DNA of 64,000 bases, from sequence record OZ346187.1; one strand, 5' to 3'. Origin of the DNA: a phage. Below are positions 1-64,000 of this stretch, piece after piece. The notes beneath the pieces were generated by a model. The model was not told where the DNA came from. It searched no databases and was given only the letters and a program-made list of their open reading frames with translations. Positions within the stretch are counted from its first letter, which is position 1, and the number at the start of each line of letters is the position of its first letter. The position numbers and the translations under genes are program-made.

Positions 1-13
1 GGCAGTTGTCCAG

Positions 14-232
14 TTGCCAGACCCAGAGTGCCGTGATTCTGATGTTGACTATTACGGATTTAGACAAATTACCGATGTGCATGTTTACCACAACGGTGAA
101 GAGGTGGACTTCCACCAACTGCCAAACGATTTGCGACACTCAATTTACAAACGTGCAGCCCGTGAACTAGAGTCCTATCTGGATGCAGCGACGACAGCAG
201 CTGCATTTGCTGAAGAAGTGGGAGGTTTCTGA
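14..232 (+). CDS. hypothetical protein (may be the 3' part of a gene starting upstream of the window)
   Basis: ORF-track ORF at window edge, same strand as downstream early genes; no recognisable motif. Confidence 0.3.
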   Translation: MPDPECRDSDVDYYGFRQITDVHVYHNGEEVDFHQLPNDLRHSIYKRAARELESYLDAATTAAAFAEEVGGF

Positions 233-627
233 TGATTACAGGTGTGAAGGTTATCCAATACCACTTAACCAAATTGGAAGATGCTGAAAAAGAGCTTGCA
301 GAAGTTCTGAATAGTGGATATACTTTGCTATCATGCGCCTGCTCAGACACCTACGCTGTGTGGACACTTATCCGGAAGGAGGAGCCTGCAGGGATCTTGG
401 TGCCAAACCCTAAGATTATCAGTGAAGTGGATGACTGCTCTCAGGACGGCCTGTCAGAAGGCTGGGAAGTATGGGAAGGTGGTGAAAACCCTGCACCAGG
501 TAAGTGGGTAAAATACAAACTACGTAGCGGTGCACAGCACGCTGGATACTCTGATAACCTGGACTGGAGTCATTCTTCACCGGAATCATTGGTAAGTGCA
601 TATGATATCGTTGCTTTTCAGGAATAA
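232..627 (+). CDS. hypothetical protein
   Basis: ORF-track ORF, tightly packed with neighbours; no recognisable motif. Confidence 0.45.
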   Translation: MITGVKVIQYHLTKLEDAEKELAEVLNSGYTLLSCACSDTYAVWTLIRKEEPAGILVPNPKIISEVDDCSQDGLSEGWEVWEGGENPAPGKWVKYKLRSGAQHAGYSDNLDWSHSSPESLVSAYDIVAFQE

Positions 628-639
628 GGAGAGAGTGTT

Positions 640-1122
640 ATGTCAGATTTTATGTGGAAAGTAGGTTATGCCTCTCCTGAAATGTGCGAGGCTTGCTTTG
701 TAAAAATAGGCCGCGAGGATATTGACAAAGTGATCTTTAAGTTTCGTGATGTATCTGTGATCGGCAACCGAGTGCTTAAGCACTTAAAGAATCTGAAGCT
801 CACCAAAAAGAAGTTCTTCGGACTTTTCGAAGAGAAAGTTGATGCTTGGACCCATTGCATTCAGGAAGCTAAATCTCACTACAGTGCTATCGTTACCCCA
901 GAACGGGTAGCCAAGATGGAAGGATTCATCAACAGCACAGAGTTTGAGTGCCTAAAGGCTGCCCTTAATAGTTATCCAAAGTGCCTCAAACACCTTGACA
1001 AGTATGTAGAAAAGGATGGGGAAATGTACCTAACCCTGGACGCATATTATGAGATGCAAGAAATTTTAAATTTAGATTTGACATTGGTATCCACCGAGTA
1101 TACAATAGGTATCCGGGTTTAA
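640..1122 (+). CDS. hypothetical protein
   Basis: ORF with ATG and upstream GGAGAGAG RBS-like sequence; followed by hairpin terminator. Confidence 0.5.
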   Translation: MSDFMWKVGYASPEMCEACFVKIGREDIDKVIFKFRDVSVIGNRVLKHLKNLKLTKKKFFGLFEEKVDAWTHCIQEAKSHYSAIVTPERVAKMEGFINSTEFECLKAALNSYPKCLKHLDKYVEKDGEMYLTLDAYYEMQEILNLDLTLVSTEYTIGIRV

Positions 1123-1128
1123 CACTAG

Positions 1129-1155
1129 GCCCTGCCCGAAAGGGTGGGGCTTTTT
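1129..1155 (+). terminator. rho-independent terminator hairpin GCCCTGCCC-GAAA-GGGTGGGGC followed by TTTTT (copy 1 of 2)
   Basis: GC stem, GAAA tetraloop, T-run; near-identical copy at 12508-12535. Confidence 0.6.
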
Positions 1156-1173
1156 GCATTAGGAGACAGCAAA

Positions 1174-1938
1174 TTGAAATTCATCTACAAAGAACACTAC
1201 CACAAAGGTGTTGTGTGGAGTCTATTTGACGGGTCTGGTGGTGCAGTTATTGACTGGGCAAAAGCTGGGTACCTGTGCCTGTGCTTTAATGCAGAAGGTG
1301 CTGACCACGGCAGTTATGCAGAGGTGATAACCGATCATCCTAACATTCACTATGTGGATTATTGGATTGACCCATGGTTCCCTCAGGAAACTTTTTGCAT
1401 GTATCCAGCTCCAGACTTTATTCTTGCATTTCCTCCGTGCACGCATTTAGCGGTATCAGGTGCTGCACATTTTAAGAAAAAGCTGGCTAAGGATCCTTTG
1501 ATCCAAATTAATGCTGTAAAGGATGCTCGGGTTGCGGAAGAGTTGGGAGAGATTTACGATTGCCCGTGGCATGTAGAGAATCCTGTAGGGGTTATGTCCA
1601 CACTGTGGCGAAAACCTGATTACCGTTTTCATCCTTCGGATTATGGTGGGTATTTACCGGAGGATGATGTAAACCCCTGGTTTCCTGAATTTATAGCTCC
1701 ACGTGATGCCTACCCAAAAATAACTTGCGGCTGGATAGGCAATGGATTTATAATCCCGGCCACAAAACCTGTCCCGCAAATAGTTGACGCGGTTAGCGGG
1801 TATTCCATGCAACACGCCAAGCTGGGTGGAAAGAGTGCAAGAACGAAGATGATCCGAAGCCTCACGCCACGTGGCTGGGCAAAAGCCGTATTCTTAGCAA
1901 ACGAGCCTGTAGTAAGGAGCAGAATTAATGGGAAGTAA
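1174..1938 (+). CDS. divergent C5-cytosine methyltransferase-like protein
   Basis: Motifs in canonical order: FDGSGG (motif I FxGxGG), FPPCTHLAVSG (motif IV PC-), WHVENPVG (motif VI ENV); probable TTG start after AGGAGA RBS (ORF-track start 1144 lies inside the terminator hairpin). Confidence 0.45.
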   Translation: MKFIYKEHYHKGVVWSLFDGSGGAVIDWAKAGYLCLCFNAEGADHGSYAEVITDHPNIHYVDYWIDPWFPQETFCMYPAPDFILAFPPCTHLAVSGAAHFKKKLAKDPLIQINAVKDARVAEELGEIYDCPWHVENPVGVMSTLWRKPDYRFHPSDYGGYLPEDDVNPWFPEFIAPRDAYPKITCGWIGNGFIIPATKPVPQIVDAVSGYSMQHAKLGGKSARTKMIRSLTPRGWAKAVFLANEPVVRSRINGK

Positions 1939-4006
1939 ATTTATGGCATCTGCATACAACCGTTTCGGTGAGCCAAACCCGAAAGCAATTAAGTATAAAA
2001 GTGGGGGAAGTGTGAAACGAGACTATCGTGATGAAAAAGAGGTTGAAACTGTAGAGACTGTTTTAGAAAATACTAAAATCGTCCCTGTCCCACAACAAAA
2101 TATCGGTCTGATGGCTGCACAATATTTTGGTGTGCGATCAGCATTGTCCCAAGAAGACGGTGTGACAGTCACTGCAACATATTTCCCATATTACGACCGA
2201 TACGGAAATCTGTCCGGTTTCAAAAAGCGTGACTGGACTATTCCTAAAGAACAAAGGGGCCACTTCTCCGTTGTTGGCATAGTAAAGGCCAACTCCCAGA
2301 TGTTTGGTCAAAAGCTGTGTGCATCTTCCAACAACCGTAAGCAGATTAACGTTTGTGAGGGAGAAGGTGATGTTATTGCAGCATGGCAGGCTGCATATCA
2401 GATACAAGTAAAAGGGATTCTCACCAACGCTAAAGCCCCGGCAAAGGTGAAGCAGTGGGCTAAAGAGGTCCAGGACGGGATCGACGCAGTTATCAACGGT
2501 GGTGATCTGGCAGGAAAACCCTGCCTGCCTTTTGTTGGAATTAACTGTGGATGTGCAAACGCAGTAGATACTTTTGCAAACAATGAGAAGTTTATCCGTA
2601 GCTATGGAACAGTTGTGCTGGCAATGGATAACGATGCAGCTAACGAGGTAGAGAAGCAAAAACACGTCATTAAAGGTGTTGAGGCCACGCACAATATCGC
2701 AGCATTTTTGATGGCTGATAACGTTTACCACGTAGAATACCCTGGTGAAGTAAATGACCCTGACGGGGTAAAAGATATCCGTGACATGCTGAAGGCTAAA
2801 AAGCTGGAAGATATTGTCAACATGTTCCGGCACCCTGTTAAATATGTGCCTGATGCTGTGTCGGATTTAGAAGACTTCTCTATCGAGTCTTTGCGGAAAA
2901 AGACTTCCAACGGGGTAGATATCAGCGCAGAGTTCCCAAAACTGCAAAAAATGCTAAAAGGCTTGCACAAAGGGACACTCGTAATGCTTACAGGGCCATC
3001 AGGGGGCGGTAAAACAACTGTAGCTAAAAAACTGGAACATTGTATTGCAAGATACCTAATGGACCCGACATGCCCGAAGGCTGATGACTATGAAGAGGAT
3101 GATCGTCTATGTATGATCCATCTTGAGGAGGACCCAGAGGAAGCAATTAACTCCTTGTATGCAAACCAGTTAGGGTTTGATGTTAAAGAGTTTGTTGAAG
3201 ATCCTAGCCAGTTTTTAACTGATCAAGAACACGCAGAGATTCACCAATCATGGGCAAAAGCTGGAAAAATCAAAGTGTTCAAACATTTCGGATCTATTCC
3301 GGTGGACGAGTTGATTACCAAGCTTAAGCAAATGGTTTGCCTGTACCATTGCCGTTATATTGTGCTGGATCACCTATCCATGGTAATTTCAGGGCTTAAT
3401 GTTAAGGATGAGCGAAAAGAACTGGACATGGCTATGACTCAGCTGGCTGCGTTTTGTAAGCAGTTTAACGTGTTTATCTTGGTGATCGCTCACCTCAAAC
3501 GTACAGAGATTGTGCCTCCTAAGGACAAGGATGGTAACCCGTTACCTTTCTGGTATCCTGTGCGAAAAGAGAATTTGCGAGGATCGGCGGGGCTTGAACA
3601 GTTGAGTTGGGTAGTCATAGGTGTCGAGGCCGAAGAAATGGTGGATCGTTCTCGTGGACGTGTCCGTCTGGTAGGTCTTAAAAACCGTCCAGCAAAAACT
3701 CTAGGTATTGCTGACACTTTGGTTATGGACCCGCACACAGGTAAGTTCCATGATGCCAGTAATTGGTACTGGGACAAAGAAATGCAAATGTTTACAGACG
3801 GAGAAGGTGGGGAGGTTGTTTGGAGACCTCAGGCTATGTTTGAGGATCAGGAGCATGCAGTTGTAGAAACACCTATGGGCAAGGTTGTGGCTGATAAGGT
3901 TGTAACTCCTACTGTTAAGCCTGTTGACACGCAGGAAGACCTCCAGTACGATGATCCATCCTCTGACCCGGTCCCTGGTTTTGAGGATGATGAAACGCCT
4001 TTTTAA
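1928..4006 (+). CDS. DNA primase-helicase (TOPRIM + DnaB-like helicase)
   Basis: TOPRIM-like NVCEGEGD; Walker A LTGPSGGGKTT; DnaB-like CRYIVLDHLSM; acidic C-terminal tail ending DDETPF. Confidence 0.8.
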   Translation: MGSKFMASAYNRFGEPNPKAIKYKSGGSVKRDYRDEKEVETVETVLENTKIVPVPQQNIGLMAAQYFGVRSALSQEDGVTVTATYFPYYDRYGNLSGFKKRDWTIPKEQRGHFSVVGIVKANSQMFGQKLCASSNNRKQINVCEGEGDVIAAWQAAYQIQVKGILTNAKAPAKVKQWAKEVQDGIDAVINGGDLAGKPCLPFVGINCGCANAVDTFANNEKFIRSYGTVVLAMDNDAANEVEKQKHVIKGVEATHNIAAFLMADNVYHVEYPGEVNDPDGVKDIRDMLKAKKLEDIVNMFRHPVKYVPDAVSDLEDFSIESLRKKTSNGVDISAEFPKLQKMLKGLHKGTLVMLTGPSGGGKTTVAKKLEHCIARYLMDPTCPKADDYEEDDRLCMIHLEEDPEEAINSLYANQLGFDVKEFVEDPSQFLTDQEHAEIHQSWAKAGKIKVFKHFGSIPVDELITKLKQMVCLYHCRYIVLDHLSMVISGLNVKDERKELDMAMTQLAAFCKQFNVFILVIAHLKRTEIVPPKDKDGNPLPFWYPVRKENLRGSAGLEQLSWVVIGVEAEEMVDRSRGRVRLVGLKNRPAKTLGIADTLVMDPHTGKFHDASNWYWDKEMQMFTDGEGGEVVWRPQAMFEDQEHAVVETPMGKVVADKVVTPTVKPVDTQEDLQYDDPSSDPVPGFEDDETPF

Positions 4007-4068
4007 TGTTTAACAAAGAGTGGGAGGGGTAGTACAACCGCCTCCCCTTTAAGGAGAACGTTTATACT

Positions 4069-7000
4069 ATGAGTATGTGGAATTTTGACTTTGAGGCCTC
4101 AGGTCTTCTGGACGAGGAAGATCTTTACTACCATTGTGGCCTGTTTAAAGAGTTGAATAAAAATAATTTTATGTTGTTTTTGCCTATCAATGATAGATCT
4201 CATTACAGTGAAGAGGAGGTTGAAAAAGCAAAACAATTTATGCTGGCAAAGCAAGATATCTATCCTAGCTGCTCTGTCCGTATTGCGGATTTCAGCCAGC
4301 TTGAATGGTGGTTAACCGGGAACTCCGATTGGTCACCCACATCATTAAGTTGTCACAACTGTTTTAGTTATGACTTTATCTTGATGGAGAAGCTGTCTGG
4401 TATTCATTTTGATATGTTCCGTGATCCCAAGTGTATGGGGACAATCAATAATCATCAGGTGAACCTGTTCGACACTCTGCCAATGAGTCGTATACTATGG
4501 CCCGACAGACCGTTACCTAAAGGATGCCCTGATTCTGTATACAATCCTGTTACAAAACGTATGCAGCAGGTAGGTCCTCATGGCCTAATGGCGTGGGGGT
4601 ACGCTTTAGGAAACCAGAAGGTTAAAATTGATGACTGGAGAAATTTACCTCTGTGGAAGTATGTTGATCGTGTATTCGAGGACGTTATCATCCAGGAGCT
4701 GCTCTGGAAAGAGCTGGTAGCGGAATCAAAAGGTGTATTCTACGGCAAATCTGACATGCAGAACTTTATGTACGATCCAGCCAAAGAGAAGCCGAAAGGG
4801 TTCAAGAAGATTACCTGGAAGAATGCATTACGCCGAGGCATGCTGCAGCACTTCCTGATGGAGCTGCAGGCCCGTCAGGGTGTATACTTCGACATAGATG
4901 GAGCTATTGCTTTACGTGACCGTTGCGATGCGTGGATGAAAGAAATCGCTGATCGTGTTGAACCACAACTACCTTTAAAAGAGCTGTCAATGTCTCAGCG
5001 GCCCAAGTTCCCTGAAAAGCCGTTTAACCAAGACGGGACAATCTCTAATAATGGTTGGAAATGGTTAAAAGATAAGCTTGGCTATCCTGTAGACATGAGT
5101 GCTTTAGAGTTCAAAGCCCCGCCTAAGCGAGCATTTACCTCTACAGGAGATGTCAGCAAGATGGGGATAAAATGGTGTGAAGAGATGGGCTGCAAAGACC
5201 CCGATAAGATGGCTGATTTCTTGAGAGGCTATATTAAGGGCACCTCCACACCACAACCCTTACCTAAAGAGCTGATGGATCAGGCAATAAGTGATCTGCA
5301 GCAGAAGCGAATGCCTGACTGCAAGATACCTATGAAAATCAGCAATCAGGACGACATCAAGCGATACCTAATCAGTGCTGGTTGGCTCCCAACAATGTGG
5401 AGAACTAAAGATGTAACTAAAGACAGCAAGAAGAAAGCTTTACCTGATGCAGATGTTGATGCACGAGTATATGCATATATGGACGAGCTTTTGGAGTCAG
5501 AGTATTGTGACCTAATTATCAACTTCTGGAACAAAACTGATGCTAAGTTCCAGACAACCGTGCACAAGTTCCGAAGCTTTCCTAACTCCGAAAGGATTAA
5601 AAAGGAAGTATTCGGGAAAATACGTAGAAAAGCCAGGGCACTTATTACTTCTCCGCAACTGAAAGATACGTTTGGACACCTATGCCCAAATCTTGAAAAA
5701 TTGAACGGAGAGATGGCTAAAGATATCGTCTTGTGGTTATCATTGCGAAACCGCAGATCGGTCCTTGATCCAATCAAGGAGGATAAGGTTGATACTGGTC
5801 TTCTTAATCACCCACGTTTGAAGATTGACCATAAGCTTCCTGCTAAAAGCTCTGGATTAACAAACACTTCCAGACAGAAACACAGTATTTGTGCAAACAT
5901 GCCTAAACCATCTCCTAAAGTGGTTATGGGTAAAGAGATGCGTAGTCTGTGGGGTGTTCCTCCGGGATACTTTGAGATCGGTATTGACGGGTCCAACTTA
6001 GAGCAGCTTATCGGGGCTTGGGGTGCCTTTGAGTTCGACAACGGCCTGTATTATGATGTTGTAAGTAATGGCGATGCACACTGTTATTCAGGAGATACAC
6101 AAATTCTCACGGAGAAAGGGTGGGTGAGGTTTGAAGATCTTGATCCGGGAACACAAGTGTTCCAGTACGATCACAACACCTCGTCAATGAACCTTGTTAC
6201 TCCATTAAATTACGTTAAGCGTAGTTATTGTGGGGATATGTATCATTTCCACAACAGTAGTGTGGATTTTATGGTTACAGATCAACACAGGATGCTGACT
6301 GTGGATCACAGAAGCAATAAATTGTTTGAAGATTTGGCAAAAGACCTGAAAGCAGGTAAAGGGTCTAATTCAGGAAGAAGGTTTATCCATGCGGCAGAGT
6401 TTTATGGGAATACAACCTTATCTCCTGCCCAGGTTAATTTGCTTATTGCTATTCACGATGATGGGCACTTGCATACAAATAAGGACGGCAGCATCGTGTG
6501 CAGGATTCAGGTCGGAAAGGGAAGAAAAGTTGCAACGCTTTTAGATACTTTTTCTGCTCTAAGCCTTAGTTATGTAGAGCAGAGCGGGAAAACCACAAAA
6601 GGGGGCTTACTGGCGAGAAGGTTCCAATTCCACGTTCCGTCCTGGGTATTTGAGTTTTTGGACAACAATAAGGATTTCACCTATAACCTGATGAACCTTG
6701 ATAAAGAATCTAAAAACCTGTTTATAGCTTCTTTATCTAACTGGGACGGGTGGGTATCTTCCGAAGGTGGAAAGGTTGCTTACTACTCCCAGGCCGAGTG
6801 CAGGAAGAAATCTGTAGAGGTGGTGTCTGCGCTGGCTACTCAGTGTGGTTTACGGAATAATACGGTGGCGATTCACAAAAAAGGTCGTGCCGTGCAGCAC
6901 AGAATCACAATTGGTAGCAAACAGAGAGCAGGGTTGCTGACACTATCTAAAGAGTCTGTCGAGGTGAGCGGTTCTTTGGTTTATTGCGTTACCGTCCCTT

Positions 7001-7401
7001 CTGGAGCAATCATTGTGAGAAGGAATGGTAAAGTGGCAGTGTGCGGTAACTGTAATAACGCCAAAGCTTACTCTTCTGTAGCAGGCAAGGAGATTTCCCG
7101 TAACGATGGTAAACCTATCACGTATGGGGTTATGTATGGGGCACAAAAAGATAAAGTTGCAGATATGCTGGACATCTCCCCAGAGTTGGGACAAAGGGTA
7201 ATCGATGCACTCTGGGATGCCAACCCAGGTCTTAAGGGGCGCAAAGAGGATCTGGAGAAATTCTGGGAAGCAACAGGTAAGAAGTTTATCTACTCTTTTG
7301 ATGGTCATGCTATCTGGACCCGATCTAAACACTCTTTACTTAATGCATACCAACAAAATGGCGGTGCATCGTTGTGTGACTTAGTTGGAATACTCATGCA
7401 C
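4069..7401 (+). CDS. DNA polymerase, family A, exon 1 (contains an in-frame intein; ORF reads through to a stop at 7467 inside the intron)
   Basis: 3'-5' exo motifs FDFEASGL (Exo I) and CHNCFSYDF (Exo II); motif B-like RNDGKPITYGVMYGAQ; ORF ends ...GILMH just before the expected HDE of motif C. Confidence 0.85.
6082..7050 (+). mobile_element. intein with LAGLIDADG homing-endonuclease domain inside DNA polymerase
   Basis: Starts CYSGDTQILTEKG (intein block A), TDQHRML (block B TxxH), LAGLIDADG-like LLIAIHDDGH and LFIASLSNWDGW, ends ...VAVCGN followed by Cys (+1). Confidence 0.65.
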
Positions 7402-7737
7402 CACCAGATGGTGAAGCGTGGGTGGTACGATGAAGGTGTTCGTCGTATTATTTATTACCATAAATAACATTGTGGCTTCATAGAGTAATCTATGTCGAAT
7501 AACCTCTTTAACTGCGGGAAGCCTAAACCTTATGGCAAGGTAATCCGCAACGAAGCGCTCAAAAGAGCGAACGCTCAGAGGCCATTCCGAAAGGAAGTAG
7601 ACCAGCAAGTGCGGTCGAAATGGGAGGATTCCTGTGGTTGCTTATCATAGGAATATGAGATGGTCCGATCCTACGTGAAAACGTATGGCTATGCACGTAA
7701 TGGTGCGGGGTAGCTTAACGACCTACCTGAACTATTG
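7402..7737 (+). mobile_element. group I intron without ORF, interrupting DNA polymerase at motif C (boundaries approximate)
   Basis: P-like AACTGCGGGAAG, Q-like AATCCGCAAC, R-like CTCAGAGGCCA, S-like AGATGGTCCGATCC; joining exons gives ...ILMH-DEYQLQV. Confidence 0.6.
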
Positions 7738-8091
7738 GATGAGTACCAACTTCAAGTGCCTGACACACCGAAGTATAAGACTGTGTACACCTTCGACACA
7801 ATTGAAGAACTGGAAGCATTTAAGGCAGAGCAGGAAGCCAAACTTCATGTGTTCGACGGTCATAAGTACAAAAAGGCACGCAAGGATGAGGACGGAAACG
7901 AAGTGGTTGACAGAGACGGAAACACGGTGTACGATCCTATCCTGAACGATGACGGAAAGCTTGAACTTATCTGGAGCCCTGTGGGTGAAATGGTGGTACA
8001 TTGCTTCTGGCAAGCTTCTAAAATGATGGGAGTCCCGTTCCAGATCACAGGTGAATACTTGTGTGGTCGTAATTGGGGTGATTGTCACTAA
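7738..8091 (+). CDS. DNA polymerase, family A, exon 2 (C-terminal part)
   Basis: Begins DEYQLQV (completes motif C HDE) and ends GRNWGDCH, the conserved C-terminal His of family-A polymerases. Confidence 0.7.
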   Translation, partial: DEYQLQVPDTPKYKTVYTFDTIEELEAFKAEQEAKLHVFDGHKYKKARKDEDGNEVVDRDGNTVYDPILNDDGKLELIWSPVGEMVVHCFWQASKMMGVPFQITGEYLCGRNWGDCH

Positions 8092-8140
8092 TGTAAACTA
8101 TCAACACATGGAAGTGTTGTTGAGCAAAGAGGAGACTTTT

Positions 8141-8425
8141 ATGGTAGTAGAACCAACAAAAACATTTACATCCATGACTATCCCTGTTATTATGCAGGTG
8201 GAGTGTGTTCAGGTATCTCAAGTGTGGCCTGGCACCAAAATCCCAACAGGGCCTGATTTCTTTCAGGTTGGGAAAGTGTACAATGTCTGGAAGGCACCAG
8301 ATTGTTACCCTTTCATTAAAGATGACCGTGGGATGCTGTGGTATCTTGGAAATGACTTGACACTGCACCTTGGGAATGCTATTATTGCAGTATTCAGACT
8401 TAACAAGAAGGAGACCGATCAATGA
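8141..8425 (+). CDS. hypothetical protein
   Basis: ORF-track 8051-8425; ATG at 8141 preceded by AGAGGAGA RBS. Confidence 0.45.
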   Translation: MVVEPTKTFTSMTIPVIMQVECVQVSQVWPGTKIPTGPDFFQVGKVYNVWKAPDCYPFIKDDRGMLWYLGNDLTLHLGNAIIAVFRLNKKETDQ

Positions 8426-8649
8426 CGACTTTGGTTAAAGCCACCTTTGTAGAAGAAAAGATGACAGACATGTCATTCTTTAAAGAAGGAAAGACCTACG
8501 AGGTTTATTCCGATAAAGCTCGTGCAAACAAAATGATTAAAGACGAGGAAGGGGTTGACTGGTATATCTCTCACCTGGCAAACGGTGAGTATCATATCTA
8601 CGGAACCACTTTGCTTGCCAAGTTTGTAGTTGTTGAAGAGGACCTATGA
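8422..8649 (+). CDS. hypothetical protein
   Basis: ORF overlapping neighbours by 4 nt (ATGA coupling). Confidence 0.45.
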   Translation: MTTLVKATFVEEKMTDMSFFKEGKTYEVYSDKARANKMIKDEEGVDWYISHLANGEYHIYGTTLLAKFVVVEEDL

Positions 8650-8840
8650 AAGTAAAGTATCTTGCTGAAGGTATGAATAGGTATTTTACCCTTGGTGAAG
8701 AATATTGGCCCTTTACAAACAACGGCGATGTCTACGTGAAAGATAATTTCGGCACGCCGTGGTTTCTGCACTCTAATGGGCTGGGATACTCCATTTACTG
8801 CGGTGCAGTGAACAACACAACTCTTGCAGAGTTCGTTTAG
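8646..8840 (+). CDS. hypothetical protein
   Basis: ORF, ATGA-type overlap with upstream gene. Confidence 0.45.
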   Translation: MKVKYLAEGMNRYFTLGEEYWPFTNNGDVYVKDNFGTPWFLHSNGLGYSIYCGAVNNTTLAEFV

Positions 8841-8850
8841 AGGAGGTAGG

Positions 8851-9222
8851 ATGTTAGTAAAAGGTACCCACACAGTCAAACAACGTATTGAAGTTGAGAT
8901 TGATGATTGTGAGCTGAAGCATATTTTACGGTCATGCTCCAACGTTTTGCTCCTTAGTATTCTTCAGGAGCGAGCGGAGAACGAGTTCTTAAATGCATTG
9001 GCAGGCCGTCCCGGTGACTTCTGTGTGCGTAAGCGTGGTGACAACAAGTCGTGGTTGTGGGAGATCGATGCCGACTGGGATTACCACAAAAATGAGGGTA
9101 TAGATGAGCCTATTCGTGAACTGACGGACAAAGAGATTCAGATGTACAATGAAGTTTGTCATTGGGCAACACGCCAACAAATTTACCTAGACCCTGTGTG
9201 GCTGATTGAAAATAGTCGTTGA
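8851..9222 (+). CDS. hypothetical protein
   Basis: ATG at 8851 preceded by AGGAGG RBS. Confidence 0.45.
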   Translation: MLVKGTHTVKQRIEVEIDDCELKHILRSCSNVLLLSILQERAENEFLNALAGRPGDFCVRKRGDNKSWLWEIDADWDYHKNEGIDEPIRELTDKEIQMYNEVCHWATRQQIYLDPVWLIENSR

Positions 9223-9247
9223 CAAGAAGTAAGGTTAGATGTAAGAT
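9219..9247 (+). promoter_or_regulatory. sigma70-like promoter TTGACA-17-TAAGAT
   Basis: -35 TTGACA and -10 TAAGAT with 17-nt spacer, upstream of ORF 9299. Confidence 0.55.
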
Positions 9248-9298
9248 ACTCCTCACAAACAGAGTATTGATTGTTAAATAATTAAGGAGACCTCTAAG

Positions 9299-9526
9299 AT
9301 GAAAATCATGTTGAAACCAGAATGCGTTGCAAACGACCGAGCTTTTAAAGATTGCACACTTGGCGCTACTTATGAAGCAGAGTTTTGTGAGAACCCTTTG
9401 GTAAAAGCCCTTTTGGAAGAAGTACTTTATCACAAGAAGAGCTTGATGAGCTGGAAAACTCAGCACAGTGCCTTACCTTTAAAGATGATGAAGGAGACTC
9501 TGTCTGGTGCACTGTTAACGAAGTAG
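9299..9526 (+). CDS. hypothetical protein
   Basis: ORF with AGGAGA RBS. Confidence 0.5.
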   Translation: MKIMLKPECVANDRAFKDCTLGATYEAEFCENPLVKALLEEVLYHKKSLMSWKTQHSALPLKMMKETLSGALLTK

Positions 9527-9552
9527 TTTTTGTAAAAACTGAACATTAATAC

Positions 9553-9590
9553 TTGACAACAGCGATAGGACCTAATACAATGGTCCTATC
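9553..9590 (+). promoter_or_regulatory. sigma70-like promoter TTGACA-17-TACAAT with overlapping inverted repeat GATAGGACC/GGTCCTATC (candidate operator)
   Basis: Consensus -35 and near-consensus -10; perfect 9-bp inverted repeat brackets the -10. Confidence 0.6.
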
Positions 9591-9612
9591 AAAACGAAAG
9601 GGGACCACAGCA

Positions 9613-9873
9613 ATGACCAAACAATATCAACGAATTAAAGCCAAGGTTAAGCCAGACTATCTAGAGAAGGACTCTGCTTTTCGGGACTGCACAGCTGACA
9701 AAGTTTACACAGGGGCCGTCCTGTTGAACGATAAACTTGAAGTAGATGTGCTGGGTAAAGAGGCCGTTATCGAGGATGACAACGGTGACTGTGTTTTCTG
9801 CACCACACGAGAGCTAGAAGTCTTAGAATATTTCGGTGAAATCTTCAACTCCTTAGACGACGAGGAAGCGTGA
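9613..9873 (+). CDS. hypothetical protein
   Basis: ORF-track 9553-9873; start moved to ATG 9613 downstream of promoter, with AAGGGGA RBS. Confidence 0.5.
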   Translation: MTKQYQRIKAKVKPDYLEKDSAFRDCTADKVYTGAVLLNDKLEVDVLGKEAVIEDDNGDCVFCTTRELEVLEYFGEIFNSLDDEEA

Positions 9874-10262
9874 TGAAAAATATTTGGGATATCGATATCT
9901 TTGAAGCCTCTAAGCTTGACGGTGCTGATGGAGTGATTATGGTGTCTGATGGCAAGGCAACACTAACTTCCGGAGATATCATCTATGCCTTGGACGAGCT
10001 GGCGCTTCTGAAATCTACCGGTAACACTTTGGAGGAGCGTCTTCAAGGATTCGCTTTCAAAGAAGGTACAAATACAGCCATGATGTGCACCACACGGACA
10101 GTTCAGGTTGGTAACGGTGTCTATATGATTATTGCTGTGTGTCCTAAATTCAGCAACGTCAACAAAGATGATGCTGACGCGGTCAACGATGTGGTTGTTC
10201 TCTTCGTGGGTGACGCTATGGCAGATCTGATGAATGCAGGAGAAGCAGCAAATGAAGACTGA
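9870..10262 (+). CDS. hypothetical protein
   Basis: ORF, ATGA overlap with upstream gene. Confidence 0.5.
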   Translation: MMKNIWDIDIFEASKLDGADGVIMVSDGKATLTSGDIIYALDELALLKSTGNTLEERLQGFAFKEGTNTAMMCTTRTVQVGNGVYMIIAVCPKFSNVNKDDADAVNDVVVLFVGDAMADLMNAGEAANED

Positions 10263-10554
10263 AAACATCACCCCAGCAGGGTTCTTAAAAGTATACCGTG
10301 AACTGCTATATACTACAGAGGACAGTGTTCTAGAGTATCCAGAATATCTTTTGCTGTATAAGTATCTGCAGGAGGCTGGTGAAAATCTGCCAGTTAGTGC
10401 AGAAGGTGGTCCAAACTGGATATACAGCGCATGGAGAAAGGTTGACATTCTCCCAGACCCAGGTAAAGATATGGTAGTTTGGCAGCTTATCAACAACATC
10501 GGGATTCCAATCTTTGATGAAGCTGTTAAAATCTATTTTGAACTTGACGATTAA
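10252..10554 (+). CDS. hypothetical protein
   Basis: ORF-track 10234-10554; ATG at 10252 after GCAGGAGAAG RBS. Confidence 0.45.
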   Translation: MKTENITPAGFLKVYRELLYTTEDSVLEYPEYLLLYKYLQEAGENLPVSAEGGPNWIYSAWRKVDILPDPGKDMVVWQLINNIGIPIFDEAVKIYFELDD

Positions 10555-10571
10555 TATCAGGAGACCTTAAG

Positions 10572-10817
10572 ATGACTGAAGCAGTTGCTCGCGCAGGACA
10601 GAAAGTACGTTGTGTTGAAGTAGGTTTTGGTGGCAAAGGGTGTCAAAACTTGACTCAAGGCAAGGAATATGCTGTTATCTCTGGTGGTGGCGACGAAAGT
10701 ATTGTGTTCGAGGGCCACATCCTGGATGCTGAAAACTTTGAAATCTTTGACGACGATGGGGATCCGATCACCTGCCTGCTGGACGGGAATTGGGGAACTT
10801 TCGAAGTGATTGGCTAA
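10572..10817 (+). CDS. hypothetical protein
   Basis: ORF with AGGAGA RBS. Confidence 0.5.
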   Translation: MTEAVARAGQKVRCVEVGFGGKGCQNLTQGKEYAVISGGGDESIVFEGHILDAENFEIFDDDGDPITCLLDGNWGTFEVIG

Positions 10818-10827
10818 CAAATACCTA

Positions 10828-10856
10828 TTGTAATTTACAGAAGGGGATGCTAAAAT
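10828..10856 (+). promoter_or_regulatory. sigma70-like promoter TTGTAA-17-TAAAAT
   Basis: -35/-10 hexamers with 17-nt spacer upstream of ORF 10901. Confidence 0.5.
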
Positions 10857-10900
10857 AGTGTCTCCTTCTATGTTGTTCAAATAAAATCGGAGATTCCATA

Positions 10901-11269
10901 ATGGAACAAATGAACGATCAAGAGTCGGTTGCGATGAACGAGCAAGAACAACCTCAAGAATTTTTCTTAGGGTTAAGTAAAGATCAAGTGTCTCTTTTGC
11001 TAGTGCTTTCTTCTTTCATGGGAAGACTTCAGGAGCTCACACAACAACCGGAGGCTGAACAATTATTTCAGGCTCTGCGTGAAGAAGAAAAATATCGTCG
11101 TTTGGACTATGCCTTAGGTTGGGTAGCTCAACAACGAGATATGCTGATGGCCCTCTCTGGGACCACAAGTTTTGCAATGGGCCTGTTGGCTCAAGTTCAG
11201 GACAAATTAATTCAAGCAGGGTTTGCACACACGGCAAACACTAACGAAGAACAAGGAGACAAAGAATGA
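10901..11269 (+). CDS. hypothetical protein
   Basis: ORF with GGAG RBS; no recognisable motif. Confidence 0.5.
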   Translation: MEQMNDQESVAMNEQEQPQEFFLGLSKDQVSLLLVLSSFMGRLQELTQQPEAEQLFQALREEEKYRRLDYALGWVAQQRDMLMALSGTTSFAMGLLAQVQDKLIQAGFAHTANTNEEQGDKE

Positions 11270-12492
11270 GCGTTATTCAACAATTCGCTAACCCGATGAA
11301 TCCGCGTGAAACTGTTTTACTGGCTCACGGCATGATTAAACGCGTCAGCATCAAGCCTATCAAAGGTGCTGATCCTACAACAGGTATTAAAACCACTGTG
11401 TGGCAAGGTAAGAAAATTGAATCCAGCCACACCATCTCTTTACTGATTTCTGAACTGGATTCCTCTGATAACCTACTTCAAGGTGGTGAAGAAGTTTGGA
11501 TCAGTATGGGCGATAAGCTGCTTAAACCGGGTCATCAAGACTCTGTCTCTGTTAAAATTGATGACAAGTGGGAAACCGTAACGCCAGGATGGATCGTAAA
11601 TATCCCTTTGAAGGCAAACGAGCATAACGGTAAGACCTACTACAAAGGCTCACTGGCTAAGATGGTTAAGCTGGGTGCAGGAGAGGCTCCAGCAGCGACT
11701 CAGCAGCAAAAACAGCAACAAGGTGCACAATCACAAGGCCAGAAGCAGAAACCTCAGCAGAATGCCAATCAGGACGTTTTACGCATCTATGGTGATGTGA
11801 CTCAGATTGTTGGCAACGTGGTTACTGTAAATGACCACAAGATTGGCGAAGGTGCTATGGTTGTAACTGATGAGCAGCTTAAAGACCTGGTGGTAGGTGG
11901 TCGTGTTGCAGCCATTGTTGACAAAGACACTGGAAACATTATCAGTGGTTTCAAGGCCTATCCTCCTAAGGCAGAGAACGGCACTCAAGGCTCCGGTGGC
12001 AAGCGTAAATCCTCTTACGACCCTATCGGTGTGGAAACGGGGCATAGCATCAATGCGTTGCAGATCATCCTGGATCGCGGGTTTAAGGTAGACGACCCAC
12101 TGGGCGTGGCTAAAACACTGCACGTAGTCACCATTGAGCTTAAGAAAGAGTATGCTCAAGCCACCAACCGAACTGAAGATGAAGTAGGTGCCAGTGTCGG
12201 TAATGCGGTGTTGAACGCTTGTCGCCGTATTGACAAGAAAACGAAAGTTGATGATTTTGCAGCGGCAATTACTGCAGAAGCAAAAGATGTCTTGACTAAT
12301 CTGGCTGAGCCGTTGTACGATTGGATCAAGAACGGTGCTGGGTCAACTGACCATCAAGAACCTCAGGCTGCCAAACAGGAAGCAGCTCCACAGCAAAACA
12401 CTGTAGACGCTCCTCCTGTAAATGATGGGGAAGATGACCCGATGGATCAGAATCCAGCACAGTACGCCTTTGATGATGACATCCCTTTTTAA
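11266..12492 (+). CDS. putative ssDNA-binding protein with SSB-type acidic C-terminal tip
   Basis: C-terminus ...AQYAFDDDIPF matches the E. coli SSB tail (DFDDDIPF); Gln-rich low-complexity linker QQQKQQQGAQSQGQKQKPQQ. Confidence 0.5.
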   Translation: MSVIQQFANPMNPRETVLLAHGMIKRVSIKPIKGADPTTGIKTTVWQGKKIESSHTISLLISELDSSDNLLQGGEEVWISMGDKLLKPGHQDSVSVKIDDKWETVTPGWIVNIPLKANEHNGKTYYKGSLAKMVKLGAGEAPAATQQQKQQQGAQSQGQKQKPQQNANQDVLRIYGDVTQIVGNVVTVNDHKIGEGAMVVTDEQLKDLVVGGRVAAIVDKDTGNIISGFKAYPPKAENGTQGSGGKRKSSYDPIGVETGHSINALQIILDRGFKVDDPLGVAKTLHVVTIELKKEYAQATNRTEDEVGASVGNAVLNACRRIDKKTKVDDFAAAITAEAKDVLTNLAEPLYDWIKNGAGSTDHQEPQAAKQEAAPQQNTVDAPPVNDGEDDPMDQNPAQYAFDDDIPF

Positions 12493-12507
12493 CAATTAGT
12501 TAACATA

Positions 12508-12535
12508 GCCCTGCCCGAAAGGGTGGGGCATTTTT
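12508..12535 (+). terminator. rho-independent terminator hairpin GCCCTGCCC-GAAA-GGGTGGGGC + T-run (copy 2 of 2)
   Basis: Same hairpin as at 1129-1155, directly downstream of the SSB-like gene. Confidence 0.6.
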
Positions 12536-12554
12536 GTATAAGGAGATCTGAAAA

Positions 12555-12971
12555 ATGACATTAGAAGATATCATTGTTAAACCTGAGAACTATGACCAAT
12601 ACAACCTGTCAACTCAATCTGTAGACCTTGGATGCGCCACAGTTAGTGCGTGGCTGGTTAATGGAAAAGAGCTGGACAAGTGCTTAGAAGCTCACATGTC
12701 TGTTAACAAGTTTCTGGATGAAAATACTCACTGGCTTGAGGGTGCTGGAGTATATGCTTCATGGTTGGAGAGCATGGGCTTTGACTATCAATCTGATGAA
12801 GGGTGGTGGAGCTATCTGGCTATCTGTCCAGAAACACTGCAATGCTTCATGAAATACTCTGAAGATCTTGAGTACCGAGCGGTGGTTGATAGTGCTATTG
12901 CCCGTTATAGCCGTAAACCTTTTTCCCATGACATTAAAACTGTGGAAGAATTTGTTGAAGTTTTCTGTTGA
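12555..12971 (+). CDS. hypothetical protein
   Basis: ORF with AGGAGA RBS. Confidence 0.5.
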   Translation: MTLEDIIVKPENYDQYNLSTQSVDLGCATVSAWLVNGKELDKCLEAHMSVNKFLDENTHWLEGAGVYASWLESMGFDYQSDEGWWSYLAICPETLQCFMKYSEDLEYRAVVDSAIARYSRKPFSHDIKTVEEFVEVFC

Positions 12972-12999
12972 CACAGGTTGAAAGGTGTGCAATTATAAC
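12968..12999 (+). promoter_or_regulatory. sigma70-like promoter (TTGACA -35; -10 around AATTATAAC)
   Basis: Consensus -35; A/T-rich -10 candidates at 17-20 nt. Confidence 0.45.
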
Positions 13000-13067
13000 T
13001 TCATAAAACGGGAGGACGCGATGAACGAAGAAAACTGGGATGTATAACTAACAGGAGACCACTGCCC

Positions 13068-13265
13068 ATGATTTATCGAATCCGTGTAAGAGAAGATGCA
13101 CCAGGCTGTTACTTTGACTGGCGTGGGTGGTGGTTTCTCCACCCAATGGATGGACTCACAGATAGAATGCTGGATGCTGCCCTTTATACAGATACCGACA
13201 TAGAATATAATCTCTATCTGAAGGACGGTATAGATAACGGTCTATTTGAAGCAATTCCTGTGTAA
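13068..13265 (+). CDS. hypothetical protein
   Basis: ORF with AGGAGA RBS. Confidence 0.45.
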   Translation: MIYRIRVREDAPGCYFDWRGWWFLHPMDGLTDRMLDAALYTDTDIEYNLYLKDGIDNGLFEAIPV

Positions 13266-13333
13266 GAGACTGTGATAGCCATGTTTTATGATCTTCCTGT
13301 AGCACCACCACCTGTTGAACCTGGAGAACTAAG

Positions 13334-13753
13334 ATGATCTATGAAATGCCAAAACTGATTCGTGACGATGCCCAAAACCACACCATTATTATGGGTAAAC
13401 GCATGAATATCCTTTGCCGTAACGATTTCTGTGGTGTAGAATACGTTGCAGACTACTTCGGTGAGAATGGTAAACACCCTGTTCAGTTCTTCCTTGACCA
13501 TGAGGATAACATTATCTGGGAGTTTGAAACTGAAGATATCCGCAACCTCTTCATCTTCCTCGGTGTCAAGGTTAAGGCCAATTTCGCGGAAGGTGAGTGC
13601 GACGATTGTGGATTTTATGAGGTGACAGACTTCTATCTCCCGAGTGGCAAGAACATTTACTATGAGAGTCACTTCGGAAACACCAACATGCCTCAAAGCT
13701 GGGAAGAATTTTTCAGTATCGTAGAAGAGGAGCTGGCATACCGTGATTATTGA
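13334..13753 (+). CDS. hypothetical protein (Cys-rich)
   Basis: ORF with GGAGAA RBS. Confidence 0.5.
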   Translation: MIYEMPKLIRDDAQNHTIIMGKRMNILCRNDFCGVEYVADYFGENGKHPVQFFLDHEDNIIWEFETEDIRNLFIFLGVKVKANFAEGECDDCGFYEVTDFYLPSGKNIYYESHFGNTNMPQSWEEFFSIVEEELAYRDY

Positions 13754-14201
13754 TACTGTAAAGGGAGATTTAATCTCCCTTTTTAAGAGCGGTGCTGGTC
13801 ACCTAATCCACGGTTGTAACTGCTTCCACACAATGGGTAAGGGCATAGCAAAACAGATTGCCCGTGAGTTTCCTCAAGCATTGTCAGCCGACAAAGAGAC
13901 CAGACACGGTTGCCTAAGTAAACTGGGTGCGTTCTCCCGATGGGAGCACTTATCTCCGAGAGGTATTGTCTACGGAATCAATCTGTATACTCAGTTCTAC
14001 CCAGGGCCTAATGCTGAATATTTCTCAATCCTGAAAGGCTTTGAGCTAGTCAATGAGGTATTCGAGGGATCGACTTTACCATTCTACATCCCTAAGATCG
14101 GATGCGGCATAGGCGGTTTGAAGTGGGAGCACGTAGAGGACGTTATTAACCTCGCCACTTTTGATATAGATATTATCGTGGTGGAGTACAAAGAGTGTTG
14201 A
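13743..14201 (+). CDS. macro-domain protein (ADP-ribose binding/hydrolase-like)
   Basis: LIHGCNCFHTMGKGIAKQIA and IPKIGCGIGGL resemble the two glycine-rich macro-domain signature loops. Confidence 0.55.
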   Translation: MIIDTVKGDLISLFKSGAGHLIHGCNCFHTMGKGIAKQIAREFPQALSADKETRHGCLSKLGAFSRWEHLSPRGIVYGINLYTQFYPGPNAEYFSILKGFELVNEVFEGSTLPFYIPKIGCGIGGLKWEHVEDVINLATFDIDIIVVEYKEC

Positions 14202-14226
14202 CAGCTGACTTTTGAGATGGTATAGT
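14198..14226 (+). promoter_or_regulatory. sigma70-like promoter TTGACA-17-TATAGT
   Basis: Consensus -35 and good -10 upstream of ORF 14258. Confidence 0.55.
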
Positions 14227-14257
14227 CACCACAACGATTGAGAGAGGGAGCACCACT

Positions 14258-14458
14258 ATGGAGACTAAAATCTTAATTCTGGCTGTGATAGATACGACCG
14301 AAGGGGCCGTGTTCGAATCTGCAGGAGGGTATTTCTACCTGCCCTACGGAAAAATAACTTCCGAACCGAGTAAAGATTCAATCCTTAAAGTGTTCCCTTG
14401 TGCTTTCTGGCTGGAGATTCTGGTAGAAGATTGCAGAGGATTGGGGAGAGAATTATGA
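14258..14458 (+). CDS. hypothetical protein
   Basis: ORF with GAGAGGGAG RBS. Confidence 0.4.
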   Translation: METKILILAVIDTTEGAVFESAGGYFYLPYGKITSEPSKDSILKVFPCAFWLEILVEDCRGLGREL

Positions 14459-14649
14459 GAAACAAGAAAGAGCTTTACTCTGGCGAGTGGATCAACGATC
14501 AACAGGTCGGAGAGGTAACCTGCTTCCGGTGTTTTACTCGGTACAATCTTAAAACTGCACCAAAAAGTGTTCCAAAGACTGACGGTTATTACATAAAAGA
14601 ACCTCATTGCCCAAAATGTAAATGCCGATTGTACTGGAGCAATCTATAA
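14455..14649 (+). CDS. small zinc-ribbon protein
   Basis: CFRC...CPKCKC pattern; ATG at 14455 after GGGGAGAG RBS. Confidence 0.45.
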   Translation: MRNKKELYSGEWINDQQVGEVTCFRCFTRYNLKTAPKSVPKTDGYYIKEPHCPKCKCRLYWSNL

Positions 14650-14653
14650 GAGG

Positions 14654-14681
14654 TTGACATCTGAAAACTGCAGTGTATAGT
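14654..14681 (+). promoter_or_regulatory. sigma70-like promoter TTGACA-16-TATAGT
   Basis: Consensus -35 and good -10 upstream of ORF 14713. Confidence 0.5.
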
Positions 14682-14712
14682 ATACACATAAACTAACAGA
14701 GAGCGATGTATT

Positions 14713-14904
14713 ATGGTAATTTTTAACCGGGATGGTATCATAGTTAGACAGCACCCGTTCCTTGAATACTATCAAATTGAGCAATGGTGCTACGGGGATT
14801 GCAGTCACTCCTATGGGCAAAGTTGGGGATATCGTACAGTTTTTGAATCAACAGACCTTGACAAAGTAAGACAGAAAGTTTTAGAACTTATTAACAACAA
14901 GTGA
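14713..14904 (+). CDS. hypothetical protein
   Basis: ORF-track ORF. Confidence 0.45.
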   Translation: MVIFNRDGIIVRQHPFLEYYQIEQWCYGDCSHSYGQSWGYRTVFESTDLDKVRQKVLELINNK

Positions 14905-14913
14905 GTATGATAT

Positions 14914-15246
14914 ATGGTAACATTAGAAAGACGTAAAGCTATCGCCGCCACACTGGCAGACATCTTTTGGGATTGCAACTTAAAAGATACCAGAAATTGT
15001 GGCGCATCTGTAGATGTATTATTCCCACGGCCCACCATTGTTGCAATGGGAAACCTGTTAAACGTAGTGTACGGAGCATGGGACAAAGAAGGTGGATTCT
15101 ATATCTGGCAACCTGACTACAGAGCCTGGAAAGAGGTAAGGGGTGCGGTTGACTTTGGGCCTGCAAGTGCTAAGATGGATGGCTGGGAAATTTATGTTGG
15201 AAACGACATGAAGCTGAAAGGCGAGATTGTTTACTGGTTACCTTAA
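14914..15246 (+). CDS. hypothetical protein
   Basis: ORF-track ORF. Confidence 0.5.
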   Translation: MVTLERRKAIAATLADIFWDCNLKDTRNCGASVDVLFPRPTIVAMGNLLNVVYGAWDKEGGFYIWQPDYRAWKEVRGAVDFGPASAKMDGWEIYVGNDMKLKGEIVYWLP

Positions 15247-15266
15247 GAGAATGCAGGAGATAAAGT

Positions 15267-15512
15267 ATGAACAAAGGGTGGACATTTGTAGACGGCGTTG
15301 AAAACATGCCTCTAGGAAAGTATATTGTAGCCATGGCAGATGAGAATGGCAAGGTTGATTTCGGAGCTTGCGAGGTTGTTCTTGCAGGATCTGGTGACTA
15401 TGCTCACAAAACTGGGATAATTAACGGTCATTTCTACTTTGATTACAACCCTGTTGTGGCGTATATGGCTATGCCAGAGTTCGAGCTCCCAAAGGAGGGT
15501 GCGGATGTTTAA
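15267..15512 (+). CDS. hypothetical protein
   Basis: ORF with AGGAGA RBS. Confidence 0.5.
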   Translation: MNKGWTFVDGVENMPLGKYIVAMADENGKVDFGACEVVLAGSGDYAHKTGIINGHFYFDYNPVVAYMAMPEFELPKEGADV

Positions 15513-15702
15513 GCTTAAATCTGCATGGAACATCGCTGTGGGGGACGAGATCCGCATCCCAGGTGGAAAGACCATTATGAAGATATCTCGTATCGAGTAC
15601 GAAGGTGATCGTGTATTTCATATCTTTGCAGAAGATGGTCGAGAAATTTATATACAGGCAGGCTCTCACATCTATATTCGTAAGAAAGGGGACGACAAAT
15701 GA
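15505..15702 (+). CDS. hypothetical protein
   Basis: ORF-track 15439-15702; ATG 15505 after AGGAGGG RBS. Confidence 0.45.
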   Translation: MFKLKSAWNIAVGDEIRIPGGKTIMKISRIEYEGDRVFHIFAEDGREIYIQAGSHIYIRKKGDDK

Positions 15703-16028
15703 CAGAGATCATCATTTCAACTGCAGGGTATGTGTTCCTGACAATCATTGCACTGACCATTTTGGTGGTGGTATATGGAATTGTTATTCTCCCTATTCTT
15801 GAGACAATTAGTTTGTGTCGGTGTTGGAGAAAGGCTTACGGTCCACAGCCGTGGAAGGACTGGCCCCACCTGGTGCACATAGCGTTCTCTTATGCTTATG
15901 ATCACGCCAGCAGTGCATGCATAACCGGGTATCACGCCCACAACTGGAGCTGGGAAGGGTTGAGGAAATGGAATGTTACAAAGACCATACCTCTGCGCAT
16001 GTACAAACCTAAAAACAAAGACAGCTGA
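15699..16028 (+). CDS. putative membrane protein
   Basis: Hydrophobic N-terminal segment YVFLTIIALTILVVVYGIVILPIL. Confidence 0.45.
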   Translation: MTEIIISTAGYVFLTIIALTILVVVYGIVILPILETISLCRCWRKAYGPQPWKDWPHLVHIAFSYAYDHASSACITGYHAHNWSWEGLRKWNVTKTIPLRMYKPKNKDS

Positions 16029-16057
16029 TACTTGAAAATCCCTGGCATATCAAGTGT

Positions 16058-16092
16058 AAGGAGGATTTCTAAAATGGATTTCCTCCTTTTGA
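16058..16092 (+). terminator. putative rho-independent terminator (AAGGAGGA ... TCCTCCTT + TTTT)
   Basis: 8-bp GC-rich stem followed by T-run at the end of the rightward gene block. Confidence 0.45.
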
Positions 16093-16344
16093 TATTTCAC
16101 CGGGCCAGATATTTTAAAATTCTTAGAAAATCAGGTCTTTGAAATGAAAAACAGATCGAGTACCGAAAGAGGATGTACAAATTTTCTGATAATAATGGAC
16201 TTATTGTTATAAAAGGTCAGAGGTAAGCTGGGAAAGTTCTGGTAGAAGGGTGAGAGTATGTGCGGAAAAATCTGGAATAGTGACTTAAAGTACGGTGCGA
16301 ACGATAAGGAATTGAGCAGCACATCTTATCGTGCCTGTATTTTG

Positions 16345-16730
16345 TGTGGATGAATGAGAATACCTATCATTGTGAGAACCATTATCATTACGGGCAATTT
16401 AACAGTACCGATTATGCGCACCACTGGCGATACATACAGGGATTGATAACATGGGTTACTGTTTACGCACATAACAATTGTATTTCTTACTATTTGTGTG
16501 GGCGTTTAGACGTTGACGGTCAGAAGTCTGCAGGTTAATATCTAATCTATTGGCTGCTAACTATATCCCACACAAATAGTAAGAAATACAATTGTTATGT
16601 GCGTAAACAGTAACCCATGTTATCAATCCCTGTATGCATGCCAGTGGTGCGCATAATGGGTATTATGTTAAATTGCCCGTAATGATAATGGTTCTCACAA
16701 TGATAGGTATTCTCATTCATCCACACAAAA
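16345..16730. repeat. long near-perfect inverted repeat (~160-bp arms 16345-16504 and 16569-16730, ~65-bp spacer)
   Basis: Arms are reverse complements; ORF-track ORFs 16344-16538(+) and 16595-16786(-) translate the same peptide (NENTYHCENHYHYGQFN) from both arms. Confidence 0.85.
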
Positions 16731-16959
16731 TAGATTGCAAATGTTGTGCCACTGTGTGAACGGCCTGGCCTATTAATTTGCCTCACTGCCTTGATATTTG
16801 AGAATTATTATAAGAATGAGAAGTATTCCCATTTCGTCCGCCTGGCAGCACTCCTGTAGGTCCTGCAAGGACTCTAGCTGAAAGCTAGACCCTTCGGGCC
16901 TCCCTGCAGGTCAGGTCAAAATCGTGGTAGAATTGGGCCTGTTCAGATATTTCTGGCTG

Positions 16960-17520
16960 ACTCTTCAGGTCTGTGTGGGAAAAGCCAACCTCTCCGGCGG
17001 GGCATGGGGTCATGACGGGAAAATTGCAGGTCAATTAAAAAATTTACGTGGTGTATGAAGCGCTCTTCAGGTAAGGCAGGTATTATGGGATGAAACCCTC
17101 TTCAGGCAATGATATTTGTGGGTGTGATATTTGCTGGAAAGCCAGATATGACGGGACTCCCGGCGGGGCAGGGGTAGTACAGACAGGGAAAATATGGAGG
17201 ATGTGGTTGGGTAAATTGATCAGGCAGGTAGAGTATGGAATATGTTACAGGTATGTTAAATAGGGAGGCTGAATATCTGTAGGATTTGTGTGTAAAATCA
17301 AAGACTTAAGTGGTGTTGTGGTATTTTCTATAAATAATTCAAGTTTAATAGGTAATATTTGTCTCTATTCGCTTTGTGTGGTAAACAGATTCAGATGAGA
17401 TTGGTTTACAAGTGTATACATAATATACAAATTAAAGATACAAGAAACCCCCCTCCCCCTTCGGCTACCATTCACCTTTTCCTCTGACTGGTACTTAAAC
17501 ACTTATTCAGACTCTTCAGG
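16960..17520. repeat. dispersed direct repeats: 4x CTCTTCAGG and 2x CTCC(C)GGCGGGGCA-GGGT...GGGAAAAT
   Basis: CTCTTCAGG near 16962, 17062, 17098, 17512; longer repeat at ~16992-17024 and ~17157-17193. Confidence 0.6.
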
Positions 17521-17870
17521 TTATCACCCATATATCATATGGCAGTGACTGGTGTCCTCCGGCCCCTCTTTCGTCACCCGTCCGCTTCGCCATGCTAATG
17601 CCATAGCCAATGGTTCGGTTGTTCACCCTGTTCACTCAGGTGTATCTCCATACCCCTTCAAACCGAAGAGAACAGAAAACCCGAATTACTCGGTAAAAGA
17701 AAAGAGAAGAACTTAATTTTATCAGGATAGGCAAGAATGTCAAGGCATGACTGCTCACTAAACAAGCAAACAGTCATGTGTGGAAGGTAAGTGATTGTGG
17801 TGGTAGGAAATTTAGTTGAAAGATGTGTTATAGGTGCTTCCAGCACTTTAGCCGGGCAGCTAATTGTGTG

Positions 17871-18086
17871 TCAGTCCAGCGGTTCATCCTCTACTTCACT
17901 GAAATCAATGTTCATGGTCTCTTCCCAACCATCGATCTCAGCACAAGAGTGGAGTTCTTTAGGGTTTACTCCCAAAGCCTCAGCAACAGAGTCTATATTT
18001 AACACCTCTGGCAGGTATGATTCATCGAATTCAAGGTAAATCAGGCCACGAGTGTTGTCAGCTCCACCAAATATCTCTATCTTCAT
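17871..18086 (-). CDS. hypothetical protein (acidic)
   Basis: ORF-track ORF, last gene of the leftward block. Confidence 0.4.
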   Translation of the reverse strand: MKIEIFGGADNTRGLIYLEFDESYLPEVLNIDSVAEALGVNPKELHSCAEIDGWEETMNIDFSEVEDEPLD

Positions 18087-18207
18087 GAAATCTCCTCTGG
18101 AAATGAGAGTGTGAACAGGGTTTTATACGTTCTAATGCACAGGAATTATACACGTTTGCCTCTTCAGGCCATGCTTTAGCATGAGGAACCTGTGTGGGCT
18201 CGGTGCT

Positions 18208-18420
18208 TCATAGTCTACCACCTCTGAACTCTTCGTGCTCAGGCATAATAGAGAACCAGATATCTACGATGTCCTCCCACGTCAGGTCATCAGCCTCAGG
18301 ATCTGTCTGGGACGAAGATGAAGAGTCCTCAGAATCTAAGTTTTCCTCTTTAACTGGCTCATCCAAGGGACATATGGTCACTCCTTCGGATGTCTCTTCA
18401 GATGCATGTGTGTTGATCAT
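18208..18420 (-). CDS. hypothetical protein (acidic)
   Basis: ORF-track ORF. Confidence 0.4.
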   Translation of the reverse strand: MINTHASEETSEGVTICPLDEPVKEENLDSEDSSSSSQTDPEADDLTWEDIVDIWFSIMPEHEEFRGGRL

Positions 18421-18727
18421 GTTCCCCCCGTGAGTATTCCGGCAACAGCCGCTATGGAAGTAATGATCATCAGGATCACCACTAAAACTTCAGACAATGT
18501 TCTCATTGTGTATTCCATATTCTCCAAACTGTGTGTGGATACTATCACGGGAGCGGTAATGTGTCAACAGCAACGCCGCGAGGGTTTGGTTAAAATCCGA
18601 GCGTATGGTGATTTGGGTCAAAACGGACGTGCGTTCTCGCTACGCTCGAAATATGGAGTTGTTTGTAGGGAGCTCTTAAACGCTCTGTAATGAGATTAAC
18701 TGCCCAAGGTATGCAATCGTGCACCAG

Positions 18728-18756
18728 ATAAAGAAAAGGACGCCACAGAGCGTCCT
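18728..18756 (-). terminator. putative terminator hairpin AGGACGC-N6-GCGTCCT + T-rich tail
   Basis: Perfect 7-bp stem downstream of ORF 18781-19092. Confidence 0.5.
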
Positions 18757-18780
18757 AGGTGTCTTAAATTTGATATTTTG

Positions 18781-19092
18781 CTATACCCACGAGGGCTTAT
18801 CAAGGTTGGAGTAGCTGAAAGGTGTCAAAAGGTGACTGTCAAAATCTCTCAAACTATCCAAATCTTTTTCCTCGTCCTGACACCATCTGTGCCTACATTT
18901 GTTGTTGTAGTGCATGGAATGCATAGCGTTCTGCAACTTAACAGGCACAAGTGATTCAGGAGTAGATAGTATTGTTGGGTATGCCAGAACCACCTCAAAC
19001 AGTGGAAACACATCGAAACTAAAGTCTACCTCTGCAGAGGTTGATGGCATGTAGGAGTATTTAGCCGCCTTTGTAGACATAATCCACCTCAC
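18781..19092 (-). CDS. hypothetical protein
   Basis: ORF-track ORF. Confidence 0.45.
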   Translation of the reverse strand: MRWIMSTKAAKYSYMPSTSAEVDFSFDVFPLFEVVLAYPTILSTPESLVPVKLQNAMHSMHYNNKCRHRWCQDEEKDLDSLRDFDSHLLTPFSYSNLDKPSWV

Positions 19093-19415
19093 ACAGGTTT
19101 GATAATACCTTCACCGAATAGCTCTTCGTATCTAATCTTGTCCGGATCCCACTCTTGGATAATTTCGAAGACAATATCCAACCCAGGGATAATCACTTCT
19201 CCAGTGTCAAGTTTGGCAAGAACAAAACCAGAAGGCTGAATGGTTTCCCAGTTGCGCCGATTGGAATAGAAGACCTCGAAAATATCGCCGACCTTTATCT
19301 GTTGATCAAGATGTTCAAGATTCTCTTTCATATAGACGCAGCGGATTTTTCGTGCAGGCCATAGACCACCTGCATCACGTTCATTTAGCTCTTTTACAGT
19401 AATCGGTATACCCAT
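19089..19415 (-). CDS. hypothetical protein
   Basis: ORF, 4-nt overlap with downstream gene. Confidence 0.5.
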   Translation of the reverse strand: MGIPITVKELNERDAGGLWPARKIRCVYMKENLEHLDQQIKVGDIFEVFYSNRRNWETIQPSGFVLAKLDTGEVIIPGLDIVFEIIQEWDPDKIRYEELFGEGIIKPV

Positions 19416-19435
19416 CTCAAATCTCCTTCATAGAT

Positions 19436-19466
19436 AGTAAAAAGAGGGGCCCAAGCCCCCCTCTTT
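19436..19466 (-). terminator. rho-independent terminator (GGGGC-CCAA-GCCCC core stem, T-run on minus strand)
   Basis: GC stem-loop flanked by A-run/T-run between ORFs 19471 and 19415. Confidence 0.55.
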
Positions 19467-19470
19467 GTCA

Positions 19471-19776
19471 TTATTCTACAGAGCGTTTGAACAGAATGTC
19501 TGCCTCAGACATGTGCTCAACCTCTTCTTCGATTTTAGCGCGACGTTTTTCAGCCTCATAGCGAATATCGAACTCGGTAGCCACCAGAGATTTGATGAAT
19601 TTAGGAGAATACAGGTGATCCTGCTTCTCAACGAGAATGATATCCTTAATGGCATCTTTCAGATCTTTAATCTGAAGTTGGAGTTCTACCAGTTCTTCGA
19701 TTGTTTTGCGAAGGCGATCACGCTCTGCAGTGTCAGAAGGAAGAGAGGTGAACAGTTCAACTTTAGATTTAGCCAT
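19471..19776 (-). CDS. hypothetical protein (predicted coiled-coil)
   Basis: ORF with AGGAGA RBS; heptad-like charged pattern. Confidence 0.5.
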   Translation of the reverse strand: MAKSKVELFTSLPSDTAERDRLRKTIEELVELQLQIKDLKDAIKDIILVEKQDHLYSPKFIKSLVATEFDIRYEAEKRRAKIEEEVEHMSEADILFKRSVE

Positions 19777-19804
19777 AGTAAGAGTCTCCTTATGTTGTTT
19801 TAAA

Positions 19805-20056
19805 TTAACGTTCTACAAAAATACCGTTCAGTTCAATAACCAGGAATTTCTGGTCTTCACTATCGTCTCGTGCCAGCACCTCACAGACGTATCGGTCATC
19901 CCCATCATCATCGCAGTAAAATACAAGACTGAGGACTTTATCATGGTAAACCTTCGCAACTACCGCCTCGTAAGTATTGCCGATTGTGAATCCAAGATAA
20001 TCTCCGATGCATTTGACAACAACATGGTCTCCAGCATTTAAGTCAATCTTCGTCAT
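19805..20056 (-). CDS. hypothetical protein
   Basis: ORF-track 19805-20122; internal ATG at 20056 with RBS is the more likely start. Confidence 0.5.
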   Translation of the reverse strand: MTKIDLNAGDHVVVKCIGDYLGFTIGNTYEAVVAKVYHDKVLSLVFYCDDDGDDRYVCEVLARDDSEDQKFLVIELNGIFVER

Positions 20057-20211
20057 TACTGCGCTCCTTGGGTAATAATACTGTATGTAAAACTTTAACC
20101 AGAGATGTGAATAACGCCCCAAAACACACCGATAGCGCTAAAACAGACAAGGCCATCATTAAAGCTTCAGTAAAATCAGTCATTCCTCACCTCTTGTTAG
20201 TCACTATACTA

Positions 20212-20475
20212 TCATTTATCCTTGTCGTCAAGAACTTTTTTAAATCTTTCAGGGATATCTCCCGTTCTTAGATAGTTCATGACCTCGCAAGGTTCCCACT
20301 TGAATTTCTTACAGAGCAGGGCGGCTGAGATTGTTTCATTGCGAAAAGAAAGGATATTAATATCCCACTCTGAGAACCCCAACTTCCGAAGGGTAGCTAC
20401 AGAAATCCTCACCGCAACCCAGCAGCAAAAACATGCAACAAACGCCACTGCTACAACCCACATCAGGATGTTCAT
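20212..20475 (-). CDS. putative membrane protein
   Basis: N-terminal hydrophobic helix MNILMWVVAVAFVACFCCWVAV. Confidence 0.45.
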   Translation of the reverse strand: MNILMWVVAVAFVACFCCWVAVRISVATLRKLGFSEWDINILSFRNETISAALLCKKFKWEPCEVMNYLRTGDIPERFKKVLDDKDK

Positions 20476-20564
20476 ATAAGCACCTTACTGAAATACAAGA
20501 CACAGTGTTAAGGTTACTGACCAGCAAATAATTAACAGTGCCGTTGCAACCTTGGCAAGATTTA

Positions 20565-20852
20565 TCATAGTGCCTCTAAGATTTCATATCCTTCGGGTCG
20601 GAATACAAGCCACTCCGTGGCTCCGTTTGGTCGATACGCTTTATACAGAACAACCTGGTCTCGGCACATGCACATGGCTACATAGTTTTCATCCACACCT
20701 GCAGCCTGCATTGCATCTTCTTCTCCGGCAACTGCTTTGCTTACAACTTCCTTGGTAGGCAGGTGTGCGATCAGCTCGTCACCATCATTAATTCCAAAAT
20801 GGCTGAGTTCGCCGTTGGTATCTTTAATCTTAATCTTAACCAGATCTTTCAT
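20565..20852 (-). CDS. hypothetical small acidic protein
   Basis: ORF-track ORF; MK-start, acidic composition. Confidence 0.5.
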   Translation of the reverse strand: MKDLVKIKIKDTNGELSHFGINDGDELIAHLPTKEVVSKAVAGEEDAMQAAGVDENYVAMCMCRDQVVLYKAYRPNGATEWLVFRPEGYEILEAL

Positions 20853-21181
20853 TAGTCTTCCCCCAGGTTCAAAGGTCCTAAGATTTCATATGCCAGATTA
20901 GAAGTTACAAGAGGGTCTTCTGCGTCTTTAGTATTATACCACCCGTGAATAACCAGAGTCCCACTTTGTTTCATGTCCAACTGGAACTCTTCTGCCGTTT
21001 CCTCATCCAGCTCCAAGATTTCCATAAGGTATTTGATGTTAGGGAGGTATGCAGCTGTTACAGTCCCCTCTACCAGACCTTCAGGCCAACCTACATCTGG
21101 ATGACAAGTAGGAACCAGATTGGTCAGCTTAATGGTGTACGCTTTTTCTGCACGAGCCTTCAGTAACGGGTCAATCTTCAT
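20852..21181 (-). CDS. hypothetical protein
   Basis: ORF-track ORF. Confidence 0.5.
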   Translation of the reverse strand: MKIDPLLKARAEKAYTIKLTNLVPTCHPDVGWPEGLVEGTVTAAYLPNIKYLMEILELDEETAEEFQLDMKQSGTLVIHGWYNTKDAEDPLVTSNLAYEILGPLNLGED

Positions 21182-21531
21182 TATTCGTCCTCCTCTTCGG
21201 TACCTGCTTCCAGTAATAAGTTAAGAATATCTTCTGCACAAGGCTCATAGAACTCTTGGCCTTCATTATCGATGATTTTGTAGTCATCTCCGCGAATAAT
21301 CAGAGGATCACTCTCAAAATTATCGAGACCTTTAACAACGACAACACGATCGATTGCCATCATTGTAAGAACTTTATCGACATCTTCCTCTGCTACACCA
21401 TACTGCAGCAGAATGTCTTTGGTAGGAGGAACAGCATCCACCACAACACCGTTACCAAAACCTTCCGGTAAGTTAGCTAAAATATCTTCCGGAACCACAC
21501 TAACATCAAAACCAGTAATTTCTACTTTCAT
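21181..21531 (-). CDS. hypothetical acidic protein
   Basis: ORF; starts MKVEITG, acidic C-terminus. Confidence 0.5.
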   Translation of the reverse strand: MKVEITGFDVSVVPEDILANLPEGFGNGVVVDAVPPTKDILLQYGVAEEDVDKVLTMMAIDRVVVVKGLDNFESDPLIIRGDDYKIIDNEGQEFYEPCAEDILNLLLEAGTEEEDE

Positions 21532-21792
21532 TTACAGCACCTCTTCGTCAACTACTTCATAAAAATGGCCTGGGATTGCAATAGCGTTCTCACCTTCACC
21601 TACAAACACAGTTCCGTCAAGAATCAACATCATAAGAGTTTCTGGAATATCCTCTTCCTGAACGTTGCCAAAACCTTTAATCAGCTCGTAGGTTGGAAGA
21701 TTTACCTCTAAGATGTCACCATCTTTAGAGCGGAAATCAACACCATCCTGAATCTCTGCCATTTCAAGGTTTTTCAGTTTAATCTTCATCAA
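21532..21792 (-). CDS. hypothetical small acidic protein
   Basis: ORF; starts MMKIKLK, ends VVDEEVL. Confidence 0.5.
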   Translation of the reverse strand: MMKIKLKNLEMAEIQDGVDFRSKDGDILEVNLPTYELIKGFGNVQEEDIPETLMMLILDGTVFVGEGENAIAIPGHFYEVVDEEVL

Positions 21793-21868
21793 TCAGTCTC
21801 CCGTCTTGTTAAGATGAAGGTATTATTTCACACAGGGTTGGCGTTGTCAACACCTGTGTGCAAGAAAA

Positions 21869-22264
21869 TTACTGAAACAGTGCGGATAAATTACCTTCTG
21901 GTGGGAACTTATCTGCCAAAAACGGTGTTAGCACAGTAGCCTTCTGAAGATCTGGGGTCCACTCGTTGTTCAGAACATCCCAGTAGTACGCAATGTTGCT
22001 GTGTGGGTGCCGCATTACGAACTTTTTCCCTTCGTAGTCATCTGAAACCTCTACAGAAGAAATAACAACAGAATCTTCAAGGGTTTCTTCATAGAAAGAT
22101 CCACCTTCAAATTTCCAACGAGATGCAAGAGCTCCTGCCTTGAACGCTGCAGATAACGGACTGTCTGCAAGAACATACATTTCTTGCACTCTGTCGCTGC
22201 GATCTTTGCTTCTTACGTTGTATACAGTATCTGAGCTATACTCAACACGGTATAGGCTTACCAT
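21869..22264 (-). CDS. hypothetical protein (paralog of 24071-24469)
   Basis: Shares HP.S...YW...W.P pattern with ORF 24071-24469. Confidence 0.5.
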   Translation of the reverse strand: MVSLYRVEYSSDTVYNVRSKDRSDRVQEMYVLADSPLSAAFKAGALASRWKFEGGSFYEETLEDSVVISSVEVSDDYEGKKFVMRHPHSNIAYYWDVLNNEWTPDLQKATVLTPFLADKFPPEGNLSALFQ

Positions 22265-22623
22265 TACCGCACCTCCTCAATAACTTCCACATCTGAGCCC
22301 ACCACAAATGCAAAAGGACAGGTTTCATGAAAGACATCCGGATCGCCGCCAAGCTTGCTAACAATCTCTCCACCACTAATAAACACAAGCTCACCGATAT
22401 TCATCAGATTGCTGAAATAGTACCCATAATGATTAAAGAATGCAGCAGGGTCAGGTAGACTAGTAGCCTCAAGCACTACATCAGTTGAGGTTACTTTCTT
22501 ATCATAACCTCTCGCCTTTTGAGATGCAAGATCTGCAGAATCCTCAGGCGACCGGAGATGCACAGGAATTGTTTCACCAATAAAGCGTACTTTCATATTA
22601 TCACCCAACAACCATAGCTTCAA
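22264..22623 (-). CDS. hypothetical protein
   Basis: ORF-track ORF. Confidence 0.5.
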   Translation of the reverse strand: MKLWLLGDNMKVRFIGETIPVHLRSPEDSADLASQKARGYDKKVTSTDVVLEATSLPDPAAFFNHYGYYFSNLMNIGELVFISGGEIVSKLGGDPDVFHETCPFAFVVGSDVEVIEEVR

Positions 22624-22864
22624 AAGGGGTCATGAACGAATAAACGGCATCATCATCTGCTTCAGGGAATGCTCCCAAAGACTTCATGTCTGAGCCCTTG
22701 ACAAATACAAGGTTTTGATCAAAAGCTTCTTGAGGATCAATCCGATACATATTTCGTAGAATATCGCCTACCTCCTCATCAAGAGGTGAGTATGCTGTGC
22801 ACGTTTTTCCGATCAAGCTTTGAGAATCAGGGTATCCACCTGAAGTTTTAAAATAAACAATCAT
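22601..22864 (-). CDS. hypothetical protein
   Basis: ORF-track ORF. Confidence 0.45.
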   Translation of the reverse strand: MIVYFKTSGGYPDSQSLIGKTCTAYSPLDEEVGDILRNMYRIDPQEAFDQNLVFVKGSDMKSLGAFPEADDDAVYSFMTPFEAMVVG

Positions 22865-22955
22865 ATAGTATCACCTCTGGTAAGAGATTGGGATTCCTTT
22901 CCCACAAATAATTACAAACCTTCCTTATCGAGGAAGTATGCTAATCCAAGCAGGA

Positions 22956-23225
22956 TTATTCCTCTACAATCTCATACACATCCGGAGTTACAATCAACTC
23001 TTCTCCGTTACCCGGTGCAACAAACACCACCATGCCTTCAGGTGTGTGCTTTTTAGCCATCTCGATAACATCTTCTCGCAGAGCTGGCTCCATCAGATCA
23101 AAACCTTCACCCAGGGCATCACGAACCACCTTCATATAGTCAACTGGTTGTGCTTCGACAATCATACCTTCAACCAGTCCACAGTTTTTGTCTGCCAGCT
23201 CAGTTTTGAATAATTTAATTTTCAT
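22956..23225 (-). CDS. hypothetical small acidic protein
   Basis: Starts MKIKLFK, ends EIVEE. Confidence 0.5.
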   Translation of the reverse strand: MKIKLFKTELADKNCGLVEGMIVEAQPVDYMKVVRDALGEGFDLMEPALREDVIEMAKKHTPEGMVVFVAPGNGEELIVTPDVYEIVEE

Positions 23226-23362
23226 TTAGAGGTCTCCTCAATTATTTGATATTAATAGCCGTAACCTAACACATTAACTACAACTGCGATTGCAAACATA
23301 ATTTCAAAGCATGCAATCTCTACATTTGGAACTAATTTCTTGATCACACCCATTGTAGCACC

Positions 23363-23680
23363 TCATTCTCTAAAGTCAATCTTTACTTTGCCTTTCCCCT
23401 TACCTTTCTTTCCACCGCATTTAGCCAGTTGACGTGCTGCAACATCTACCATACGGTCAGTTGCCTCGTAAGCATCACTGCCTTTAGCTTTGGCAATAAC
23501 TTCTTTTCCAGAATTGTCAAAAATGAACGCCATAACTTCCTGGTGATCATTTTCAACTTTTACACTCACACGTGCATAGTTGGCAGAGGGATGCAAACGC
23601 TCCAGCTTAGACATTTTGTGGGAAATGAAAGACACCATACCTTCAGTGATTTCTACGTTGCCAGTGATTTCAATTTGCAT
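23363..23680 (-). CDS. hpf: ribosome hibernation promoting factor / RaiA-family protein
   Basis: MQIEITGNVEITEGM...VSVKVEND...AKAKGSDAYEATDRMVDVAARQLAK aligns by eye with E. coli HPF (MQLNITGNNVEITEAL...ASAEGQDMYAAIDGLIDKLARQL). Confidence 0.7.
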   Translation of the reverse strand: MQIEITGNVEITEGMVSFISHKMSKLERLHPSANYARVSVKVENDHQEVMAFIFDNSGKEVIAKAKGSDAYEATDRMVDVAARQLAKCGGKKGKGKGKVKIDFRE

Positions 23681-23762
23681 AACGTGTTCCTTTTAAAGAA
23701 GAGGGAACCAAACCCTCTTTGAAAACAATGATACTAAATCTGAAGCGTTGTGTCAACAGTTT

Positions 23763-24053
23763 TTACAGATTGTTGTCGATAGTTTTTAAAATATCCACAG
23801 CAAGATCTGCCATTTTTCGAACATACTCTGCAAACTCAACAGGATCCTTGATCAAAGAATTCACAGGGTCGTACCCTAGAGCGTTCAAAATGGCTGCAGC
23901 ATCTACAACCTTCTCATCATTTGCGAAGATCTCTCCATCAAACTTGTAGGTCCATTTTGAGTCAATCTTGGCAGGGAATGATTGGTCAACGCTTGTTACA
24001 CCATCCTTTTTAAACGCTCCGGTGTTATCAGTGTCTAGAACTAAATCCATCAT
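23763..24053 (-). CDS. hypothetical protein
   Basis: ORF-track ORF. Confidence 0.5.
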   Translation of the reverse strand: MMDLVLDTDNTGAFKKDGVTSVDQSFPAKIDSKWTYKFDGEIFANDEKVVDAAAILNALGYDPVNSLIKDPVEFAEYVRKMADLAVDILKTIDNNL

Positions 24054-24070
24054 GTTAGTACCTCACCGTT

Positions 24071-24469
24071 TCAGTTTAGCTTTTCTTCAACAACCCCATA
24101 GCTCGGGACAGAGTCAAGAGCTTTCTGGTTTAAAAGTGGTGTAGCAGAATCTGCAAACGGTGTCCAAGTTTTTGTTCTGGCATTCCAGTAATGCTTCACT
24201 CTGGAATCTGGATGCACTATAACAAAAACTTTTTCACTTGTCAACACATTAATTTCTTCTACACCCTTGCTGATAATTTCTCCGTCATAGCCACCAGTCT
24301 GGTATCCTTCGTACCAGGTTCTTGCATATGCATAGCCAGCCTGCCAGCATGCAGCCTCCTCCGAGGTGGAGACTACGTAGAAGTCTTTCTCAAATTCTGG
24401 GATACGCCCTTGCTTTACGCTCCAAGCTCCGCGAATTTTCATTGTAACTTTGAACAGTTTATTTTTCAC
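24071..24469 (-). CDS. hypothetical protein (paralog of 21869-22264)
   Basis: Shared motif pattern with ORF 21869-22264. Confidence 0.5.
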   Translation of the reverse strand: MKNKLFKVTMKIRGAWSVKQGRIPEFEKDFYVVSTSEEAACWQAGYAYARTWYEGYQTGGYDGEIISKGVEEINVLTSEKVFVIVHPDSRVKHYWNARTKTWTPFADSATPLLNQKALDSVPSYGVVEEKLN

Positions 24470-24481
24470 AACGGTTACCCA

Positions 24482-24736
24482 TCACAGCTCTACAATCTCT
24501 GCATCTGACCCTGCCCCAAAGGCATAATAGGATTCTTCCCCGAAATAATATTCCGGTGCACCAGCAGCGATCAGGTCTGATCCCAAGATAAACACCACGT
24601 TGTGGCCTACATAACTGTGATGTTGCCGCACAGGATCATCCCACGGCAACCCTTCAAAGTATACCGCAGGAACGACCTTTCCCTTCAGGAAGGATTGTCC
24701 CAAGTAGACGTTAGAATCAAGAATTTTAACCTTCAT
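24482..24736 (-). CDS. small acidic protein, MKVK-family paralog
   Basis: MKVKILD start, GSDLIAAGA motif, acidic C-terminus EIVEL. Confidence 0.5.
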   Translation of the reverse strand: MKVKILDSNVYLGQSFLKGKVVPAVYFEGLPWDDPVRQHHSYVGHNVVFILGSDLIAAGAPEYYFGEESYYAFGAGSDAEIVEL

Positions 24737-24953
24737 TCTCGTCCTCCACTATCTCTACATCCTCACCAAGGGCAAAGTTGTAGGTCCACTGGCTGTCAAA
24801 GCAGTCCTGAGATGCACCAGCGGAAATAAGATCTGCACCTTTTATTTTTAAAAGGTCAGGATAATCTTCGTTAGGGATAGCGGTAAACACTTTCCCCACT
24901 AAGGGCTCCTGACCAATATAGAAGCTTGAATCTAAAACTTTAACTTTCATCAA
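24726..24953 (-). CDS. small acidic protein, MKVK-family paralog
   Basis: MMKVKVLD start, KGADLISAGA motif, EIVEDENEG tail. Confidence 0.5.
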   Translation of the reverse strand: MMKVKVLDSSFYIGQEPLVGKVFTAIPNEDYPDLLKIKGADLISAGASQDCFDSQWTYNFALGEDVEIVEDENEG

Positions 24954-25237
24954 CGGTCTCCCTCAGGCGGTTGTGGGACGTAAACACTGTTACGAATATC
25001 GTCAGCAGTGTAGTAATAAGTGGTTCCAACCCTATCTCGGGCTGCAATGTACTCTGCTATACCAATAAGTGCCATTGATTTGGTGGCGTATCTTCCCCAC
25101 TCGTTAGCTCCCCAGTAGAATTTAGACCAGTAGGGAATAATACCGAACAAATATACCTTTTGACGAACTTCCCAGTAAGTGCCTTTTCCGACAAGTTTAA
25201 ACTCTACTTCACTACTGTTAATCTTTTTCATTATCAA
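24950..25237 (-). CDS. hypothetical protein
   Basis: ORF-track ORF. Confidence 0.5.
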   Translation of the reverse strand: MIMKKINSSEVEFKLVGKGTYWEVRQKVYLFGIIPYWSKFYWGANEWGRYATKSMALIGIAEYIAARDRVGTTYYYTADDIRNSVYVPQPPEGDR

Positions 25238-25530
25238 TCTCCCTCTACCGTGGTCGGATTGTCAGTAAGAAATTGAGCATTGGCTGGAGGCACGCCTGAC
25301 ATTTTCCACACAACCATAAGTTTGTAACCAGGAACTCTATTAAGTGCAGATCGAGTAGAGTTTGTGCACGTATACTTTCGCTTTCCAAACCCGTTCTCCA
25401 TCATAATCCAGTACCCAGTATCTTTGTCACCAGGTATCGGTAGACCACCTTCATCAACCCACTGAATGGACCACGGCACGATGGCTACAGCTTTATATTT
25501 AAACTTTTTAAACCACTCAAAAAGTTTCAT
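25234..25530 (-). CDS. hypothetical protein
   Basis: ORF-track ORF. Confidence 0.5.
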   Translation of the reverse strand: MKLFEWFKKFKYKAVAIVPWSIQWVDEGGLPIPGDKDTGYWIMMENGFGKRKYTCTNSTRSALNRVPGYKLMVVWKMSGVPPANAQFLTDNPTTVEGD

Positions 25531-25625
25531 AATTCAGCCTCGCATAGACATAATCACTATAAACAGGCAAACAATGAATCCGAATGCCACGCCACCCATA
25601 AACGTTAATATTGATGCAATCATAG

Positions 25626-25811
25626 TCAATCAGCCTCGCTTGGCAACTCTTCTACCTTAACATGCCGAAAAGTGTTACCGTAATGGTTGATCCATGACAT
25701 CAGCTCGCTTTCTTGCTCTTCCTCTGGGATGAACTCTCGAATGCTGACAAGTTTTAAGAAAACCCAATCACAATCTGCACCCATTCTACCAGACAGGCAA
25801 TAGTGCTTCAT
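25626..25811 (-). CDS. hypothetical protein
   Basis: ORF-track ORF. Confidence 0.4.
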   Translation of the reverse strand: MKHYCLSGRMGADCDWVFLKLVSIREFIPEEEQESELMSWINHYGNTFRHVKVEELPSEAD

Positions 25812-25829
25812 AAAACCCCCCCACCTGGT

Positions 25830-26024
25830 TTAGAATATTGCTTCTTCCATTGCACCTGAGAGCAACAAAGAGGTGATCTGGCTAACATTCATCTCAGACT
25901 CTACTTCCTCCCCTTTGAAAGGTTCGCGGCAGAATAGGACTGTTTCAGGACTTTTACTTCGAACAATATAATACAAATCATTCAATGTGTTGTAGTAATA
26001 AGTGTTAAAACGTAAGTTTTTCAT
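25830..26024 (-). CDS. hypothetical protein
   Basis: ORF-track ORF. Confidence 0.4.
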   Translation of the reverse strand: MKNLRFNTYYYNTLNDLYYIVRSKSPETVLFCREPFKGEEVESEMNVSQITSLLLSGAMEEAIF

Positions 26025-26308
26025 TTTCTAGTCCCCTTCTTAGATTTTTGTGTAGAAACGCTTTCTGCAATACGAGACAAACGTTCTTCTGAAGCCTTGC
26101 CTATTCCAGGTTTTTTGAGTGGGTTATCTTTATGACCACAATCCAATTGGATATTGGATACCTCTCCAACCTTGTAAGTCAATTCTAGCAAAAGGTTGTC
26201 GTCCTTGTCAAATGTTCTTACGATAAATTTTTTATCGTTCTCCTGAACTTCGTATCGGGTACCCGCAGTATACAACATGGTGCCATCCGCATAGGATATC
26301 CAGATCAT
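26021..26308 (-). CDS. hypothetical protein
   Basis: ORF-track ORF. Confidence 0.45.
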   Translation of the reverse strand: MIWISYADGTMLYTAGTRYEVQENDKKFIVRTFDKDDNLLLELTYKVGEVSNIQLDCGHKDNPLKKPGIGKASEERLSRIAESVSTQKSKKGTRK

Positions 26309-26652
26309 TGAACCTCCTTCTGCTGCAACAGCATTAACTCTTTGTTGGAGATTTTTACTGCTGTTTTTATTGTTCCATCTTCACGAAACCACGACCAGAA
26401 CTCTACAGTGTCCCCACTGTCAAGCAAAGCATACCCGTGGTAGAAGTCTTTGTCCTTAGACAGTTTCTCATCTATGTCTGCATCGACACATTCGTGATCC
26501 ATAGCATTTTGCCTGAATGCATCGGTTATACCAATGCACGCCTTGCTCTCAAGACTGGTATATCCGATATCTTTTAATTCAGTTTCCCAAGTCCAGTACC
26601 CTATAAAAGCTAAAACAGCTACCCACATTAATAACGTTTTAATCTTTGGCAT
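26305..26652 (-). CDS. putative secreted or membrane-anchored protein
   Basis: N-terminal hydrophobic segment LLMWVAVLAFIGYWTW. Confidence 0.45.
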   Translation of the reverse strand: MPKIKTLLMWVAVLAFIGYWTWETELKDIGYTSLESKACIGITDAFRQNAMDHECVDADIDEKLSKDKDFYHGYALLDSGDTVEFWSWFREDGTIKTAVKISNKELMLLQQKEVQ

Positions 26653-26714
26653 TCTCTCTACCTCTTTCTTAGTTTATTTCACTATGGCACATCCTTTGTG
26701 CCATATCTCAACCA

Positions 26715-27176
26715 CTACTTAAATAGTAGTCCAAAATAGTGCAAAATTAACAGAAGTTGAACTACACCTAGTGCAACGGCGAGTATGTTAATCTTAGAAT
26801 CGAAAAACTTCTTAACTTTTACTCTAAAAGGTTCCTTAATGTCCTTTACGATCCTATTTATAGATGATTTCATATCCCTGATTACCATCCTAAACATTAG
26901 AGACGGATCTTCCTTCTCTGTAATAGAATCGAAAACATACTCTCTTCGGTCATAAGGACCTCCAGATCTGCGTATTAACCTCTCCACAGAGACCTCGTAC
27001 GACACACCTGTAACGTAATCATCTATGATAAGTAGTGACGGGTCTTTATCGTCCAAGGGTATTAAAGTTATCTTTCCAGATTTTGTTAAAATTTCTCCTT
27101 TTTCAAGCAAGGTGTACCAATGCTCTCTACCAAGATTGTTGAGGCACGTTTTTACATATTTAACAAACATCGTCAC
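26715..27176 (-). CDS. putative C-terminally membrane-anchored protein
   Basis: C-terminal hydrophobic helix ILAVALGVVQLLLILHYFGLLF. Confidence 0.45.
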   Translation of the reverse strand: MTMFVKYVKTCLNNLGREHWYTLLEKGEILTKSGKITLIPLDDKDPSLLIIDDYVTGVSYEVSVERLIRRSGGPYDRREYVFDSITEKEDPSLMFRMVIRDMKSSINRIVKDIKEPFRVKVKKFFDSKINILAVALGVVQLLLILHYFGLLFK

Positions 27177-27376
27177 CCCTCATAGCACGTCTGATATAAC
27201 CACTCTATGAAATCTTGATACCATTCGCCCTCTGAGCGCTCCGTAGGCCAATAATCTTCACCCTCTCGTGCATTAAAATCTGAGTATTCAACTTTCCACT
27301 CCTTTACCAGCTCGTGGAGAAGGTTTTCAGCCTGCTCTAAAGATTTATTTTTTGCCATTGCTGTCTCCTTTTTCAA
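27173..27376 (-). CDS. hypothetical protein
   Basis: ORF-track ORF. Confidence 0.4.
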   Translation of the reverse strand: MKKETAMAKNKSLEQAENLLHELVKEWKVEYSDFNAREGEDYWPTERSEGEWYQDFIEWLYQTCYEG

Positions 27377-27577
27377 GATAGTTATACATCAGAACTGCAC
27401 CACCTAAGATGGCTACCAGTAACAATATCCCAGATAGCATCTCAATAAACATGGCTTGAAACACTGGAAGGTCTCCCTAAATTAACGCACCATTTTAAAT
27501 ACATGCTCTTTTCCCATAAAGGTGCCTGGCTAAGATCTGCGTAGAACGCAATCTCTTTAAGAACAGTATAGATAGTT

Positions 27578-27805
27578 TTAGGTGCGGTCTCCATCCCTAC
27601 TCTCCTTCCTGATATTCTTGTAGTAATCAACTAGGCACATTATTACGATGAAGATAACAACAGGCCAAAAAGGTGCAGCAGTGATGATGGTGATAAAATC
27701 ATCAAACTTCACCCTTCGTCTGGACACGATGCATACACCTGTCAAGAATACCGCTGTTATAACGGACATTACCAGGTAACCTATTAGCACAACATTTATA
27801 CTCAT
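27578..27805 (-). CDS. putative small membrane protein
   Basis: ORF-track 27578-27895; internal ATG at 27805 gives a protein with two hydrophobic helices. Confidence 0.4.
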   Translation of the reverse strand: MSINVVLIGYLVMSVITAVFLTGVCIVSRRRVKFDDFITIITAAPFWPVVIFIVIMCLVDYYKNIRKESRDGDRT

Positions 27806-27836
27806 TGGTCCTCCCCTTTGTAGGTTAAATTGTATA

Positions 27837-28370
27837 CTACAAATGGTCGCTGAGGGTGTCAAGAAAATTATCCCGTTCTTTCTCAGAGTTTTCATGTGTG
27901 TAGCTGAAAAACATATCGAGAATAACCTTATTGATATATTCCAGCTCCTCTGTGTTCAGATGCTTAGCAGGATCTACAATGACATCCCAAATATCATACA
28001 GACCACACTCATGATACCCATAACGCCACTCAATTGTCAAGCTGAGCGGCAAATCTTTACCGTCACAAACAACCTTCCATCTACATATGTTGGTATCTGG
28101 TCGTACCTGTGCACGGTACACCTGTACAAAATCCAATTTGAATTTGAGGTACTCGTCATACAATTTAAGCACAAAGCTCTCGATTTGTGGAGACACTTTT
28201 GCAGCAAACTGTGCGTATTTGTACTTGCACTGGATGATCTTTCTGCGTTTTGCAGTTAAATTTTTTGCCGCCAGTTGTTCTTCAGTGTATCTCCACCTAC
28301 GATCAACAAACGCAACAGGGTCTTTGTCCCCATAGAGGTCTTCCCAGTTAATCAGAAGCATACCTGTCAC
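27837..28370 (-). CDS. hypothetical protein
   Basis: ORF-track ORF. Confidence 0.5.
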   Translation of the reverse strand: MTGMLLINWEDLYGDKDPVAFVDRRWRYTEEQLAAKNLTAKRRKIIQCKYKYAQFAAKVSPQIESFVLKLYDEYLKFKLDFVQVYRAQVRPDTNICRWKVVCDGKDLPLSLTIEWRYGYHECGLYDIWDVIVDPAKHLNTEELEYINKVILDMFFSYTHENSEKERDNFLDTLSDHL

Positions 28371-28600
28371 TCCTCCACAACTTCAAGGCCTTTACCGCCT
28401 CGCTCTGGCAGATTACTTAAAGATAGGTAATACATATAATCAGGAGAGATCCTGCCAGACTCTGCACCTGCAGCTAGTAAATCCTTCCCTTTAACCAGGA
28501 CAACATTCTCGTTTGCAGATAGCCGTTTTGCTTCCACAATTTTACCAACACAGTCAACCAAGGAAGGGTACCCTAAATCTGTAAGAAATTTAACTTTCAT
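28367..28600 (-). CDS. small acidic protein, MKVK-family paralog
   Basis: MKVKFLTD start, KGKDLLAAGA motif, ends LEVVEE. Confidence 0.5.
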   Translation of the reverse strand: MKVKFLTDLGYPSLVDCVGKIVEAKRLSANENVVLVKGKDLLAAGAESGRISPDYMYYLSLSNLPERGGKGLEVVEE

Positions 28601-28637
28601 GCTACCTCCTACCTACCATCCCTGGTAAGATAAATTA

Positions 28638-29036
28638 TTACTGAACAGAGCGCGGTGCTGGGAAGGATAACTCTTCTAAAGAGAAGATTTCATTTCCTAC
28701 CACCCAAGTTGCTGGGTCATCTGGATCAACAGGTTGGATAATCATTACCTCATCAGCCTCGCACACACGTTTCCCACCCATAGTAGCGTCAGCCACTAAC
28801 ATACGCGGCTCTTCAGAAATGCACAGGTAGCCACCTCGGCCCACTGTTCCTTCCACGGGATCCTGCCCTTTGACCACAATGAATACCTTCTCTCCTGTGG
28901 CGATATTACTTTTCACACTAACAGTTTGACCAACTTTAGATGTACCGATCTTGGTGGCTTCAAACATTAAATCCCGAATTACTGTTGCATAGTTGCCGGA
29001 CACTTTCTTACCTTCTTTAGTAATCTCAATCTTCAT
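28638..29036 (-). CDS. hypothetical protein
   Basis: ORF-track ORF. Confidence 0.5.
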   Translation of the reverse strand: MKIEITKEGKKVSGNYATVIRDLMFEATKIGTSKVGQTVSVKSNIATGEKVFIVVKGQDPVEGTVGRGGYLCISEEPRMLVADATMGGKRVCEADEVMIIQPVDPDDPATWVVGNEIFSLEELSFPAPRSVQ

Positions 29037-29272
29037 AATCTAGGCTCCTTAAATGAATCTATGTAATCAATTAAATCCCAAGCATCGCGATGGGCTGTCA
29101 GAGGGTATACTTCTCCGAGAGGGATCATAGCAATAAGTCTATCAAAAACCCAGTCTGGACGCAACATTTTATGGTGATATTCCCACTCACCTTCCACAGA
29201 TTTTTTCTGAGTTATCAGGATCTCTGTGTAGTGTTTCTCCTGTCTTGAGTAGATTGAAAATGACTTGTACAT
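29033..29272 (-). CDS. hypothetical protein
   Basis: ORF-track 29033-29308; internal ATG more likely. Confidence 0.4.
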   Translation of the reverse strand: MYKSFSIYSRQEKHYTEILITQKKSVEGEWEYHHKMLRPDWVFDRLIAMIPLGEVYPLTAHRDAWDLIDYIDSFKEPRL

Positions 29273-29308
29273 AAATGACCCCCTCTTGTTGAAAACAACA
29301 ATACACAA

Positions 29309-29593
29309 CTACCAGGTTACTGTCAAGTAGGCAACCGTATTATTTTTCTCTGGGGAGATGCCAACAACATCTACCTGCAGACCTCCTGCCCTTAAATCTC
29401 CAACAATGTGAGGGAAGTAATCTGAGAGATGCGAGGGTAGATTTATCGAAAATCCGCACCCCAGAAAGCCTGCTAACGCTTTATTTTGTATCTCCCCCAC
29501 AATCGCATCATAAATGGAGTTAAGCTCGTCAGGGAGCGTTACAGGACGTTTTAGCGCTAACTGGTGTAATTTGTCCTTAGCACTCATTTTCAT
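29309..29593 (-). CDS. hypothetical protein
   Basis: ORF-track 29309-29623; ATG at 29593 overlaps the stop of the upstream methyltransferase gene. Confidence 0.45.
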   Translation of the reverse strand: MKMSAKDKLHQLALKRPVTLPDELNSIYDAIVGEIQNKALAGFLGCGFSINLPSHLSDYFPHIVGDLRAGGLQVDVVGISPEKNNTVAYLTVTW

Positions 29594-30123
29594 TTCAGGT
29601 CTACCTCTGGAGGTGCCAACCACATAAACGGCGGCAAGTCTAAACGGTTTTTCTTATCCCACACAAAATATGCATATGCTTGCCCGTCAGTTCTGCCGTT
29701 TGATTGAAATGATGGACGCTTAGATATTGTGATCACAGTAGTAGGTGCATTATCAAGCCACCATTCAAATCTGGCTTTGCTTTCCAGAAAATTAAGACGC
29801 AAAAGCATAATAACTACGTCAGCATCTTTCAACGCCTTGTCTACAAACTCACGAGCCAGGCTGTATGGTGGGTTGGTGATAATACAGTCAACATGGTTGT
29901 ATTCTGTATTCAGATAGTCAACACCTTCTTGTATTTCTCCCCATGCAGATCCTAACGGCATACGGGAGTAGAACACACCTGAGGCACTATTCCTGCAAGG
30001 CTCTAAGTAGGTCCAGTCTTCTGGGAACGGAATAAGGTCATACAGCCCTTCTGCACACCACTCCGGTGTCACATACTCATCGTAGGCGTTACGTTGTTCA
30101 TCAGGTTTTCGAGCACAAGTCAT
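29590..30123 (-). CDS. DNA N6-adenine (or N4-cytosine) methyltransferase, small phage Dam-like
   Basis: Catalytic motif IITNPPYS (NPPY) with conserved acidic residue upstream. Confidence 0.65.
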   Translation of the reverse strand: MTCARKPDEQRNAYDEYVTPEWCAEGLYDLIPFPEDWTYLEPCRNSASGVFYSRMPLGSAWGEIQEGVDYLNTEYNHVDCIITNPPYSLAREFVDKALKDADVVIMLLRLNFLESKARFEWWLDNAPTTVITISKRPSFQSNGRTDGQAYAYFVWDKKNRLDLPPFMWLAPPEVDLK

Positions 30124-30140
30124 GCAAATCTCCAGATCAT

Positions 30141-30164
30141 AAAAGCCCTCCGAAGAGGGCTTTA
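30141..30164 (-). terminator. rho-independent terminator GCCCTC-CGAA-GAGGGC flanked by A/T runs
   Basis: Perfect 6-bp GC stem + tetraloop between ClpP-like gene and methyltransferase. Confidence 0.6.
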
Positions 30165-30174
30165 GAATTAATGT

Positions 30175-31224
30175 TTAAGCTTCTTCGACAATTCCTGCAC
30201 CCAGGATTTTTTCATTGAGCTCTTTTGCTGTTTTAATAATATTGTCCACCAGACGCTTGCGAGTCTTATCTTTTACCTTAACCTCTTCACCGCCGTTTAG
30301 GGTTGTCTTCAATTGGGACAAAATGTCTTGAAGTTCAACGACAGAGAATCGCTGCAGATCTTCTGAGGTAATCTCACCTAAGGCAATCTTAACGGTCTCA
30401 CCACTTTCCATCTGCAGGTTCAGGAACACAGTGTGAACATCACCTTTCGAACCACCAGCTTTTGCAGATTCAACAGCATGAACTAACTCATCTAAAGAGG
30501 TACACTGGTGAATCTCCGGGAGACCTGCTTCACCTAACACACCTTCTTCATCACCTTTTGCCAGAAGCTTTTTCGGTTTTTGTCCGTTCTGGATGCGTTG
30601 TATGTTACCTTCATCCAGAATGATAGCTCCAGTTCGAGCTGCCAGCTCCTCTCCGTCCAACCACACTTCACCACCAGCTGTGATGGATGCGATCTCATCT
30701 TCTGTCAGCACCCAACCGTAGTATTTTTCGATCAGGCGTTCGAAACGCTTTTTCCAGTAGCTGACCTGAGTATTCATGTTCACACCGTTACCATAAGTGC
30801 CACCTTGATAGTAGTGGAACATAAATTCTGTGTCCGGAGCCACAGTACGTTCTTTGCAACCCAGCCATAAGATTGTTCCCGCAGAGCAGCACATCCCTTC
30901 CGCATGTGCAACAACGCTTGCCTGAGACTCGCGGAATGCCTGCAGATAAGCCATCGCAATGTGCACGCAACCACCAGGGCTGTTAATGATCACTCGAATG
31001 CTTTCTTCAGGCTGAGCCATACGGATCGTCTGCAGGCGAGACATATGATCCTGCAGGTCTTCCAAATCGTCGATATAAAGAACGTGGTCAACAACAGGTG
31101 TTGGGTAGCTGTATGTCTCCATAATACCACCCGGCATACCGAACATTTTATTACTCATAGGTTCGAAACCGTTCTGTTTTTCTTTCATGCCGTGTACCAT
31201 GGTGCTGCGAGGTGTTAAATTCAT
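30175..31224 (-). CDS. ClpP-family serine peptidase-like protein with C-terminal extension
   Basis: INSPGG and GMCCSAG (active-site Ser context) resemble the ClpP/S14 fold. Confidence 0.6.
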   Translation of the reverse strand: MNLTPRSTMVHGMKEKQNGFEPMSNKMFGMPGGIMETYSYPTPVVDHVLYIDDLEDLQDHMSRLQTIRMAQPEESIRVIINSPGGCVHIAMAYLQAFRESQASVVAHAEGMCCSAGTILWLGCKERTVAPDTEFMFHYYQGGTYGNGVNMNTQVSYWKKRFERLIEKYYGWVLTEDEIASITAGGEVWLDGEELAARTGAIILDEGNIQRIQNGQKPKKLLAKGDEEGVLGEAGLPEIHQCTSLDELVHAVESAKAGGSKGDVHTVFLNLQMESGETVKIALGEITSEDLQRFSVVELQDILSQLKTTLNGGEEVKVKDKTRKRLVDNIIKTAKELNEKILGAGIVEEA

Positions 31225-31284
31225 GAGAAATCCTTAATATTGGAAGTTGAAAGCTATTTATTTAAACCTGATTCACATTTACCT

Positions 31285-31596
31285 TTATTTAGCAATCACT
31301 AGTGAATACTTACGATTGTCAGAAGCATCACAGCTCAATGATTGCCAGTCTACCACATACCACGTATCATTGTCAACAATTACTTTATCGCCTGTTCTGT
31401 AGCAGGTACTGCTTTCAATAATCCGAGACTCGATAAAGAATCTGTGTCGGCGCTCACGTAGCAACGCTAAGTTGATTATATTACCACCGCTGTCCTTGAT
31501 CCACACATTCTTGGATCCTTTATTTGCCAAAATTGTCTCGCCGTTGTAGACAAACAGGCAGTATATTTTATTCAGTTTCTCTTGTATTGTAGCCAT
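31285..31596 (-). CDS. hypothetical protein
   Basis: ORF-track ORF. Confidence 0.45.
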   Translation of the reverse strand: MATIQEKLNKIYCLFVYNGETILANKGSKNVWIKDSGGNIINLALLRERRHRFFIESRIIESSTCYRTGDKVIVDNDTWYVVDWQSLSCDASDNRKYSLVIAK

Positions 31597-31624
31597 ACTG
31601 TCCTTCTCTCTGTTTTGTCCGATA

Positions 31625-31653
31625 ATAATATCTAAAGCTTACCTATTTGTCAA
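31625..31653 (-). promoter_or_regulatory. sigma70-like promoter on minus strand (TTGACA-17-TATTAT)
   Basis: Reverse complement of 31625-31653 gives TTGACA ... TATTAT upstream of ORF 31596. Confidence 0.5.
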
Positions 31654-31697
31654 CAACTGTTTTAGATATTTAAGGGTGGAATAACCACCCTTCTGTA

Positions 31698-32486
31698 TTA
31701 CTCGGAAACAGGGGTCCAAATATGGTTTGCACGATCCTCAATAAGATTGAGTGCGATCTGACGACCCAACCCGGAACGAACGACATCGTCTGGACTATCA
31801 AAGCTGATCATTCCAACCTCAGGATCTGGATGACGAGTAAAGAAATCCGTCACCCATGCAAGGCCAGATTTACCAGGGATGTCACGTTGGCTATTATCAC
31901 CCATAATTACAAGGGTGGCCTGATCAGAGATCCTTGTGATAATTGACAACATTTCTTCAGGGTTAGTTTGCTGTGCCTCGTCAATCAGGACAAAGCATCG
32001 CTCATCGAAACTACGACCACGAATGCTTTCAACTTCACAAATCTCGATACGACTGTTCTGACCGTCTCCCAGCATTGCGGCAAAAGCACCTTTGCCAACA
32101 CGACGACAAATCGTGTCCATCATGCTTCGAAGATAGGGCCACAGTTTCTGCATTGCATTTCCGGGTTTAAATCCTGAAGTCTTTCCTGTCTGGACGTAAG
32201 GACGTGCAACAATGATCTTATCAATCTCGTTCTTACGCAGAAGATCACCTGCATATGCAGATGCCATAAATGTCTTACCGGATCCAAACACACCGTTTAC
32301 AATAATAATCTTACGTGACCCCAGATAATCAAGATACTTTTGCTGCTTCTTATTCATTGGTCGGAGAGCTGGAGCGGTGTGCTCTCTTTCGTCAGCAAAT
32401 TTCTCAGCAGCCTTACGCAGGCGATCAGATTTGCGAGCCTCTCTAGCTTCATCACGCATGCGTTTTGTTTCTTTAGCTCGACCCAT
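31698..32486 (-). CDS. phoH: PhoH-like ATPase
   Basis: Walker A GVFGSGKTF and PhoH-like downstream motifs. Confidence 0.8.
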   Translation of the reverse strand: MGRAKETKRMRDEAREARKSDRLRKAAEKFADEREHTAPALRPMNKKQQKYLDYLGSRKIIIVNGVFGSGKTFMASAYAGDLLRKNEIDKIIVARPYVQTGKTSGFKPGNAMQKLWPYLRSMMDTICRRVGKGAFAAMLGDGQNSRIEICEVESIRGRSFDERCFVLIDEAQQTNPEEMLSIITRISDQATLVIMGDNSQRDIPGKSGLAWVTDFFTRHPDPEVGMISFDSPDDVVRSGLGRQIALNLIEDRANHIWTPVSE

Positions 32487-32524
32487 GTTGGGACTCCTTT
32501 CAGATTGAGATGTGCCAAGTACTT

Positions 32525-32875
32525 TTACTGCAACAGTTTTTCAATAGCCGCTTCCATGCTGCTTGCAACAGCCTGAACTCGGATATTCATCTCTTCTTGG
32601 TGGATCAGCTCCTTAAGCTCTTTAATGGTAAATTCTTTAGAGAAACCTTCCACCATAATCTTGTGCAAGGCTTCTTGCGTGTCTACTTGCAAGAACTTTT
32701 CCAGTTTGTTGGCAGAGGCTTCTAAATCAGCCCGAATACGAGGGTCATCTGTGCGATTCAGCATTAGGCGTAAGCCATCAAGATTAGTAGAAATAGCATC
32801 TGCATGTTGAGTAACTAACCGTGGCAAAATGAGGTCTACAAACTTATTAGCCAAATCGATACGTTCTTGTGTCAC
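32525..32875 (-). CDS. hypothetical protein
   Basis: ORF-track ORF. Confidence 0.45.
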   Translation of the reverse strand: MTQERIDLANKFVDLILPRLVTQHADAISTNLDGLRLMLNRTDDPRIRADLEASANKLEKFLQVDTQEALHKIMVEGFSKEFTIKELKELIHQEEMNIRVQAVASSMEAAIEKLLQ

Positions 32876-33015
32876 TGTTGCACCCCCTCTTCATCTTCAT
32901 GATGTTTCTTTTCACGCTTGTGTTTTTTCTTAAGCTCAAGCGCAATCTCTTTTCTTGTACGCCTTCTTCAAGGCTTTTTTAGCCATTTGGCACCTCCTCT
33001 GCTTTCATTACGCTA

Positions 33016-33045
33016 ATTATAACCAACTTAACAAAACTTTGTCAA
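33016..33045 (-). promoter_or_regulatory. sigma70-like promoter on minus strand (TTGACA-18-TATAAT)
   Basis: Reverse complement gives consensus -35 and -10 upstream of ORF 32875. Confidence 0.55.
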
Positions 33046-33048
33046 CAA

Positions 33049-33522
33049 TTAGTCAACCTGAACCCAACCACCTGCTGCCTTTTTAAACATTCTTTGGTTA
33101 TCACTACCTCTGAAGGGTTTTTTGGTTGGGTTATCTTTTTCGTACTTACCATCCATAATGTAATCGACACTATCTTTAATGTAATCGGGAACCTCTTCAA
33201 ACAAATACCCTGTGTACACCCAGATAGTTTTTGTGTTGCCGAAGTGTTCACGGATAGCGCTAATGATCGAGTACATACCCTCAATATTGTAAGGCGCTAA
33301 AGGTTCGCCACCGCATAATGTAACGCCAGTAATGTGTTTCGGCTCTATAGAGTGAAGTATACTCTCAATAGTGTCATTTGTTAACGGTTCCCCTTTAGCT
33401 GGTGACCAAACACTTTTGTTTTGGCAACCGACGCAGTGATGTGGGCAACCAGAACAGAACACCGTTGTCCTAATGCCTGGGCCGTCAACCATGCTACACT
33501 CTATAATATTAACAACATTCAT
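33049..33522 (-). CDS. nrdG: anaerobic ribonucleotide reductase activating protein (radical SAM)
   Basis: CSGCPHHCVGC radical-SAM cysteine cluster; adjacent to nrdD. Confidence 0.8.
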   Translation of the reverse strand: MNVVNIIECSMVDGPGIRTTVFCSGCPHHCVGCQNKSVWSPAKGEPLTNDTIESILHSIEPKHITGVTLCGGEPLAPYNIEGMYSIISAIREHFGNTKTIWVYTGYLFEEVPDYIKDSVDYIMDGKYEKDNPTKKPFRGSDNQRMFKKAAGGWVQVD

Positions 33523-33755
33523 TCCTTATCCTCTTTTAGGTAAGGATATTCAGGCCCACAATAAGCTCTATCCAAGAAAACAGCTTCTTCCCCTCTGGAA
33601 TCAGTAGATCTATAATACCCATCACCATGGTAACTAACGAACCAGTGGCACCCATCATCGCTTTCTACTGTTGTGGCTCTGTCCGAATGAAAGATAATTT
33701 CGTAATCCTTACCGAATGTAAACCATCTGTTAGCTTTTACACAGACACCTATCAT
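33519..33755 (-). CDS. hypothetical protein
   Basis: ORF-track ORF. Confidence 0.45.
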   Translation of the reverse strand: MIGVCVKANRWFTFGKDYEIIFHSDRATTVESDDGCHWFVSYHGDGYYRSTDSRGEEAVFLDRAYCGPEYPYLKEDKE

Positions 33756-34086
33756 AAGGAACCTCTCTTCTGTGGTGTGCTTCTATTCAAGATAAACCTA
33801 TAAAAGTCCATTTGATGAAGCCGTATAACTTTTTATACTTACGCTTCAGTGCTAACAATTTTATCTTGATTTTCTTGATAGATTCCCGCATTTCGACCCC
33901 TTATGCTTATAAGTACTCCGCATCGCATTCAGGGCAATGCCAAATAAAATCGTCCAGTGCCTTGCACCAACGAAGATTGCAACGACAACCACACTTGCAA
34001 ATTTTATAAATACCTTTAGACATACTGTACCCCCCAGCTCACTGTGTGTCAATAATATGCCACATCCTTGTGGCTTTTGTCAAGTA

Positions 34087-35349
34087 TCAGCAACTACAAC
34101 TTCCATAGTGCTTAACTCGCTCGATAACTTCCGCTTGCTTACCTTTATTGTAAGGACGGGAGTTAGGACTGGAAAGGTATCCAGACACACGTCGAATTAC
34201 ACTGATCGTTCCCTCTTCATGGTTTCCACACTCTGGGCATACAAAGCCTTTAGCTGTTGCACTGAACTCACCAGAGAAACCACACTTGAGACATTTATCC
34301 ACAGGTTGGTTAATACCAAAATACATAATATGTTTATACCCGAAGTCAACAAGAGCCTCTAAAGCATCCAGGTTGTTTTTCAGGTTAGGTGTCTCTACGT
34401 ATCCAATGTTGCCACCAGAGGAGATCATAGCAAAACCTTCCTCATACTCCCACTTATCAAAAGGAGAGCTATTTATCCACACTGGCTGATGGAAACTGTT
34501 GGTGAGATATTCATGCTCGTGCTTTAACACTTCTGGATATTCACGATCCAGACAGGTTGCAGCTTTATAGCATAGACTCTCAGAAGGAGTGCCGTACAAG
34601 CTAAATGCTAGTCTACTTTCCTTCTTGTATCGCTCACAAGCATCTCTCATGTGCTGAAGGATTCCAAGAGCTAAAGCCTTGTCACCTTCTCTGCCCAAAA
34701 TCTGACAGGTTTCATACACACCAATATACCCAATACTGATGGAAGCGTACCCGTCATAGAAGAGTTTATCAATACTTTCTTCGGGATCCAGGCGAGCAAG
34801 AGCGCCTTCACACCACATGATGGGGTTCTGCCCTGCCTTTGTTCCTTTTAGACGGTTAACCCTTACAAGGTGAGCCTCGTATGCAAGATCCAAGTATTCG
34901 TCAAGAACTGCAAAGAAATCAACACATTCCGTCTTAGCTTTTGCCGCAATCATTGGCAGGTTAAGGCTAACAACACCCAAGTTGAATCTGCCGAGGTATT
35001 TCTCCTCACCTGTTTCCAAGTCATTGTATTTGCTAAGAAAACTCCGGCAACCCATACTCGTTACTTTGCCATCTGTCGAGCCTGTCACTTTACGATTTAG
35101 TGGAACAGAAACAAAGTCAGGATAAATCCGCTCTGCAGAGCATTCCAGAGCTAATCGTTTCAAATCATAGTTAGGATCTCCGGGGTTCATGTTGACACCC
35201 TCTTCTAGGAAGAACAGCACTTTAGGGAACACAGGTGTGATACGTTCTTCACCAAGACCCATTTTGTGGACTTTCAAGTAATTTTTGGTAATCATTCTAC
35301 CAAAGACCGAGGTATCCAGTCCTAAACTTAATGTGATGAATGGAGTCTG
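34087..35349 (-). CDS. nrdD: anaerobic ribonucleotide reductase NrdD, exon 2
   Basis: Glycyl-radical motif RRVSGYL; strong similarity to the T4 NrdD C-terminal half; exon begins QTPFITLSLG upstream of ORF-track start 35295. Confidence 0.85.
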   Translation of the reverse strand, partial: QTPFITLSLGLDTSVFGRMITKNYLKVHKMGLGEERITPVFPKVLFFLEEGVNMNPGDPNYDLKRLALECSAERIYPDFVSVPLNRKVTGSTDGKVTSMGCRSFLSKYNDLETGEEKYLGRFNLGVVSLNLPMIAAKAKTECVDFFAVLDEYLDLAYEAHLVRVNRLKGTKAGQNPIMWCEGALARLDPEESIDKLFYDGYASISIGYIGVYETCQILGREGDKALALGILQHMRDACERYKKESRLAFSLYGTPSESLCYKAATCLDREYPEVLKHEHEYLTNSFHQPVWINSSPFDKWEYEEGFAMISSGGNIGYVETPNLKNNLDALEALVDFGYKHIMYFGINQPVDKCLKCGFSGEFSATAKGFVCPECGNHEEGTISVIRRVSGYLSSPNSRPYNKGKQAEVIERVKHYGSCSC

Positions 35350-36146
35350 CTGTCTCCTCCCTGTGTTTCCACAGGGCCAGACTATCTATTACTCTACTTC
35401 AATAAGATAATAACCCTTTATTGTGAGATGCTTACCTTCGGCATTTCCTTCGATAGCCCTGTGAACGTTACCTACGTTCAAATTTAAGGCTTTTGCACAG
35501 GCGTAGAGTGAAGGATATTCACCCACCAAGATTTTCCCTTTGTATGCCTGCACTTTCCTATAGCACTTACCTGGACAAAGTCCTGTTCGGAAAGCATGTC
35601 TCTTATTATCTTCCGGCAAAACCCACTCTAGGTTAGACGGATGATCATTCAATGTATTGCCATCTTTATGATTCACTTCCCAGTTTTCAGGGTCTTCTGG
35701 GACATCTGGCAAACAATACAAGGCAACAACCCTTGAGGTTTGGATTCGAATCTTTTTACCTTTGTGGTTGAAAGAGTACATATAACGGCGTTTAACATGC
35801 TTATTACCTTTTCCATAACCTCCCCACAATATTGGGTGCAGCATTCCACGTTTTCCGTATACGTTTCCAACTTCATCAATCACATAGTTTGATTCTTCAC
35901 CATTAAGAATGATCTTTTTCATAGAGCCTCTCCATTTCGAAGTTAGTATTTCAACTAACCCCTACACTACTTGGTTCAGAAATGTTTGTCAAGCATCTCT
36001 GCCTTTCGTTAGTCGTTACAACCGTTCCAACTCCTGTAAGAACTAGTCACGGGATTGGCATAGCTTTCGCCTTAGCGTTCCCCGTTAGCCGGATTTACCG
36101 ACCCCTCTTATGAGGTTAGGAGAGTTTTACAACGGCCAGTTTGTTA
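35350..36146 (-). mobile_element. group I intron in nrdD carrying an HNH homing-endonuclease ORF
   Basis: 5' exon ends GGU, intron starts UAA; ACGGGGAAC and CAAUCCCGUG elements as in the T4 td/nrdD introns; S-like UAGAUAGUCUGG at the ORF stop; intron ends in G before CAG. Confidence 0.8.
35389..35922 (-). CDS. HNH homing endonuclease (intron-encoded)
   Basis: EVNHKDGNTLNDHPSNLEWV...NKRHA HNH motif; lies entirely inside the nrdD intron. Confidence 0.75.
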   Translation of the reverse strand: MKKIILNGEESNYVIDEVGNVYGKRGMLHPILWGGYGKGNKHVKRRYMYSFNHKGKKIRIQTSRVVALYCLPDVPEDPENWEVNHKDGNTLNDHPSNLEWVLPEDNKRHAFRTGLCPGKCYRKVQAYKGKILVGEYPSLYACAKALNLNVGNVHRAIEGNAEGKHLTIKGYYLIEVE

Positions 36147-37007
36147 ACCGTTGACAGAAGTTAACGTATTGATTTGATAGAGCAAAGTCTGCATGCTGTC
36201 AAATACGTCTTTATCTGTCATTTGCATTGCAACAGTCTCAGCATCTGGCAACCAATGTTCCTGGCAAAATTTAAGGTTCTTCTCATAAGTCGCCTCAGCA
36301 TACTGTGCCAAATAATGGTCAATATGGCTCATAGTCTGACCCCCATATTGAGCACTAGCTACTGCACTAGAGATTTGGCTAAGGATTGTTGTTGCAACCC
36401 CTATTGACTTCGGCTTACTGACATGGGCGTTACCAATGTTGAATCCGTTTTCCAACATATCTGGATAATTTACCAAACAACAGTTTGTTAACGGACTGAT
36501 CAAGTAGTCAAGATCATGCACATGGATGAAGCCTTTATTGTGCTCTTCTGAGACACGGTCTGGCAGGATCTGTGTTGATGCAAGGTGTTTGCTAAGGATG
36601 CCTGCAAGCAGGTCACGATGAGTGTGTACATGATTGGTAGGCTTATTTGCGTTTTCTTTTGTAAATTCATCACAAGTTCGATCCAAGAAGCCACTAATAT
36701 CTGCAAGCAGTTTTCCACCTGCCTCTCTGTTATTATCTCTTGTCTGTCTATACTGGATGTATTCTCTGGCTGCACATTTTAAACCCATATCCATAAGAGC
36801 ATCTTCAACAAGGATATGGATATTTTTTACAGAGATCGTGCACTGGTCGGTTGGTAGATTGTTAGCAACAACTTCATTAACCGCACAAGCGATCCGGTAA
36901 GCTTCTTCTTCAGTATGTCCAGACTCAAGTAAGGCGGACTCTGCCGCCTTGATCACCTTAATTCCGTTATAGACCTCTTCTCTACCGTCCCGTTTTACAA
37001 CTTTCAC
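36147..37007 (-). CDS. nrdD: anaerobic ribonucleotide reductase NrdD, exon 1
   Basis: GFIHVHDLDY, TNCCLVNYPDMLENGF, KSIGVATTILSQ match T4 NrdD; ends ...TLTSVNG at the splice site. Confidence 0.85.
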
Positions 37008-37282
37008 TTTTTCTCTCCAAAACCATTCTTAACAAAAGAGATGAAATCGTCGGCACCGCCTATATGGACACTTTCAAGATTGCTTTCTAAGAAGATCTGC
37101 GGCAACGTTCTGGGGACAATTGGACTACACTTCTCAATAAGCTCTTCTTTTGTGTAGCCCTCGCCAAGTGTCTTATATACAAAAGGCAGACCTTTGCTGA
37201 TTGCAAATTCTTTTGCTCTGACACAGTGTGGGCAGTTATCCTTACCGTAAATGATGATGAAAAAAGATTTTTCGCAGCTCAT
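37004..37282 (-). CDS. glutaredoxin/thioredoxin-like redoxin for RNR
   Basis: CPHC active site near N-terminus; adjacent to nrdB. Confidence 0.7.
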   Translation of the reverse strand: MSCEKSFFIIIYGKDNCPHCVRAKEFAISKGLPFVYKTLGEGYTKEELIEKCSPIVPRTLPQIFLESNLESVHIGGADDFISFVKNGFGEKK

Positions 37283-37285
37283 ATA

Positions 37286-38374
37286 TTAAAACTCCCAAAT
37301 TTCTTCTTCAGCGTCGTTAACAGTTGTGTTGACGCGGTAGTCAGTGTTCGACATTTCTTGGTTCGCCGTCTGTTGCAATGAAGGTTTCATCCACACCTGC
37401 ATAAACGGTAGCGGGTCCTTTGTTGGCGGCACAAAGTCTTTGTCGATGTCGTAGTAATCATAAATCGGTGAGCAGTTATAGTCAACCCATTCTTTAAGCA
37501 ACGGTGAGTTAAGACCTATAATCGCTCTTCCTTCGCTGAAAATATAGTCACTCCAACCGTACTCTTTGGTTCGCACTTCATCAAGAATCTCTTTTAACTC
37601 CCCTTTTATCTCAAGGAAGCTTTTCTCCCATGCGGGATCATTAAGCAGGATATCAATGATGGCAAAATCACCTTTCGAATGTAGCATTTCGTCAAGCATG
37701 ATTTTTTGAACAAGCTGCGCCACCTGAACAAAGATACCCTGTTCAGCTACTGCGAAAGTGCATGCAAAACTTGCAATAAACTCAATACTTTCCAGAGCTA
37801 AAAGTGCAAAAAGCGCTCTAAGAATGCATTTCCGCACAACATCTTCTTCAACACTAGAAGGATCCAGTCGGTATTTTGCACCAATAACCTCAAGCTCTTG
37901 CATGTATTTGACAATAACGCCGGATCTGCTCAGAACGTTTTGGTTTTCCTGAATCTCTTCTATAATCTCACGGGCATTGGGGAGGCATTGTCTAACAATC
38001 TCTGAGTAAGTTAGTGCGTGAAGAACTTCAATCTCCGACTGTTTCATCAATAGAGTGAAAAGCTCACTATTAGTGATGAATGGTGAAAAGAGGCAGATGA
38101 TCGATCTTGCCGCAACGCTATCAGCCTCCCATTGCCACATCAAGGTCTGAACCATCACATCATAAGTTGACTTTGAGCATGTTACAAAATCTGAAATAGA
38201 TTGCGACAAATCCACTTCATCCTCTGCCCAGTCTTGTTCTTTTTGTTTTTTGTACAGTTCGAACAGTTGTGGATATTTTTTGTTGATAGAGTCGTACATA
38301 CCCATTTGCTGTCCCAGAAACAGCGGATAGTCACCAGTTTTATGAGCGGTGTTCTCAGCATTAAATACAGCCAT
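37286..38374 (-). CDS. nrdB: ribonucleotide reductase class Ia small subunit
   Basis: Ferritin-like di-iron pattern, C-terminal ...EEEIWEF; ORF-track start 38434 trimmed to ATG 38374 after nrdA stop and hairpin. Confidence 0.9.
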   Translation of the reverse strand: MAVFNAENTAHKTGDYPLFLGQQMGMYDSINKKYPQLFELYKKQKEQDWAEDEVDLSQSISDFVTCSKSTYDVMVQTLMWQWEADSVAARSIICLFSPFITNSELFTLLMKQSEIEVLHALTYSEIVRQCLPNAREIIEEIQENQNVLSRSGVIVKYMQELEVIGAKYRLDPSSVEEDVVRKCILRALFALLALESIEFIASFACTFAVAEQGIFVQVAQLVQKIMLDEMLHSKGDFAIIDILLNDPAWEKSFLEIKGELKEILDEVRTKEYGWSDYIFSEGRAIIGLNSPLLKEWVDYNCSPIYDYYDIDKDFVPPTKDPLPFMQVWMKPSLQQTANQEMSNTDYRVNTTVNDAEEEIWEF

Positions 38375-38391
38375 TATTCTACCTCTAAAAT

Positions 38392-38405
38392 GGGGCCGAA
38401 GCCCC
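38392..38405 (-). promoter_or_regulatory. intergenic hairpin GGGGC-CGAA-GCCCC between nrdA and nrdB
   Basis: Perfect 5-bp GC stem with tetraloop in the 38-nt nrdA-nrdB spacer. Confidence 0.45.
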
Positions 38406-38412
38406 TTTAAAA

Positions 38413-40728
38413 TTATAGTGCACAGCTTTCGCAATACGGATCTTCAACTGAACTATCTGCAATCAAAGGATAGTTCTTTCTGGTTTCATCTTCAGCCTGT
38501 TTCTTGGCATGAAGTTCCTCTGCCAAGGAGTCACCCGCACCAACCCTAGAGTTTAAATAATACCATGTCTTCATTCCGAATTTAGTGGCACGGATAAGGT
38601 ACCCTAGCTGCTCCTTCATTGAAATTTTACCATCTTTCAACTTGGTGTAGTCTATGTATAAATCCGCGCTGATTGCCTGACCTGTGAATTTTTGAATCAC
38701 AGCATACATATCGATCATGTCGTTAGTATCAACGTCCCAAGCCGAAGTGTAATACTCTTTCAACTCATCATAGTCAGGAACGATAAACAGCACCTGCCCT
38801 TGTGGCGACTTTTTAAAGATAATGTGCTCACGGACAGGATAAACCCCGTTAGTGGTGTTTGTTGCCAGCGAAGAGCTTTCATTAGGCATATATGCTTCAA
38901 GAACGCTATTACGTAGCCCACCATTTTCAACGATTTCTTTACGTAACCCTTCCCAATCCTGTTTAAGAGAAGGATCTTTCACCACGCTATCGACCTCTTT
39001 GTTATAGGTGTCGATTGGTAACCAACCTTCTGGATATTTTGTTTTATGCATCCACTCGCAGACACCACGCTCTTTTGCCAACCGTAAACTTGCCTTATGC
39101 AAGCTGTAGCTGTGAAGTTCTGCAAGATCGTGAACGAGCTGTTTACTTTCAGGAGACCCGTAAGTAACCTTGTGGCTGGCAATAAAATGTGCAACATTGG
39201 TAAGGCCAACCCCGATGGATCTGCGTTTTTTAACTGTGCTTTCCATATTTTCATACGGATATGTCATGATTTCCATAACATTGTCAATCATAAGCACCGT
39301 ATAGTATGCAACATCCTCATACTCCTCTGGAGTAACCCTCCCAGCTACAAGAGATGACAGGAAGCACAATGCAACCTCTCCATCATCAGCATCGTACTTG
39401 AAGATATTACGCATATCTGAATAGCCTTTTGTCGGGAGGGCTATTTCTGCACACAGGTTGCTTGAATAGATCACATCTTTAAAAGGTGTATGTCTATTCA
39501 TCTCATCTGTCCAGTATACGTACAGCCTTCCCACCTCAGTGCGCTGCGTGATCAGTTCAACAGCAAGATCTCTAGCTCGGATCCATGTTTTAGGAATACT
39601 GTCATCTTTAGCAATACGATCAACCTCTGCATCAAACTCCTCTATAGACATGGTGAAGATACCCTCATGCAGTTGAGGCGCGTGCTTATAAGAAACAAGC
39701 ATCCAATCTAAATTCTTAGCCACACGGTTGATAAACGACCTATTAATACCGATGGAGTAGTCCATGGTGTTGATTCTTTTTGAAGCAACAGTCATAGGGT
39801 TTCTCAAACGGATTAGCTCATCAATCTGCGGGTCCAGTGCAAGGAATGATACTGTTGCAGAACCACCACGTGATTGTTGTCTGTTCTCCTTAACCCCAGC
39901 ATCAATACCTCGATAATATGGAATCTTACCCATATGTTTAATAGTGTTACCACGAACACCATCGCCTGCAGATCTTGAGGATAAGTAGTAGCCGATACCT
40001 GCTTGGTTAACCGTCATTGTGTACGCAACTTCACGTGCCACACCAATAGATTTTGCTGTATCGTCAGCTTTTATTACACAACAAGATGCATACCCTGTCT
40101 TACCTGTGCGCAGCCCGTTTAAGTACGGTGTCGGGGCATTGATCTTTAAGTCGGACAGGTAAGTGTATAATTTTACAACATCGTTGATACGACGTTCTTT
40201 CGGCATATTCTTCATGACAGCCATTGCTATCCCCATAAACATCATCTGGGGAGATTCAAACAAGGTGTCTTTAAGAGTATCCTTGATCCCGTATTTGTCG
40301 CGAAACTGTTTAAGGACTGCATAGCCATAACCGAGATCTTTACTGTGATCAATAACAGTGCCTAAAGTGTTTAACTCGGTAAAGCTATAACCCATATCCT
40401 CCCAATACCCTTTCTCAACCATGTCGTTGTAAAATGATGGTAAGGAAGGGATCTTTGTAAACCCTCCAAAAGCCTCTTTATAAATCTGACCAATAAGAAC
40501 ACGACCAGCCATACGGGAATGTGCTTCGTCTTTACGGCTAACACAGGAGTCTATGATAGCTTGGTTAACTTCTTTGGTTGTACATCCATCATACAGTCGT
40601 TTGTATGCATCCAGTGCAATGTGTGACCAATTGCCGTTACCGTCGTCACCGAAAATAGCTGCCTTATTTAAACGTTCTGGATCGAATGCCACTTCACATC
40701 CGTTGCTTTTAATTACCTTGGTGATCAA
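38413..40728 (-). CDS. nrdA: ribonucleotide reductase class Ia large subunit
   Basis: ATP-cone N-terminus, active-site NLCAEIALPT, C-terminal Cys pair CESC. Confidence 0.92.
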   Translation of the reverse strand: MITKVIKSNGCEVAFDPERLNKAAIFGDDGNGNWSHIALDAYKRLYDGCTTKEVNQAIIDSCVSRKDEAHSRMAGRVLIGQIYKEAFGGFTKIPSLPSFYNDMVEKGYWEDMGYSFTELNTLGTVIDHSKDLGYGYAVLKQFRDKYGIKDTLKDTLFESPQMMFMGIAMAVMKNMPKERRINDVVKLYTYLSDLKINAPTPYLNGLRTGKTGYASCCVIKADDTAKSIGVAREVAYTMTVNQAGIGYYLSSRSAGDGVRGNTIKHMGKIPYYRGIDAGVKENRQQSRGGSATVSFLALDPQIDELIRLRNPMTVASKRINTMDYSIGINRSFINRVAKNLDWMLVSYKHAPQLHEGIFTMSIEEFDAEVDRIAKDDSIPKTWIRARDLAVELITQRTEVGRLYVYWTDEMNRHTPFKDVIYSSNLCAEIALPTKGYSDMRNIFKYDADDGEVALCFLSSLVAGRVTPEEYEDVAYYTVLMIDNVMEIMTYPYENMESTVKKRRSIGVGLTNVAHFIASHKVTYGSPESKQLVHDLAELHSYSLHKASLRLAKERGVCEWMHKTKYPEGWLPIDTYNKEVDSVVKDPSLKQDWEGLRKEIVENGGLRNSVLEAYMPNESSSLATNTTNGVYPVREHIIFKKSPQGQVLFIVPDYDELKEYYTSAWDVDTNDMIDMYAVIQKFTGQAISADLYIDYTKLKDGKISMKEQLGYLIRATKFGMKTWYYLNSRVGAGDSLAEELHAKKQAEDETRKNYPLIADSSVEDPYCESCAL

Positions 40729-40955
40729 TTTGCTTCCTCCACTTCATTAACGTATTTATCAAGGCAGGTATCAGTATCTTGCTGGATAAAGGTATCCTCT
40801 TCTACAGAGATATTTATAATTTTACCTGTATACTCGTCATAATAAACATCATCATACATTTTAATATCGTTTGTCAGGCCGTTGAACCAAAGCCAACCAA
40901 CATACTCTGCCCGACTTGCAAAACCAAGATCCTTCCACTTGGAGTTATGACTCAT
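40725..40955 (-). CDS. hypothetical protein
   Basis: ORF-track 40725-41033; internal ATG preferred. Confidence 0.4.
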   Translation of the reverse strand: MSHNSKWKDLGFASRAEYVGWLWFNGLTNDIKMYDDVYYDEYTGKIINISVEEDTFIQQDTDTCLDKYVNEVEEAN

Positions 40956-40965
40956 CTTCACCACC

Positions 40966-41466
40966 TTAGCTTTCAATACCGAATAATTTTTCCAGGCGAT
41001 GCAGATCTTCAAAATTAAAAGGTTCATCAACAATATGAATATCTTCAGCCTTTTCAGATTGTTTTGTATACTTTCTTACATTAACACGATCCTCTACAGG
41101 GATATCATACGGAAGATCTTGAACAAGCATTGCCTCACCGGGTGCTTTATCTACATCTAAAATATCTACACCGTTATACATTTGCGGGTATCTAAAGTCT
41201 GCACGCATGACACCAGCAAATACATCTGCCTTTCGATAATGTGTTGGCTTATTTTTGCATCGAACGTTTTTTCCACGAAGAACATCAATACTTTTTAAAT
41301 CAAACCCTACGGCAAAGAGTGCAGCTCGGAGACCGTTTCGTGTGCGAACGTTAAACCCGGGAACGGTAGATAGGAAATCCAAAGTAACTGAAATAAATGT
41401 CTTTTTAGGAATCATAACATTACTCATATCTGTCTCCATTTCTGGCCCACTAACAAAGTGAGCCAT
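40966..41466 (-). CDS. hypothetical protein
   Basis: ORF downstream of a minus-strand promoter; no recognisable motif. Confidence 0.45.
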   Translation of the reverse strand: MAHFVSGPEMETDMSNVMIPKKTFISVTLDFLSTVPGFNVRTRNGLRAALFAVGFDLKSIDVLRGKNVRCKNKPTHYRKADVFAGVMRADFRYPQMYNGVDILDVDKAPGEAMLVQDLPYDIPVEDRVNVRKYTKQSEKAEDIHIVDEPFNFEDLHRLEKLFGIES

Positions 41467-41496
41467 TATTATAGATTATCTAATACTATTAGTCAA
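41467..41496 (-). promoter_or_regulatory. sigma70-like promoter on minus strand (TTGACT-18-TATAAT)
   Basis: Reverse complement gives TTGACT ... TATAAT upstream of ORF 41466. Confidence 0.5.
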
Positions 41497-41499
41497 CAC

Positions 41500-41524
41500 A
41501 AAAATTACCTATCGCTGTGATAGG
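41500..41524 (-). terminator. putative terminator hairpin CCTATC-N5-GATAGG + T-rich tail
   Basis: 6-bp inverted repeat immediately downstream of the thyX stop. Confidence 0.45.
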
Positions 41525-41525
41525 A

Positions 41526-42509
41526 TTAACCTTTCACGAAGTGGTTATTAAGCAGTTGTCTGTGCTGAACCCACCCACAAAAGTTGGCAGACCAGAATTT
41601 ACCATCACGATCTTGATGGGTTACACCTTCCTGCCAAGTACTGATGTCTTGTGTGATTTCACATGAAGACAGGTAGTAGTTTAAACGTTCCATTGCGTTA
41701 TCGTGATCCATAGGTGTCGCCTGGTGCTCGTAAGGGCTTGCATGAATACGATCCCCACCAATCAATTTTTTAGCCACACTGTCTGCCTTTTCAAACGTGC
41801 TGTCAATATTTCGATAAGATACTTGTGCACAGCAACTAGCACTGATAGACAGAGCTTCTTTAGTATCGAGAATGCAAAGCTTTCCTTCTGTGTCACGTAC
41901 AGCGTAGTTAAACTCTCCGTCCAAATAAACGTGCTCTACATATGGGGTGTGCCATTGACCCGGTTTAAGGATTTCAGGAGTGCTATTCCCAAGAGCCTCC
42001 CACATACAATTAGCCAACATCTGAATCGTAGGATCCGCATCGTGCCAGCAACGGAGGTGGAAAAAATTATTCCACTCGGTGCTTGTTACAACTGTTTTCA
42101 TGCGCTGGAATGGCTCCACTAAGCGGTTACATACTTGCTTATGGTAACCAGCAAGGGCGAACTTCTCTGCATGCCAAGCGGCGTTTTTTGCAGCTTCTTT
42201 CCAAAACTCTTCAGGAGTTAGCTCCATGTCAGTGTACTCTACACGGATCTTTTGATCGTGTTCCCCACCATCTTCCATTCCTCGCTTATTTACACCGAAG
42301 CGAACTGGCATTGCCGGATTCTCCACAATCTGTTGCAGCATCTTGCCGACAGGTACTGCACGGGAAGACATGGCGTTTCGGCTGAACACTCGGTGCGTCA
42401 TAAGCTCTGAGTGAATAATTCGAGGATACTCTAGTTCAAAAGTGGTGATACGCTTACCTTTCTCGGAAATGCTGTCAGCAATAATCTTTGCAGTGCACAG
42501 TTTTAGCAT
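41526..42509 (-). CDS. thyX: flavin-dependent thymidylate synthase
   Basis: ThyX-like signature THRVFSRNAMSSRA (RHR-x7-S-type motif). Confidence 0.6.
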   Translation of the reverse strand: MLKLCTAKIIADSISEKGKRITTFELEYPRIIHSELMTHRVFSRNAMSSRAVPVGKMLQQIVENPAMPVRFGVNKRGMEDGGEHDQKIRVEYTDMELTPEEFWKEAAKNAAWHAEKFALAGYHKQVCNRLVEPFQRMKTVVTSTEWNNFFHLRCWHDADPTIQMLANCMWEALGNSTPEILKPGQWHTPYVEHVYLDGEFNYAVRDTEGKLCILDTKEALSISASCCAQVSYRNIDSTFEKADSVAKKLIGGDRIHASPYEHQATPMDHDNAMERLNYYLSSCEITQDISTWQEGVTHQDRDGKFWSANFCGWVQHRQLLNNHFVKG

Positions 42510-42709
42510 TATTTAGCTCTCCTTGTTTTAATTTTGGAAATTTCGTCTGGGTTTATGTTGGCCTTAAATGCAAGGTATCTGTTGAACATGTCAGAGCACA
42601 TATCTTGGGTGATCCTAGAGGCATACACTAGCTTACCTCCTAGATCATACACCTCTAGCCAGTCACCGTATCTGACTACAGGATCGCCACCTTTAGAACA
42701 TCTGCCCAT
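42509..42709 (-). CDS. hypothetical protein
   Basis: ORF-track ORF. Confidence 0.4.
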   Translation of the reverse strand: MGRCSKGGDPVVRYGDWLEVYDLGGKLVYASRITQDMCSDMFNRYLAFKANINPDEISKIKTRRAK

Positions 42710-42710
42710 T

Positions 42711-43304
42711 TCAAATACCTTCTAAAAATTTTCCTATTTTATACCAGCTATTAGCGGTATAGTCAACACTGACCTTTAACTCCTCGAATTGCTCATAAGG
42801 CGTATCTTTTAGGATTTTAATAACTTCAGGTCGTGAAGCGAATTGGTTCAGGTATTCATGCCTGTCGTCAATTATAACATCTACAGCCACATTCCCTTTG
42901 AAATGTGTGGCGTAGAAGCCGTGGCCCTGGGTGTGATCGTCCAGATCCATAAAATCACTGGTCCAACGCTTTAAGAACCTTGATTTAGATGCAAGGTGAC
43001 CTTTCTTGCATACCGAGATAAATGCAAGCTTGTGACCACGAGCCACCAAATCTTTCATAACCTCAATAGCCCCCTCTTCAGGCTTAAGGAAGTCGTAGAG
43101 GAACGGATCACTCCAGAAATCAAAAGGTCCTATGATGTTTTCTTTGGGACGATCAGGCCAATACTTTGACAGATCGTAGTACATTAGCCCATTAGAAGGT
43201 TTAGCTACTGTCTTACTGGCTGGACCATACAAACGCTCCAACCACTCCCACCATGCTGTTCCTGAATCTACCAGTGTCAGATCTACATCAATTCCGATTA
43301 ACAT
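42711..43304 (-). CDS. HAD-family phosphatase, likely 5'-deoxynucleotidase
   Basis: HAD motif I IGIDVDLTL (DxDxT). Confidence 0.5.
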   Translation of the reverse strand: MLIGIDVDLTLVDSGTAWWEWLERLYGPASKTVAKPSNGLMYYDLSKYWPDRPKENIIGPFDFWSDPFLYDFLKPEEGAIEVMKDLVARGHKLAFISVCKKGHLASKSRFLKRWTSDFMDLDDHTQGHGFYATHFKGNVAVDVIIDDRHEYLNQFASRPEVIKILKDTPYEQFEELKVSVDYTANSWYKIGKFLEGI

Positions 43305-43912
43305 TCTTCTTGGGCCTCTTTAGCATCAATATACTTGCACACAATCTCCGATGCACACTCCCAAGGTGCACCTTCAGGGTTTACAACATCAAACTCAACC
43401 CCTTTTATTCCGTTCTTTTCCAGACTTAGATAGGTTCTGGAATCATTTCCCCAGTCATATCCTACACGGTGAATACGGAACAACAACAGATCTCCACCTG
43501 TGCTGTATGCGTACTCGCTAAGGCATGCCAGCTCCTCTTTGAATCCCCCATCGGAGTAAACAATAACCCCTTTACCTTCAGGGAAATCTTTCTTCAAAGA
43601 TGCGACTGAGGCTTTACCGAAAGCATCTTCACCAAAGATAGGTTTAATCAGATTTTCACTACAATGGATCATCCATTCTCGCGGAGAAACATGCTTGCCG
43701 TCTATCATTAAGAAAGGGCAAGGCTCTTCTTTGTAGTGGCGGTCATAAAGTGCATTCCAGAGTTGAGGAGTTACACCAGCTGCCTTAATTGCCACACTGA
43801 AGAGCATTTCCTTAACCTCACGGTGGTGTGAGTTAGGAATAGCTTCCAACAAGAGATCTGCAATGTGATCCTTACCACTGCTGGGTGGGGCGTTAAGAAC
43901 AATAATATCCAT
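43298..43912 (-). CDS. deoxynucleoside monophosphate kinase
   Basis: P-loop LNAPPSSGKD near N-terminus, resembling T4 gp1 dNMP kinase. Confidence 0.6.
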   Translation of the reverse strand: MDIIVLNAPPSSGKDHIADLLLEAIPNSHHREVKEMLFSVAIKAAGVTPQLWNALYDRHYKEEPCPFLMIDGKHVSPREWMIHCSENLIKPIFGEDAFGKASVASLKKDFPEGKGVIVYSDGGFKEELACLSEYAYSTGGDLLLFRIHRVGYDWGNDSRTYLSLEKNGIKGVEFDVVNPEGAPWECASEIVCKYIDAKEAQEEC

Positions 43913-44115
43913 TAAAAACCTCCGTGGTATTCTTCAACTGCATCAATAATACTTTTACACTTATCTACCAGCTCGTTAGCCACTACAGCATCGTCTTCCC
44001 AAACAGCCTCCTCAATCTGATCAAGCAATGATCGCATCTTACTCATCATTTCTGGGATAAAGTTTTCTGAAAAGCTGTCTGGAATTGTTAACTCTAGTGT
44101 CATTTCGGTCTCCAA
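43912..44115 (-). CDS. hypothetical acidic protein
   Basis: ORF-track ORF. Confidence 0.4.
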   Translation of the reverse strand: METEMTLELTIPDSFSENFIPEMMSKMRSLLDQIEEAVWEDDAVVANELVDKCKSIIDAVEEYHGGF

Positions 44116-44130
44116 TCATACTATGCGTTA

Positions 44131-44589
44131 TTAGAAGTTTGTTTTTACACGTCCCTTCTCATCAACCTCGTTGTTAGCTAAAAGCGTTACAAAGTCTGTG
44201 AAACGAACATGAAGAACCCTTTTCTTATCAAGGTATCCTAAAGCCACCCCTGAGAAATTTAGCATCAAAGGGGCTAAAGAAGCTCTGGCACTGAAATGCT
44301 GTTGTTCTACCCTTCCAACACCCTTAGTGTAGGATGGGTTAAGATTGTAAGTTCTGAATCCCAGTTTTGTTGGAGCTTTAGAATTAAAAACGACTTTATA
44401 GCGTTTCTTACTCAACTTATGCTCCAGGATAAGCATTCCCTTATCACCTTTGATAAGTTGAAAATCTGTAAAGTGCTCTTTTAAGACGAAAGGTAGTGCC
44501 AGTCCCATCGCCTGTCCTCTTTGTACCGCTGTCTCACCAAAAGCTTTTGCATCAGTAAGTTCTTTGGTCAAGTCTATGCTTTTGATCAT
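44131..44589 (-). CDS. hypothetical protein
   Basis: ORF-track ORF. Confidence 0.45.
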   Translation of the reverse strand: MIKSIDLTKELTDAKAFGETAVQRGQAMGLALPFVLKEHFTDFQLIKGDKGMLILEHKLSKKRYKVVFNSKAPTKLGFRTYNLNPSYTKGVGRVEQQHFSARASLAPLMLNFSGVALGYLDKKRVLHVRFTDFVTLLANNEVDEKGRVKTNF

Positions 44590-45400
44590 ACCTGGTCTCC
44601 AAAATGTATTGTAGTTCTTTCTTACCTATACTCTTCATTCCAGCAGTCTTACCTGCTTCTTCTTGAAAAGAAGAATAGCATTCAGCAAACACTCTGTCAA
44701 CACCGTTAACTAAAGATTTTATGAAATATGTTGATTCTTCAGATTTTGGGTCATCATCCCCCAATACTTTTCCAGCATTATACCCAACACGTCTTACACA
44801 GAAGTCGTAGTCATCTGGTGTGCTAAAAGAAAATAACTTATTCTCTCCAATCTCTACAGGATCCCTATTGCACGCCTTTTTCTCCCAAATTTGGAAAACA
44901 CATGGCACGTCATAAGGTTTGCCATTAAGTAAAAACGAATTCTTAGGGCACCTTTCGCTGTAGACAAGGTGCATCGACATGTCCAGTTTGTTTGCAAAAA
45001 ATATTTTTTCAAATGTCCGTGGCAAGATGAAGGCTATAGCCCCTCCAAGCTCTAGCAATGATGCACAATGGTTAAAGAATTTGCAAGCTAAGGATGAATT
45101 CTTGCCAAATGGTGGGTTACCTATGAAGACATCTGCCTTGGGATGCACCTCCAAGAAGTTTGCCTGAATGCACGGTGTTGGTCCTTCAAATTCAGGATCT
45201 GGTACTAAATCGTACGACAGTATCTCTGAAAATAGTTTTGAAAAAGAACCCCTTCCAGCAGAAGGCTCAACGTATGCACAATTCCCATACTTATCTTTTA
45301 CTTTACCAACAAGATATTCTGCATACTCAGGGTTTGTGTAGTATTTGTCGTTGGACTCTTTCTTGCTCAAAGTGCCTCCAAAAGGAAAAGGGAGGCGCAA
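44552..45400 (-). CDS. DNA N6-adenine methyltransferase (start codon uncertain)
   Basis: AdoMet motif VEPSAGRGSF and catalytic motif IGNPPFG (NPPF). Confidence 0.65.
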   Translation of the reverse strand: MRLPFPFGGTLSKKESNDKYYTNPEYAEYLVGKVKDKYGNCAYVEPSAGRGSFSKLFSEILSYDLVPDPEFEGPTPCIQANFLEVHPKADVFIGNPPFGKNSSLACKFFNHCASLLELGGAIAFILPRTFEKIFFANKLDMSMHLVYSERCPKNSFLLNGKPYDVPCVFQIWEKKACNRDPVEIGENKLFSFSTPDDYDFCVRRVGYNAGKVLGDDDPKSEESTYFIKSLVNGVDRVFAECYSSFQEEAGKTAGMKSIGKKELQYILETRYDQKHRLDQRTY

Positions 45401-45407
45401 GCCTCCC
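45381..45407 (-). terminator. rho-independent terminator GGGAGGC-GCAA-GCCTCCC + T-run (minus strand)
   Basis: Perfect 7-bp stem and T-rich tail downstream of the exonuclease gene. Confidence 0.55.
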
Positions 45408-45415
45408 TATAATTG

Positions 45416-46399
45416 TTAGATTATCTGAATCAGGGTATTTTTCATTTCTTCTCTGGTGCGGATGTTGTTACGGTCACGAACAACAGATCCACAACCTTCG
45501 CAGCGGTATGTTTTAAATGCACTCAGTTGAGTATACGCCAAAGCTTCTTCCTCGTGAAGGTGTTCTCCACCACAGCGTGGGCAACGAACTTTTGGCTCCT
45601 CATCCTGGTAGTACAATGACATGTTGGGGTGCTGCTTAGCAAACGGGCGAGCCAGCAAATACAGGCCTTCCAGAGATAGGATATCGCCAACATTGTACTC
45701 CCGCATCTGTTTAAACGCCTCAAGATCACCGTGAACACACTTGATCCACATTTCAAATGTGTGGTCAATCAGTTTCTGTCGGGCAAGTTGGAAGTATTTG
45801 CATGCATACTCCAAAGTGTTTGCATTCAAACGGAATGCCTTCTTGATCATTTTAAGGGTGTCAACCTCTTTGTAGGGGCTTGTTGGAGGCAATCCGTGAA
45901 ATGCAAATCGTTGGTTGGCCCACCCACAGTCAAAACCTGAATTGTGGGCTACTGCGACATCACATTTATCCAGATAATACCACAAATCCTGAATCAATTC
46001 GAGATCATTGTGAATATCCTCATCCCACATTTTGTAATCAGGAAGAGCGCAGTCAACCACACTAGGACTGTCTAACCACTTACCTGCGAAAGTTAGCATG
46101 TAGGGCATAATTTCAATACCGCAGGTTTGAATGTTGGTCTTATAGTGCCCAAAGAACCAGCCGTTTGTTGGAGATGTCTCTGTATCATACACCCAAACTT
46201 TAGCACCTTTGTGCTCTTCAAGGAAGCGCTCCGTTGCTTCTCCTACAATCTCTGACATATTCTCTTGTGCACGTTTAAGCTGTAGTCGGATCCAGCTCTC
46301 ACGTGACTCACGGCCTAAAAATTCACGAGCAATTTGTCTATTAGTGTATCCCTGTTGCTTTAGTGTTAAAATTTGCTCAAGAGTTAACTTTGTCATCAT
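45416..46399 (-). CDS. DEDD-family 3'-5' exonuclease (DnaQ-like) with N-terminal HTH-like region
   Basis: Exo I VWVYDTETS, Exo II VAHNSGFD, Exo III YNVGDI. Confidence 0.6.
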   Translation of the reverse strand: MMTKLTLEQILTLKQQGYTNRQIAREFLGRESRESWIRLQLKRAQENMSEIVGEATERFLEEHKGAKVWVYDTETSPTNGWFFGHYKTNIQTCGIEIMPYMLTFAGKWLDSPSVVDCALPDYKMWDEDIHNDLELIQDLWYYLDKCDVAVAHNSGFDCGWANQRFAFHGLPPTSPYKEVDTLKMIKKAFRLNANTLEYACKYFQLARQKLIDHTFEMWIKCVHGDLEAFKQMREYNVGDILSLEGLYLLARPFAKQHPNMSLYYQDEEPKVRCPRCGGEHLHEEEALAYTQLSAFKTYRCEGCGSVVRDRNNIRTREEMKNTLIQII

Positions 46400-46411
46400 C
46401 GTTAAGATTCC

Positions 46412-46633
46412 TTAGTAAAACTGAAGAATGTCTTTTAAAGCGAAGTCACGATATTCGCCCTTGTCTACATCGAAGGCACGCATCAACCACTGCTCTTCTT
46501 TATGATACTCTGTAGAGCCAAACCATAAATTAGGCTCAGTAACGCAGCGATCTGCAACAACACCTTTCCAGTTACGGTATTTCATCCTGATCAGGACTGA
46601 GTCGCAAGGATTGAATACCTTTTTCATCCCCAT
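46412..46633 (-). CDS. hypothetical protein
   Basis: ORF-track ORF. Confidence 0.4.
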   Translation of the reverse strand: MGMKKVFNPCDSVLIRMKYRNWKGVVADRCVTEPNLWFGSTEYHKEEQWLMRAFDVDKGEYRDFALKDILQFY

Positions 46634-47177
46634 AGAAATCTCTCTCCTCAGTTTTCTTTATAAACTCCTGCATGTAGGACTCAATAGCCTCATGCTTGGT
46701 GCACTCTGGATTAATGACAAGATTGAGATCTGATTCTGCTCGTGCAATGATCGTAGCTTTAGAGCATCTCCTCAAGAACTTTGTCATATCATCTCTGTAG
46801 TTTTTGTGGAGCGGGAAGTCGCTGTAGTCTTTCTCCAAATAGTCAGCCATCCGGCGCAACGCCTCTGATAAACTGCAATCTGTATACTCGTTACAGTATT
46901 TCATCCAGTATTTAAGCACATACCCCTCAAAGGTATTAGTGCATTGTGACAAAACACCCCTGCAACGACCAGTCAGATGGTCATGATCCAAACAAGGCTT
47001 ACGAAGTGGCTCGCACAAGATCGGATCAAGACCATCCTGCTCCTCTGACAATTCTTTTCGAAAGTTGGCTATGTCCTTAGAATCTTTTAGCCACCCGCTA
47101 TGAACGGGGGCTTTGACAGCTTTCTTTCTTATTTTACGCTTTGCGATAACCCCTCCAGATGCGCCCTGCCTATCCAA
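46572..47177 (-). CDS. endonuclease VII-family (HNH-like) nuclease
   Basis: CLDHDHLTGRCRGVL matches the T4 endonuclease VII core (DHDH-TG-RG). Confidence 0.6.
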   Translation of the reverse strand: MDRQGASGGVIAKRKIRKKAVKAPVHSGWLKDSKDIANFRKELSEEQDGLDPILCEPLRKPCLDHDHLTGRCRGVLSQCTNTFEGYVLKYWMKYCNEYTDCSLSEALRRMADYLEKDYSDFPLHKNYRDDMTKFLRRCSKATIIARAESDLNLVINPECTKHEAIESYMQEFIKKTEERDFYGDEKGIQSLRLSPDQDEIP

Positions 47178-47758
47178 TAAGCATCGGCGAGATCGGCCTT
47201 ACCTTGTACCAAATTGATCCCATCTAGGAACCCAGGTTCAGATACTTCGCAGGCCTTAACCATCAACTTTTTATCCATCGTAACAGGTTTCTTCACAGTA
47301 TGCTCTTTACCTGTCTTTTTGTCAAGCTTTTTCTTCTCCTCAAAAGCAAGTTCCTCAGGAAGATGACTACGAGCAAACTTTTTGGCAGTTGTTGGTGTCA
47401 CGGTGTGGACCTTAAACAGGCCGTCATTTTCACAATCAGCTAAAGCATCCCAAAGCATAACTTCAAGACCGTAAAACAACCCAGCCAGTTCGCGTGTGGC
47501 ATCCCCGCGTGATCCAAAGGAAAGCCCTTCCATAACCACGGTGTCAACGCCGTGCGTGTGGATGTAATATCTGACCTGTTTGCAGATCCAGTCAATACGC
47601 TCAGCAGCTGTTGCAAAAGAAACCGTCCCTGGTTTCTTCTCTTTTGCAGATGAGCTTTGAGTTCGTAACACAACCTTATGAACAGGCTTTCCATCGTCCC
47701 ATACAACGCAAGCTGTGTGTGTCAACGACTGGTCTATGGATAATAGACGCTCTCTCAT
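47129..47758 (-). CDS. RuvC-like Holliday junction resolvase
   Basis: LLSIDQSLTHTACVVWDD and TVVMEGLSFG resemble RuvC catalytic motifs. Confidence 0.55.
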   Translation of the reverse strand: MRERLLSIDQSLTHTACVVWDDGKPVHKVVLRTQSSSAKEKKPGTVSFATAAERIDWICKQVRYYIHTHGVDTVVMEGLSFGSRGDATRELAGLFYGLEVMLWDALADCENDGLFKVHTVTPTTAKKFARSHLPEELAFEEKKKLDKKTGKEHTVKKPVTMDKKLMVKACEVSEPGFLDGINLVQGKADLADAYWIGRAHLEGLSQSVK

Positions 47759-48087
47759 GCTTCCTCGTCCTCCTCTCCTTCATCAGGAGCATAAGCCTTA
47801 TCTTTGAACAAGACGAGAGAGCAAAGCTTAACATCTGTTTCCACACTGGTGAACATGCATAACCGCTCGCCCTCAATCAGCTCACAATCCTCTTTTAAAA
47901 CAGCAGACCATACACGGTCATCTGCGTAATCATCCGTGTACAGGATGTATGAAATGGTGTCATCTTCATACAACCGCCACATACCTGTGGCAACAACGAA
48001 TGTATTTTTTGTTTTAAGTGTCCCTGTTGTGTGATCATCCTCAAAAACAGCTTCCATAATTGCGTTATCTACAGCATTTTTAGTCAT
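47755..48087 (-). CDS. hypothetical acidic protein
   Basis: ORF-track ORF. Confidence 0.45.
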   Translation of the reverse strand: MTKNAVDNAIMEAVFEDDHTTGTLKTKNTFVVATGMWRLYEDDTISYILYTDDYADDRVWSAVLKEDCELIEGERLCMFTSVETDVKLCSLVLFKDKAYAPDEGEEDEEA

Positions 48088-49226
48088 CAGATTGCTCCAA
48101 CATTTCTAAGAACGTTAACAAGTTTTGTCTGGTCATTAAATGTCCGCTTCATATACAAACAGTCAAAAATTATACTCATCCATTGACCTACGGAAATTCT
48201 ACGATCAATACCATTGAAGTCAGTATACTTAACAACACCTTTCGGGAACCACTTCTTGTACTGATCAATAATAGCCACCCACATCTCCTTTGGAGTGCTG
48301 CACTGAGACAGTAGGTAGAATGCTGAGGCATCCCCGAACTTACCCTTACCGATAAGTCCTTGATACGGCTTGATGTTGTCAGCAGAGTCACCACACAGCA
48401 TTTGGTATCCGAAGAACAGCATCCCGTAACCGCCAACCTCTCCATTAGGCTTCATGAAGATGTTCCCCATACCGTTATCGATCAGCATAGGGGTTTCCCT
48501 TACAAAATCTCCCTTATCGTTTCGCATGGGATCGAACACAAGCCCCGGTAGTGTTCTTTGGTCCTTATCAATAGAGATAATAAACTTGTTGAACTTACCT
48601 GTTTTTTGGTAGTGGTTCCAACCTTCAAATTGCTGGATAGCTAACCAGTCGTCAGCCTCGATACCGTTGATCACTTGAGCATTATACTGCTTTTGGAGAT
48701 ACTGTCTTGCATCTCCAAGCAGCAGTGGTCTAAGAGTATTGTTACGGTTGGCTTTATATCTTTCCGGCATGGGAAGATCTAGTCTGAAATTACCTGTGCC
48801 TCCAAGTACCCCCACGCACCGATCTTCCGGAATACCGAGATAATTAAGGACTGCATTAGCTTTACACTTAATTGTGTGCAAGCAGTTCTCTACAGGATCA
48901 GGGGTTTGGATATCCAAGACATCGAAATCTTCTCGTGTCCACGGAATAAACTCCTTGCCAGCCTTTTTACATGCAGCTTCACGGTTGGTATTCTCAGCTT
49001 TTAACCAACCACCAACGGTGTTCTTCTGCCGCCCCCAGAACTCTGTTCGTGTTTTAAACATCTTCTTACGTCCGGAGGCTTTGTGTGTTACCTCAATTGT
49101 CCTTTTTTCACAACTTGCTGCAGCTTGATATGCAACCTGATCGAAGTCATAATAAACTATAGCGTCAGGTTCAAGAAGATCAGCTAGACAATCTATGGAC
49201 TCAATAAGTGGATATTCTCTACTCAA
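48087..49226 (-). CDS. 5'-3' exonuclease / flap endonuclease
   Basis: NGIEADDWLA matches the FEN/5'-nuclease GxEADD motif. Confidence 0.65.
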   Translation of the reverse strand: MSREYPLIESIDCLADLLEPDAIVYYDFDQVAYQAAASCEKRTIEVTHKASGRKKMFKTRTEFWGRQKNTVGGWLKAENTNREAACKKAGKEFIPWTREDFDVLDIQTPDPVENCLHTIKCKANAVLNYLGIPEDRCVGVLGGTGNFRLDLPMPERYKANRNNTLRPLLLGDARQYLQKQYNAQVINGIEADDWLAIQQFEGWNHYQKTGKFNKFIISIDKDQRTLPGLVFDPMRNDKGDFVRETPMLIDNGMGNIFMKPNGEVGGYGMLFFGYQMLCGDSADNIKPYQGLIGKGKFGDASAFYLLSQCSTPKEMWVAIIDQYKKWFPKGVVKYTDFNGIDRRISVGQWMSIIFDCLYMKRTFNDQTKLVNVLRNVGAI

Positions 49227-49527
49227 AGACCCTCCTGTTAGTTATTCTGCAAGATGGTTGGATGCTGTAATGAAATGCATCATCACTCTCTGCAATAAGT
49301 GACTCAACATCCCAATACTTTTCAAAAAGGAACGGATTAGACCCCCAGTGGTGGGTTATTTTCATCAATGAGTCTGGTAGCAGATAGCCACAGATCTTAA
49401 TTACATCACCAGGTTGAATTGTGTTTTCATAGAGGTTGCTTTCCTTCTTCAGAATAATACCTTTATGATTCTCGTTTGCATACAACTGGACAATATCTTT
49501 ATCTTCAACAATAAAAATTTTAAGCAT
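49219..49527 (-). CDS. hypothetical protein
   Basis: ORF-track ORF. Confidence 0.45.
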   Translation of the reverse strand: MLKIFIVEDKDIVQLYANENHKGIILKKESNLYENTIQPGDVIKICGYLLPDSLMKITHHWGSNPFLFEKYWDVESLIAESDDAFHYSIQPSCRITNRRVFE

Positions 49528-49560
49528 GTCTAGTTCTCCTAGTTTATAAATATCTGACTG

Positions 49561-49590
49561 ATAATATCAGATTAATAACACTTTTGTCAA
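49561..49590 (-). promoter_or_regulatory. sigma70-like promoter on minus strand (TTGACA-18-TATTAT) with palindrome CTGATATTATCAG over the -10
   Basis: Reverse complement gives consensus -35; -10 sits inside a 13-bp palindrome. Confidence 0.5.
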
Positions 49591-49883
49591 GACTTTTTAG
49601 TCTTTCTTGGAGAGCTTTTTGTTGATCTTTTCCTTTTGTGGTAGATTCCAAGTGCAGCGTTTTCTTGGGCGCACGTTTTAACAGTTCTCAGAGAAGAACT
49701 TTCAGCTTTAGGCAGGTTTAACTCCCACCAACCGAGCCAGTAAAGTTCTGATTCCGACAGCTGCTCAGATTCAGCCTTCCGATACAATGATTGCATACCT
49801 CTAATGATGTCGTCCAGAGGTGTATCGAATACAAAAGCTGTCTTATCAAATTTCTCTTTTACAGGTTTCTTAGCCATGCTCAC
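49587..49883 (-). CDS. hypothetical basic protein
   Basis: ORF-track ORF; Lys/Arg-rich C-terminus. Confidence 0.45.
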   Translation of the reverse strand: MSMAKKPVKEKFDKTAFVFDTPLDDIIRGMQSLYRKAESEQLSESELYWLGWWELNLPKAESSSLRTVKTCAQENAALGIYHKRKRSTKSSPRKTKKS

Positions 49884-50754
49884 CTCTCACACAATCATCC
49901 ACTGACTTCATAAACTCTTGCACCCAAAGTGCCCCTATTTGAGGAACTATGGCGTTACCGAAGCCTTTGTGGCGAGACAATCCCATTGGGGTGGATAGCC
50001 CATCAACCAACAAGGGAATGCCGGGTTCAGGAAGTTTACGCCATTTTCCGTCTCGGCATAGATACTGTCTTGTATGCTCCCACACCCGTAATACATCCTC
50101 ACCTGCTCCCACAGATTCCCAGGACTTAATGACTTCCTGCCAGTTGCTAAGCGTTGTTGCTTGCGCCTTTCCATCGCTTCCTGAGATCTGCACCCTACCT
50201 GAGTTACCGTAGGGGTTAACCACGTTGCTAACTGCCCCGAAGTAAAGTCGTTCGCGGCGGTGCGGGGCGTTGAGGATTGCAGCATTAAGTATGGAAGCCC
50301 CGAAGCTGTAACCAGCGTTTTCCATTTCATTCTGCATATCGTCGAGCCATCCGGATTCAATCGCTTTTGCAACCTGCTCTCCAAACATGAACTCAGGTTT
50401 AAGCTGTTTAACGAGCCGGAGGTATGTTGGTGCAAGATGTCTTGGGTCAAATTTTCCACGTTGCTTACCTGCTTGAGAGAAAGGTTGGCAGCACGGAGAT
50501 CCTGTGCATACCGACCAAGTTTCTGGAATGCCAGCAAGTTTCAAGGCCAAAGGCCATCCACCTATACCAGCGAAGAAGTGCCACTGTGTGAAACCTCTAA
50601 GATCTTCTACAGTAACCTCTGTAATAGAACGATCATCCACCTCGCCTTGAGGAAGTAGTCCTAAAGATATTAGATTCTTCAACCAAGCAACTGCATCTTT
50701 ATCATTGTCATTGTAGTATACCACACTTAATTCTCCAAATACTGATGTATCCAA
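49870..50754 (-). CDS. dcm: DNA C5-cytosine methyltransferase
   Basis: Motif I HFFAGIGG, motif IV GSPCCQPFSQAG, ENV-like FGEQV, RRER, motif X GNAIVPQ. Confidence 0.8.
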   Translation of the reverse strand: MDTSVFGELSVVYYNDNDKDAVAWLKNLISLGLLPQGEVDDRSITEVTVEDLRGFTQWHFFAGIGGWPLALKLAGIPETWSVCTGSPCCQPFSQAGKQRGKFDPRHLAPTYLRLVKQLKPEFMFGEQVAKAIESGWLDDMQNEMENAGYSFGASILNAAILNAPHRRERLYFGAVSNVVNPYGNSGRVQISGSDGKAQATTLSNWQEVIKSWESVGAGEDVLRVWEHTRQYLCRDGKWRKLPEPGIPLLVDGLSTPMGLSRHKGFGNAIVPQIGALWVQEFMKSVDDCVRGEHG

Positions 50755-51242
50755 GAAAAGTCAGTCTTCCATTCCGGAACCTTGCTAAGCTCCCGCCACT
50801 CTGCAAAGCAGTCTCGATAATAAGCCTCTGCCATGCCCTTGGTGATCTTATTCACCTTAGCCAACTGATTAACTGCCTGAGCATACTTTCCACGGATATT
50901 TGCTAACCCAGGGTGCACCGATGTGTGACAATCCGGGCACAACGCTATCAGTCCGACAAGACGGATCACTCCATCTTCGAAAGTGTAAAGTTCATGACAC
51001 TCCACTGGGTGTTTGCTGCCCTTACCGCCGCACACCTCACAAGTGTAGTTGGCTTCTCTGTAGCACTTCTTACGGATCTTATCCCACTCACTCTTCTTCA
51101 CAGCGTTTCGGAGGTTATTATACCAAGCTGTTTCTGGGATCAGTTGCACAATAAGCCTGCGTTCAGACTTCATTAAACGTCCGTCTTCCACGTGTTCTCC
51201 CTCATTCAAAGAAATGGGTGCGAGGGCAGGAACCTGCCTCAC
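50727..51242 (-). CDS. putative HNH endonuclease (free-standing)
   Basis: CEVCGG...HPVECHEL...CPDCH zinc-finger/HNH-like pattern. Confidence 0.5.
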   Translation of the reverse strand: MRQVPALAPISLNEGEHVEDGRLMKSERRLIVQLIPETAWYNNLRNAVKKSEWDKIRKKCYREANYTCEVCGGKGSKHPVECHELYTFEDGVIRLVGLIALCPDCHTSVHPGLANIRGKYAQAVNQLAKVNKITKGMAEAYYRDCFAEWRELSKVPEWKTDFSWIHQYLEN

Positions 51243-51408
51243 CTTGTTTCACAAGCTCGTAGAGCTCACCTTGGCCTGTCTCATAAAGGCAAATACGTTT
51301 ACCATTGTCCCGATATACATCGACAAGATACGCTGTTTCACCTGCAAACACGACACCACAGGCCAGACATGCTGTCATGAACAAAATTGCCAACAGAAAA
51401 TCTTTCAT
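51202..51408 (-). CDS. putative small lipoprotein
   Basis: Signal peptide with lipobox-like LAILFMTACLACG. Confidence 0.4.
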   Translation of the reverse strand: MKDFLLAILFMTACLACGVVFAGETAYLVDVYRDNGKRICLYETGQGELYELVKQGEAGSCPRTHFFE

Positions 51409-51471
51409 GGTTAAACCCTCCTAAACATTTTATGAGGTAACAATACCACGTCCGTGTGGTTATGTCAATGA

Positions 51472-51942
51472 TCAATCCAGGACAACGCCACCTGCTTTTT
51501 TAAACACATCGATCAACTTCTCGATCTTCTGTTCATGCTGACCATATCCAGCACCAGGTAGCGAAGCCCAGCGGGAACGGCATTTGTGGATAGCTTCGTG
51601 GATACGCCCTTCGTCAATGTCAGCGAGAGCCTTGCACTCACGGATCAGTTGCAACGCAATCTTGTCCTGACTGGCAGGGCCAAAATCTGGTAATCCTAGC
51701 TGCTTCATATAGTGTTTAGCGAACTTCTCCAAAACCTGGTAACGCCCAGCAGCGGAGGAGGTAAGTTTAGCATTTAGCTTAACGTAAACACCGGGATGCT
51801 TGCTGTAATCGCTGAACAGCTTGCCACCGACTATGACATCGTATCCACGATCCTTGGTAGGTTGTCTACCATTATCTGTGCCTTCCGAATATGCGATCAT
51901 ATCCAAGAAAGCTTTTCGTTGAACATTTTTATCAAGTTTCAT
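51472..51942 (-). CDS. endolysin, lambda R-like lytic transglycosylase
   Basis: QRKAFLDMIAYSEGTDNGRQPTKDRGYDVIVGG...WASLPGAGYGQ is near-collinear with lambda R. Confidence 0.85.
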   Translation of the reverse strand: MKLDKNVQRKAFLDMIAYSEGTDNGRQPTKDRGYDVIVGGKLFSDYSKHPGVYVKLNAKLTSSAAGRYQVLEKFAKHYMKQLGLPDFGPASQDKIALQLIRECKALADIDEGRIHEAIHKCRSRWASLPGAGYGQHEQKIEKLIDVFKKAGGVVLD

Positions 51943-52066
51943 TTTTCATACTCTCCAGTTTACTCATAACTAACCCGATCAACAACACTGCATAGTGTGG
52001 TTATGTAGGTGCCAATTGAAAAACCATCATTCAATTGACTACCGTTGCCTACTAAACCTTCCTACA

Positions 52067-53350
52067 TCATTCCAGCACCTCCCAAGTGTCTGGGTTAACA
52101 TTCCGGACGCAGATACCGACAGGGAATTGGTAGTTGTTGTCTTCTGTCCTTGCTTGATATTTGAAGGTGACAAACTTGCCGATCATTTCCTGCATTCTGT
52201 CATAGCTACGCTCCTCGTGCGTACCTTTCATCTTCATTTTAACAACAACACCTTCCTTGTCAACACAGATAAGAACACCTTCATCATTCTTATCTTTCTC
52301 AACGTCAATAACTTTCACCTCTGCGTCGTTGAACTTTTTCCATTTCAATGCTTCAGATGTTCGCTGACCATACTCATATTTACCGCAGAAATTACGCATG
52401 ATAGTACCTTCATATCCTTCGGACATGAATATACCAACAGATTCTTCGCAATGATCAACTGTGTACGCAAGCTCTGCGTCAACAACCTTGATATGATCAA
52501 GCATCAGAGTGGTAACGGTATCCTCTGCATCCATAAGATCCTTGCAGCGTCCAGACTCTGTTTCTGGATCCCACCACACCTTGTCGCTAGGAATATCAAA
52601 AATGTGATACTCCAGATCGTAGCTACAGTATCCACCGTAACGCAAATCATCACGAACAGGCTCAACATCGACAGGAATATCTACCTTGTTGAAGTTTTTG
52701 TATGTTGATAAGCCTGCCTTAATTGCTGCATGACGGCGTTTTTTATCTGCCTCATAGTCTTTATCGATCTCGGCCTGAATCTCTTCCTGTGTGCGCCACC
52801 GTTTAGCAAGAGACACTATTTTCTGCAAAGGAAGACCATGAATGTATAGTTCCCCATCAAGTTGTTTAATCCCAGTGGTAGAATGGAAAGAACGAAGTTG
52901 CTCTAAAAGCTTTCCTTGAATAGGGTAGGACTTATTACCACGGGAAATAAATTTAGGCTCACCATTTTGGAAAACAACAAGCAGACGAAGGCCATCTAAC
53001 TTACGCAAGATCCAGCAAGGTAATTTAAGTGCCTTGCCACGCTTCAGGTAGTCATGCACCAGCATAGGTAAAAGATCAACACCCTGCTCGCAATCTTCCA
53101 TGTTTTCAACATACCCCAGACGGACTTGTTTTTCCCACTTGCTGATAGCCTCAAGCTCGGCCTGTTGCTCAGCTGTAGTCTCGTTGGCACGACCTACGTT
53201 TTTAGGTGTGCATACCGTCTCTTTGTACTGCAATTTACCGTCAAGCTTGCCAAACTCTACGATAACCTTTTCGCCATCAGTGAATACTTTCCACTGTTGG
53301 TAGCTGCCATCTTTGTTCAGTGCGTACAGTGTTGTTTTGATTTGATGCAT
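52067..53350 (-). CDS. ATP-dependent DNA ligase
   Basis: Adenylation motif I RKLDGLR (KxDGxR). Confidence 0.7.
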   Translation of the reverse strand: MHQIKTTLYALNKDGSYQQWKVFTDGEKVIVEFGKLDGKLQYKETVCTPKNVGRANETTAEQQAELEAISKWEKQVRLGYVENMEDCEQGVDLLPMLVHDYLKRGKALKLPCWILRKLDGLRLLVVFQNGEPKFISRGNKSYPIQGKLLEQLRSFHSTTGIKQLDGELYIHGLPLQKIVSLAKRWRTQEEIQAEIDKDYEADKKRRHAAIKAGLSTYKNFNKVDIPVDVEPVRDDLRYGGYCSYDLEYHIFDIPSDKVWWDPETESGRCKDLMDAEDTVTTLMLDHIKVVDAELAYTVDHCEESVGIFMSEGYEGTIMRNFCGKYEYGQRTSEALKWKKFNDAEVKVIDVEKDKNDEGVLICVDKEGVVVKMKMKGTHEERSYDRMQEMIGKFVTFKYQARTEDNNYQFPVGICVRNVNPDTWEVLE

Positions 53351-53619
53351 TACTCGGCCTCTTCCTTAAAAATTTTAAACATCTCTTCTTTACTCATTAC
53401 CAACCAGTCTCCCATAAAGTCAACTAACCAATCTCCCTGGTACAAAACCAAGTTGCCAAACGGCTCAACAAGCTCACACATGCGACGAATATCTCTGGTC
53501 CGAACAGGTGACGATGTAAACACACCTGTATCAATCCACCGTTGCAGATCAGATACTGATGAAGAGCTTCCATCAAACTGGTGTGCTTCTACAGGTTTAG
53601 CAAGATTAAATAACGGCAT
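53350..53619 (-). CDS. hypothetical protein
   Basis: ORF-track ORF. Confidence 0.4.
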   Translation of the reverse strand: MPLFNLAKPVEAHQFDGSSSSVSDLQRWIDTGVFTSSPVRTRDIRRMCELVEPFGNLVLYQGDWLVDFMGDWLVMSKEEMFKIFKEEAE

Positions 53620-53914
53620 TGCAGTCCTCCTTCTGTAGTAGGTCTTTTATAGGATAAACAAGTAAGTGTGGATCGGAATAACGTATAGTCCTATTCTGCC
53701 ATACTATGAACTTTATTACAACCAAATTTACAATATCTTTATCACCATGTAGCCCAACACACACATTTGTCCATATTTTGTGGTTGAAGATCTTGCTATC
53801 GATGTAGATTTTAGTGTCAAACTTATCTTCCATTCTACCTATAAGTTTGATCAGCTCCTTCATCTGGTCGCCAAACACAGCATCTTTTTCAAGATCTCTG
53901 GAATGCTTGTACAT
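53606..53914 (-). CDS. hypothetical protein
   Basis: ORF-track ORF. Confidence 0.4.
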   Translation of the reverse strand: MYKHSRDLEKDAVFGDQMKELIKLIGRMEDKFDTKIYIDSKIFNHKIWTNVCVGLHGDKDIVNLVVIKFIVWQNRTIRYSDPHLLVYPIKDLLQKEDCNAVI

Positions 53915-53976
53915 AACTAACTACCTCACTGCATACTTTCCATAATAAGTAAAGCCGGGTAATCCCGGCTATGTTG

Positions 53977-54690
53977 TTAAATATACTCTGTTACATCCTT
54001 GAAGCTCGAAGGCTTCATAATCTTACCTTTACTGTCAAGGAATATAATAGCTTTATTACCGTTGTAGAACTCCTCTTTAGCAACGAAACCTTCGTAGCGA
54101 CCACCAAAACGACGCTCAAGATCTTCAATCTCTAACTCTATGAGCAATTCAGTAGACATATCTGCACTGGCACCGTGAGAATATCGTAGATGGTTGATCC
54201 GTGCAAACTTGCTGTCATTAGATTTGAGAACCTTCCGCATCATCCCACACACATCGCCGCGAAGCTGGAACAGCAAAGCTGTTGACAACTCCGCTAAGCG
54301 GTAAGCTGACGCTCTTTGCTTGGATGTGTTTTTCGCAGCGATCAGTGTATCATAGAACTCACCGATCTTGAACTTAAGACCTCGTGGATTATCAAACAGG
54401 TTTGACCACTTTTCGTGATTATCATTAACAAGATAAGCGGCATAACTTGTGACAACGTGAAGATCGCAGGCCTCTTTTAGCAGGTGATCTCCACCATCAC
54501 CTTTCTCCAGCTCTTCCAAAACCTCATTGAACTCTTCCTCAATGAAGCTAAGCTGTAATTCGAATGGTGTGTATGATTTTTTCACTTTAGCTGCCACACG
54601 GTTCCAGTTTTCCACCCAGTTGGCAGACCAAAGGTAGTTTTCAGGCTGAGACAGTTTTTCCAGGTTGTCGATCAGTTTAGTATTCAGCAT
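53977..54690 (-). CDS. hypothetical protein, possibly MazG-like NTP pyrophosphohydrolase
   Basis: Acidic helix FIEEEFNEVLEELEKGD...KEACDL resembles the MazG EExxE...D motif; weak. Confidence 0.35.
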   Translation of the reverse strand: MLNTKLIDNLEKLSQPENYLWSANWVENWNRVAAKVKKSYTPFELQLSFIEEEFNEVLEELEKGDGGDHLLKEACDLHVVTSYAAYLVNDNHEKWSNLFDNPRGLKFKIGEFYDTLIAAKNTSKQRASAYRLAELSTALLFQLRGDVCGMMRKVLKSNDSKFARINHLRYSHGASADMSTELLIELEIEDLERRFGGRYEGFVAKEEFYNGNKAIIFLDSKGKIMKPSSFKDVTEYI

Positions 54691-54703
54691 TGAAGGTCTC
54701 CTT

Positions 54704-55465
54704 TTAAAGTTCCATAAAGTTTTCTACAGTTTCAATAAATGCTTTATCAGAGAAAGCGTCAACAGCACCGTTAAACCATACAGGGATCCCGCGATCCTCA
54801 TATTGATAAAGGTCGCTACGTGAAATGCCACTTCCATCTGCACTCTGCGAGTCATACTTGTTTACAATCAGCAGTTTTGTGCCTTTACAAGTAGCAGGAA
54901 ACAATTCCCAGTTAAAATTAATAACTGTGTTAGAACAACCTACTAGGATCACCATATCATTGCTTGTGAGAGATGTCAACAGGTCATACATGTCTGTATA
55001 CTTAGGAGCAACCTCACCGAAGAACACTACATTGGGCTTAACCCAGGTATACTTGCCTGTATCTACCTCCGTGTATCCGATATTTTTAATTACATCATTA
55101 CCTTCAGCATCTTCGTAGGTGATTTCAGGCAAATACCCGTGGACATGTAAAATATCTTCATGTTTTACACCAGCACGCTCCAGCAAATCATCTACATTGG
55201 TGGTAAGGTTGATCACACGACCAGACCAGCGGGAATACCACTCAGCGATCCGAAGATGTGCAAGGTTAGGATCAACACTGCCCAGAGCTACACGACGTGC
55301 ATTGTAAAAGTCATGCACCTTATAGTAATTCTTGGCAAAGGTGTGAATGTTGCACACCTCATCGATGCTGAAATTCTCCCACATTGCAGTGCTACCAGAT
55401 CGGAAAGTGGGAATACCAGATTCAGCGCTCAAACCAGCACCGGAGATAATAATCAGTCGTCGCAT
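54704..55465 (-). CDS. Sir2-family NAD-dependent protein (sirtuin-like)
   Basis: GAGLSAESGIPTFR matches the sirtuin NAD-binding motif; HG and VVFFGE downstream; no CxxC zinc module seen. Confidence 0.7.
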   Translation of the reverse strand: MRRLIIISGAGLSAESGIPTFRSGSTAMWENFSIDEVCNIHTFAKNYYKVHDFYNARRVALGSVDPNLAHLRIAEWYSRWSGRVINLTTNVDDLLERAGVKHEDILHVHGYLPEITYEDAEGNDVIKNIGYTEVDTGKYTWVKPNVVFFGEVAPKYTDMYDLLTSLTSNDMVILVGCSNTVINFNWELFPATCKGTKLLIVNKYDSQSADGSGISRSDLYQYEDRGIPVWFNGAVDAFSDKAFIETVENFMEL

Positions 55466-55473
55466 AAGTGTCC

Positions 55474-55824
55474 TCAGTAGATGTTTTGTTTAATCTCTAT
55501 TCCAAACTTCTTGAATGAGTCAGCAGCAAGCATAAATTTACGAGCTGCCGATGGATTAGAAGTATGCACGAAAATAATCACGTTGTCAATAAGTGGTGGC
55601 TTTCCGAATACAAGTTTCTCCTCTAGCGCAGAGAAGCAGTCGTACCCTTCAAGCACTTCACCTAGATCATTGTCAAAATACCACTCAGATACGCGTCTGT
55701 AGAGCTTTCTCTTATCATTAAGAAAATCCATAAACTCAGAAGAATTCTTTAGCCACAGAGCGTCTGGGAGTCCATAATCTGACGGATCTCTAAAATCATC
55801 AAGCCACACAATCCACTTCTTCAT
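55474..55824 (-). CDS. hypothetical protein
   Basis: ORF-track ORF. Confidence 0.45.
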   Translation of the reverse strand: MKKWIVWLDDFRDPSDYGLPDALWLKNSSEFMDFLNDKRKLYRRVSEWYFDNDLGEVLEGYDCFSALEEKLVFGKPPLIDNVIIFVHTSNPSAARKFMLAADSFKKFGIEIKQNIY

Positions 55825-56756
55825 TGCATATAGTCCTCGTTGTGGAAATAGTAGTCCAGTATCTCACGACGCTCCTGCTCTAATAAGCAATTCCACACAT
55901 CTTCTGTATAGTTGCTACGAATAAATTTTACCATACCGTAAAACTCTTCGTCAACACGTTTAAAGATATCATCATCCCAAATCTTCCAAGCTTTACCCCT
56001 CATTACTGCCTTCTGTGCCAGATAGTATGGAGACTTGATCTTCAGCTGCAGATCATAAGGGTAGTAAGGCTTACGAATCATATACCCTTCACCTCTTGTT
56101 TCTGCAGCTAATTCTTTTGCATAGCTGAACGGAATTTCACGCACAGTGTTAGGACGTTTTGCACCAAGGTATTTGGCAATCCCATCTAAAGCTGCTTCTG
56201 GTAGCATTATTCCAGAATCATTATATCTGCAACCTATCAAATATGCGCCATGGTCTTCTTGAACAATATGCGGATCTGAAGGGTGACAAATTTCAAACAT
56301 GAATGTCATGTTTTCATTGCCCATAACCTTCTTGATAAGATCTAAATTACCACATTGCTCTTGGATGGTTTCCTTTGCAAGGTTACAATATGGAGAATCA
56401 AGAGACCCGGTTGTTGAGAACAATAGGTCACCTTTATGAGATGATACCACACCAAGGAATCCGTTCTTTTTCTCTACCGCAGTCACAAGCTTATTGTCAG
56501 GCAGGTTGGTGGAGTTTTCTCCCAAGTTAAACACTTTTGTGAAGGGCCATGCCACAACATTTCCTTCATTACCTACAACAATGCCTCGGCACTCCAGTAA
56601 ACGAGGGGACAAATGCCATAAATTGTTGTAAAATACTTTTCTAGCATATTTATAGATCTTTAACCCGAGATCTGGGTAATACCTACTGGTTGCAAGACCT
56701 TTGTCAACTAGGTCGTCTGCATTAAAATACTTCATTATATGTTCCTCATTTGTCAT
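55821..56756 (-). CDS. putative RNA ligase (nucleotidyltransferase KxNG)
   Basis: VEKKNGFLG fits the ligase lysine motif K-x-(D/N)-G; a DNA ligase is encoded separately. Confidence 0.5.
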   Translation of the reverse strand: MTNEEHIMKYFNADDLVDKGLATSRYYPDLGLKIYKYARKVFYNNLWHLSPRLLECRGIVVGNEGNVVAWPFTKVFNLGENSTNLPDNKLVTAVEKKNGFLGVVSSHKGDLLFSTTGSLDSPYCNLAKETIQEQCGNLDLIKKVMGNENMTFMFEICHPSDPHIVQEDHGAYLIGCRYNDSGIMLPEAALDGIAKYLGAKRPNTVREIPFSYAKELAAETRGEGYMIRKPYYPYDLQLKIKSPYYLAQKAVMRGKAWKIWDDDIFKRVDEEFYGMVKFIRSNYTEDVWNCLLEQERREILDYYFHNEDYMQ

Positions 56757-56799
56757 TTTGTCAGTCTATCCTGCCACACAAATAACTTAGTGTCAACAC

Positions 56800-56828
56800 T
56801 TGAAATTAACAAAACAGTTAGGTATACT
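56800..56828 (+). promoter_or_regulatory. sigma70-like promoter TTGAAA-17-TATACT
   Basis: -35/-10 hexamers with 17-nt spacer ~29 nt upstream of the kinase ATG. Confidence 0.5.
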
Positions 56829-56856
56829 ACCGTTGAAATTAAAACGGAGGGTCGCT

Positions 56857-57267
56857 ATGTCTAAAATGCTATATATCGTGCGTGGTCTACCAGGGTCTGG
56901 CAAATCAACACTGGCAAATGCGCTATCTTTAGAGGGTCTGTATCCACATTTTGAGAACGACATGTTCTGGTATGACGATGACGGCAATTACAACTGGGAT
57001 GCAAGTAAAGTAACACTCGCAGCAAAATGGTGCAAAGATAACGTAGAAGATATGATGCGTATGGGATACGACCGTATCGTGGTAAGTAATACGTTTACAA
57101 AAGAAAAACATGTGCAGGAATATGTTGACATGGCAATCACTCATGGGTATAGTTATACCGTGATCGTGGTTGAAAACCGCCACGGCAATAAAAGCATTCA
57201 TGATGTTCCAGACAAGGTTGTGGATCGTATGGAACGCCAGCTTAAAAACTGCATTAAACTTAAATGA
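56857..57267 (+). CDS. P-loop polynucleotide kinase-like protein
   Basis: Walker A GLPGSGKST at residues 9-17; ORF-track start 56800 trimmed to ATG 56857 after GGAGGG RBS. Confidence 0.6.
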   Translation: MSKMLYIVRGLPGSGKSTLANALSLEGLYPHFENDMFWYDDDGNYNWDASKVTLAAKWCKDNVEDMMRMGYDRIVVSNTFTKEKHVQEYVDMAITHGYSYTVIVVENRHGNKSIHDVPDKVVDRMERQLKNCIKLK

Positions 57268-57274
57268 GGAATGT

Positions 57275-57829
57275 ATGAAATACTTTGTAACAAGCGACAC
57301 ACACTTTCTCCACCAGCGGGTCATGGAGTTTGATTCATGTCAAAAACACAGATCTCAGTATGATCACAATCTTGACAGTATGAATGCGGGAATCATCACC
57401 AAGTGGAACTCTGTTGTGTCACCTGCAGACACTGTGTTCCACTTGGGAGATATTGCATGCACTAATGATAAGAATATCAACAAATTGCTCCCAGATATTC
57501 TAAATATGTTGAACGGACATATTATTCTTGTTCGTGGCAACCATGACACAAGGACGACTGTCAAAATTATGAAAGAGTTCGGTCATGAGGTTGTAGATTA
57601 TTACGAGCTTCGCCACAACAAGAATTTGATCTGTATGAGCCATTACCAGTTTGCAAAGTGGAACAGAAAGCCTCACGGATCAGTCCAACTGTTCGGTCAT
57701 GCTCACGGAACCACACAACAGTTGTTTGGCAGGCAGCTTGATGTCGGTTGGGATGTGTGGGGGAGACTCTTACCATTAGAAGAGGCATACCGTATTGCAA
57801 TGAGTTTTGATATTGACAGCAGGGAGTAA
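57275..57829 (+). CDS. calcineurin-like metallophosphoesterase
   Basis: VTSDTHF, HLGDI, RGNHD, GHAHG motifs; ORF-track start 57170 trimmed to ATG 57275. Confidence 0.6.
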   Translation: MKYFVTSDTHFLHQRVMEFDSCQKHRSQYDHNLDSMNAGIITKWNSVVSPADTVFHLGDIACTNDKNINKLLPDILNMLNGHIILVRGNHDTRTTVKIMKEFGHEVVDYYELRHNKNLICMSHYQFAKWNRKPHGSVQLFGHAHGTTQQLFGRQLDVGWDVWGRLLPLEEAYRIAMSFDIDSRE

Positions 57830-57876
57830 TCCCTGCTATTTTAAAGAAAATTGCCACACAAGGAGAATCAGGAGAT

Positions 57877-58227
57877 ATGAAAGATGGGGATAAGCTGCTA
57901 TATCTTAAAGTCCCCCTTGAAATACTATCTATGTCAAAAGTTTTGAATGACACAACTGGGGAGGTTGTTGTTCTTGACTTGTATGACAAGATCGTATACT
58001 GCTACCTGCACAACTGGTATAAGCTTGGAGGAAATTCACGCTTCACACCAAGCACAAGGAAAATTGCAGCAGATGTTGGGATAAAGAAAACAAAAGCAGC
58101 AGCGTGCGTTAAAACTTTAGAATGTGCAGGAGTGGTTGAAACATCCACACAAGGGAGAGGTAAAAGATGCACATTTTCCAAAGTTTTGCCACCAGAAGAA
58201 GTTATTCGGATGTCAACAACTGGTTAG
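57877..58227 (+). CDS. putative DNA-binding protein (winged HTH)
   Basis: STRKIAADVGIKKTKAAACVKTLECAGVVE looks like an HTH recognition helix; lies just upstream of tandem palindromic repeats. Confidence 0.45.
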   Translation: MKDGDKLLYLKVPLEILSMSKVLNDTTGEVVVLDLYDKIVYCYLHNWYKLGGNSRFTPSTRKIAADVGIKKTKAAACVKTLECAGVVETSTQGRGKRCTFSKVLPPEEVIRMSTTG

Positions 58228-58303
58228 ACCAGTAAAAACTTAAATATCTGTACTATAAGGATTCGTATGTTTTATGTTCGCCATGGAACGGATACTATTA
58301 ACT

Positions 58304-58363
58304 GTCCGTGATACGGACACATCTGCCCGTAATACGGACACTAACTGTCCGTGATACGGACAC
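58304..58363. repeat. three tandem palindromic sites GTCCGTGATACGGACAC / GCCCGTAATACGGACAC / GTCCGTGATACGGACAC at 21-22 bp spacing
   Basis: Each unit is a 6-bp inverted repeat GTCCGT..ACGGAC with 3-bp spacer; followed by a very AT-rich stretch. Confidence 0.8.
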
Positions 58364-58866
58364 ATAAAGAATATAACTAAAATAACTAAATAATAAAAAA
58401 TAAAAGATCTAGTACTTATGGTACTAAGTACATATACTTAACTTATGTAGAATATACTAGATCCTAAGTACCATGTTTTAAATTTATTACTTACTATGGG
58501 CAGTGTCGGCCCTTCATTGGCACTCGCCTACGAGGGGCGAGATGCCGGGCCTCCTTGGTGCACACAATAACAGAAGTTCATACATGCAGGTCTGTTAACA
58601 TGTGTGGGAGCGAAGCGATAGCGCAGGCCAAAGGCCGAGCACTGATGTGGGCCACCGACGAAAGCTTGCCAGCGCCGTAAGGAGTCGGTTGAGAGTCTCC
58701 CGCACGAGCTTGGATGAAGTTTATGTGTGGAAACTGACAAGAAGGCCCCTAAATCGCTCCACAGCTATATAAACTATACCAGGTAATGCAATCGCACCAG
58801 TTTGATAGAAAAGCTCGTTACAAAGCGATACAGTGAGTTTTTCTATAACTTGAAGAGGAGGCAGCT

Positions 58867-59445
58867 ATGGGTTCACGCAAAGATGACCGTGAAAAGATTG
58901 CAAAACGTTATCAGAATGAAGAACAGATGGAGAAAACTTTCAAGTGGAAGCCAGGTTTCCAGCGTAATCATTCTAACGCTCGTGATCGTAAGCATCCGGA
59001 TAAGTGGTTAACACCGCCAAATGATGGCATGCAGGTTGGGGATGAGAAGGAGCTGTCACCTGGAAAAGATGGCAACTACATTCGCACTAAGGAAGCAGGT
59101 CCAAAGGATGACAGCTATCTTGTAGATAAGGTTCTTGACGGTGTTGATGTAGGTGTTGACACTGTACGAAACCTTTTTCTTGGTTGGTATCGCACAGGGT
59201 TTTTCGACATCAAGGCTATTCGTCGTGTTTGTGATATTAAAAAGTCTGCCTACGATGATGATTCCCTACATCGCACTCTGAGACAATACTCAGAGAGGTA
59301 CGGTCATCCAGTTATCACTCTTGACGATATTAACGAAGTTATGTATCATGTAGAGGTTGTTGCAGGTAGGTTCGGTGATGCATATCTCGGTATTCTTTCT
59401 GCAAAGGATGAGGTAATGTTAAATAAGATTTACTATGAACGCTGA
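58867..59445 (+). CDS. hypothetical protein
   Basis: ORF with GAGGAGG RBS. Confidence 0.5.
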   Translation: MGSRKDDREKIAKRYQNEEQMEKTFKWKPGFQRNHSNARDRKHPDKWLTPPNDGMQVGDEKELSPGKDGNYIRTKEAGPKDDSYLVDKVLDGVDVGVDTVRNLFLGWYRTGFFDIKAIRRVCDIKKSAYDDDSLHRTLRQYSERYGHPVITLDDINEVMYHVEVVAGRFGDAYLGILSAKDEVMLNKIYYER

Positions 59446-59640
59446 GGGGCGATTAATGAACAATCCGGTAGCAAAGAACTGTAATAAATTCAACAAGTCT
59501 GCGATTCACACTGACAGGAAAAAGAGTTGGTTTCCTGACATTGACGAGGAGCTTGAGAGTTACTTTGAAGATTTAGTCACCAATGCAGATGAGGTTGCGA
59601 TTAAAGAATACGCAGACAGGAGGGATAAGGCCGGAATCTG

Positions 59641-59669
59641 TTGACAAAAATAATGTTACCTGATAAGAT
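59641..59669 (+). promoter_or_regulatory. sigma70-like promoter TTGACA-17-TAAGAT
   Basis: Consensus -35, good -10, upstream of ORF 59721. Confidence 0.55.
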
Positions 59670-59720
59670 CTGCAATATGATGTGATACAATTTTAACTTA
59701 CGAGGTCTACAGGTAATGCT

Positions 59721-59963
59721 ATGTTTAAGGTTAAGCTCGTTTTTCGTTCCATGAATGAGGATTATTTAGAAGATGAAGGTGAATTTCGTGCACTGGATGA
59801 TGCAATAGATTTTGCCAACGACTTAGCTTGTATGAATACGGGTTATGGGCTATGCTGTTGGGATGGTGGTGTTCAGATCGGTGATAGCAAGATCTTCTAC
59901 TTCTACCCTGAGCCTGATAACAAACAAATTAAGTATGTTTTATTTATTTGTGCTTTACAATGA
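59721..59963 (+). CDS. hypothetical protein
   Basis: ORF-track ORF downstream of promoter. Confidence 0.45.
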   Translation: MFKVKLVFRSMNEDYLEDEGEFRALDDAIDFANDLACMNTGYGLCCWDGGVQIGDSKIFYFYPEPDNKQIKYVLFICALQ

Positions 59964-60250
59964 GGTTGTTTTCGTGTATCATGATGAATATCCAATTTAA
60001 AGATGAATTTGATGGCTTTATCTCCGGATGCTTTGAAACAGGGTTCGGAGAAGGCTGAGTTCCCCTTAGAGGGCTTGATAGTGCACCACACTTAAAATGG
60101 TAGGGGCAGCCAGCACATGACGATGTGACCCCAGCCAACCTGTAATAAGGTCGAGCCAAAGTGCGGTAATGGGCTCTGGTAACCCACTTGTTGGGTCTTG
60201 CTGGTCCAGGACGCTGGACAAGTCGCAGGGAATACCACCCTGCGGCGAAC

Positions 60251-60296
60251 TTGACAATCAGTATTTGCTATGATAAAATCCACCTATCACGTGATA
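60251..60296 (+). promoter_or_regulatory. sigma70-like promoter TTGACA-17-TAAAAT followed by palindrome TATCACGTGATA (candidate operator)
   Basis: Consensus -35, -10 TAAAAT; perfect 12-bp palindrome at 60285-60296 between -10 and start codon. Confidence 0.55.
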
Positions 60297-60307
60297 ATGG
60301 AGGAAAC

Positions 60308-60646
60308 ATGGCGGATACAACTAAAAAGCGTCGCCGTAGAGGCAGACCTCTGAAAGAGGAGTCCAACGCCATTCAGCTAGAGAAGAACATCCTTGATATG
60401 AAGGAATCTTTTATAGCGATGGTTCCAGAAGCTCACAAAGTTTTAAGAGAGCTGATGTTGGACCCGAAAACCAAACAAAATATTCGTCAAAGCATTGCAG
60501 AGTATGTTCTTGATAAGGCAGACCGAATGCAGGAAGAATATGATGAGATGTTTGGTGAAGAGGAAGAGGTGGTAGTGGAAGAGGCTGAAAAACCAGCACC
60601 TTTTATGCCATTTACTACAGAAATACAGCCTGTTAGCAATAGCTAA
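60308..60646 (+). CDS. hypothetical protein (basic N-terminus, acidic C-terminus)
   Basis: ORF-track 60188-60646 trimmed to ATG 60308 downstream of promoter; GGAGGAAAC RBS. Confidence 0.5.
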   Translation: MADTTKKRRRRGRPLKEESNAIQLEKNILDMKESFIAMVPEAHKVLRELMLDPKTKQNIRQSIAEYVLDKADRMQEEYDEMFGEEEEVVVEEAEKPAPFMPFTTEIQPVSNS

Positions 60647-60655
60647 AATATTTTC

Positions 60656-60684
60656 TTGACAAACTTTGCTTAACAGTGTAATAT
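60656..60684 (+). promoter_or_regulatory. sigma70-like promoter TTGACA-17-TAATAT upstream of the tRNA cluster
   Basis: Consensus -35 and A/T -10 about 60 nt upstream of the first tRNA. Confidence 0.55.
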
Positions 60685-60742
60685 TGTAAACATGGTCTCC
60701 CACCTTTTCTGGCGGCTAAGGTGTAAAAGAAAGCCACCCAGT

Positions 60743-60817
60743 GCCCTGTTAGCTTAGTGGATAAAGCAGCGGCCTTCTAAGCCGTTGACACTGGTTCGAG
60801 TCCAGTACGGGGTGCCA
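60743..60817 (+). tRNA. tRNA-Arg (anticodon TCT), CCA encoded
   Basis: Cloverleaf: acceptor GCCCTGT/ACGGGGT, D-arm GCTT..AAGC, anticodon loop CTTCTAA, T-arm ACTGG-TTCGAGT-CCAGT. Confidence 0.8.
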
Positions 60818-60821
60818 AATT

Positions 60822-60908
60822 GGGGAGTTATCCCGTAGAGGTAGCGGTGTAGACTGTAAATCTATTGTCATTGCGACTCGGGTGGTTCGACTCCACCACT
60901 CCCCACCA
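60822..60908 (+). tRNA. tRNA-Tyr (anticodon GTA), long variable arm, CCA encoded
   Basis: Acceptor GGGGAGT/ACTCCCC, anticodon arm GTAGA-CTGTAAA-TCTAT (GACUGUAAAUC as in E. coli tRNA-Tyr), T-arm GGTGG-TTCGACT-CCACC. Confidence 0.8.
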
Positions 60909-61022
60909 AATTTATATTTTTAGATGCATAAATAATACAGATAATGGCATTGATATTTATCGTCGTTTATACTAGTCACTAACTGCTCGAAAATCAGTGT
61001 CATTATCAGTATAATTTATAAA

Positions 61023-61113
61023 GGAGGGTAGGGAGCAATGGTGCTCAAGCGGTCTTGAAAACCGTCCCGTTGAGGATGACTCGATGATGGTTCGATTCCA
61101 TTACTCTCCGCCA
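61023..61113 (+). tRNA. tRNA-Ser (anticodon TGA), type II, CCA encoded
   Basis: Acceptor GGAGGGT/ACTCTCC, anticodon arm GCGGT-CTTGAAA-ACCGT, long variable arm, T-arm GATGG-TTCGATT-CCATT. Confidence 0.75.
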
Positions 61114-61211
61114 CATTGTTGACCTTGTAATTAAGCGAAAGCCGGAAGCAGAACCGGATTATCAAATGTTACAGTCGTCATCGCCGACTAGCAACATGGT
61201 CAACATACTGA

Positions 61212-61310
61212 GCTAGGTAAGCCCTTTGGCAAGGGCGAGGATTTTTAATCCTGAAAATAGACGAGGTAGTCGTTGAATACATAGGTGGTTCGATTCCATC
61301 ACCTAGCACC
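61212..61310 (+). tRNA. atypical tRNA-like gene (possible tRNA-Lys TTT with ~30-nt extra arm) or tRNA pseudogene
   Basis: Perfect acceptor GCTAGGT/ACCTAGC, D-arm GCCC-TTTGGCAA-GGGC, T-arm GGTGG-TTCGATT-CCATC, but 47 nt between D and T arms; loop TTTTTAA on a 4-bp stem. Confidence 0.4.
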
Positions 61311-61315
61311 TTTTT

Positions 61316-61391
61316 GCTGATGTAGCACAATCGGTAGTGCAATTGATTTGTAATCAATAGGTTGTAGGTTCAAGTCCTGCCATCAGCACCA
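61316..61391 (+). tRNA. tRNA-Thr (anticodon TGT), CCA encoded
   Basis: Acceptor GCTGATG/CATCAGC, D-arm GCAC..GTGC, anticodon arm ATTGA-TTTGTAA-TCAAT, T-arm GTAGG-TTCAAGT-CCTGC. Confidence 0.8.
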
Positions 61392-61392
61392 A

Positions 61393-61467
61393 GGCCCTGT
61401 AGCTGGAAGGTTCAAGCAAGCGACTCATAATCGCCAGACGGTGGTTCAATTCCACCCAGGGCCACCA
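61393..61467 (+). tRNA. tRNA-Met or Ile2 (anticodon CAT), elongator-type, CCA encoded
   Basis: Acceptor GGCCCTG/CAGGGCC with G1-C72 pair, anticodon loop CTCATAA, T-arm GGTGG-TTCAATT-CCACC. Confidence 0.75.
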
Positions 61468-61478
61468 AATAGTAAATA

Positions 61479-61555
61479 CTCCGCGTAGCTCAGCTTGGTA
61501 GAGCGCCTGATTTGGGATCAGGAGGTCGAGTGTTCGAATCACTCCGTGGAGACCA
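61479..61555 (+). tRNA. tRNA-Pro (anticodon TGG), CCA encoded
   Basis: Acceptor CTCCGCG/CGTGGAG, D-arm GCTC-AGCTTGGTA-GAGC, anticodon arm CCTGA-TTTGGGA-TCAGG, T-arm GAGTG-TTCGAAT-CACTC. Confidence 0.8.
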
Positions 61556-61601
61556 CTTTCAGTTATACTTTAAACATATATAAACAAAAGGAACCTTTAA
61601 A

Positions 61602-61871
61602 ATGTATACACTTAAAATTGTAGAGCGTGTAAATCCAACTCATACCGTAGATTTTCGTGACGATTTCAATCCTCTGGCTGTAAATCTTCGAGAGTCATAT
61701 CATGAACTCAGCTGCGATGCAGTGGTGGTCTTTTTTGAAGACAACTCTGAAGGGGCGGTAGCTTGTGTTGTTGATAGTGAGCAGAAGTTTTATATTTACA
61801 GAGATGTAGATGCATACTTGATGAATGAAAATGCAGTTACTGTTAGAATCATCCACCGAGTGCCTCGATAA
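61602..61871 (+). CDS. hypothetical protein
   Basis: ORF after tRNA cluster with AAAGGAAC RBS-like sequence; followed by terminator. Confidence 0.5.
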   Translation: MYTLKIVERVNPTHTVDFRDDFNPLAVNLRESYHELSCDAVVVFFEDNSEGAVACVVDSEQKFYIYRDVDAYLMNENAVTVRIIHRVPR

Positions 61872-61928
61872 GTATTAGTCTCCTTTTAGTTAGTTTCGAT
61901 CTATTTAGGTTACTCAATTTTAACCCGC

Positions 61929-61959
61929 CCCGTTAGCTGTATAGCTGCGGGGTTTTTTC
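61929..61959 (+). terminator. rho-independent terminator (CCCCG..AGCT-GTAT-AGCT..CGGGG + TTTTTT)
   Basis: GC-rich hairpin followed by six Ts. Confidence 0.6.
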
Positions 61960-61976
61960 GTTTCTGGAGCCTTAAA

Positions 61977-62375
61977 ATGATTTCAGTTTTAACATGGCTG
62001 AGCAGGTATAAAGGGATCATAAAAGGTTTAGTTTTTGCAGCTGCGATAGGTACAGCTTATCTTGGGGCCGTGTATTGGTTTAACTCTAAGCTTAATGATG
62101 CCTACCAAGAAGGTGTGTCAGCAACAGAGTTAAAGTGGGAACGGATCCTTGATCAGCAACAAAAGCAGGCCGACAAAATTAAAATGGGCCACGCAGAGGA
62201 GGTTAAAAACCTTGAAAAATCCCTTTCTGATCTGCAGGATAAATTAAATATAGCTGAGAAGGCAGGTAAAGAAAAGCAGATTATCTACCTCCAGTCACCT
62301 GAAGGCAAGAAGTCAACACTTCCTGATCAGCTTATAGATATTTATAATGAGAGTATCAATCAGGAGGATCAATGA
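61977..62375 (+). CDS. putative i-spanin (Rz-like)
   Basis: N-terminal TM helix LVFAAAIGTAYLGAVYWF then charged coiled-coil; overlaps downstream lipoprotein gene. Confidence 0.5.
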   Translation: MISVLTWLSRYKGIIKGLVFAAAIGTAYLGAVYWFNSKLNDAYQEGVSATELKWERILDQQQKQADKIKMGHAEEVKNLEKSLSDLQDKLNIAEKAGKEKQIIYLQSPEGKKSTLPDQLIDIYNESINQEDQ

Positions 62376-62659
62376 GAGTTGCTACACTGTTTATTGTGTG
62401 CTTGTTATTATGTGGGTGTGCAACCAGCGTTGAGAGAGAATACAAGATTGACCCTCCTGATGTAGGAAGGTTGATTGTTAAACCCCCGGAAGGTGCCATG
62501 AAACCACCTGCTAAAGCTATGCCTTTGAAGAAAGGTGCGCCAGATGCAGTGAATTCTGGCATTATGAGGGATAATAATCTGTCTTGTAGCAATGATAGAG
62601 CTAAATTGATCATTTTGCAAGACTATATTAGAACACTTTTTCCAAAGGAGAGAGGTTAA
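62372..62659 (+). CDS. putative o-spanin (Rz1-like lipoprotein)
   Basis: Lipobox-type signal MRVATLFIVCLLLCGCAT; Pro-rich; 4-nt overlap with the i-spanin candidate. Confidence 0.5.
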   Translation: MRVATLFIVCLLLCGCATSVEREYKIDPPDVGRLIVKPPEGAMKPPAKAMPLKKGAPDAVNSGIMRDNNLSCSNDRAKLIILQDYIRTLFPKERG

Positions 62660-63084
62660 TGTCTAAGATTTACGGACCGTGTTCTGAAAAGCAGAAGATG
62701 ATCCTAGAAAACGATGCAGATATTTTGGTAATCGGCGGTGCCGCAGGGTCTGGCAAGTCGTTCCTCTTGCAATTGATGCCACTTAAAATTATTGATGACC
62801 CCCACAGCTCTGTGGTTATGTTCCGAAGAACAACCCCACAGTTGGAAGGTGAGGGTGGATTATGGCCTAAAGCAGTAGCTATTTATAGTGATCTGCCTGA
62901 AAACATTAAGCCAAAGTTTAGAGAGAAGGATCATAAGTTCATTTTTCCACGGTTTGATCCGAACACTGGCAAGTGGGATAGAAGCAAAAAGGGAGCTGTT
63001 GTAAAATACTGCCACATGGAGTATGTACAAGATAAGCTTAACCATCAGGGGCTTGAGTACACCATGGTTTGCTTCGATGAGGGT
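62659..63084 (+). CDS. terL: terminase large subunit, exon 1 (N-terminal ATPase; interrupted by intron)
   Basis: Walker A VIGGAAGSGKS; Walker B MVCFDEG immediately before the stop at the intron start. Confidence 0.7.
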
Positions 63085-63134
63085 TAATTTGTAGCTCTCG
63101 TAAAACCTCCCTAATTGCGGGGAAATCTTTATTA

Positions 63135-63163
63135 TTGACACCACCAACCTGTCATGGTAACAT
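63135..63163 (+). promoter_or_regulatory. promoter-like TTGACA-17-TAACAT inside the terL intron, upstream of the endonuclease ORF
   Basis: Consensus -35 and plausible -10; overlaps palindrome TGTCATGGTAACATGACA. Confidence 0.35.
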
Positions 63164-63302
63164 GACAGAGGCTTCGAAGAGAGATCGAAGGTATGGTAAC
63201 AGTGTGTTAATTTAGATAATCCGCAGCGAAGCATCCGAGAGGATGAACGTTCAACGACTAGTCGAAAGACGTAGAATCAAGCGATTCGAAACGGGAGGGT
63301 GA

Positions 63303-63893
63303 ATGTGTAATACTAAGAAATGTATGGATTGCCAAAGAGTTCTACCTATTGATGATTTCTTTTTATCATCTAAGAGCAAGGATGGATACTCAGGTACATG
63401 CAAGGAATGCTATATGTACTACAGGAAGGGTGGATCTCGTAAAAACAAAAATATGGTTAAGAGAGATGATGCAGCATTGTTTATTCAAGACTTGCTGAAG
63501 AAAGGTGAACTTTTTGAATGCAAATCTTGTCATGAAAGTATGCTCGCTGATAGTTTTTACACAAAACGTGACTATGGTAAAGTATATCTGGTTACGAACA
63601 GGTGTAAGATGTGTGAAAAGTTTTATCAGATTGAGAAGAAATTTAACATAACAAAAGATGAATACTATCGTCTACTCTCAGATCAAGATCATAAGTGTGC
63701 CATTTGTAGAATATCCCTTGATGAGTATAGGACGCAAGGGTATAGAGATTTCTTTTGTGTTGATCATGACCATAAAACTGGTGCTGTAAGAGGGTTGCTT
63801 TGTGATAAATGCAACAGAGCTTTAGGTTTCTTCCAAGAGGATGAGGAAACTATTCTTAGAGCGGCAGAGTATTTACACATTCATAAGATATAG
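63303..63893 (+). CDS. endonuclease VII-family (HNH-like) homing endonuclease, intron-encoded
   Basis: FCVDHDHKTGAVRGLLCDKCNRALG matches the endonuclease VII core; several CxxC pairs; inside the terL intron. Confidence 0.7.
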   Translation: MCNTKKCMDCQRVLPIDDFFLSSKSKDGYSGTCKECYMYYRKGGSRKNKNMVKRDDAALFIQDLLKKGELFECKSCHESMLADSFYTKRDYGKVYLVTNRCKMCEKFYQIEKKFNITKDEYYRLLSDQDHKCAICRISLDEYRTQGYRDFFCVDHDHKTGAVRGLLCDKCNRALGFFQEDEETILRAAEYLHIHKI

Positions 63894-64000
63894 TCTGGTC
63901 TGCATGGAGACATGCAGCTGCCTGAAAATGGCGGGGCAAGACTAGCGACCTTGCCCGAACATAAACGACACAATTCGAATGGGAGCAGATAGACTACCTG

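Follow-up and report, generated by a model that had tools for sequence, protein, structure and literature searches.

Origins of the lambda type are laid out beside the initiator gene as iterons, an AT-rich region and a GC-rich palindrome, which in lambda measures 28 bp. The ssi signals of the G4 and phiX174 types are GC-rich hairpin clusters of 100-300 nt that act as DNA. Origin primer transcripts include ColE1 RNA II, the R-loop RNAs of T4 oriF and oriG, and those of the T7 origin promoters. Leader elements of the boxB-boxA-boxC kind are found in the rrn and lambdoid nut systems, and ROOL, GOLLD and the T4 stable RNAs C and D are large, phage-borne, GC-rich, multi-hairpin RNAs encoded close to tRNA genes.

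We compared with these systems a GC-rich island in a 64,000-nucleotide stretch of phage DNA (hereafter the window). The source phage is a Vequintavirus, i.e. an rV5-like E. coli myophage. Vequintaviruses are common on E. coli, are used in O157 typing and are candidates for therapy. As in lambda-type origins, the phage has three dyad repeats about two helical turns apart, followed by about 130 bp of AT-rich DNA and then by a stable hairpin (P1). It also encodes an adjoining small winged-helix protein, which matches 'replication initiation protein' profiles weakly, and plasmids carrying the same element have textbook 23-bp iterons. The folded region, however, extends over about 300 nt in place of the lambda palindrome, contains covarying internal hairpins and RNA-type loops, and stays constant while initiator and repeats are exchanged. 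With the origin primer transcripts the element would share the position of a structured cis transcript beside an unwinding region. RNA II, however, is transcribed toward its origin from about 555 nt upstream, whereas the plus-strand direction of the element leads away from the repeats. The phage AT-rich stretch contains no predicted promoter, and neither RNA II nor any Rfam entry resembles the element. Like ROOL, GOLLD and the T4 stable RNAs, it is a phage-borne GC-rich multi-hairpin sequence at most about 2 kb from a tRNA cluster, and its self-complementary loop AAGCUU could mediate RNA-RNA contacts as in the ROOL/GOLLD class. It is, however, much smaller than ROOL and GOLLD, matches no Rfam model, and occurs in one phage genus and one plasmid family.

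Extent and conservation of the element

An earlier note on this DNA, made from the sequence alone, had described positions 58500-58760 as a GC-rich island with nested complementary segments in an AT-rich intergenic region. The base composition agrees with this description. The GC content was 58.5% at 58500-58699 and 53.5% at 58600-58799 (200-nt segments), against 30.5% at 58300-58499 and 42-43% downstream of the island. The nested segments can be read directly in the sequence: GGCCC (58508-58512) and GGGCC (58547-58551) pair around GGCA/UGCC and CUCGCC-UACGAG-GGCGAG, and GGCC-AAA-GGCC lies further downstream. The island is thus real, but the conserved element is longer than the interval first given. 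Homology to plasmid copies, detected with nhmmer, defines an element of about 300 nt at approximately 58503-58800, and reaches approximately 58802-58837 at the 3' end.

The element was found in all 119 Vequintavirus records, with 87-99% identity. Conservation differs among its parts. P1 forms the 5' boundary of conservation, and only 6% of its columns vary among the phages, compared with 17% in the central domain and 60-65% in the linker and tail. Even the phage that diverges most retains 96% identity in P1 and 93% in the central domain. Among related genera, neither Seunavirus 4MG nor Justusliebigvirus JohannJBalmer has a counterpart. Scans for exact patterns in viral contigs, species-representative genomes and metagenomes returned only Vequintavirus contigs, two more plasmid-like contigs of 13-15 kb and chance matches; the latter fell in GC-rich coding DNA.

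The earlier note had also proposed a search against structured-RNA families, and this gave no assignment. Rfam 15 (4227 models, including those for SRP, 6S, tmRNA, RNase P, C4/CI antisense RNA, ROOL, GOLLD, ribozymes and riboswitches) was searched at the gathering threshold. Over the whole window, only tRNAs and one group I intron were found, all outside the island. A permissive scan of 58200-59000 gave noise, the best hit being rli43 with 22.5 bits against a threshold of 100. The six plasmid loci gave no match at gathering or permissive thresholds. A BLAST search against E. coli chromosomes showed no extended similarity to the element, and nothing relevant was found in the literature on Vequintavirus non-coding RNA, transcriptome, satellites or origin. 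Since the only other relatives lie in small capsid-gene plasmids, the element belongs to an undescribed family.

Architecture and covariation

The features of the locus are listed in Table 1.

Table 1. Coordinates of the element, its predicted parts, and the neighbouring features in the window.
Feature	Position	Strand	Description
Sigma-70-type promoter	57813-57842	+	TTGACA, 18 nt, TATTTT; equivalent to rV5 promoter P76
116-aa winged-helix protein (rV5 ORF79)	57877-58227	+	Annotated 'putative transcriptional regulator' / 'replication initiation protein'
Three palindromic repeats TGTCCGTGATACGGACA	58299-58365		21-22 bp spacing; candidate initiator/operator sites
AT-rich spacer	58366-58495		~25-30% GC, ~130 bp, short palindromes; candidate unwinding and/or promoter region
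Small ORF	58503-58598	+	31 aa
P1 hairpin	58508-58551	+	16 bp, GC-rich; 6-nt internal loop, A bulge, UACGAG apical loop
Minus-strand ORF	58528-58740	-	70 aa, TTG start
Linker	58552-58588	+	Poorly conserved, 65% of columns vary
Small ORF	58555-58680	+	41 aa
P2 5' strand	58589-58610	+	GGUCUGUUAACAUGUGUGGGAG; RNAalifold prediction
Small ORF	58595-58705	-	36 aa
ORF78	58602-58772	+	56 aa; annotated in rV5 and BASEL phages
P3 hairpin	58615-58648	+	Capped by GGCC-AAA-GGCC (58626-58636)
P5	58654-58689	+	Stem ACCGAC/GUCGGU closing a conserved 24-nt loop, GAAAGCUUGCCAGCGCC-GUAA-GGA
P2 3' strand	58697-58715	+	CUCCCGCACGAGCUUGGAU
3' tail	58716-58800	+	Plasmid-shared blocks AAGGCCCCUAAAUCGC (58744-58759) and GCAAUCGCACCAG (58788-58800)
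12-bp hairpin	58805-58846	+	AUAGAAAAGCUC / GAGUUUUUCUAU; just 5' of the ribosome-binding site of the 192-aa gene
192-aa gene (rV5 ORF77)	58867-59445	+	Vequintavirus-specific; PHROG 12226

The covariation analysis with homologues, also proposed earlier, supported the fold: the stems P1, P5 and the satellite module keep their pairing through double substitutions. In P1, 100% of the cells are paired, and two pairs are doubly changed in plasmid CP020521, each from G-C to U-A. The P5 stem is replaced by GCUGCC/GGCAGC in plasmids, with four pairs changed on both sides, and a third version, UCCGGAU/AUCCGGA, occurs in four further plasmids. Across the family, the pair that closes P5 is found as A-U, G.U or G-C. 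Within the P5 loop lie an AAGCUU palindrome and a tetraloop of the GNRA type, either GUAA or GGAA. In the satellite three-hairpin module, 6 of the 12 pairs are doubly changed and 100% remain paired. None of 500 shuffles reached its covariation score or its percentage of paired cells, and one of the 500 reached its number of doubly changed pairs.

Support for the remaining helices is more uneven. P2 is a predicted long irregular stem with six G.U pairs among about 18. One of its pairs is found as UA, AU or GC, another is U-A in the window and U.G in nine phages, and where C is changed to U, in L007 and AP045055, pairing persists as G.U or A-U. The segment GAGUCUCCCGC of the 3' strand is among the best-conserved blocks in the phages and in most plasmids. 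The 5' strand includes the linker motif UGUGUGGG at 58601-58608, which recurs between the hairpin modules of the plasmids, with 2-5 copies per plasmid element. The top of the P3 stem is invariant; support for the lower part is weak, with changes of U-A to U.G and of G.U to G-C and a few breaks. The linker between P1 and P2 carries an 18-nt deletion in rV5 and Pr121LW. In the 3' tail no supported structure was found: 60% of the columns vary, and the predicted helices hold many A.C cells. Tail helices at 58722-58779 were rejected, as the pair counts, with several A.C cells, gave no support. An alternative pairing of P5 given by RNAalifold (GCUUGCC.. with ..GGU..GAG) was rejected: the plasmids break it, the pair at its end varies between G-U, G-C and G-A, and covariation is seen for CCGAC/GUCGG. 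A GGAC-GUCU pairing, with seven cases fitting and six not by eye, was also rejected.

Several facts suggest that the plus strand is the one that folds as RNA. There were 125 G.U cells against 15 A.C cells, the GUAA and GGAA variants both preserve a GNRA loop, the plasmid modules have UUCG loops, and the closing pair of P5 passes from A-U through G.U to G-C. Most of the covarying stems, on the other hand, are purely Watson-Crick and are therefore compatible with either strand or with single-stranded DNA. The consensus energy of the phage alignment was equal on the two strands (-74.75 vs -74.13 kcal/mol), which counts against a preference for the plus strand. In the plasmid copies, the plus-strand fold was better by 2-19 kcal/mol.

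The folding energy of the phage sequence alone exceeds chance only weakly and not significantly, with z-scores from -1.2 to -2.5. For 58490-58770 they were -2.5 and -2.6 on the plus and minus strands, respectively, and for 58500-58720 they were -1.2 with RNA parameters and -1.9 with DNA parameters. It is because of its conservation and covariation, not of the energy of a single sequence, that we judge the element to be more than a product of chance.

Genomic context in the phage

The sigma-70-type promoter, to which a promoter annotated in the rV5 record corresponds in place, is likely to drive rightward transcription through the winged-helix gene and the island. No terminator-like site was found within 58100-59000, and none intervenes between this promoter and the element. 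On neither strand did this interval show a sigma-70-like promoter, which speaks against the origin-linked RNA proposed below. The orientation of the element agrees with that of the flanking genes.

The 116-aa protein matched the profiles PF13730 (HTH_36) and DUF6945, both weakly, and no NCBIfam entry. It also matched PHROGs 12838, 8102 and 428 ('replication initiation protein'); its assignment as Rep-like is weak. Both this protein and the 192-aa protein were found in Vequintaviruses only. The repeats that follow carry a repeat_region annotation in the record of phage nomine. The divergent phage L014 has other palindromic repeats in their place, and a different protein of 143 aa instead of the 116-aa protein, but keeps the element. 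The AT-rich spacer is not conserved in the divergent phage L007; CTTACTAT, at 58490-58497, stands directly before the element. Downstream, the hairpin at 58805-58846 is highly conserved in the phages and absent from the plasmids. It probably belongs to the leader of the downstream gene and not to the shared element.

Two features expected of an iteron origin are seen both here and in the plasmids. Where at least three regular repeats are expected, the phage has three and the plasmids have 5-7, and an AT-rich region lies beside the repeats. The replication origin of Vequintaviruses was left undefined in the genome paper of rV5 (PMC3606486). Within the window, GC skew reaches its minimum about 1.7 kb from the element, where the direction of transcription also changes (PMC3606486).

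Homologues on plasmids

Outside the phages, the only homologues were on E. coli plasmids of about 13.3 kb with capsid, tape-measure and Rep-like genes. When a plasmid was compared with the 64-kb window, the element was the only similarity. Whole plasmids gave no megablast match to phages, and no plasmid protein matched the window. For the plasmid capsid protein, matches did not exceed 22-25% and fell in myophages of 140-150 kb that infect other hosts. Apart from the element, nothing thus supports a helper relationship with Vequintaviruses.

The layout in the plasmids is the same as in the phage: a Rep-like gene, repeated sites, an AT-rich stretch, and the element just downstream. The plasmid iterons have a 23-bp spacing and fall into at least three sequence types, and the last is followed by an AATAGA-rich stretch. 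The 303-aa plasmid protein had weak matches to PHROGs 428 and 391 ('replication initiation protein') and no detectable similarity to the 116-aa phage protein. The number of hairpin modules varies among the plasmids. Strong sigma-70 promoters lie downstream of the plasmid element, not upstream, and only a weak candidate was found on the minus strand. Because the strong promoters of the downstream operon come after the element, the element is not the leader of that operon.

Interpretation of the element

The element is very probably functional, non-coding and folded, and belongs to a new family. The candidate structured non-coding RNA of the earlier note thus gains support, at the level of sequence only, from its presence in 119 phage genomes, from the compensatory stems, from the missing codon pattern, and from the GNRA and UUCG loops of the plus strand.

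As for its activity, our preferred reading, which we put forward tentatively, is that it acts as a plus-strand structured RNA of the rightward early transcript and forms part of an iteron-type origin module of the phage. The transcript would start at the promoter upstream of the winged-helix gene or within the AT-rich stretch. It would fold into the boundary hairpin P1 and the G.U-rich stem P2, the latter enclosing a central domain with P3 and P5. The module would run from the gene of a DNA-binding protein through its repeated sites and the AT-rich stretch to the folded element. The initiator and repeats would provide a swappable specificity, and the folded element would be the constant part that faces shared machinery. 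A transcript so close to the origin could prime, activate or limit initiation, and cleavage in the P2 duplex may release the central domain. We infer transcription, activity of the plus strand, the link to replication and processing, as well as the origin itself, from sequence features, the Rep-like assignments being weak. In the plasmids, a minus-strand terminator-like hairpin at the origin side of the element and the position of the strong promoters downstream of it speak against this reading, as does the lack of a counterpart in the related genera. Moreover, the adjacency to repeats may be inherited and not functional, because it is seen in only two independent contexts, phage and plasmid.

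The element is a concrete candidate for the undefined origin region of Vequintaviruses, and it contributes an RNA-like family, backed by covariation, that Rfam does not contain. It also ties a strictly lytic phage genus to plasmids with capsid, tape-measure and tail genes, the type of link expected for helper phages and satellites. A bolder version seems improbable to us: an unrecognised class of origin-associated structured RNA, swapped between virulent Vequintaviruses and the undescribed family of plasmids of about 13 kb with capsid and tail genes. It would serve as a constant 'handle' by which different initiator/iteron modules reach shared replication or transcription machinery, and might also let the plasmids, as putative satellites, tie their replication or gene expression to infection by these phages. 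Should the element be such a shared functional handle, phages and satellite-like plasmids would interact, or undergo exchange, by a non-coding route.

It is rather unlikely, in our estimate, that the active form is single-stranded DNA, with hairpins on the displaced strand serving as an ssi or primosome-assembly signal or as a lambda-type origin palindrome. In such a case, the AT-rich region would be unwound, P1, P5 and the small modules would fold, and priming and helicase proteins of host or phage would bind. In the phage as in the plasmids, the element does lie directly beside iterons and AT-rich DNA, and its strongly covarying stems (P1, P5 and the satellite module) would be equally good in DNA. 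Like the ssi signals, it is an orientation-specific, non-coding, origin-proximal cluster of GC-rich hairpins present in unrelated replicons of one host, and such sharing fits a reliance on host priming proteins. The variable number of hairpin modules and a DNA-parameter z-score no worse than that with RNA parameters are also consistent with DNA. The heptamer GCGAAGC, an unusually stable DNA mini-hairpin sequence, is found at 58610-58616 and in plasmid CP134895. The ssi signals, however, have no need of G.U pairs and lack GNRA or UUCG signatures, whereas P2 as DNA would have six G.T mismatches among its approximately 18 pairs. The variation between GUAA and GGAA within the GNRA type and the recurring UUCG loops are of RNA type, and the conserved unpaired P5 loop and tail blocks would be left over.

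We consider it just as doubtful that the element is a structured RNA with a task apart from replication, namely a leader or antitermination RNA, an sRNA processed by RNase III, or a decoy or sponge. An antitermination signal would serve a long rightward unit in which small early genes are followed by the tRNA cluster. A decoy might be directed, for example, against RNA-targeting host defence and travel as exchangeable cargo of phages and plasmids. Consistent with such a task, the element is close to the beginning of a transcription unit that in rV5 extends from gene 81 to gene 27 (PMC3606486), with tRNA genes about 2 kb downstream and genes for RNA ligase and polynucleotide kinase just upstream. 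The GU-rich UGUGUGGG has the same sequence as the core of boxC in the E. coli rrnB leader (CAAUCUGUGUGGGCAC) and is over-represented in plasmid non-coding DNA and in the window. P2, an extended, irregular duplex that encloses a structured domain, looks like the RNase III processing stem to which the rrn boxC region contributes, and the hairpin modules, variable in number and with conserved linkers, resemble those of protein-sponge RNAs. However, boxA is not conserved in the family. The consensus GCUCUUUA is not present in all members: a boxA-like CGCUCUUUG stands beside UGUGUGGG only in the CP020521 and CP148565 module, most plasmids have none, and the phage stretch is interrupted by an extra base (UCUGUUAACA). 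There is no fixed boxB-like hairpin, no Rfam antiterminator or sponge was matched, the operon promoters of the plasmids come after the element, and no target complementary to the P5 loop was found within the window. Nor would such a task account for the constant adjacency to swappable modules of binding sites.

The earlier note had also considered a horizontally acquired remnant. Exchange between phage and plasmid did occur, but the element shows constraint and is no remnant. That it is functionless GC-rich DNA whose hairpins arose by chance from composition is very improbable: the unremarkable single-sequence z-scores, a GC content unlike that of the rest of the phage and the past transfer proved by plasmid homology would fit, but domain-specific conservation in all 119 genomes (6-17% vs 60-65% variable columns), double substitutions that maintain stems in independent lineages, and the retention of the element while adjoining gene and repeats were replaced would not.

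Some resemblances of short segments were also considered. By eye, about 11 of 14 bases of GAGUCUCCCGCGC agree with the first part of the E. coli I-E CRISPR repeat. A CRISPR repeat mimic was rejected, since the hairpin and the 3' handle of that repeat are absent from the phage sequence. Resemblances to domain IV of 4.5S/SRP RNA (CCGGAAGGAGGCAGC), to the 16S 530 loop (UGCCAGC.GCC.GUAA) and to DnaA boxes were dropped; like that to the CRISPR repeat, they were neither collinear nor backed by searches.

Coding potential

The minus-strand ORF had been taken for the sole ORF of the island and for a composition artefact. It is not the only one, as four further ORFs overlap the island (Table 1), but the second judgement holds, because the frame contains a stop codon in most other Vequintaviruses. 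That either this ORF or ORF78 encodes a small protein is the least credible explanation of all. For ORF78, the reading frame is open in most Vequintaviruses, two phage indels are multiples of three, and several records label it as a hypothetical protein. Its variable columns, however, are distributed as 14/19/17 over codon positions 1/2/3, without an excess at the third position, and one site varies among U, C and A at the second. In the divergent phage the ORF is truncated, a 1-nt indel among the plasmids throws it out of frame, and its GTG start has no ribosome-binding site. The compensatory stem substitutions also argue against a coding function.

The segment is conserved, every small ORF here fails the conservation or the codon-position test, and the element is non-coding. 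Even if it is an ordinary leader or processing site, this result corrects the 'hypothetical protein' annotations in many GenBank records.

Conservation and relatives of the island

The GC content of 58.5% at 58500-58699, against 30.5% directly upstream and about 42% downstream, agrees with the GC-rich island described in the earlier note. The nested complementary segments reported there were also found: GGCCC (58508-58512) pairs with GGGCC (58547-58551), enclosing GGCA/UGCC and CUCGCC...GGCGAG, and GGCC-AAA-GGCC lies at 58626-58636. In the phage sequence alone, the thermodynamics of this complementarity are close to the chance level for a GC-rich stretch. Against shuffled sequence, the fold energy of 58490-58770 gave z-scores of -2.5 and -2.6 on its two strands, and that of 58500-58720 gave -1.2 (RNA) and -1.9 (DNA). 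Since single-sequence folding is close to chance, the case must rest on comparative evidence.

All 119 matches to 58200-58900 in a BLAST search of phage records were from Vequintavirus, the genus of rV5-like E. coli myophages; phage nomine was closest (99.7%). Lack of conservation, which was to have spoken against a functional RNA, was not observed: every Vequintavirus record contains the island, with 87-99% identity, and the locus is syntenic. One clearly more divergent phage contig of 137 kb was found in IMG/VR and metagenomes. Across this region, eighteen records titled 'Campylobacter phage' (MG0656xx) share 96-98% identity with E. coli Vequintaviruses, and their host labels look doubtful.

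The element lies in a 640-bp gap with plus-strand genes on both sides (see the table). Genes for RNA ligase, polynucleotide kinase and phosphoesterase lie upstream of the locus, and a tRNA cluster starts at 60743, about 2 kb downstream of the element. The 192-aa gene has, directly 5' of its ribosome-binding site, an A/U-rich 12-bp hairpin that is nearly invariant across all phages, the divergent one included, and that may control translation of the gene.

Outside the phages, partial matches of about 83% unexpectedly turned up in E. coli plasmids that are circular and small (13.2-13.7 kb). A profile from the phage alignment retrieved most plasmid copies with E = 1e-23 to 1e-15, and the most divergent one, CP134895, with E = 5e-06. 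Among 5,426 complete genomes of E. coli, such a plasmid was found in seven, and a chromosomal copy of the element in none; metagenomes gave two further contigs with the element (13.9 and 15.5 kb). Scans of species-representative genomes and metagenomes showed no relatives beyond these two groups. The family is thus narrow, consisting of one phage genus and one plasmid family. By megablast, the plasmids matched none of the phage records, and the island was the sole significant similarity between plasmid and the 64-kb window.

Positions of the features discussed, in the window or in plasmid L041 (NZ_CP020521.1)
Feature	Sequence	Position	Strand	Remarks
Group I intron	window	7452-7687	+	Rfam RF00028, 64.7 bits, full-length match
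Long inverted repeat	window	arms ~16425-16502 and ~16567-16644		inner ends ...CTTACTATTTGTGTGGG
Sigma-70 promoter	window	57813-57842	+	annotated in rV5 as P76
Helix-turn-helix gene, 116 aa	window	57877-58227	+	rV5 ORF79; upstream gene of the gap
Three repeats, 21-22 bp spacing	window	58299-58365		each a palindrome TGTCCGTGATACGGACA; directly upstream of the island
Stem P1	window	58508-58551		16 pairs
Stem P2	window	58589-58610 with 58697-58715		long-range stem around the central domain
ORF78	window	58602-58772		rV5 annotation name
Stem P5	window	58654-58689
A/U-rich hairpin	window	58805-58846		12 bp
192-aa gene, unknown function	window	58867-59445	+	ORF77; downstream gene of the gap
tRNA-like gene, 97-99 nt	window	61212-61310		within the tRNA cluster; ARAGORN, 4-base anticodon (atcc)
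Capsid-operon promoter	L041	~2563-2591		strong sigma-70 (TTGACA, 17 nt, TATAAT)
Capsid-operon leader, ~470 nt	L041	within 2560-3069		structured; after the promoter

Structure and covariation

Among phages, variable columns make up 6% of the P1 hairpin, 17% of the central domain and 60-65% of the linker and tail; the most divergent phage is 96%, 93% and about 65% identical in these parts, respectively. The covariation analysis proposed in the earlier note revealed double changes that keep pairing in P1, P5 and the satellite hairpin module of the plasmids. P1 is paired throughout in every sequence, with two double changes from G-C to U-A in plasmid CP020521. In P5, ACCGAC/GUCGGU of the phages is replaced by GCUGCC/GGCAGC in most plasmids, with both sides changed at four pairs and a closing pair of A-U, G.U or G-C, and four other plasmids have UCCGGAU/AUCCGGA with a different loop. 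RNAalifold's rival pairing for this region was rejected, as it breaks down in the plasmid copies. The satellite module has three hairpins flanked by UGUGUGGG linkers. Two of these hairpins could be aligned between plasmids; both sides were changed in 6 of their 12 pairs with every cell paired, and neither the covariation score nor the percentage paired was matched by any of 500 shuffles.

P2 contains six G.U pairs. One of its pairs varies among U-A, A-U and G-C, another is U.G in nine phages against U-A in the window, and some are broken. In stem P3 the top, GGCC-AAA-GGCC, is invariant and support for the lower part is weak. Helices predicted in the tail after 58716 were not supported, although two blocks there, GGCCCCUAAAU and GCAAUCGCA, show sequence conservation from phages to plasmids. 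The comparison demonstrates that the element exists, is conserved and covaries in part.

Strand and chemical form

The best-supported stems are uninformative on strand or chemistry because they are pure Watson-Crick. This neutrality leaves room for the main alternative to an RNA, namely a single-stranded DNA form acting as a priming or origin-palindrome signal. The consensus fold energy of the phage alignment, equal for both strands, and a terminator-like hairpin on the minus strand of the plasmids, at the origin side of the element, also speak against a plus-strand RNA. On the other side of the plasmid element, only a weak minus-strand promoter candidate was found.

Several features, however, favor a plus-strand RNA. 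Variation of the P5 tetraloop is confined to GNRA (GUAA or GGAA), C(UUCG)G loops occur repeatedly in the plasmid modules, and covarying pairs pass through G.U as an intermediate. There were 125 G.U cells against 15 A.C, a count biased by the plus-strand derivation of the structure itself. The plus-strand fold was better by 2-19 kcal/mol in every plasmid copy, with better z-scores in five of seven. The genes on either side likewise have the plus strand as sense strand, in phages and plasmids alike, and no terminator was predicted between the upstream sigma-70 promoter and the island. A plus-strand RNA is, in our view, probably the active form.

The origin-like context

About 130 bp of AT-rich DNA separates the palindromic repeats from the island. 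The 116-aa protein matches PHROG families named 'replication initiation protein', as several RefSeq records also name it, and HTH_36 weakly. The minimum of the cumulative GC skew of the window lies about 1.7 kb left of the locus, where the direction of transcription switches; the same skew change was described for rV5, with the origin left undefined (PMC3606486). On sequence grounds, the repeats, the AT-rich stretch and the neighboring protein are most economically taken together as an iteron-type (lambda-like) origin or, at a minimum, a regulated early control region.

In the divergent phage (L014, IMGVR_UViG_3300010279_000001, 1319-1875), a different 143-aa DNA-binding protein replaces the 116-aa one, the repeats are four or five copies of another palindrome, TGATACATATTTGCATCAGAT, and the AT-rich spacer is unrelated, yet P1 and the central domain are kept. 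This is a natural swap of a protein together with its putative binding sites. The plasmids have 5-7 iterons of at least three sequence types with 23-bp spacing, followed by a short AT-rich stretch, a strong GC hairpin and the element; a Rep-like gene lies about 1 kb downstream. The swap and the varied iterons thus indicate that a swappable specificity module adjoins a constant folded element, and the island is most economically read as the constant part of an origin-like module. We infer that the element is transcribed and processed, that the plus strand is used, and that it is linked to replication. The favored mechanism is a cis effect of the transcript, which would prime, activate or limit initiation there; the central domain could be freed by processing at the P2 duplex.

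A rival is an RNA without a replication role: a leader or antitermination element of the tRNA-containing unit, a processed small RNA, or an exchangeable-cargo decoy. Only one known motif could be connected with the element: the UGUGUGGG linker has the same sequence as the boxC core in the rrnB leader of E. coli. Two plasmids also have a boxA-like CGCUCUUUG, but membership in the nut/rrn antitermination class fails because boxA is not conserved across the family. The search against structured-RNA families proposed earlier matched no Rfam family with phage or plasmid copies, and the searchable literature describes no non-coding RNA, origin or satellite for Vequintavirus. We regard the element as a phage/plasmid structured non-coding element beside a candidate origin; that it is an RNA handle common to virulent phages and satellite-like plasmids seems rather unlikely.

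Coding potential

The minus-strand ORF at 58528-58740, taken earlier for the only ORF and for a composition artefact, exists but is one of five ORFs of at least 30 aa in the island; its in-frame stop in most other Vequintaviruses is in line with an artefact. Some records annotate two plus-strand ORFs as hypothetical proteins. ORF78 is open in close relatives, truncated in the divergent phage and shifted in frame among plasmids by a 1-nt indel. It starts with GTG without a ribosome-binding site, its variable columns at codon positions 1/2/3 number 14/19/17, and one site varies U/C/A at the second position. As far as the sequences go, these facts show the island to be non-coding, and a small protein, real in relatives, is effectively excluded. 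So is a functionless remnant; the earlier note had raised a horizontally acquired remnant as one possibility.

The 13-kb plasmids

The circular E. coli plasmids of about 13.3 kb apparently form an undescribed family and resemble phage satellites carried on plasmids. Their genes include those for a major capsid protein (only 22-25% identical to capsids of 140-150-kb myophages), for Dit-like tail, tail-completion and tape-measure proteins, for small HTH proteins and for a Rep-like winged-helix protein of 303 aa that weakly matches phage replication-initiator families; no terminase or portal is annotated. Non-coding DNA takes up about one third of each plasmid, and the 39.6-kb record CP043822 is a trimer with three element copies. 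The copies are modular, with two to five hairpin modules between the 5' region and the core and UGUGUGGG-type linkers between them.

In the capsid-operon leader of L041, CCACACAG...CUGUGUGG is present together with a hairpin of terminator type, AUAGCCCCGC...GCGGGGCUAU, that precedes a run rich in U and C; the promoter and this leader suggest antitermination control of the late genes. GTGTGG occurs 25 times in this 13.7-kb plasmid (4.7 expected), 15 of them in the non-coding third, and TGTGTGGG 10 times in the whole window (2.2 expected). In the rrnB leader of E. coli (L042, CAATCTGTGTGGGCAC), the same motif makes up the boxC core.

Other features of the window

The tRNA-like gene scored only 35.5 bits in Rfam, is 'tRNA-OTHER' in the nomine annotation and is not among the six tRNAs of the rV5 paper (PMC3606486). 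The region 16028-17790 has about 1.7 kb without an ORF of at least 70 aa, at the GC-skew maximum where transcription converges, and holds the long inverted repeat; a 'non-coding' box is also mentioned in the rV5 paper (PMC3606486). Within this region of the window, the 25 nt at 16792-16816 are 92% identical to a non-coding stretch of L041 (518-542; E = 0.005).

Follow-up and report, generated by a model that had tools for sequence, protein, structure and literature searches.

The allo-tRNAs and selC*-type tRNAs, some of which lie in phage tRNA clusters, have been demonstrated to accept amino acids and to function in decoding in E. coli (Mukai et al. 2017, PMC5389517), and a role as suppressors and/or regulatory RNAs has been considered for them (PMC5389517). 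For RNAC and RNAD, the stable small RNAs of phage T4, the function is still unknown (PMC3014915). In addition, the defence systems PARIS and PrrC are neutralised by phage tRNA-Lys (PMC11464382, PMC11555353; the identity of the phage tRNA-Lys genes tested is not given in the supplement of the latter), viral tRNAs are considered possible competitive inhibitors of AriB (PMC12409363), and anticodon-loop changes are present in phage tRNAs (PMC10264068). We describe here an RNA from the tRNA cluster of Escherichia phage rV5, which is a real, selected, non-canonical tRNA-like RNA and a member of a family rather than a one-off oddity.

The window analysed, a 64,000-nt stretch of DNA (OZ346187.1), comes from the E. 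coli phage rV5. The element is located inside the rV5 tRNA operon, on the same strand as the tRNAs (for details see Table 1), and is kept in a tRNA set that is much reduced, to 7 genes as compared with 17-24 in relatives. The other tRNAs of rV5 read the codons AGA, UCA, ACA, AUA and CCA. The promoter-like site in front of tRNA-Ser could be an additional driver of the element, and a T run, terminator-like on scanning, lies on its 3' side. No further tRNA-Lys was found in rV5 by ARAGORN. The window carries genes for tRNA repair, namely a T4 Rnl1-type RNA ligase (PF09511 RNA_lig_T4_1, 55 bits) adjoined by an AAA_33 P-loop kinase and a metallophosphoesterase, the set being located 3.4-5.4 kb upstream of the element.

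Table 1. Features of the tRNA-like element of phage rV5 and of its surroundings (positions in the window).
Feature	Position	Strand	Remark
Promoter of tRNA operon, sigma-70-like	60656..60684	+	P(tRNA) in the rV5 RefSeq record
tRNA cluster: Arg(UCU), Tyr(GUA), Ser(UGA), element, Thr(UGU), Met/Ile(CAU), Pro(UGG)	60743..61555	+	
Second promoter-like site, directly 5' of tRNA-Ser	60987..61015	+	Consensus match only
Whole tRNA-like RNA, G1 to discriminator A	61212..61308	+	97 nt
Acceptor stem, 5' strand GCTAGGT	61212..61218	+	Pairs with 61301-61307
Linker A8-A9	61219..61220	+	A8 in every family member
D arm GCCC(UU)-UGGC-(AA)GGGC	61221..61236	+	4-bp stem covaries
G19 equivalent in D loop	61229	+	Tertiary elbow pair with C56 (61291)
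Anticodon-like arm: G26, stem AGGA (61238-61241), loop UUUUUAA (61242-61248), stem UCCU (61249-61252), then G	61237..61253	+	Stem covaries
5' A-rich linker GAAAAUA	61253..61259	+	GAAAA in all members retrieved
Extra (variable-region) hairpin GACGA-GGUAG-UCGUU	61260..61274	+	Shortest version in the family
3' linker GAAUACAUA	61275..61283	+	AAUACAUA nearly invariant across genera
T arm GGTGG-TTCGATT-CCATC (GGUGG-UUCGAUU-CCAUC)	61284..61300	+	C61291 = C56
Acceptor stem, 3' strand ACCTAGC (ACCUAGC)	61301..61307	+	Pairing kept across the family

Annotation of this locus is unreliable: public records give nothing, four different tRNAs or a protein (no label, tRNA-Lys, tRNA-Stop, tRNA-OTHER, or protein), and the call is tRNA-Lys in tRNAscan-based annotations, tRNA-Stop(tta) with anticodon UUA in JLBYU08 and tRNA-sup(tca) in Hena1. 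None of the standard predictors used placed a canonical cloverleaf here. ARAGORN returned 'tRNA-???' with the 4-base anticodon 'atcc' for rV5 and made no call on any homologue checked, while the Rfam tRNA model (RF00005) reached 35.5 bits on rV5 against a gathering threshold of 29, but only with 26 nt inserted and with the anticodon stem cut to 4 bp. The relatives did not reach the tRNA threshold of Rfam and gave tRNA-Sec matches of 26-40 bits, below the gathering threshold of 47, or none.

The body of the element is tRNA-like. The acceptor stem is a perfect 7-bp helix, as stated in the original prediction, and exactly 47 nt (61237-61283), also as predicted, separate the D and T arms. Each of the 31 sequences retains all 7 acceptor pairs, with compensatory double changes at four of them (pair 3:70, for instance, is CG in 15, AU in 8 and UA in 8), and all 5 pairs of the T stem are kept, one of them compensatory (UA in 25, CG in 6); GU at 50:64 in 15 sequences identifies the plus strand as the functional strand. 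The 7-bp acceptor, the 5-bp T stem, the TPsiCRA T loop and the G18G19/Psi55C56 elbow of canonical tRNA are all present, and since position 19:56 is never mismatched, G:C (22-24 sequences) alternating there with U:A (9-10), this tertiary pair covaries. Canonical D and T arms had both been claimed; this holds for the T arm and for the D stem GCCC/GGGC (61221-61224 with 61233-61236, compensatory changes in 3 of 4 pairs), but not for the D arm as a whole. Usual tRNAs, including the elongators with their reverse-Hoogsteen pair, carry U8 and A14, whereas A8 and U14 are present in 34 of 34 members (positions 8-9 being AA in 20 and AG in 14), and the pairs U14:A21 and U15:A20, predicted by RNAalifold, may lengthen the D stem to the 6 bp of tRNA-Sec and leave a loop of 4 nt; being invariant, these two pairs show no covariation either way. 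The D arm of relatives was aligned by the Rfam tRNA-Sec model.

About 245 phage genomes (records numbering about 189 plus 56) were found to carry a homologue, always in one copy per genome, and further homologues came from metagenomes. The phages belong to Vequintavirus, Avunavirus, Seunavirus, Mydovirus, Henunavirus and the phi92-like phages, and the hosts of these rV5-like (Vequintavirinae) and phi92-like phages are Enterobacterales. Across 31 distinct sequences, the 20 pairs tested are intact in every one of the 620 cells, and compensatory changes were found at 10 of the 20 pairs; none of 500 shuffles reached the observed covariation score, and slid controls were at most 47% paired. These compensatory substitutions span six or more genera as well as several clades from metagenomes. 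The rV5 fold is 3.7 sd more stable than shuffles, none of 200 shuffles folding equally well. Among diverged Vequintavirus contigs the element is 96-98% identical against 80-86% for their spacers; its conservation equals that of bona fide tRNAs, while the adjacent spacers diverge. A family covariance model (R1) gave one hit per locus and separated the members (at least 79.6 bits, including L059, L063, L064 and L065, which were left out of model building) from ordinary tRNAs (at most 28 bits, a phage tRNA-Lys scoring only 26); the rV5 element scored 105.6 bits (61212-61311). The family is previously undescribed, with its own architecture and invariant features; literature searches did not find a description of this RNA. 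In phage V18 the element was removed by deletion, and as V18 is a viable isolate the element is dispensable in the laboratory.

A host origin was considered and rejected, since the element was not found in 5,426 E. coli genomes and no match was obtained in 185,579 GTDB species genomes, the latter search being for the exact 19-base motif only. A coding reading was also rejected: small 'hypothetical proteins' are annotated at the locus in several records, but the substitutions are RNA-like, with compensatory pairs and with G-U on the plus strand only.

Conservation of the acceptor, D and T helices and of the elbow by compensatory evolution points to a tRNA-like L fold, which tRNA-processing enzymes would recognise. 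With this L shape the RNA must, we predict, be a substrate for RNase P, 3' trimming and CCA addition. An encoded CCA had been predicted and is absent: the discriminator A61308 is followed by C61309, C61310 and T61311 (A-CC-U), and the encoded tail is thus CC only. The element is the sole gene of the cluster without an encoded CCA, which is complete in each of its six tRNA neighbours. In the family, U73-CCA is found in 24 of 34 sequences; the tail and discriminator drift in the rV5 and Av-05 lineages (A-CCU, A-CAU, U-ACA, C-ACA), which could represent partial relaxation.

The two hairpins that the original prediction placed between the D and T arms, with the loop TTTTTAA on a 4-bp stem (AGGA/TCCT) and the sequence GACGA-GGTAG-TCGTT, were both found at the positions given in Table 1. 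The variable region is 31-40 nt long in the family, and every member carries a hairpin, variable in length and sequence, at the extra-arm site; between rV5 and Av-05 it shows a compensatory change of A:U to G:C. This hairpin is flanked on each side by 7-10 nt of single-stranded, A-rich linker. GAAAA in the 5' linker was demanded by the retrieval pattern, but its invariance was also seen in A2, which was gathered with another pattern. In the 3' linker, ATACATA is present in 32 of 34 sequences and is replaced by AAAUACGAAA in phi92-like copies. Inspection by eye for linker-linker pairing or a k-turn gave only an AUGU/ACAU pairing in some clades, which is unconserved and was discarded. Together, the invariant L-shaped body and the two linkers resemble a surface to which a conserved partner may bind. 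The early descriptions of the locus as a non-canonical tRNA, or as a tRNA with an extra arm, fit this L-shaped RNA with its additional hairpin.

The anticodon-like loop varies across the family. In rV5 the anticodon-like arm is 15 nt long (a 4-bp stem closing a 7-nt loop that has U33 and A37) as compared with 17 nt (5 bp and a 7-nt loop) in canonical tRNA, and in all members it is 15-16 nt, short of the 17-nt arm with U33 and a purine at 37 of elongator tRNAs. Its stem covaries (pair 1 is AU in 23, GC in 9 and GU in 2; pair 4 is AU in 8, UA in 13 and CG in 13). The alternative hairpin proposed earlier, GGATT-TTT-AATCC, does exist and, as (A)GGATT-TTT-AATCC(T) with 6 bp and a 3-nt loop, is the minimum-free-energy form in rV5; as a family structure it was rejected, because it can be formed in rV5 only and is impossible in relatives, and the 4-bp/7-nt reading is therefore the one comparable family-wide. 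The triplet in the loop depends on the lineage, being UUU in rV5 (61244-61246), UAU in Av-05, N-[U/G]CC (type B, loop of 6 or 8 nt) in Seunavirus and Mydovirus, and A33-UCA (type C) elsewhere, in contrast to the single anticodon expected of orthologous tRNAs. Position 33 is A, C or U in types B and C, and A in all UCA-type members; U33 is absent from most relatives. L034, L040 and K54rec1 are otherwise identical, their differences being confined to loop positions 33-34. The combination of UUU in a 7-nt loop with A73, as in tRNA-Lys(UUU), occurs in the Vequintavirus lineage only, and the rV5 loop UUUUUAA is close to the CUUUUAA of E. coli tRNA-Lys. Relatives with the element also carry canonical tRNA-Lys(UUU) and tRNA-Gly(UCC) genes.

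We propose, tentatively but as the most likely reading, drawn from sequence comparison, that the element is a tRNA mimic or a specialised tRNA acting in the phage-host conflict over tRNAs. The L-shaped body would give access to tRNA-binding proteins, and the fast-evolving anticodon-like loop would select the tRNA to be imitated. In rV5, UUUUUAA with A73 would imitate the loop of tRNA-Lys(UUU), a tRNA targeted by PrrC, RloC and PARIS. The RNA might compete with the true target of such nucleases or lure them as a decoy, or it might replace Lys-tRNA in a form that resists cleavage. The decoy option, already raised in the original prediction, appears compatible with an anticodon-like loop that is unconserved and locally hypervariable. 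The link to defence systems, taken from the gene neighbourhood and the loop resemblance, is circumstantial, and for the A33-UCA, N-[U/G]CC and UAU loops of the relatives we know of no anticodon nuclease with a matching target.

Among the alternatives, a true decoding tRNA is doubtful; it would be, in rV5, an unusual tRNA-Lys(UUU) of class-II-like form that LysRS charges and that reads AAA/AAG as a codon supplement, with other anticodons in relatives. The main LysRS identity elements, A73 and UUU, are both present in rV5, where no second tRNA-Lys exists, and the discriminator and triplet combinations of the family (U73 with xCC as for Gly, U73 with xCA as for Cys, A73 with UUU as for Lys) match identity sets of aminoacyl-tRNA synthetases, which hints that charging, and hence decoding, may matter. 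The rV5 loop is a canonical 7-nt loop with U33 and A37, much like that of E. coli tRNA-Lys; tRNAscan-based annotation as tRNA-Lys and the above-threshold Rfam tRNA score point the same way; the anticodon helix would reach 5 layers with a G-G pair between G26 and G42; a reading of AAA suits the A-ending codons (AGA, UCA, ACA, AUA, CCA) served by the cluster; and the 7/5 acceptor/T helix is the EF-Tu geometry (PMC5389517). Against decoding stand the different anticodons of the orthologues (UUU, UAU, NCC, UCA), A8/U14, the 15-16-nt arm, the 31-40-nt variable region, the invariant A-rich linkers, the general lack of U33 and the missing encoded CCA. Besides, tRNA-Lys is already abundant in E. coli, and relatives that have a canonical tRNA-Lys(UUU) keep the element, which argues for a conserved family function other than Lys decoding. 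From an arm that is 1-2 nt short, the mostly absent U33, the 6-8-nt loop of one clade, the clade-dependent triplet, the three relatives that differ at positions 33-34 only and the relatives' own tRNA-Lys and tRNA-Gly, we infer that the element is probably no ordinary elongator tRNA.

Less probable again is a non-decoding structured RNA unrelated to defence, which could be a sponge or cofactor whose invariant A-rich linkers bind a conserved protein of phage or host, or could aid processing or stability of the tRNA operon, comparable to T4 RNAC/RNAD. Here it counts that among the unusual features invariance is highest in the linkers, GAAAA(U/A) and AAUACAUA, and not in the loop, that the rV5 element is followed by the terminator-like T run, and that the T4 tRNA cluster also contains stable small RNAs, of which rnaC has a T-arm-like hairpin (PMC3014915). 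For a simple processing signal, however, the elbow pair, the D arm, U73-CCA in 24 of 34 sequences and a covarying anticodon-like stem would be superfluous, and the covariance model detected no homology to T4 rnaC/rnaD. That changes cluster at loop positions 33-36 suggests, moreover, that the loop is a specificity element rather than a passive feature.

A recoding tRNA, either an ochre suppressor (UUA), a quadruplet or frameshift tRNA ('atcc', or the 8-nt loop of Seunavirus) or an opal suppressor (UCA), is very improbable. The annotations tRNA-Stop(tta) in JLBYU08 and tRNA-sup(tca) in Hena1 and the 4-base anticodon of ARAGORN speak for it; type B can be drawn as the 8-nt CC-N-[U/G]CC-AG, similar to the 8-nt loop of sufD-type frameshift suppressors; and the type C loop CAUCAAA resembles the CUUCAAA of tRNA-Sec and, with U73, the opal suppressors of selC*-type tRNA-Cys(UCA) (PMC5389517). 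However, the 'tta' and 'atcc' registers need folds (AUUUU/AAAAU, for example) that are unconserved across the family, and both were rejected; the AUCC of rV5 aligns to the 3' strand of the covarying stem, and every UCA-type member has A33. In Hena1, a UCA-type phage, 40% of the long ORFs stop at TGA as compared with 37% in rV5, which indicates no avoidance of TGA, and a tblastn comparison with rV5 over 50 kb of Hena1, weak because it covers the early region only, found no in-frame TGA in real genes. Frameshifting was also considered for the split terminase gene of rV5 and rejected: the gaps exceed 200 nt and the frames do not overlap, indicating introns and not frameshifts.

A decaying, functionless tRNA pseudogene, such as a former class II tRNA with insertions, is hardly credible and already contradicted, for although the CCA has decayed in the lineages of rV5 and Av-05, V18 has the element deleted and the predictors disagree, compensatory changes affect every helix and the tertiary pair in at least six genera, conservation is at tRNA level beside diverging spacers, and the element was kept in the reduced 7-gene tRNA set of rV5 (17-24 genes in relatives).

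The proposal of a mimic or specialised tRNA can be extended to the whole family in a more speculative form, which we regard as improbable as it stands: the family might be a new class of tRNA mimics, in which a conserved L body with A-rich linkers would present a swappable loop as bait to titrate or inhibit host nucleases or toxins that target tRNAs (Lys-type in rV5, others elsewhere), or would be a substrate re-sealed or remodelled by the phage Rnl1 ligase, kinase and phosphoesterase, either way an RNA-based anti-defence.

Phage therapy and defence screens (BASEL collection) make wide use of rV5-like, PVP-SE1-like and phi92-like phages, and the conserved family offers a concrete candidate for the role of non-canonical RNAs in tRNA clusters, for which T4 RNAC and RNAD have remained unexplained for decades. 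A mimic or decoy would provide an RNA-only route against tRNA-targeting immunity and would account for the fastest change being at the anticodon-like positions. A decoding RNA would be a tRNA of a bacterial system that works with 4 bp in its anticodon stem, with A8/U14 and with 31 nt in its variable region, a limit case useful for defining the limits of tRNA design and for orthogonal tRNA engineering.

How the element compares with known RNAs can be stated as follows. ARAGORN found no tmRNA in the window, and with 97 nt the element is too short for one. Some YrlA-type bacterial Y RNAs (RF02553) are encoded by phages, and they resemble the element in the non-decoding use of a tRNA-like acceptor/T/D module; the element is unlike YrlA in having no Ro-binding helix, an rsr gene was not noted, and the YrlA model gave no significant match over the element, its lone weak hit (25 bits) spanning two neighbouring tRNAs. 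Class II tRNAs and tRNA-Sec (RF01852) share with the element the L-shaped cloverleaf and the extra hairpin between the anticodon and T arms. The likeness to tRNA-Sec includes A at position 8 and, in most relatives, the xUCAAA loop, tRNA-Sec being their best Rfam match at 26-40 bits; it may extend to the D arm, in which 6 bp could close a 4-nt loop (UGGC). The element differs from tRNA-Sec, however, in the acceptor/T helix (7/5 in all members versus 8/5, or 13 bp, so that cmscan mis-pairs the ends), in the discriminator (U or A versus G73, the relatives combining UCA with U73 and A33), in an anticodon arm 1-2 nt shorter, that of tRNA-Sec being longer, and in the 7-10-nt single-stranded A-rich linkers that flank the extra hairpin; the best score of the family was 40 bits against the threshold of 47, and rV5 carries UUU with A73.

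The allo-tRNAs and selC* tRNAs (PMC5389517) are like the element in their non-canonical cloverleaf, the long variable arm and the many anticodons carried by one scaffold, and selC* tRNA-Cys shares the combination of U73 with UCA; in contrast to the 8/4 or 9/3 acceptor/T arrangement of allo-tRNAs, the element family is strictly 7/5 and 100% paired. T4 RNAC (species 1) and RNAD (species 2) are likewise stable small RNAs within a phage tRNA cluster, and RNAC has a tRNA-like T arm and a terminal stem, but RNAC is 139 nt long and lacks both a D arm and an anticodon-like arm in the tRNA register, and R1 gave no match to rnaC/rnaD at E <= 1. The tRNA-Lys genes of E. coli and six of phages, being class I with U8/A14, a 5-bp anticodon stem and CCA, do not match the element. 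The phage tRNAs that neutralise defence (T5 tRNA-Lys against PARIS, phage tRNA-Lys against PrrC and T5 tRNA-Tyr against retron-Eco7) are canonical 76-nt tRNAs with few point changes and known decoders (PMC11464382, PMC12409363, PMC11555353, PMC10264068), whereas the element departs from tRNA architecture and its anticodon is unconserved. The element is like them in its place in the tRNA cluster of a lytic phage, in the Lys-type loop of rV5, in the concentration of changes in the anticodon arm, and in the presence in rV5 of the Rnl1-type ligase, kinase and phosphoesterase.

The 97-nt element of the rV5 tRNA cluster is almost certainly a genuine L-shaped, tRNA-like RNA under selection, one of a discrete family not described so far. 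The single rV5 sequence folds 3.7 standard deviations better than its shuffles. When 20 pairs (acceptor, D, three anticodon-stem, T and tertiary D-loop/T-loop) were tested on the 31-sequence family alignment, standard pairs were found in all 620 cells, with changes on both sides in half of the pairs; the covariation score was reached by no shuffle, and slid controls were only 34-47% paired. The tertiary elbow pair is G19:C56 in 22 sequences and U19:A56 in the other 9, a clean switch that would be difficult to account for if the RNA did not fold into the tRNA elbow. The first anticodon-stem pair is A:U in 23, G:C in 9 and G:U in 2 sequences, and the fourth, misaligned by MAFFT and counted apart from the 20 pairs, is A:U in 8, U:A in 13 and C:G in 13. 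G-U pairs occur on the plus strand only, which marks the tRNA strand as the functional one. In a pair of diverged Vequintavirus contigs, identity is 96-98% for the element, 80-86% for the flanking spacers and about 90% for tRNA-Ser. The covariance model built from the alignment scored family members at 79.6-115 bits, including four left out of training (L059, L063, L064 and L065), and ordinary tRNAs at 28 bits or less, and gave no match to T4 rnaC or rnaD.

Direct reading of rV5 confirmed the 7-bp acceptor stem, the D stem, the T arm, the 47 nt between D and T arms, the TTTTTAA loop on a 4-bp stem and both alternative hairpins of the original prediction. The D arm described there as canonical is not quite so, position 8 being A and position 14 U, and the claim of an encoded CCA was mistaken: C, C and T follow the discriminator A61308. 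All six neighbouring tRNA genes of the cluster encode the full CCA. Standard predictors place no canonical cloverleaf here, as judged from ARAGORN ("tRNA-???", four-base anticodon atcc), from the Rfam tRNA model (35.5 bits against a threshold of 29, with one anticodon-stem pair deleted and 26 nt inserted in the variable region) and from GenBank labels, which are inconsistent between records. The rV5 reference record has no feature at the element, BASEL phage records label it tRNA-Lys (AAA), and others tRNA-Stop(tta), tRNA-OTHER (Asp|Gly), tRNA-???(atcc) or "hypothetical protein". ARAGORN made no call for any relative examined; Rfam gave relatives 40 bits or less against tRNA-Sec (threshold 47) and no match at all for the 4MG, Ro1, PD06 and L048 copies. 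Rfam holds no model for the family, and a literature search found no paper describing it or the element.

A BLAST search with the rV5 copy detected 129 phage records, and one with the diverged copy of Salmonella phage KE22 detected 189, spanning Vequintavirus, Avunavirus, Seunavirus, Mydovirus and Henunavirus. A third, more diverged form is present in 56 phi92-like (Justusliebigvirus) records, and motif scans added copies from IMG/VR and metagenome contigs, including clades without an isolate, the collection comprising 34 distinct sequences. The covariance-model search gave one copy per locus. No copy was found in 5,426 complete E. coli genomes or, by the exact 19-base motif, in one genome per bacterial species. 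Eighteen "Campylobacter phage" records (MG0656xx, host C. jejuni) match E. coli phage rV5 at 99-100% identity across the region, and their host labels look doubtful. Salmonella phage R7 (PQ002170) is assigned to Demerecviridae, but its locus is Seunavirus-like.

Constant in the family are the 7/5 acceptor/T helix; A8; U14-U15 and A20-A21, by which the D stem could reach 6 bp around a 4-nt loop in the manner of tRNA-Sec; one G on either side of the anticodon-like stem, whose pairs 1-3 are (A/G)GG with CC(U/C); the 5' linker GAAAA(U/A/C); and the 3' linker ending in AAUACAUA against the T stem. The hairpin between the linkers is present in every member, variable in length and sequence. A discriminator U with encoded CCA is found in 24 of the 34 sequences. 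The anticodon-like arm measures 15 or 16 nt and in no member 17, and its loop is the variable part, of three types. Type A is UUUUUAA in Vequintavirus and UUUAUAA in Avunavirus. Type B (Seunavirus, Mydovirus) has the arm AGGU(C)-CAUCCA-(G)ACCU, readable as 5 bp with 6 nt or 4 bp with 8 nt, with the variants CAGCCA, CCUCCA, CCGCCA and CUUCCA. Type C (Henunavirus, phi92-like phages and three metagenomic clades) has GGGC-[C/U]AUCAAA-GCCC. Over 109 nt, three type B copies (L034, L040 and K54rec1) differ only at the two loop positions equivalent to 33 and 34, and the rV5 and Avunavirus Av-05 arms solely at the central base of the triplet. Change therefore clusters at the sites of U33 and the anticodon in a tRNA.

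Positions of the element and associated features (window positions in rV5 unless a relative is named)
Feature	Position	Strand	Remark
T4 Rnl1-type RNA ligase	55821-56756	-	PF09511, 55 bits
P-loop kinase	56800-57267	+	
Metallophosphoesterase	57170-57829	+	
tRNA healing-and-sealing set	55821-57829		3.4-5.4 kb upstream of tRNA cluster
tRNA-Ser/element spacer	61114-61211		98 nt
Element	61212-61308	+	97 nt
Acceptor stem	61212-61218 with 61301-61307		7 bp
CAU-anticodon tRNA	61393-61467		tRNA-Met in most records; tRNA-Ile (AUA, implying lysidine) in BASEL records
Split terminase large-subunit gene	62659-64000		ORF 62659-63087, then >200 nt, next open frame from 63303
Odd upstream tRNA genes of relatives	L006:1119-1194		
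	L032:5383-5457	-	
	L015:332-405		
	L025:928-997	-	
HNH homing-endonuclease gene, Raoultella phage Ro1	L022:8-400		between tRNA-Thr and element
Deletion, phage V18	L007:576-760		

The cluster reads Arg(UCU), Tyr(GUA), Ser(UGA), element, Thr(UGU), Met/Ile(CAU), Pro(UGG) behind a sigma-70-like promoter, named P(tRNA) in the RefSeq record, and the 901 bases of the window around the element are 100% identical to those of rV5 (NC_011041, Vequintavirus) and of many close relatives. The spacer 5' of the element has a GC-rich hairpin, CCGGAAGCAGAACCGG, and the stretch CCGACTAGCA, which is kept in the diverged Vequintavirus contigs, while the final 20 nt or so of the spacer vary freely. In Seunavirus and Mydovirus relatives the gene directly 5' of the element is a non-canonical tRNA with its CCA 2 nt away and the loop ACGAUUC (C33, U37), the 6-nt ACGAUA (ARAGORN "tRNA-??? 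(ga)") or UGCGCAA (G33); the same array also includes a tRNA-???(gt). These arrays thus hold several tRNA-like genes without U33. In Ro1 the HNH gene stands in place of this tRNA. In a search that matched 738 records in all, hundreds of T4-like (Tequatrovirus) genomes had 80-95% identical stretches in common with the rV5 cluster, the shared genes likely being Arg(UCU), Ser(UGA), Thr(UGU), Ile(CAU) and Pro(UGG), which suggests that unrelated phage families inherited tRNA genes from a common source or exchanged them. Downstream, the terminase large subunit is annotated in RefSeq as three joined pieces; its frames do not overlap, indicating introns rather than frameshifting. Upstream lies the healing-and-sealing set of rV5; in Hena1 a CCA-adding enzyme is encoded as well.

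What the element does we can only infer. Our leading, still tentative, reading is a tRNA mimic or specialised tRNA that would act in an arms race over host tRNAs. In its favour we count the healing-and-sealing genes of rV5, and the tRNA-Lys loop of the element in a phage with no other tRNA-Lys. In T4, tRNA-Lys cut by PrrC is repaired by kinase-phosphatase and Rnl1. Phage tRNA-Lys genes allow infection to proceed in the face of PARIS and PrrC (PMC11464382, PMC11555353), and viral-tRNA competition has been proposed for AriB (PMC12409363).

An unusual but genuine decoding tRNA-Lys ranks second and appears unlikely: the architecture departs from that of ordinary decoding tRNAs, types B and C lack U33, the triplet is not conserved across the family, and relatives with 15-24 tRNA genes have canonical tRNA-Lys(UUU) and tRNA-Gly(UCC) besides the element. 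Discriminator and triplet co-vary, U73 with xCC, U73 with xCA and A73 with UUU, matching the E. coli identity sets for Gly, a Cys-like tRNA and Lys, respectively; by these identity rules, the fit would argue for some link with aminoacylation. Third, and somewhat less probable again, is an unrelated structural or protein-binding RNA. A recoding tRNA is very improbable. Against stop-codon suppression by the UCA type, TGA ends 40% of long ORFs in Hena1 versus 37% in rV5, and no in-frame TGA was found in real genes across the 50 kb searched. A pseudogene is the least credible of all; signs of dispensability or relaxation are the drift of the 3' tail in type A and phi92-like lineages and the V18 deletion, which took the 3' half of tRNA-Tyr, all of tRNA-Ser and two-thirds of the element from its 5' end, and left a chimeric, non-pairing fusion of the tRNA-Tyr 5' half with the element 3' part, adjoining tRNA-Thr.

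For the U73 with xCA (Cys-like) combination the comparison is with selC* tRNAs (PMC5389517). The nearest known RNAs are tRNA-Sec and class II tRNAs, allo-tRNAs, T4 RNAC and defence-evading phage tRNAs, from each of which the element departs in defining features.

Follow-up and report, generated by a model that had tools for sequence, protein, structure and literature searches.

We conclude, with a probability of about 90% as judged from the sequence, that the large terminase gene (terL) of this rV5-like phage carries a mobile group I intron. Its predicted removal would restore a complete terminase, and it encloses an open reading frame (ORF) for a 196-aa protein with the endonuclease VII (Endo VII) motif. 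The window analysed here is the whole 64,000-nt stretch of record OZ346187.1, and terL runs past its last base. The gene follows a tRNA cluster, an i-spanin gene (61977-62375) and an o-spanin gene (62372-62659), the same order as in annotated relatives.

The ORF list shows the ORF at 62659-63087 terminating in ...TMVCFDEG followed by TAA. The sequence-only reading was thus right that the terL ORF stops directly after Walker B. Both nucleotide-binding motifs, Walker A (GAAGSGKS) and Walker B (MVCFDE), are visible in the exon 1 translation, and exon 1 plus the next 11 residues matches Pfam Terminase_6N (PF03237) at 29.7 bits against a cut-off of 22. A PDB sequence search with the full-length TerL, made as a structural check on Walker B, returned no terminase match; the Walker labels therefore rest on the sequence pattern together with the Terminase_6N match. 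The exon 1 protein is identical to the N-terminus of TerL from phages FV3 and MaxBurger.

The remainder of terL resumes within the window. When position 63084 is joined to 63968, the reading frame continues as ...TTC GAT GAG GGT/ACA CAA TTC GAA... (the slash marks the junction), giving FDEG/TQFEWEQIDYL, and the predicted ligated exon junction 63084/63968 reads ...GATGAGGGT/ACACAATTC.... The insertion point lies one codon past the Walker B Asp-Glu. Exon 2 resumes in frame exactly at the base after omega-G, where there is no start codon. The spliced protein, ...VCFDEG/TQFEWEQIDYL, is that of the uninterrupted 515-aa TerL of phage FV3, identical at the junction, and removal of 883 nt from MaxBurger terL leaves a complete 515-aa TerL with no stops. 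Comparison with intron-less relatives, which the sequence-only reading had proposed, thus supports its view of an interrupted gene. Two of its expectations held in part: the in-frame continuation exists, but it begins inside the window at 63968 rather than beyond it, and the intron starts at 63085 as proposed but stops at 63967, short of the window edge. The features are listed in Table 1.

Table 1. Positions of the terL exons, the intron with its helices, and the intron ORF in the window. For helices, the 5' and 3' strands are separated by a slash.
Feature	Position	Strand	Remarks
terL exon 1	62659..63084	+	142 codons; Walker A GAAGSGKS, Walker B MVCFDE; last exon base U63084
Group I intron	63085..63967	+	883 nt, ends with omega-G 63967; Rfam RF00028; boundaries from FV3 and the MaxBurger join
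P1	63077-86 / 63092-101 (internal guide)	+	U63084-G63094 wobble at 5' splice site; Rfam alignment, minimum-free-energy (MFE) map
P2	none
P3	63106-11 (CCUCCC) / 63293-98 (GGGAGG)	+	Rfam alignment, MFE map
P4-P5-P6 domain	63115..63245	+	MFE map
P4	63115-21 / 63220-26	+	MFE map
P5	63125-28 / 63214-17	+	long extension with hairpins 63149-56/63161-68 and 63172-77/63185-90
P6	63232-36 / 63241-45	+	MFE map
P7	63254, 63256-59 (A, bulged C, GACU; in R element) / 63892-96	+	GACU/AGUC pairing checked
P7.1/P7.2-type insert, between P7 and P3 3' strand	63260-92	+	hairpin 63274-78/63283-87; insertion relative to the Rfam model
P8	63299-310 / 63873-84	+	12 bp, encloses the ORF; 3' strand inside the ORF 3' end
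Homing endonuclease gene (putative)	63303..63893	+	196 aa; Pfam PF02945, PHROG and PDB matches
S element (J8/7 plus P7 3' strand 63892-63896)	63885..63898	+	overlapped by ORF stop UAG 63891-63893
P9	63900-06 / 63911-17	+	MFE map
Peripheral P9.x hairpin	63934-40 / 63950-56	+	MFE map
omega-G	63967	+
terL exon 2, first 33 nt	63968..64000	+	TQFEWEQIDYL; runs on past the window; TerL total 515 aa

A group I core is present in the intervening RNA. Searched locally with RF00028, the segment 62900-64000 gave a full-length alignment (model positions 1-253) to 63075-63917, with a score of 47.5 bits and an E value of 9.6e-11, far from what chance would give; the covariance-model fold proposed from 63085 is therefore found. 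This score is just below the curated RF00028 gathering score of 50 bits, and a scan of all 64,000 nt at the default Rfam gathering threshold did not report the terL intron. What takes the score below 50 bits is the 584-nt ORF segment in P8, where the ORF-less allele has a hairpin of 20 nt. ORF-less alleles that share the core clear the threshold, the 319-nt form reaching 84.3 bits in JohannBauhin (E = 8e-21) and, in rV5, 84.9 bits. Between the window core and that of JohannBauhin, only 4 of 298 nt differ, all 4 in the first 214 and none in the last 84. The same default scan reports one group I intron in the window, at 7452-7687.

The fold itself agrees with this assignment. With the ORF loop trimmed, the window intron has an MFE of -123 kcal/mol (z = -7.4 against shuffles), and helices P3, P4, P5, P6, P8 and P9 come from this fold and the Rfam alignment. 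P7 makes a pseudoknot with P3 and was therefore positioned manually, with the R/S consensus as the guide. All the core motifs quoted in the sequence-only reading are where it had put them: AATTGCGGGGAAA (63113-63125), AATCCGCAGC (63218-63227), GTTCAACGACTAGTC (63249-63263) and AAGATATAGTCTGG (63885-63898), each of them unique in the 64-kb window. The last of these is the S element, which, as had been noted, contains the TAG of the ORF at 63891-63893. Both splice signals are present, namely the U63084-G63094 wobble in P1 and omega-G63967 immediately before exon 2, and intron-less alleles establish the same boundaries independently. The insert between P7 and the 3' strand of P3 suggests an IA-like subgroup. 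In the magaca allele, hairpin 63149-56/63161-68 shows a compensatory change from C-G to U-A; this is the single such change, and with copies that are all ~98% identical, covariation adds very little support. A sigma-70-like match, TTGACA-17-TAACAT, occurs at 63135-63163 in the P5 arm, as a match to the consensus.

A group II intron, an intein and a programmed frameshift were each considered for the interruption and ruled out by the group I core and by RNA-level boundaries (U before the intron, G at its end); against all three there is also the ORF, which lies in a different frame context with its own Shine-Dalgarno sequence and AUG. A group I fold is found, terL continues in frame downstream, and the product is the TerL of relatives; thus neither of the outcomes that the sequence-only reading had named as fatal to it, a missing fold or a genuinely truncated gene, describes this locus.

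The ORF within the intron carries the endonuclease VII signature that had been ascribed to it. It contains CVDHDHKTGAVRGLLCDKCN and matches Pfam Endonuclease_7 (PF02945) at 77.1 bits (E = 9.9e-22, cut-off 23.6 bits), several PHROG endonuclease VII families and, in the PDB, Hpy99I (E = 6e-6) and T4 Endo VII (E = 5e-4). Two Cys4 modules make up its N-terminus (C7/C10/C33/C36 and C73/C76/C101/C104), and these align with the restriction enzyme Hpy99I. The catalytic domain follows, with C132/C135, D154-H155-D156-H157, R163, C167/C170 and N171; its catalytic and zinc residues align to C23/C26, D40-H43, R54, C58/C61 and N62 of T4 Endo VII, the roles of these residues in the Endo VII motif being those described by Fang et al. 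2018 (PMC6083498). The match to T4 Endo VII is limited to the catalytic N-terminal part of that enzyme (T4 residues 8-68).

The ORF is built into the ribozyme fold. Its Shine-Dalgarno sequence, GGGAGG (63293..63298), is the 3' strand of P3 and stands 4 nt before the AUG; the AUG at 63303 lies within the 5' strand of P8, and the last codons of the ORF build the 3' strand of P8. A comparison of the kind made by Bonocora and Shub, between the exon target and the intron sequence at the ORF insertion, gave a best local score of 11, which is not significant, since 10% of shuffles reached it, as did 5% of windows drawn at random from the genome.

The intron and its ORF are distributed unevenly among close relatives. 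In a megablast search against 50,697 phage records, the region 62300-64000 is 99.9% identical over all 1701 nt to Escherichia phage MaxBurger and 98-99.8% identical to ~30 further members of the genus Vequintavirus, all rV5-like. Matches to the terL flanks occur in about 120 rV5-like records, a count that, like those that follow, includes RefSeq/GenBank duplicates. The intron 5' core is present in 53 records, the ORF in 30, and the ORF-less intron in ~23 (53 minus 30), including rV5; ~65 of the ~120 are intron-less. This three-state distribution is patchy, and exon similarity does not predict intron state. MaxBurger, with intron and ORF, is nearest to magaca, which has the ORF-less form, at 14 differences; next come Murica and FFH2, both intron-less, at 25-26. 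JES2013, also with intron and ORF, has 40 differences from MaxBurger and is nearest to the intron-less FV3 (25 differences).

The bases flanking the junction also differ with intron state. All five intron-bearing alleles examined read GGT/ACA, and all six sampled intron-less alleles read GGC ACG. Among the intron-less records in the collection, none is more than 97% identical to the intron-type flanks. Instead of co-conversion, the cause of this difference could be common descent among the intron-bearing alleles. The population shows the pattern of a classic homing element, from which homing itself is inferred.

Part of this pattern might also be expected if the intron splices while the endonuclease is an inactive or decaying passenger late in its homing cycle, the polymorphism having come about by ordinary recombination and ORF loss. 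We consider this improbable. The ORF is indeed absent from 23 of the 53 intron copies, and purifying selection is hard to show because the ORF copies are nearly identical, with all 30 at least 97% identical in protein; yet the ORF is intact in every copy checked, its catalytic and zinc residues are complete, and the codon differences between the window and JES2013 are 7 synonymous and 1 non-synonymous. Moreover, the ORF-less P8 hairpin and the ORF segment have no common word longer than 5 nt. The ORF-less form is thus not a simple deletion derivative, and the two alleles differ by a clean swap of P8; the ORF-less P8 as a deletion remnant of the ORF was rejected on this ground.

The identity of the ORF invites a second reading, in which the protein is a Holliday-junction or branch resolvase for packaging, like T4 gp49, placed within terL for co-expression. 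This is very unlikely, because the ORF is optional, being missing from about three quarters of otherwise near-identical genomes, and because its alignment with T4 Endo VII is confined to the catalytic part, the N-terminal Cys4 modules of the ORF being Hpy99I-like. It does belong to a Pfam family named 'Recombination endonuclease VII', and T4 Endo VII is established to clear branched DNA ahead of packaging. However, Fang et al. 2018 (PMC6083498) place the JES-2013 orthologue in the endonuclease clade and not in the resolvase clade, and another gene in the window, on the minus strand at 46572-47177, codes for a second Endonuclease_7 protein that could be the resolvase.

That terL is truly split, its halves made as separate polypeptides without RNA splicing, follows the GenBank records of JES2013, magaca and others, which show two separate 'terminase large subunit' CDSs with the second starting from an internal Met, but is scarcely credible here, given that the intervening RNA has the whole group I core and the right signals at its splice sites, that exon 2 is in frame at omega-G+1 without a start codon there, that the second CDS of JES2013 starts 105 nt (35 codons) past the predicted start of exon 2 and so loses a conserved TerL segment, that relatives make one continuous 515-aa protein, and that phage CB7 has another intron at this motif whose splicing was shown by RT-PCR. 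Since the phages with this allele were isolated as viable and TerL is essential, the interruption presumably must be removed.

The mobile group I intron that we favour is already annotated and published, and is not a new kind of element. The GenBank record of MaxBurger gives terL as a join over 683..3113 with a 'putative homing endonuclease', and the two-piece joins of terL span 1548+883 nt in MaxBurger and 1548+319 nt in JohannBauhin. In the rV5 record, terL is a three-piece join, with the ORF-less intron at this site and a second, downstream intron that carries an unrelated HNH gene. Kropinski et al. 2013 (PMC3606486) devote a section, 'Introns in terminase', to rV5 and thank David Shub for the intron definition; the same paper cites a terL intron in Lactobacillus phage LL-H. 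The LL12 genome announcement reports that terL and the DNA polymerase gene contain introns, and the BASEL paper (PMC8594841) says that it annotated the boundaries of introns that have putative homing endonucleases. In Fang et al. 2018 (PMC6083498), F-CphI is defined as the founding member of a family of homing endonucleases with the Endo VII motif, and gp64 of Escherichia phage 2 JES-2013 (AGM12453) is listed as intron-encoded. This protein is ORF64 in the JES-2013 terL intron and differs from the window ORF by 1 residue. The suggestion that an intron in the packaging ATPase with this class of endonuclease is an unusual combination is therefore not upheld, given the GenBank join, the rV5 terL introns published in 2013, the JES-2013 orthologue in the 2018 survey and the related endonuclease in phage LPML1 described below.

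Comparison with known systems places the window intron within a wider pattern. In rV5, MaxBurger, DrSchubert, WalterGehring and JES-2013, the terL intron occupies the same site (DEG/T) with a core 98-100% identical to that of the window; rV5 differs in its ORF-less 319-nt form and in its additional downstream intron. The F-CphI family shares the motif set CX2C ... DHDH ... R ... CX2C-N with the ORF, and F-CphI of S-PM2 is 30.6% identical to it over 61% of its length. F-CphI is free-standing, lying beside a psbA intron and acting in 'collaborative homing', whereas the window ORF lies inside P8 of its intron and its activity is predicted from sequence. Zeng, Bonocora and Shub 2009 is a further source on this family. 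Phage T4 has introns in td, nrdB and nrdD with I-TevI, I-TevII and I-TevIII. These differ from the window intron in enzyme class (GIY-YIG, and HNH for I-TevIII), in host gene and in the position of the ORF in the fold.

Two phages outside the genus have introns at the Walker B codons of terL. The first, LPML1 (Ounavirinae, Felix O1-like, OK283618), likewise carries an Endo VII-type ORF, and its endonuclease is the nearest relative of the window ORF outside Vequintavirus, with 41% identity over the full length (E = 7e-49). Its ORF, too, lies in P8 after the P3 3' strand, with a stop abutting the S element, and its intron scores 57 bits in Rfam. However, the LPML1 intron is inserted 6 nt upstream (AIYWD/EFTHF, compared with FDEG/TQF in the window), and its ribozyme core is ~60% identical to that of the window with many gaps, the likeness being confined to generic blocks. 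The second, Pectobacterium phage CB7 (Certrevirus, Vequintavirinae), has a group I intron at GVD/EGTQF, whose splicing was demonstrated by RT-PCR (PMC7344957). The CB7 intron differs in its ribozyme, in its site, again 6 nt upstream, and in its ORF, an unrelated HNH gene without significant similarity to the window ORF.

The window, LPML1 and CB7 introns together indicate that the Walker B codons of terL are a repeated intron target. The Endo VII-motif lineage is found in P8 of two different introns inserted 6 nt apart, in two subfamilies, Vequintavirinae (the window) and Ounavirinae (LPML1). Tentatively, this lineage may be specialised on the DNA of the TerL Walker B codons and may move independently between unrelated group I ribozymes, a proposal we regard as possible though doubtful.

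From these features we propose the following course of events. The transcribed RNA would fold into the P1-P9 core, and an external guanosine would attack after U63084, which would be held in P1 by its wobble with G63094. The freed exon 1 would then attack after omega-G63967, and ligation of the exons would yield ...FDEG-TQFEW... and restore the 515-aa TerL. Self-splicing of this kind is predicted from the fold and the junction. The P8 loop would supply an endonuclease of the Endo VII motif (His-Me finger, F-CphI type) with zinc-ribbon DNA-binding modules. During a mixed infection, this enzyme would be expected to cut intron-less terL alleles near the Walker B codons, and recombinational repair from an intron-bearing genome would copy the intron, with a few flanking exon bases, into the cut allele. 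That the enzyme is active, cleaves near this site and acts on the intron-less allele while the intron-bearing allele is immune is suggested by its family membership and by the polymorphism.

The arrangement of the ORF may add a regulatory layer. With its ribosome-binding site formed by the 3' strand of P3 and its AUG in P8, translation of the endonuclease would be expected to compete with intron folding or splicing: the start site would be masked in the folded intron, and ribosomes moving through the ORF would break up the core. We infer from this layout an interplay between translation and folding.

These results bear directly on annotation. In rV5-like phages that carry the intron, terL must be given as a join, yet in many public records the gene is still entered as two 'terminase' CDSs or the ORF is named 'recombination endonuclease VII'. 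The locus also offers a textbook homing cycle: between them, near-identical and easily cultured E. coli phages of the BASEL collection show the empty site, the ORF-less intron and the intron with its endonuclease. It is thus a convenient system for homing, for co-conversion and for an intron-borne member of the little-studied Endo VII-motif family. If the lineage reading is true, the 319-nt and the ORF-bearing forms would be a natural before-and-after pair for an endonuclease gene colonising a pre-existing intron.

The DNA polymerase gene of the window carries a second group I intron. This intron contains no ORF, and its host gene is identified by the annotation of related records; the coding sequence reads ...IIYYH before the junction and DEYQLQ after it. 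Among relatives the same site is found either without the intron, with a span of 747 nt versus 1023 nt when the intron is present, or with it, and APECc02 represents a third state in which the DNA polymerase intron carries an HNH gene. A DNA polymerase intron is mentioned in the LL12 announcement. Within exon 1 of the same gene, a segment beginning CYSGDTQILTEKGW (approximately aa 672-706) looks like an intein N-terminus; the corresponding Pfam match, to Hint_2, is sub-threshold (E 8.8e-4, 20.1 bits versus a cut-off of 28.4). With 6900-8100 as the query, the initial 178 nt are missing from most relatives, so this intein-like insert appears to be optional.

Features of the window and of terL regions in other phages
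Feature	Record	Position	Strand	Details
DNA polymerase exon 1 ORF	window	4069-7467	+	1132 aa
Group I intron, ORF-less	window	7462-7737	+	276 nt; Rfam 64.7 bits over 7452-7687
Endonuclease_7-family protein	window	46572-47177	-	201 aa; Pfam E 1.4e-7; motif CLDHDHLTGRCRGVL
tRNA-like element	window	61212-61308	+	97 nt; low score, 35.5 bits
Candidate sigma-70-like site	window	63135-63163	+	TTGACA-17-TAACAT, extended -10 TG; consensus match only, 10/12
rV5 terL region, two introns	NC_011041	2131-4976
CB7 terL region with intron	KY514263	1-2457		site between GVD and EGTQF
LPML1 terL group I intron	OK283618	2306-3125		820 nt; 57 bits

Two further features of the window lie outside these genes. The Endonuclease_7-family protein on the minus strand is the second member of this family in the window, is unrelated to the terL-intron ORF, and may act as this phage's native resolvase of DNA junctions. 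The tRNA-like element falls within a tRNA cluster (60743-61552) and is annotated in relatives as 'tRNA-OTHER' or 'tRNA-Asp|Gly'.

Inside the terL intron, the candidate sigma-70-like site is located within the P5 arm and precedes the AUG of the endonuclease ORF by 140 nt. Its -35 hexamer is kept intact in magaca and reads TTAATA in JohannBauhin, both of which are relatives with an ORF-less terL intron. Escherichia phage V18 (KY683736), which has no intron, carries a 9-bp duplication, GGTTTGCTT, at ~2575-2600, along with a 1-nt deletion (GAGGGC to GAGGC). Both changes coincide exactly with the intron insertion site, and terL is thereby split into two CDSs. These changes may stem from a mistake in sequencing or assembly, or may be a scar left by repair where the endonuclease would cut.

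Introns in terL also occur in other phages. The LPML1 (Ounavirinae) intron splits the gene between YWD and EFTHF and encodes a 181-aa endonuclease that is 41% identical to the window's terL-intron ORF, with its gene at the same position in the fold. A Listeria host, as implied by the name 'Listeria phage LPML1', seems doubtful for this Felix O1-like genome. Similarly, the C. jejuni host assignment seems questionable for 18 'Campylobacter phage' records (MG0656xx), whose terL is 96-98% identical to that of E. coli rV5-like phages and which include all three intron states: empty site, ORF-less intron, and intron with ORF. The second of the two rV5 introns contains an HNH gene that bears no relation to the ORF in the window's terL intron, and in CB7 the insertion point lies 6 nt further upstream than in the window. 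Judged by these sequences, the two rV5 introns together with that of CB7 indicate that terL is host to at least three different introns within Vequintavirinae.
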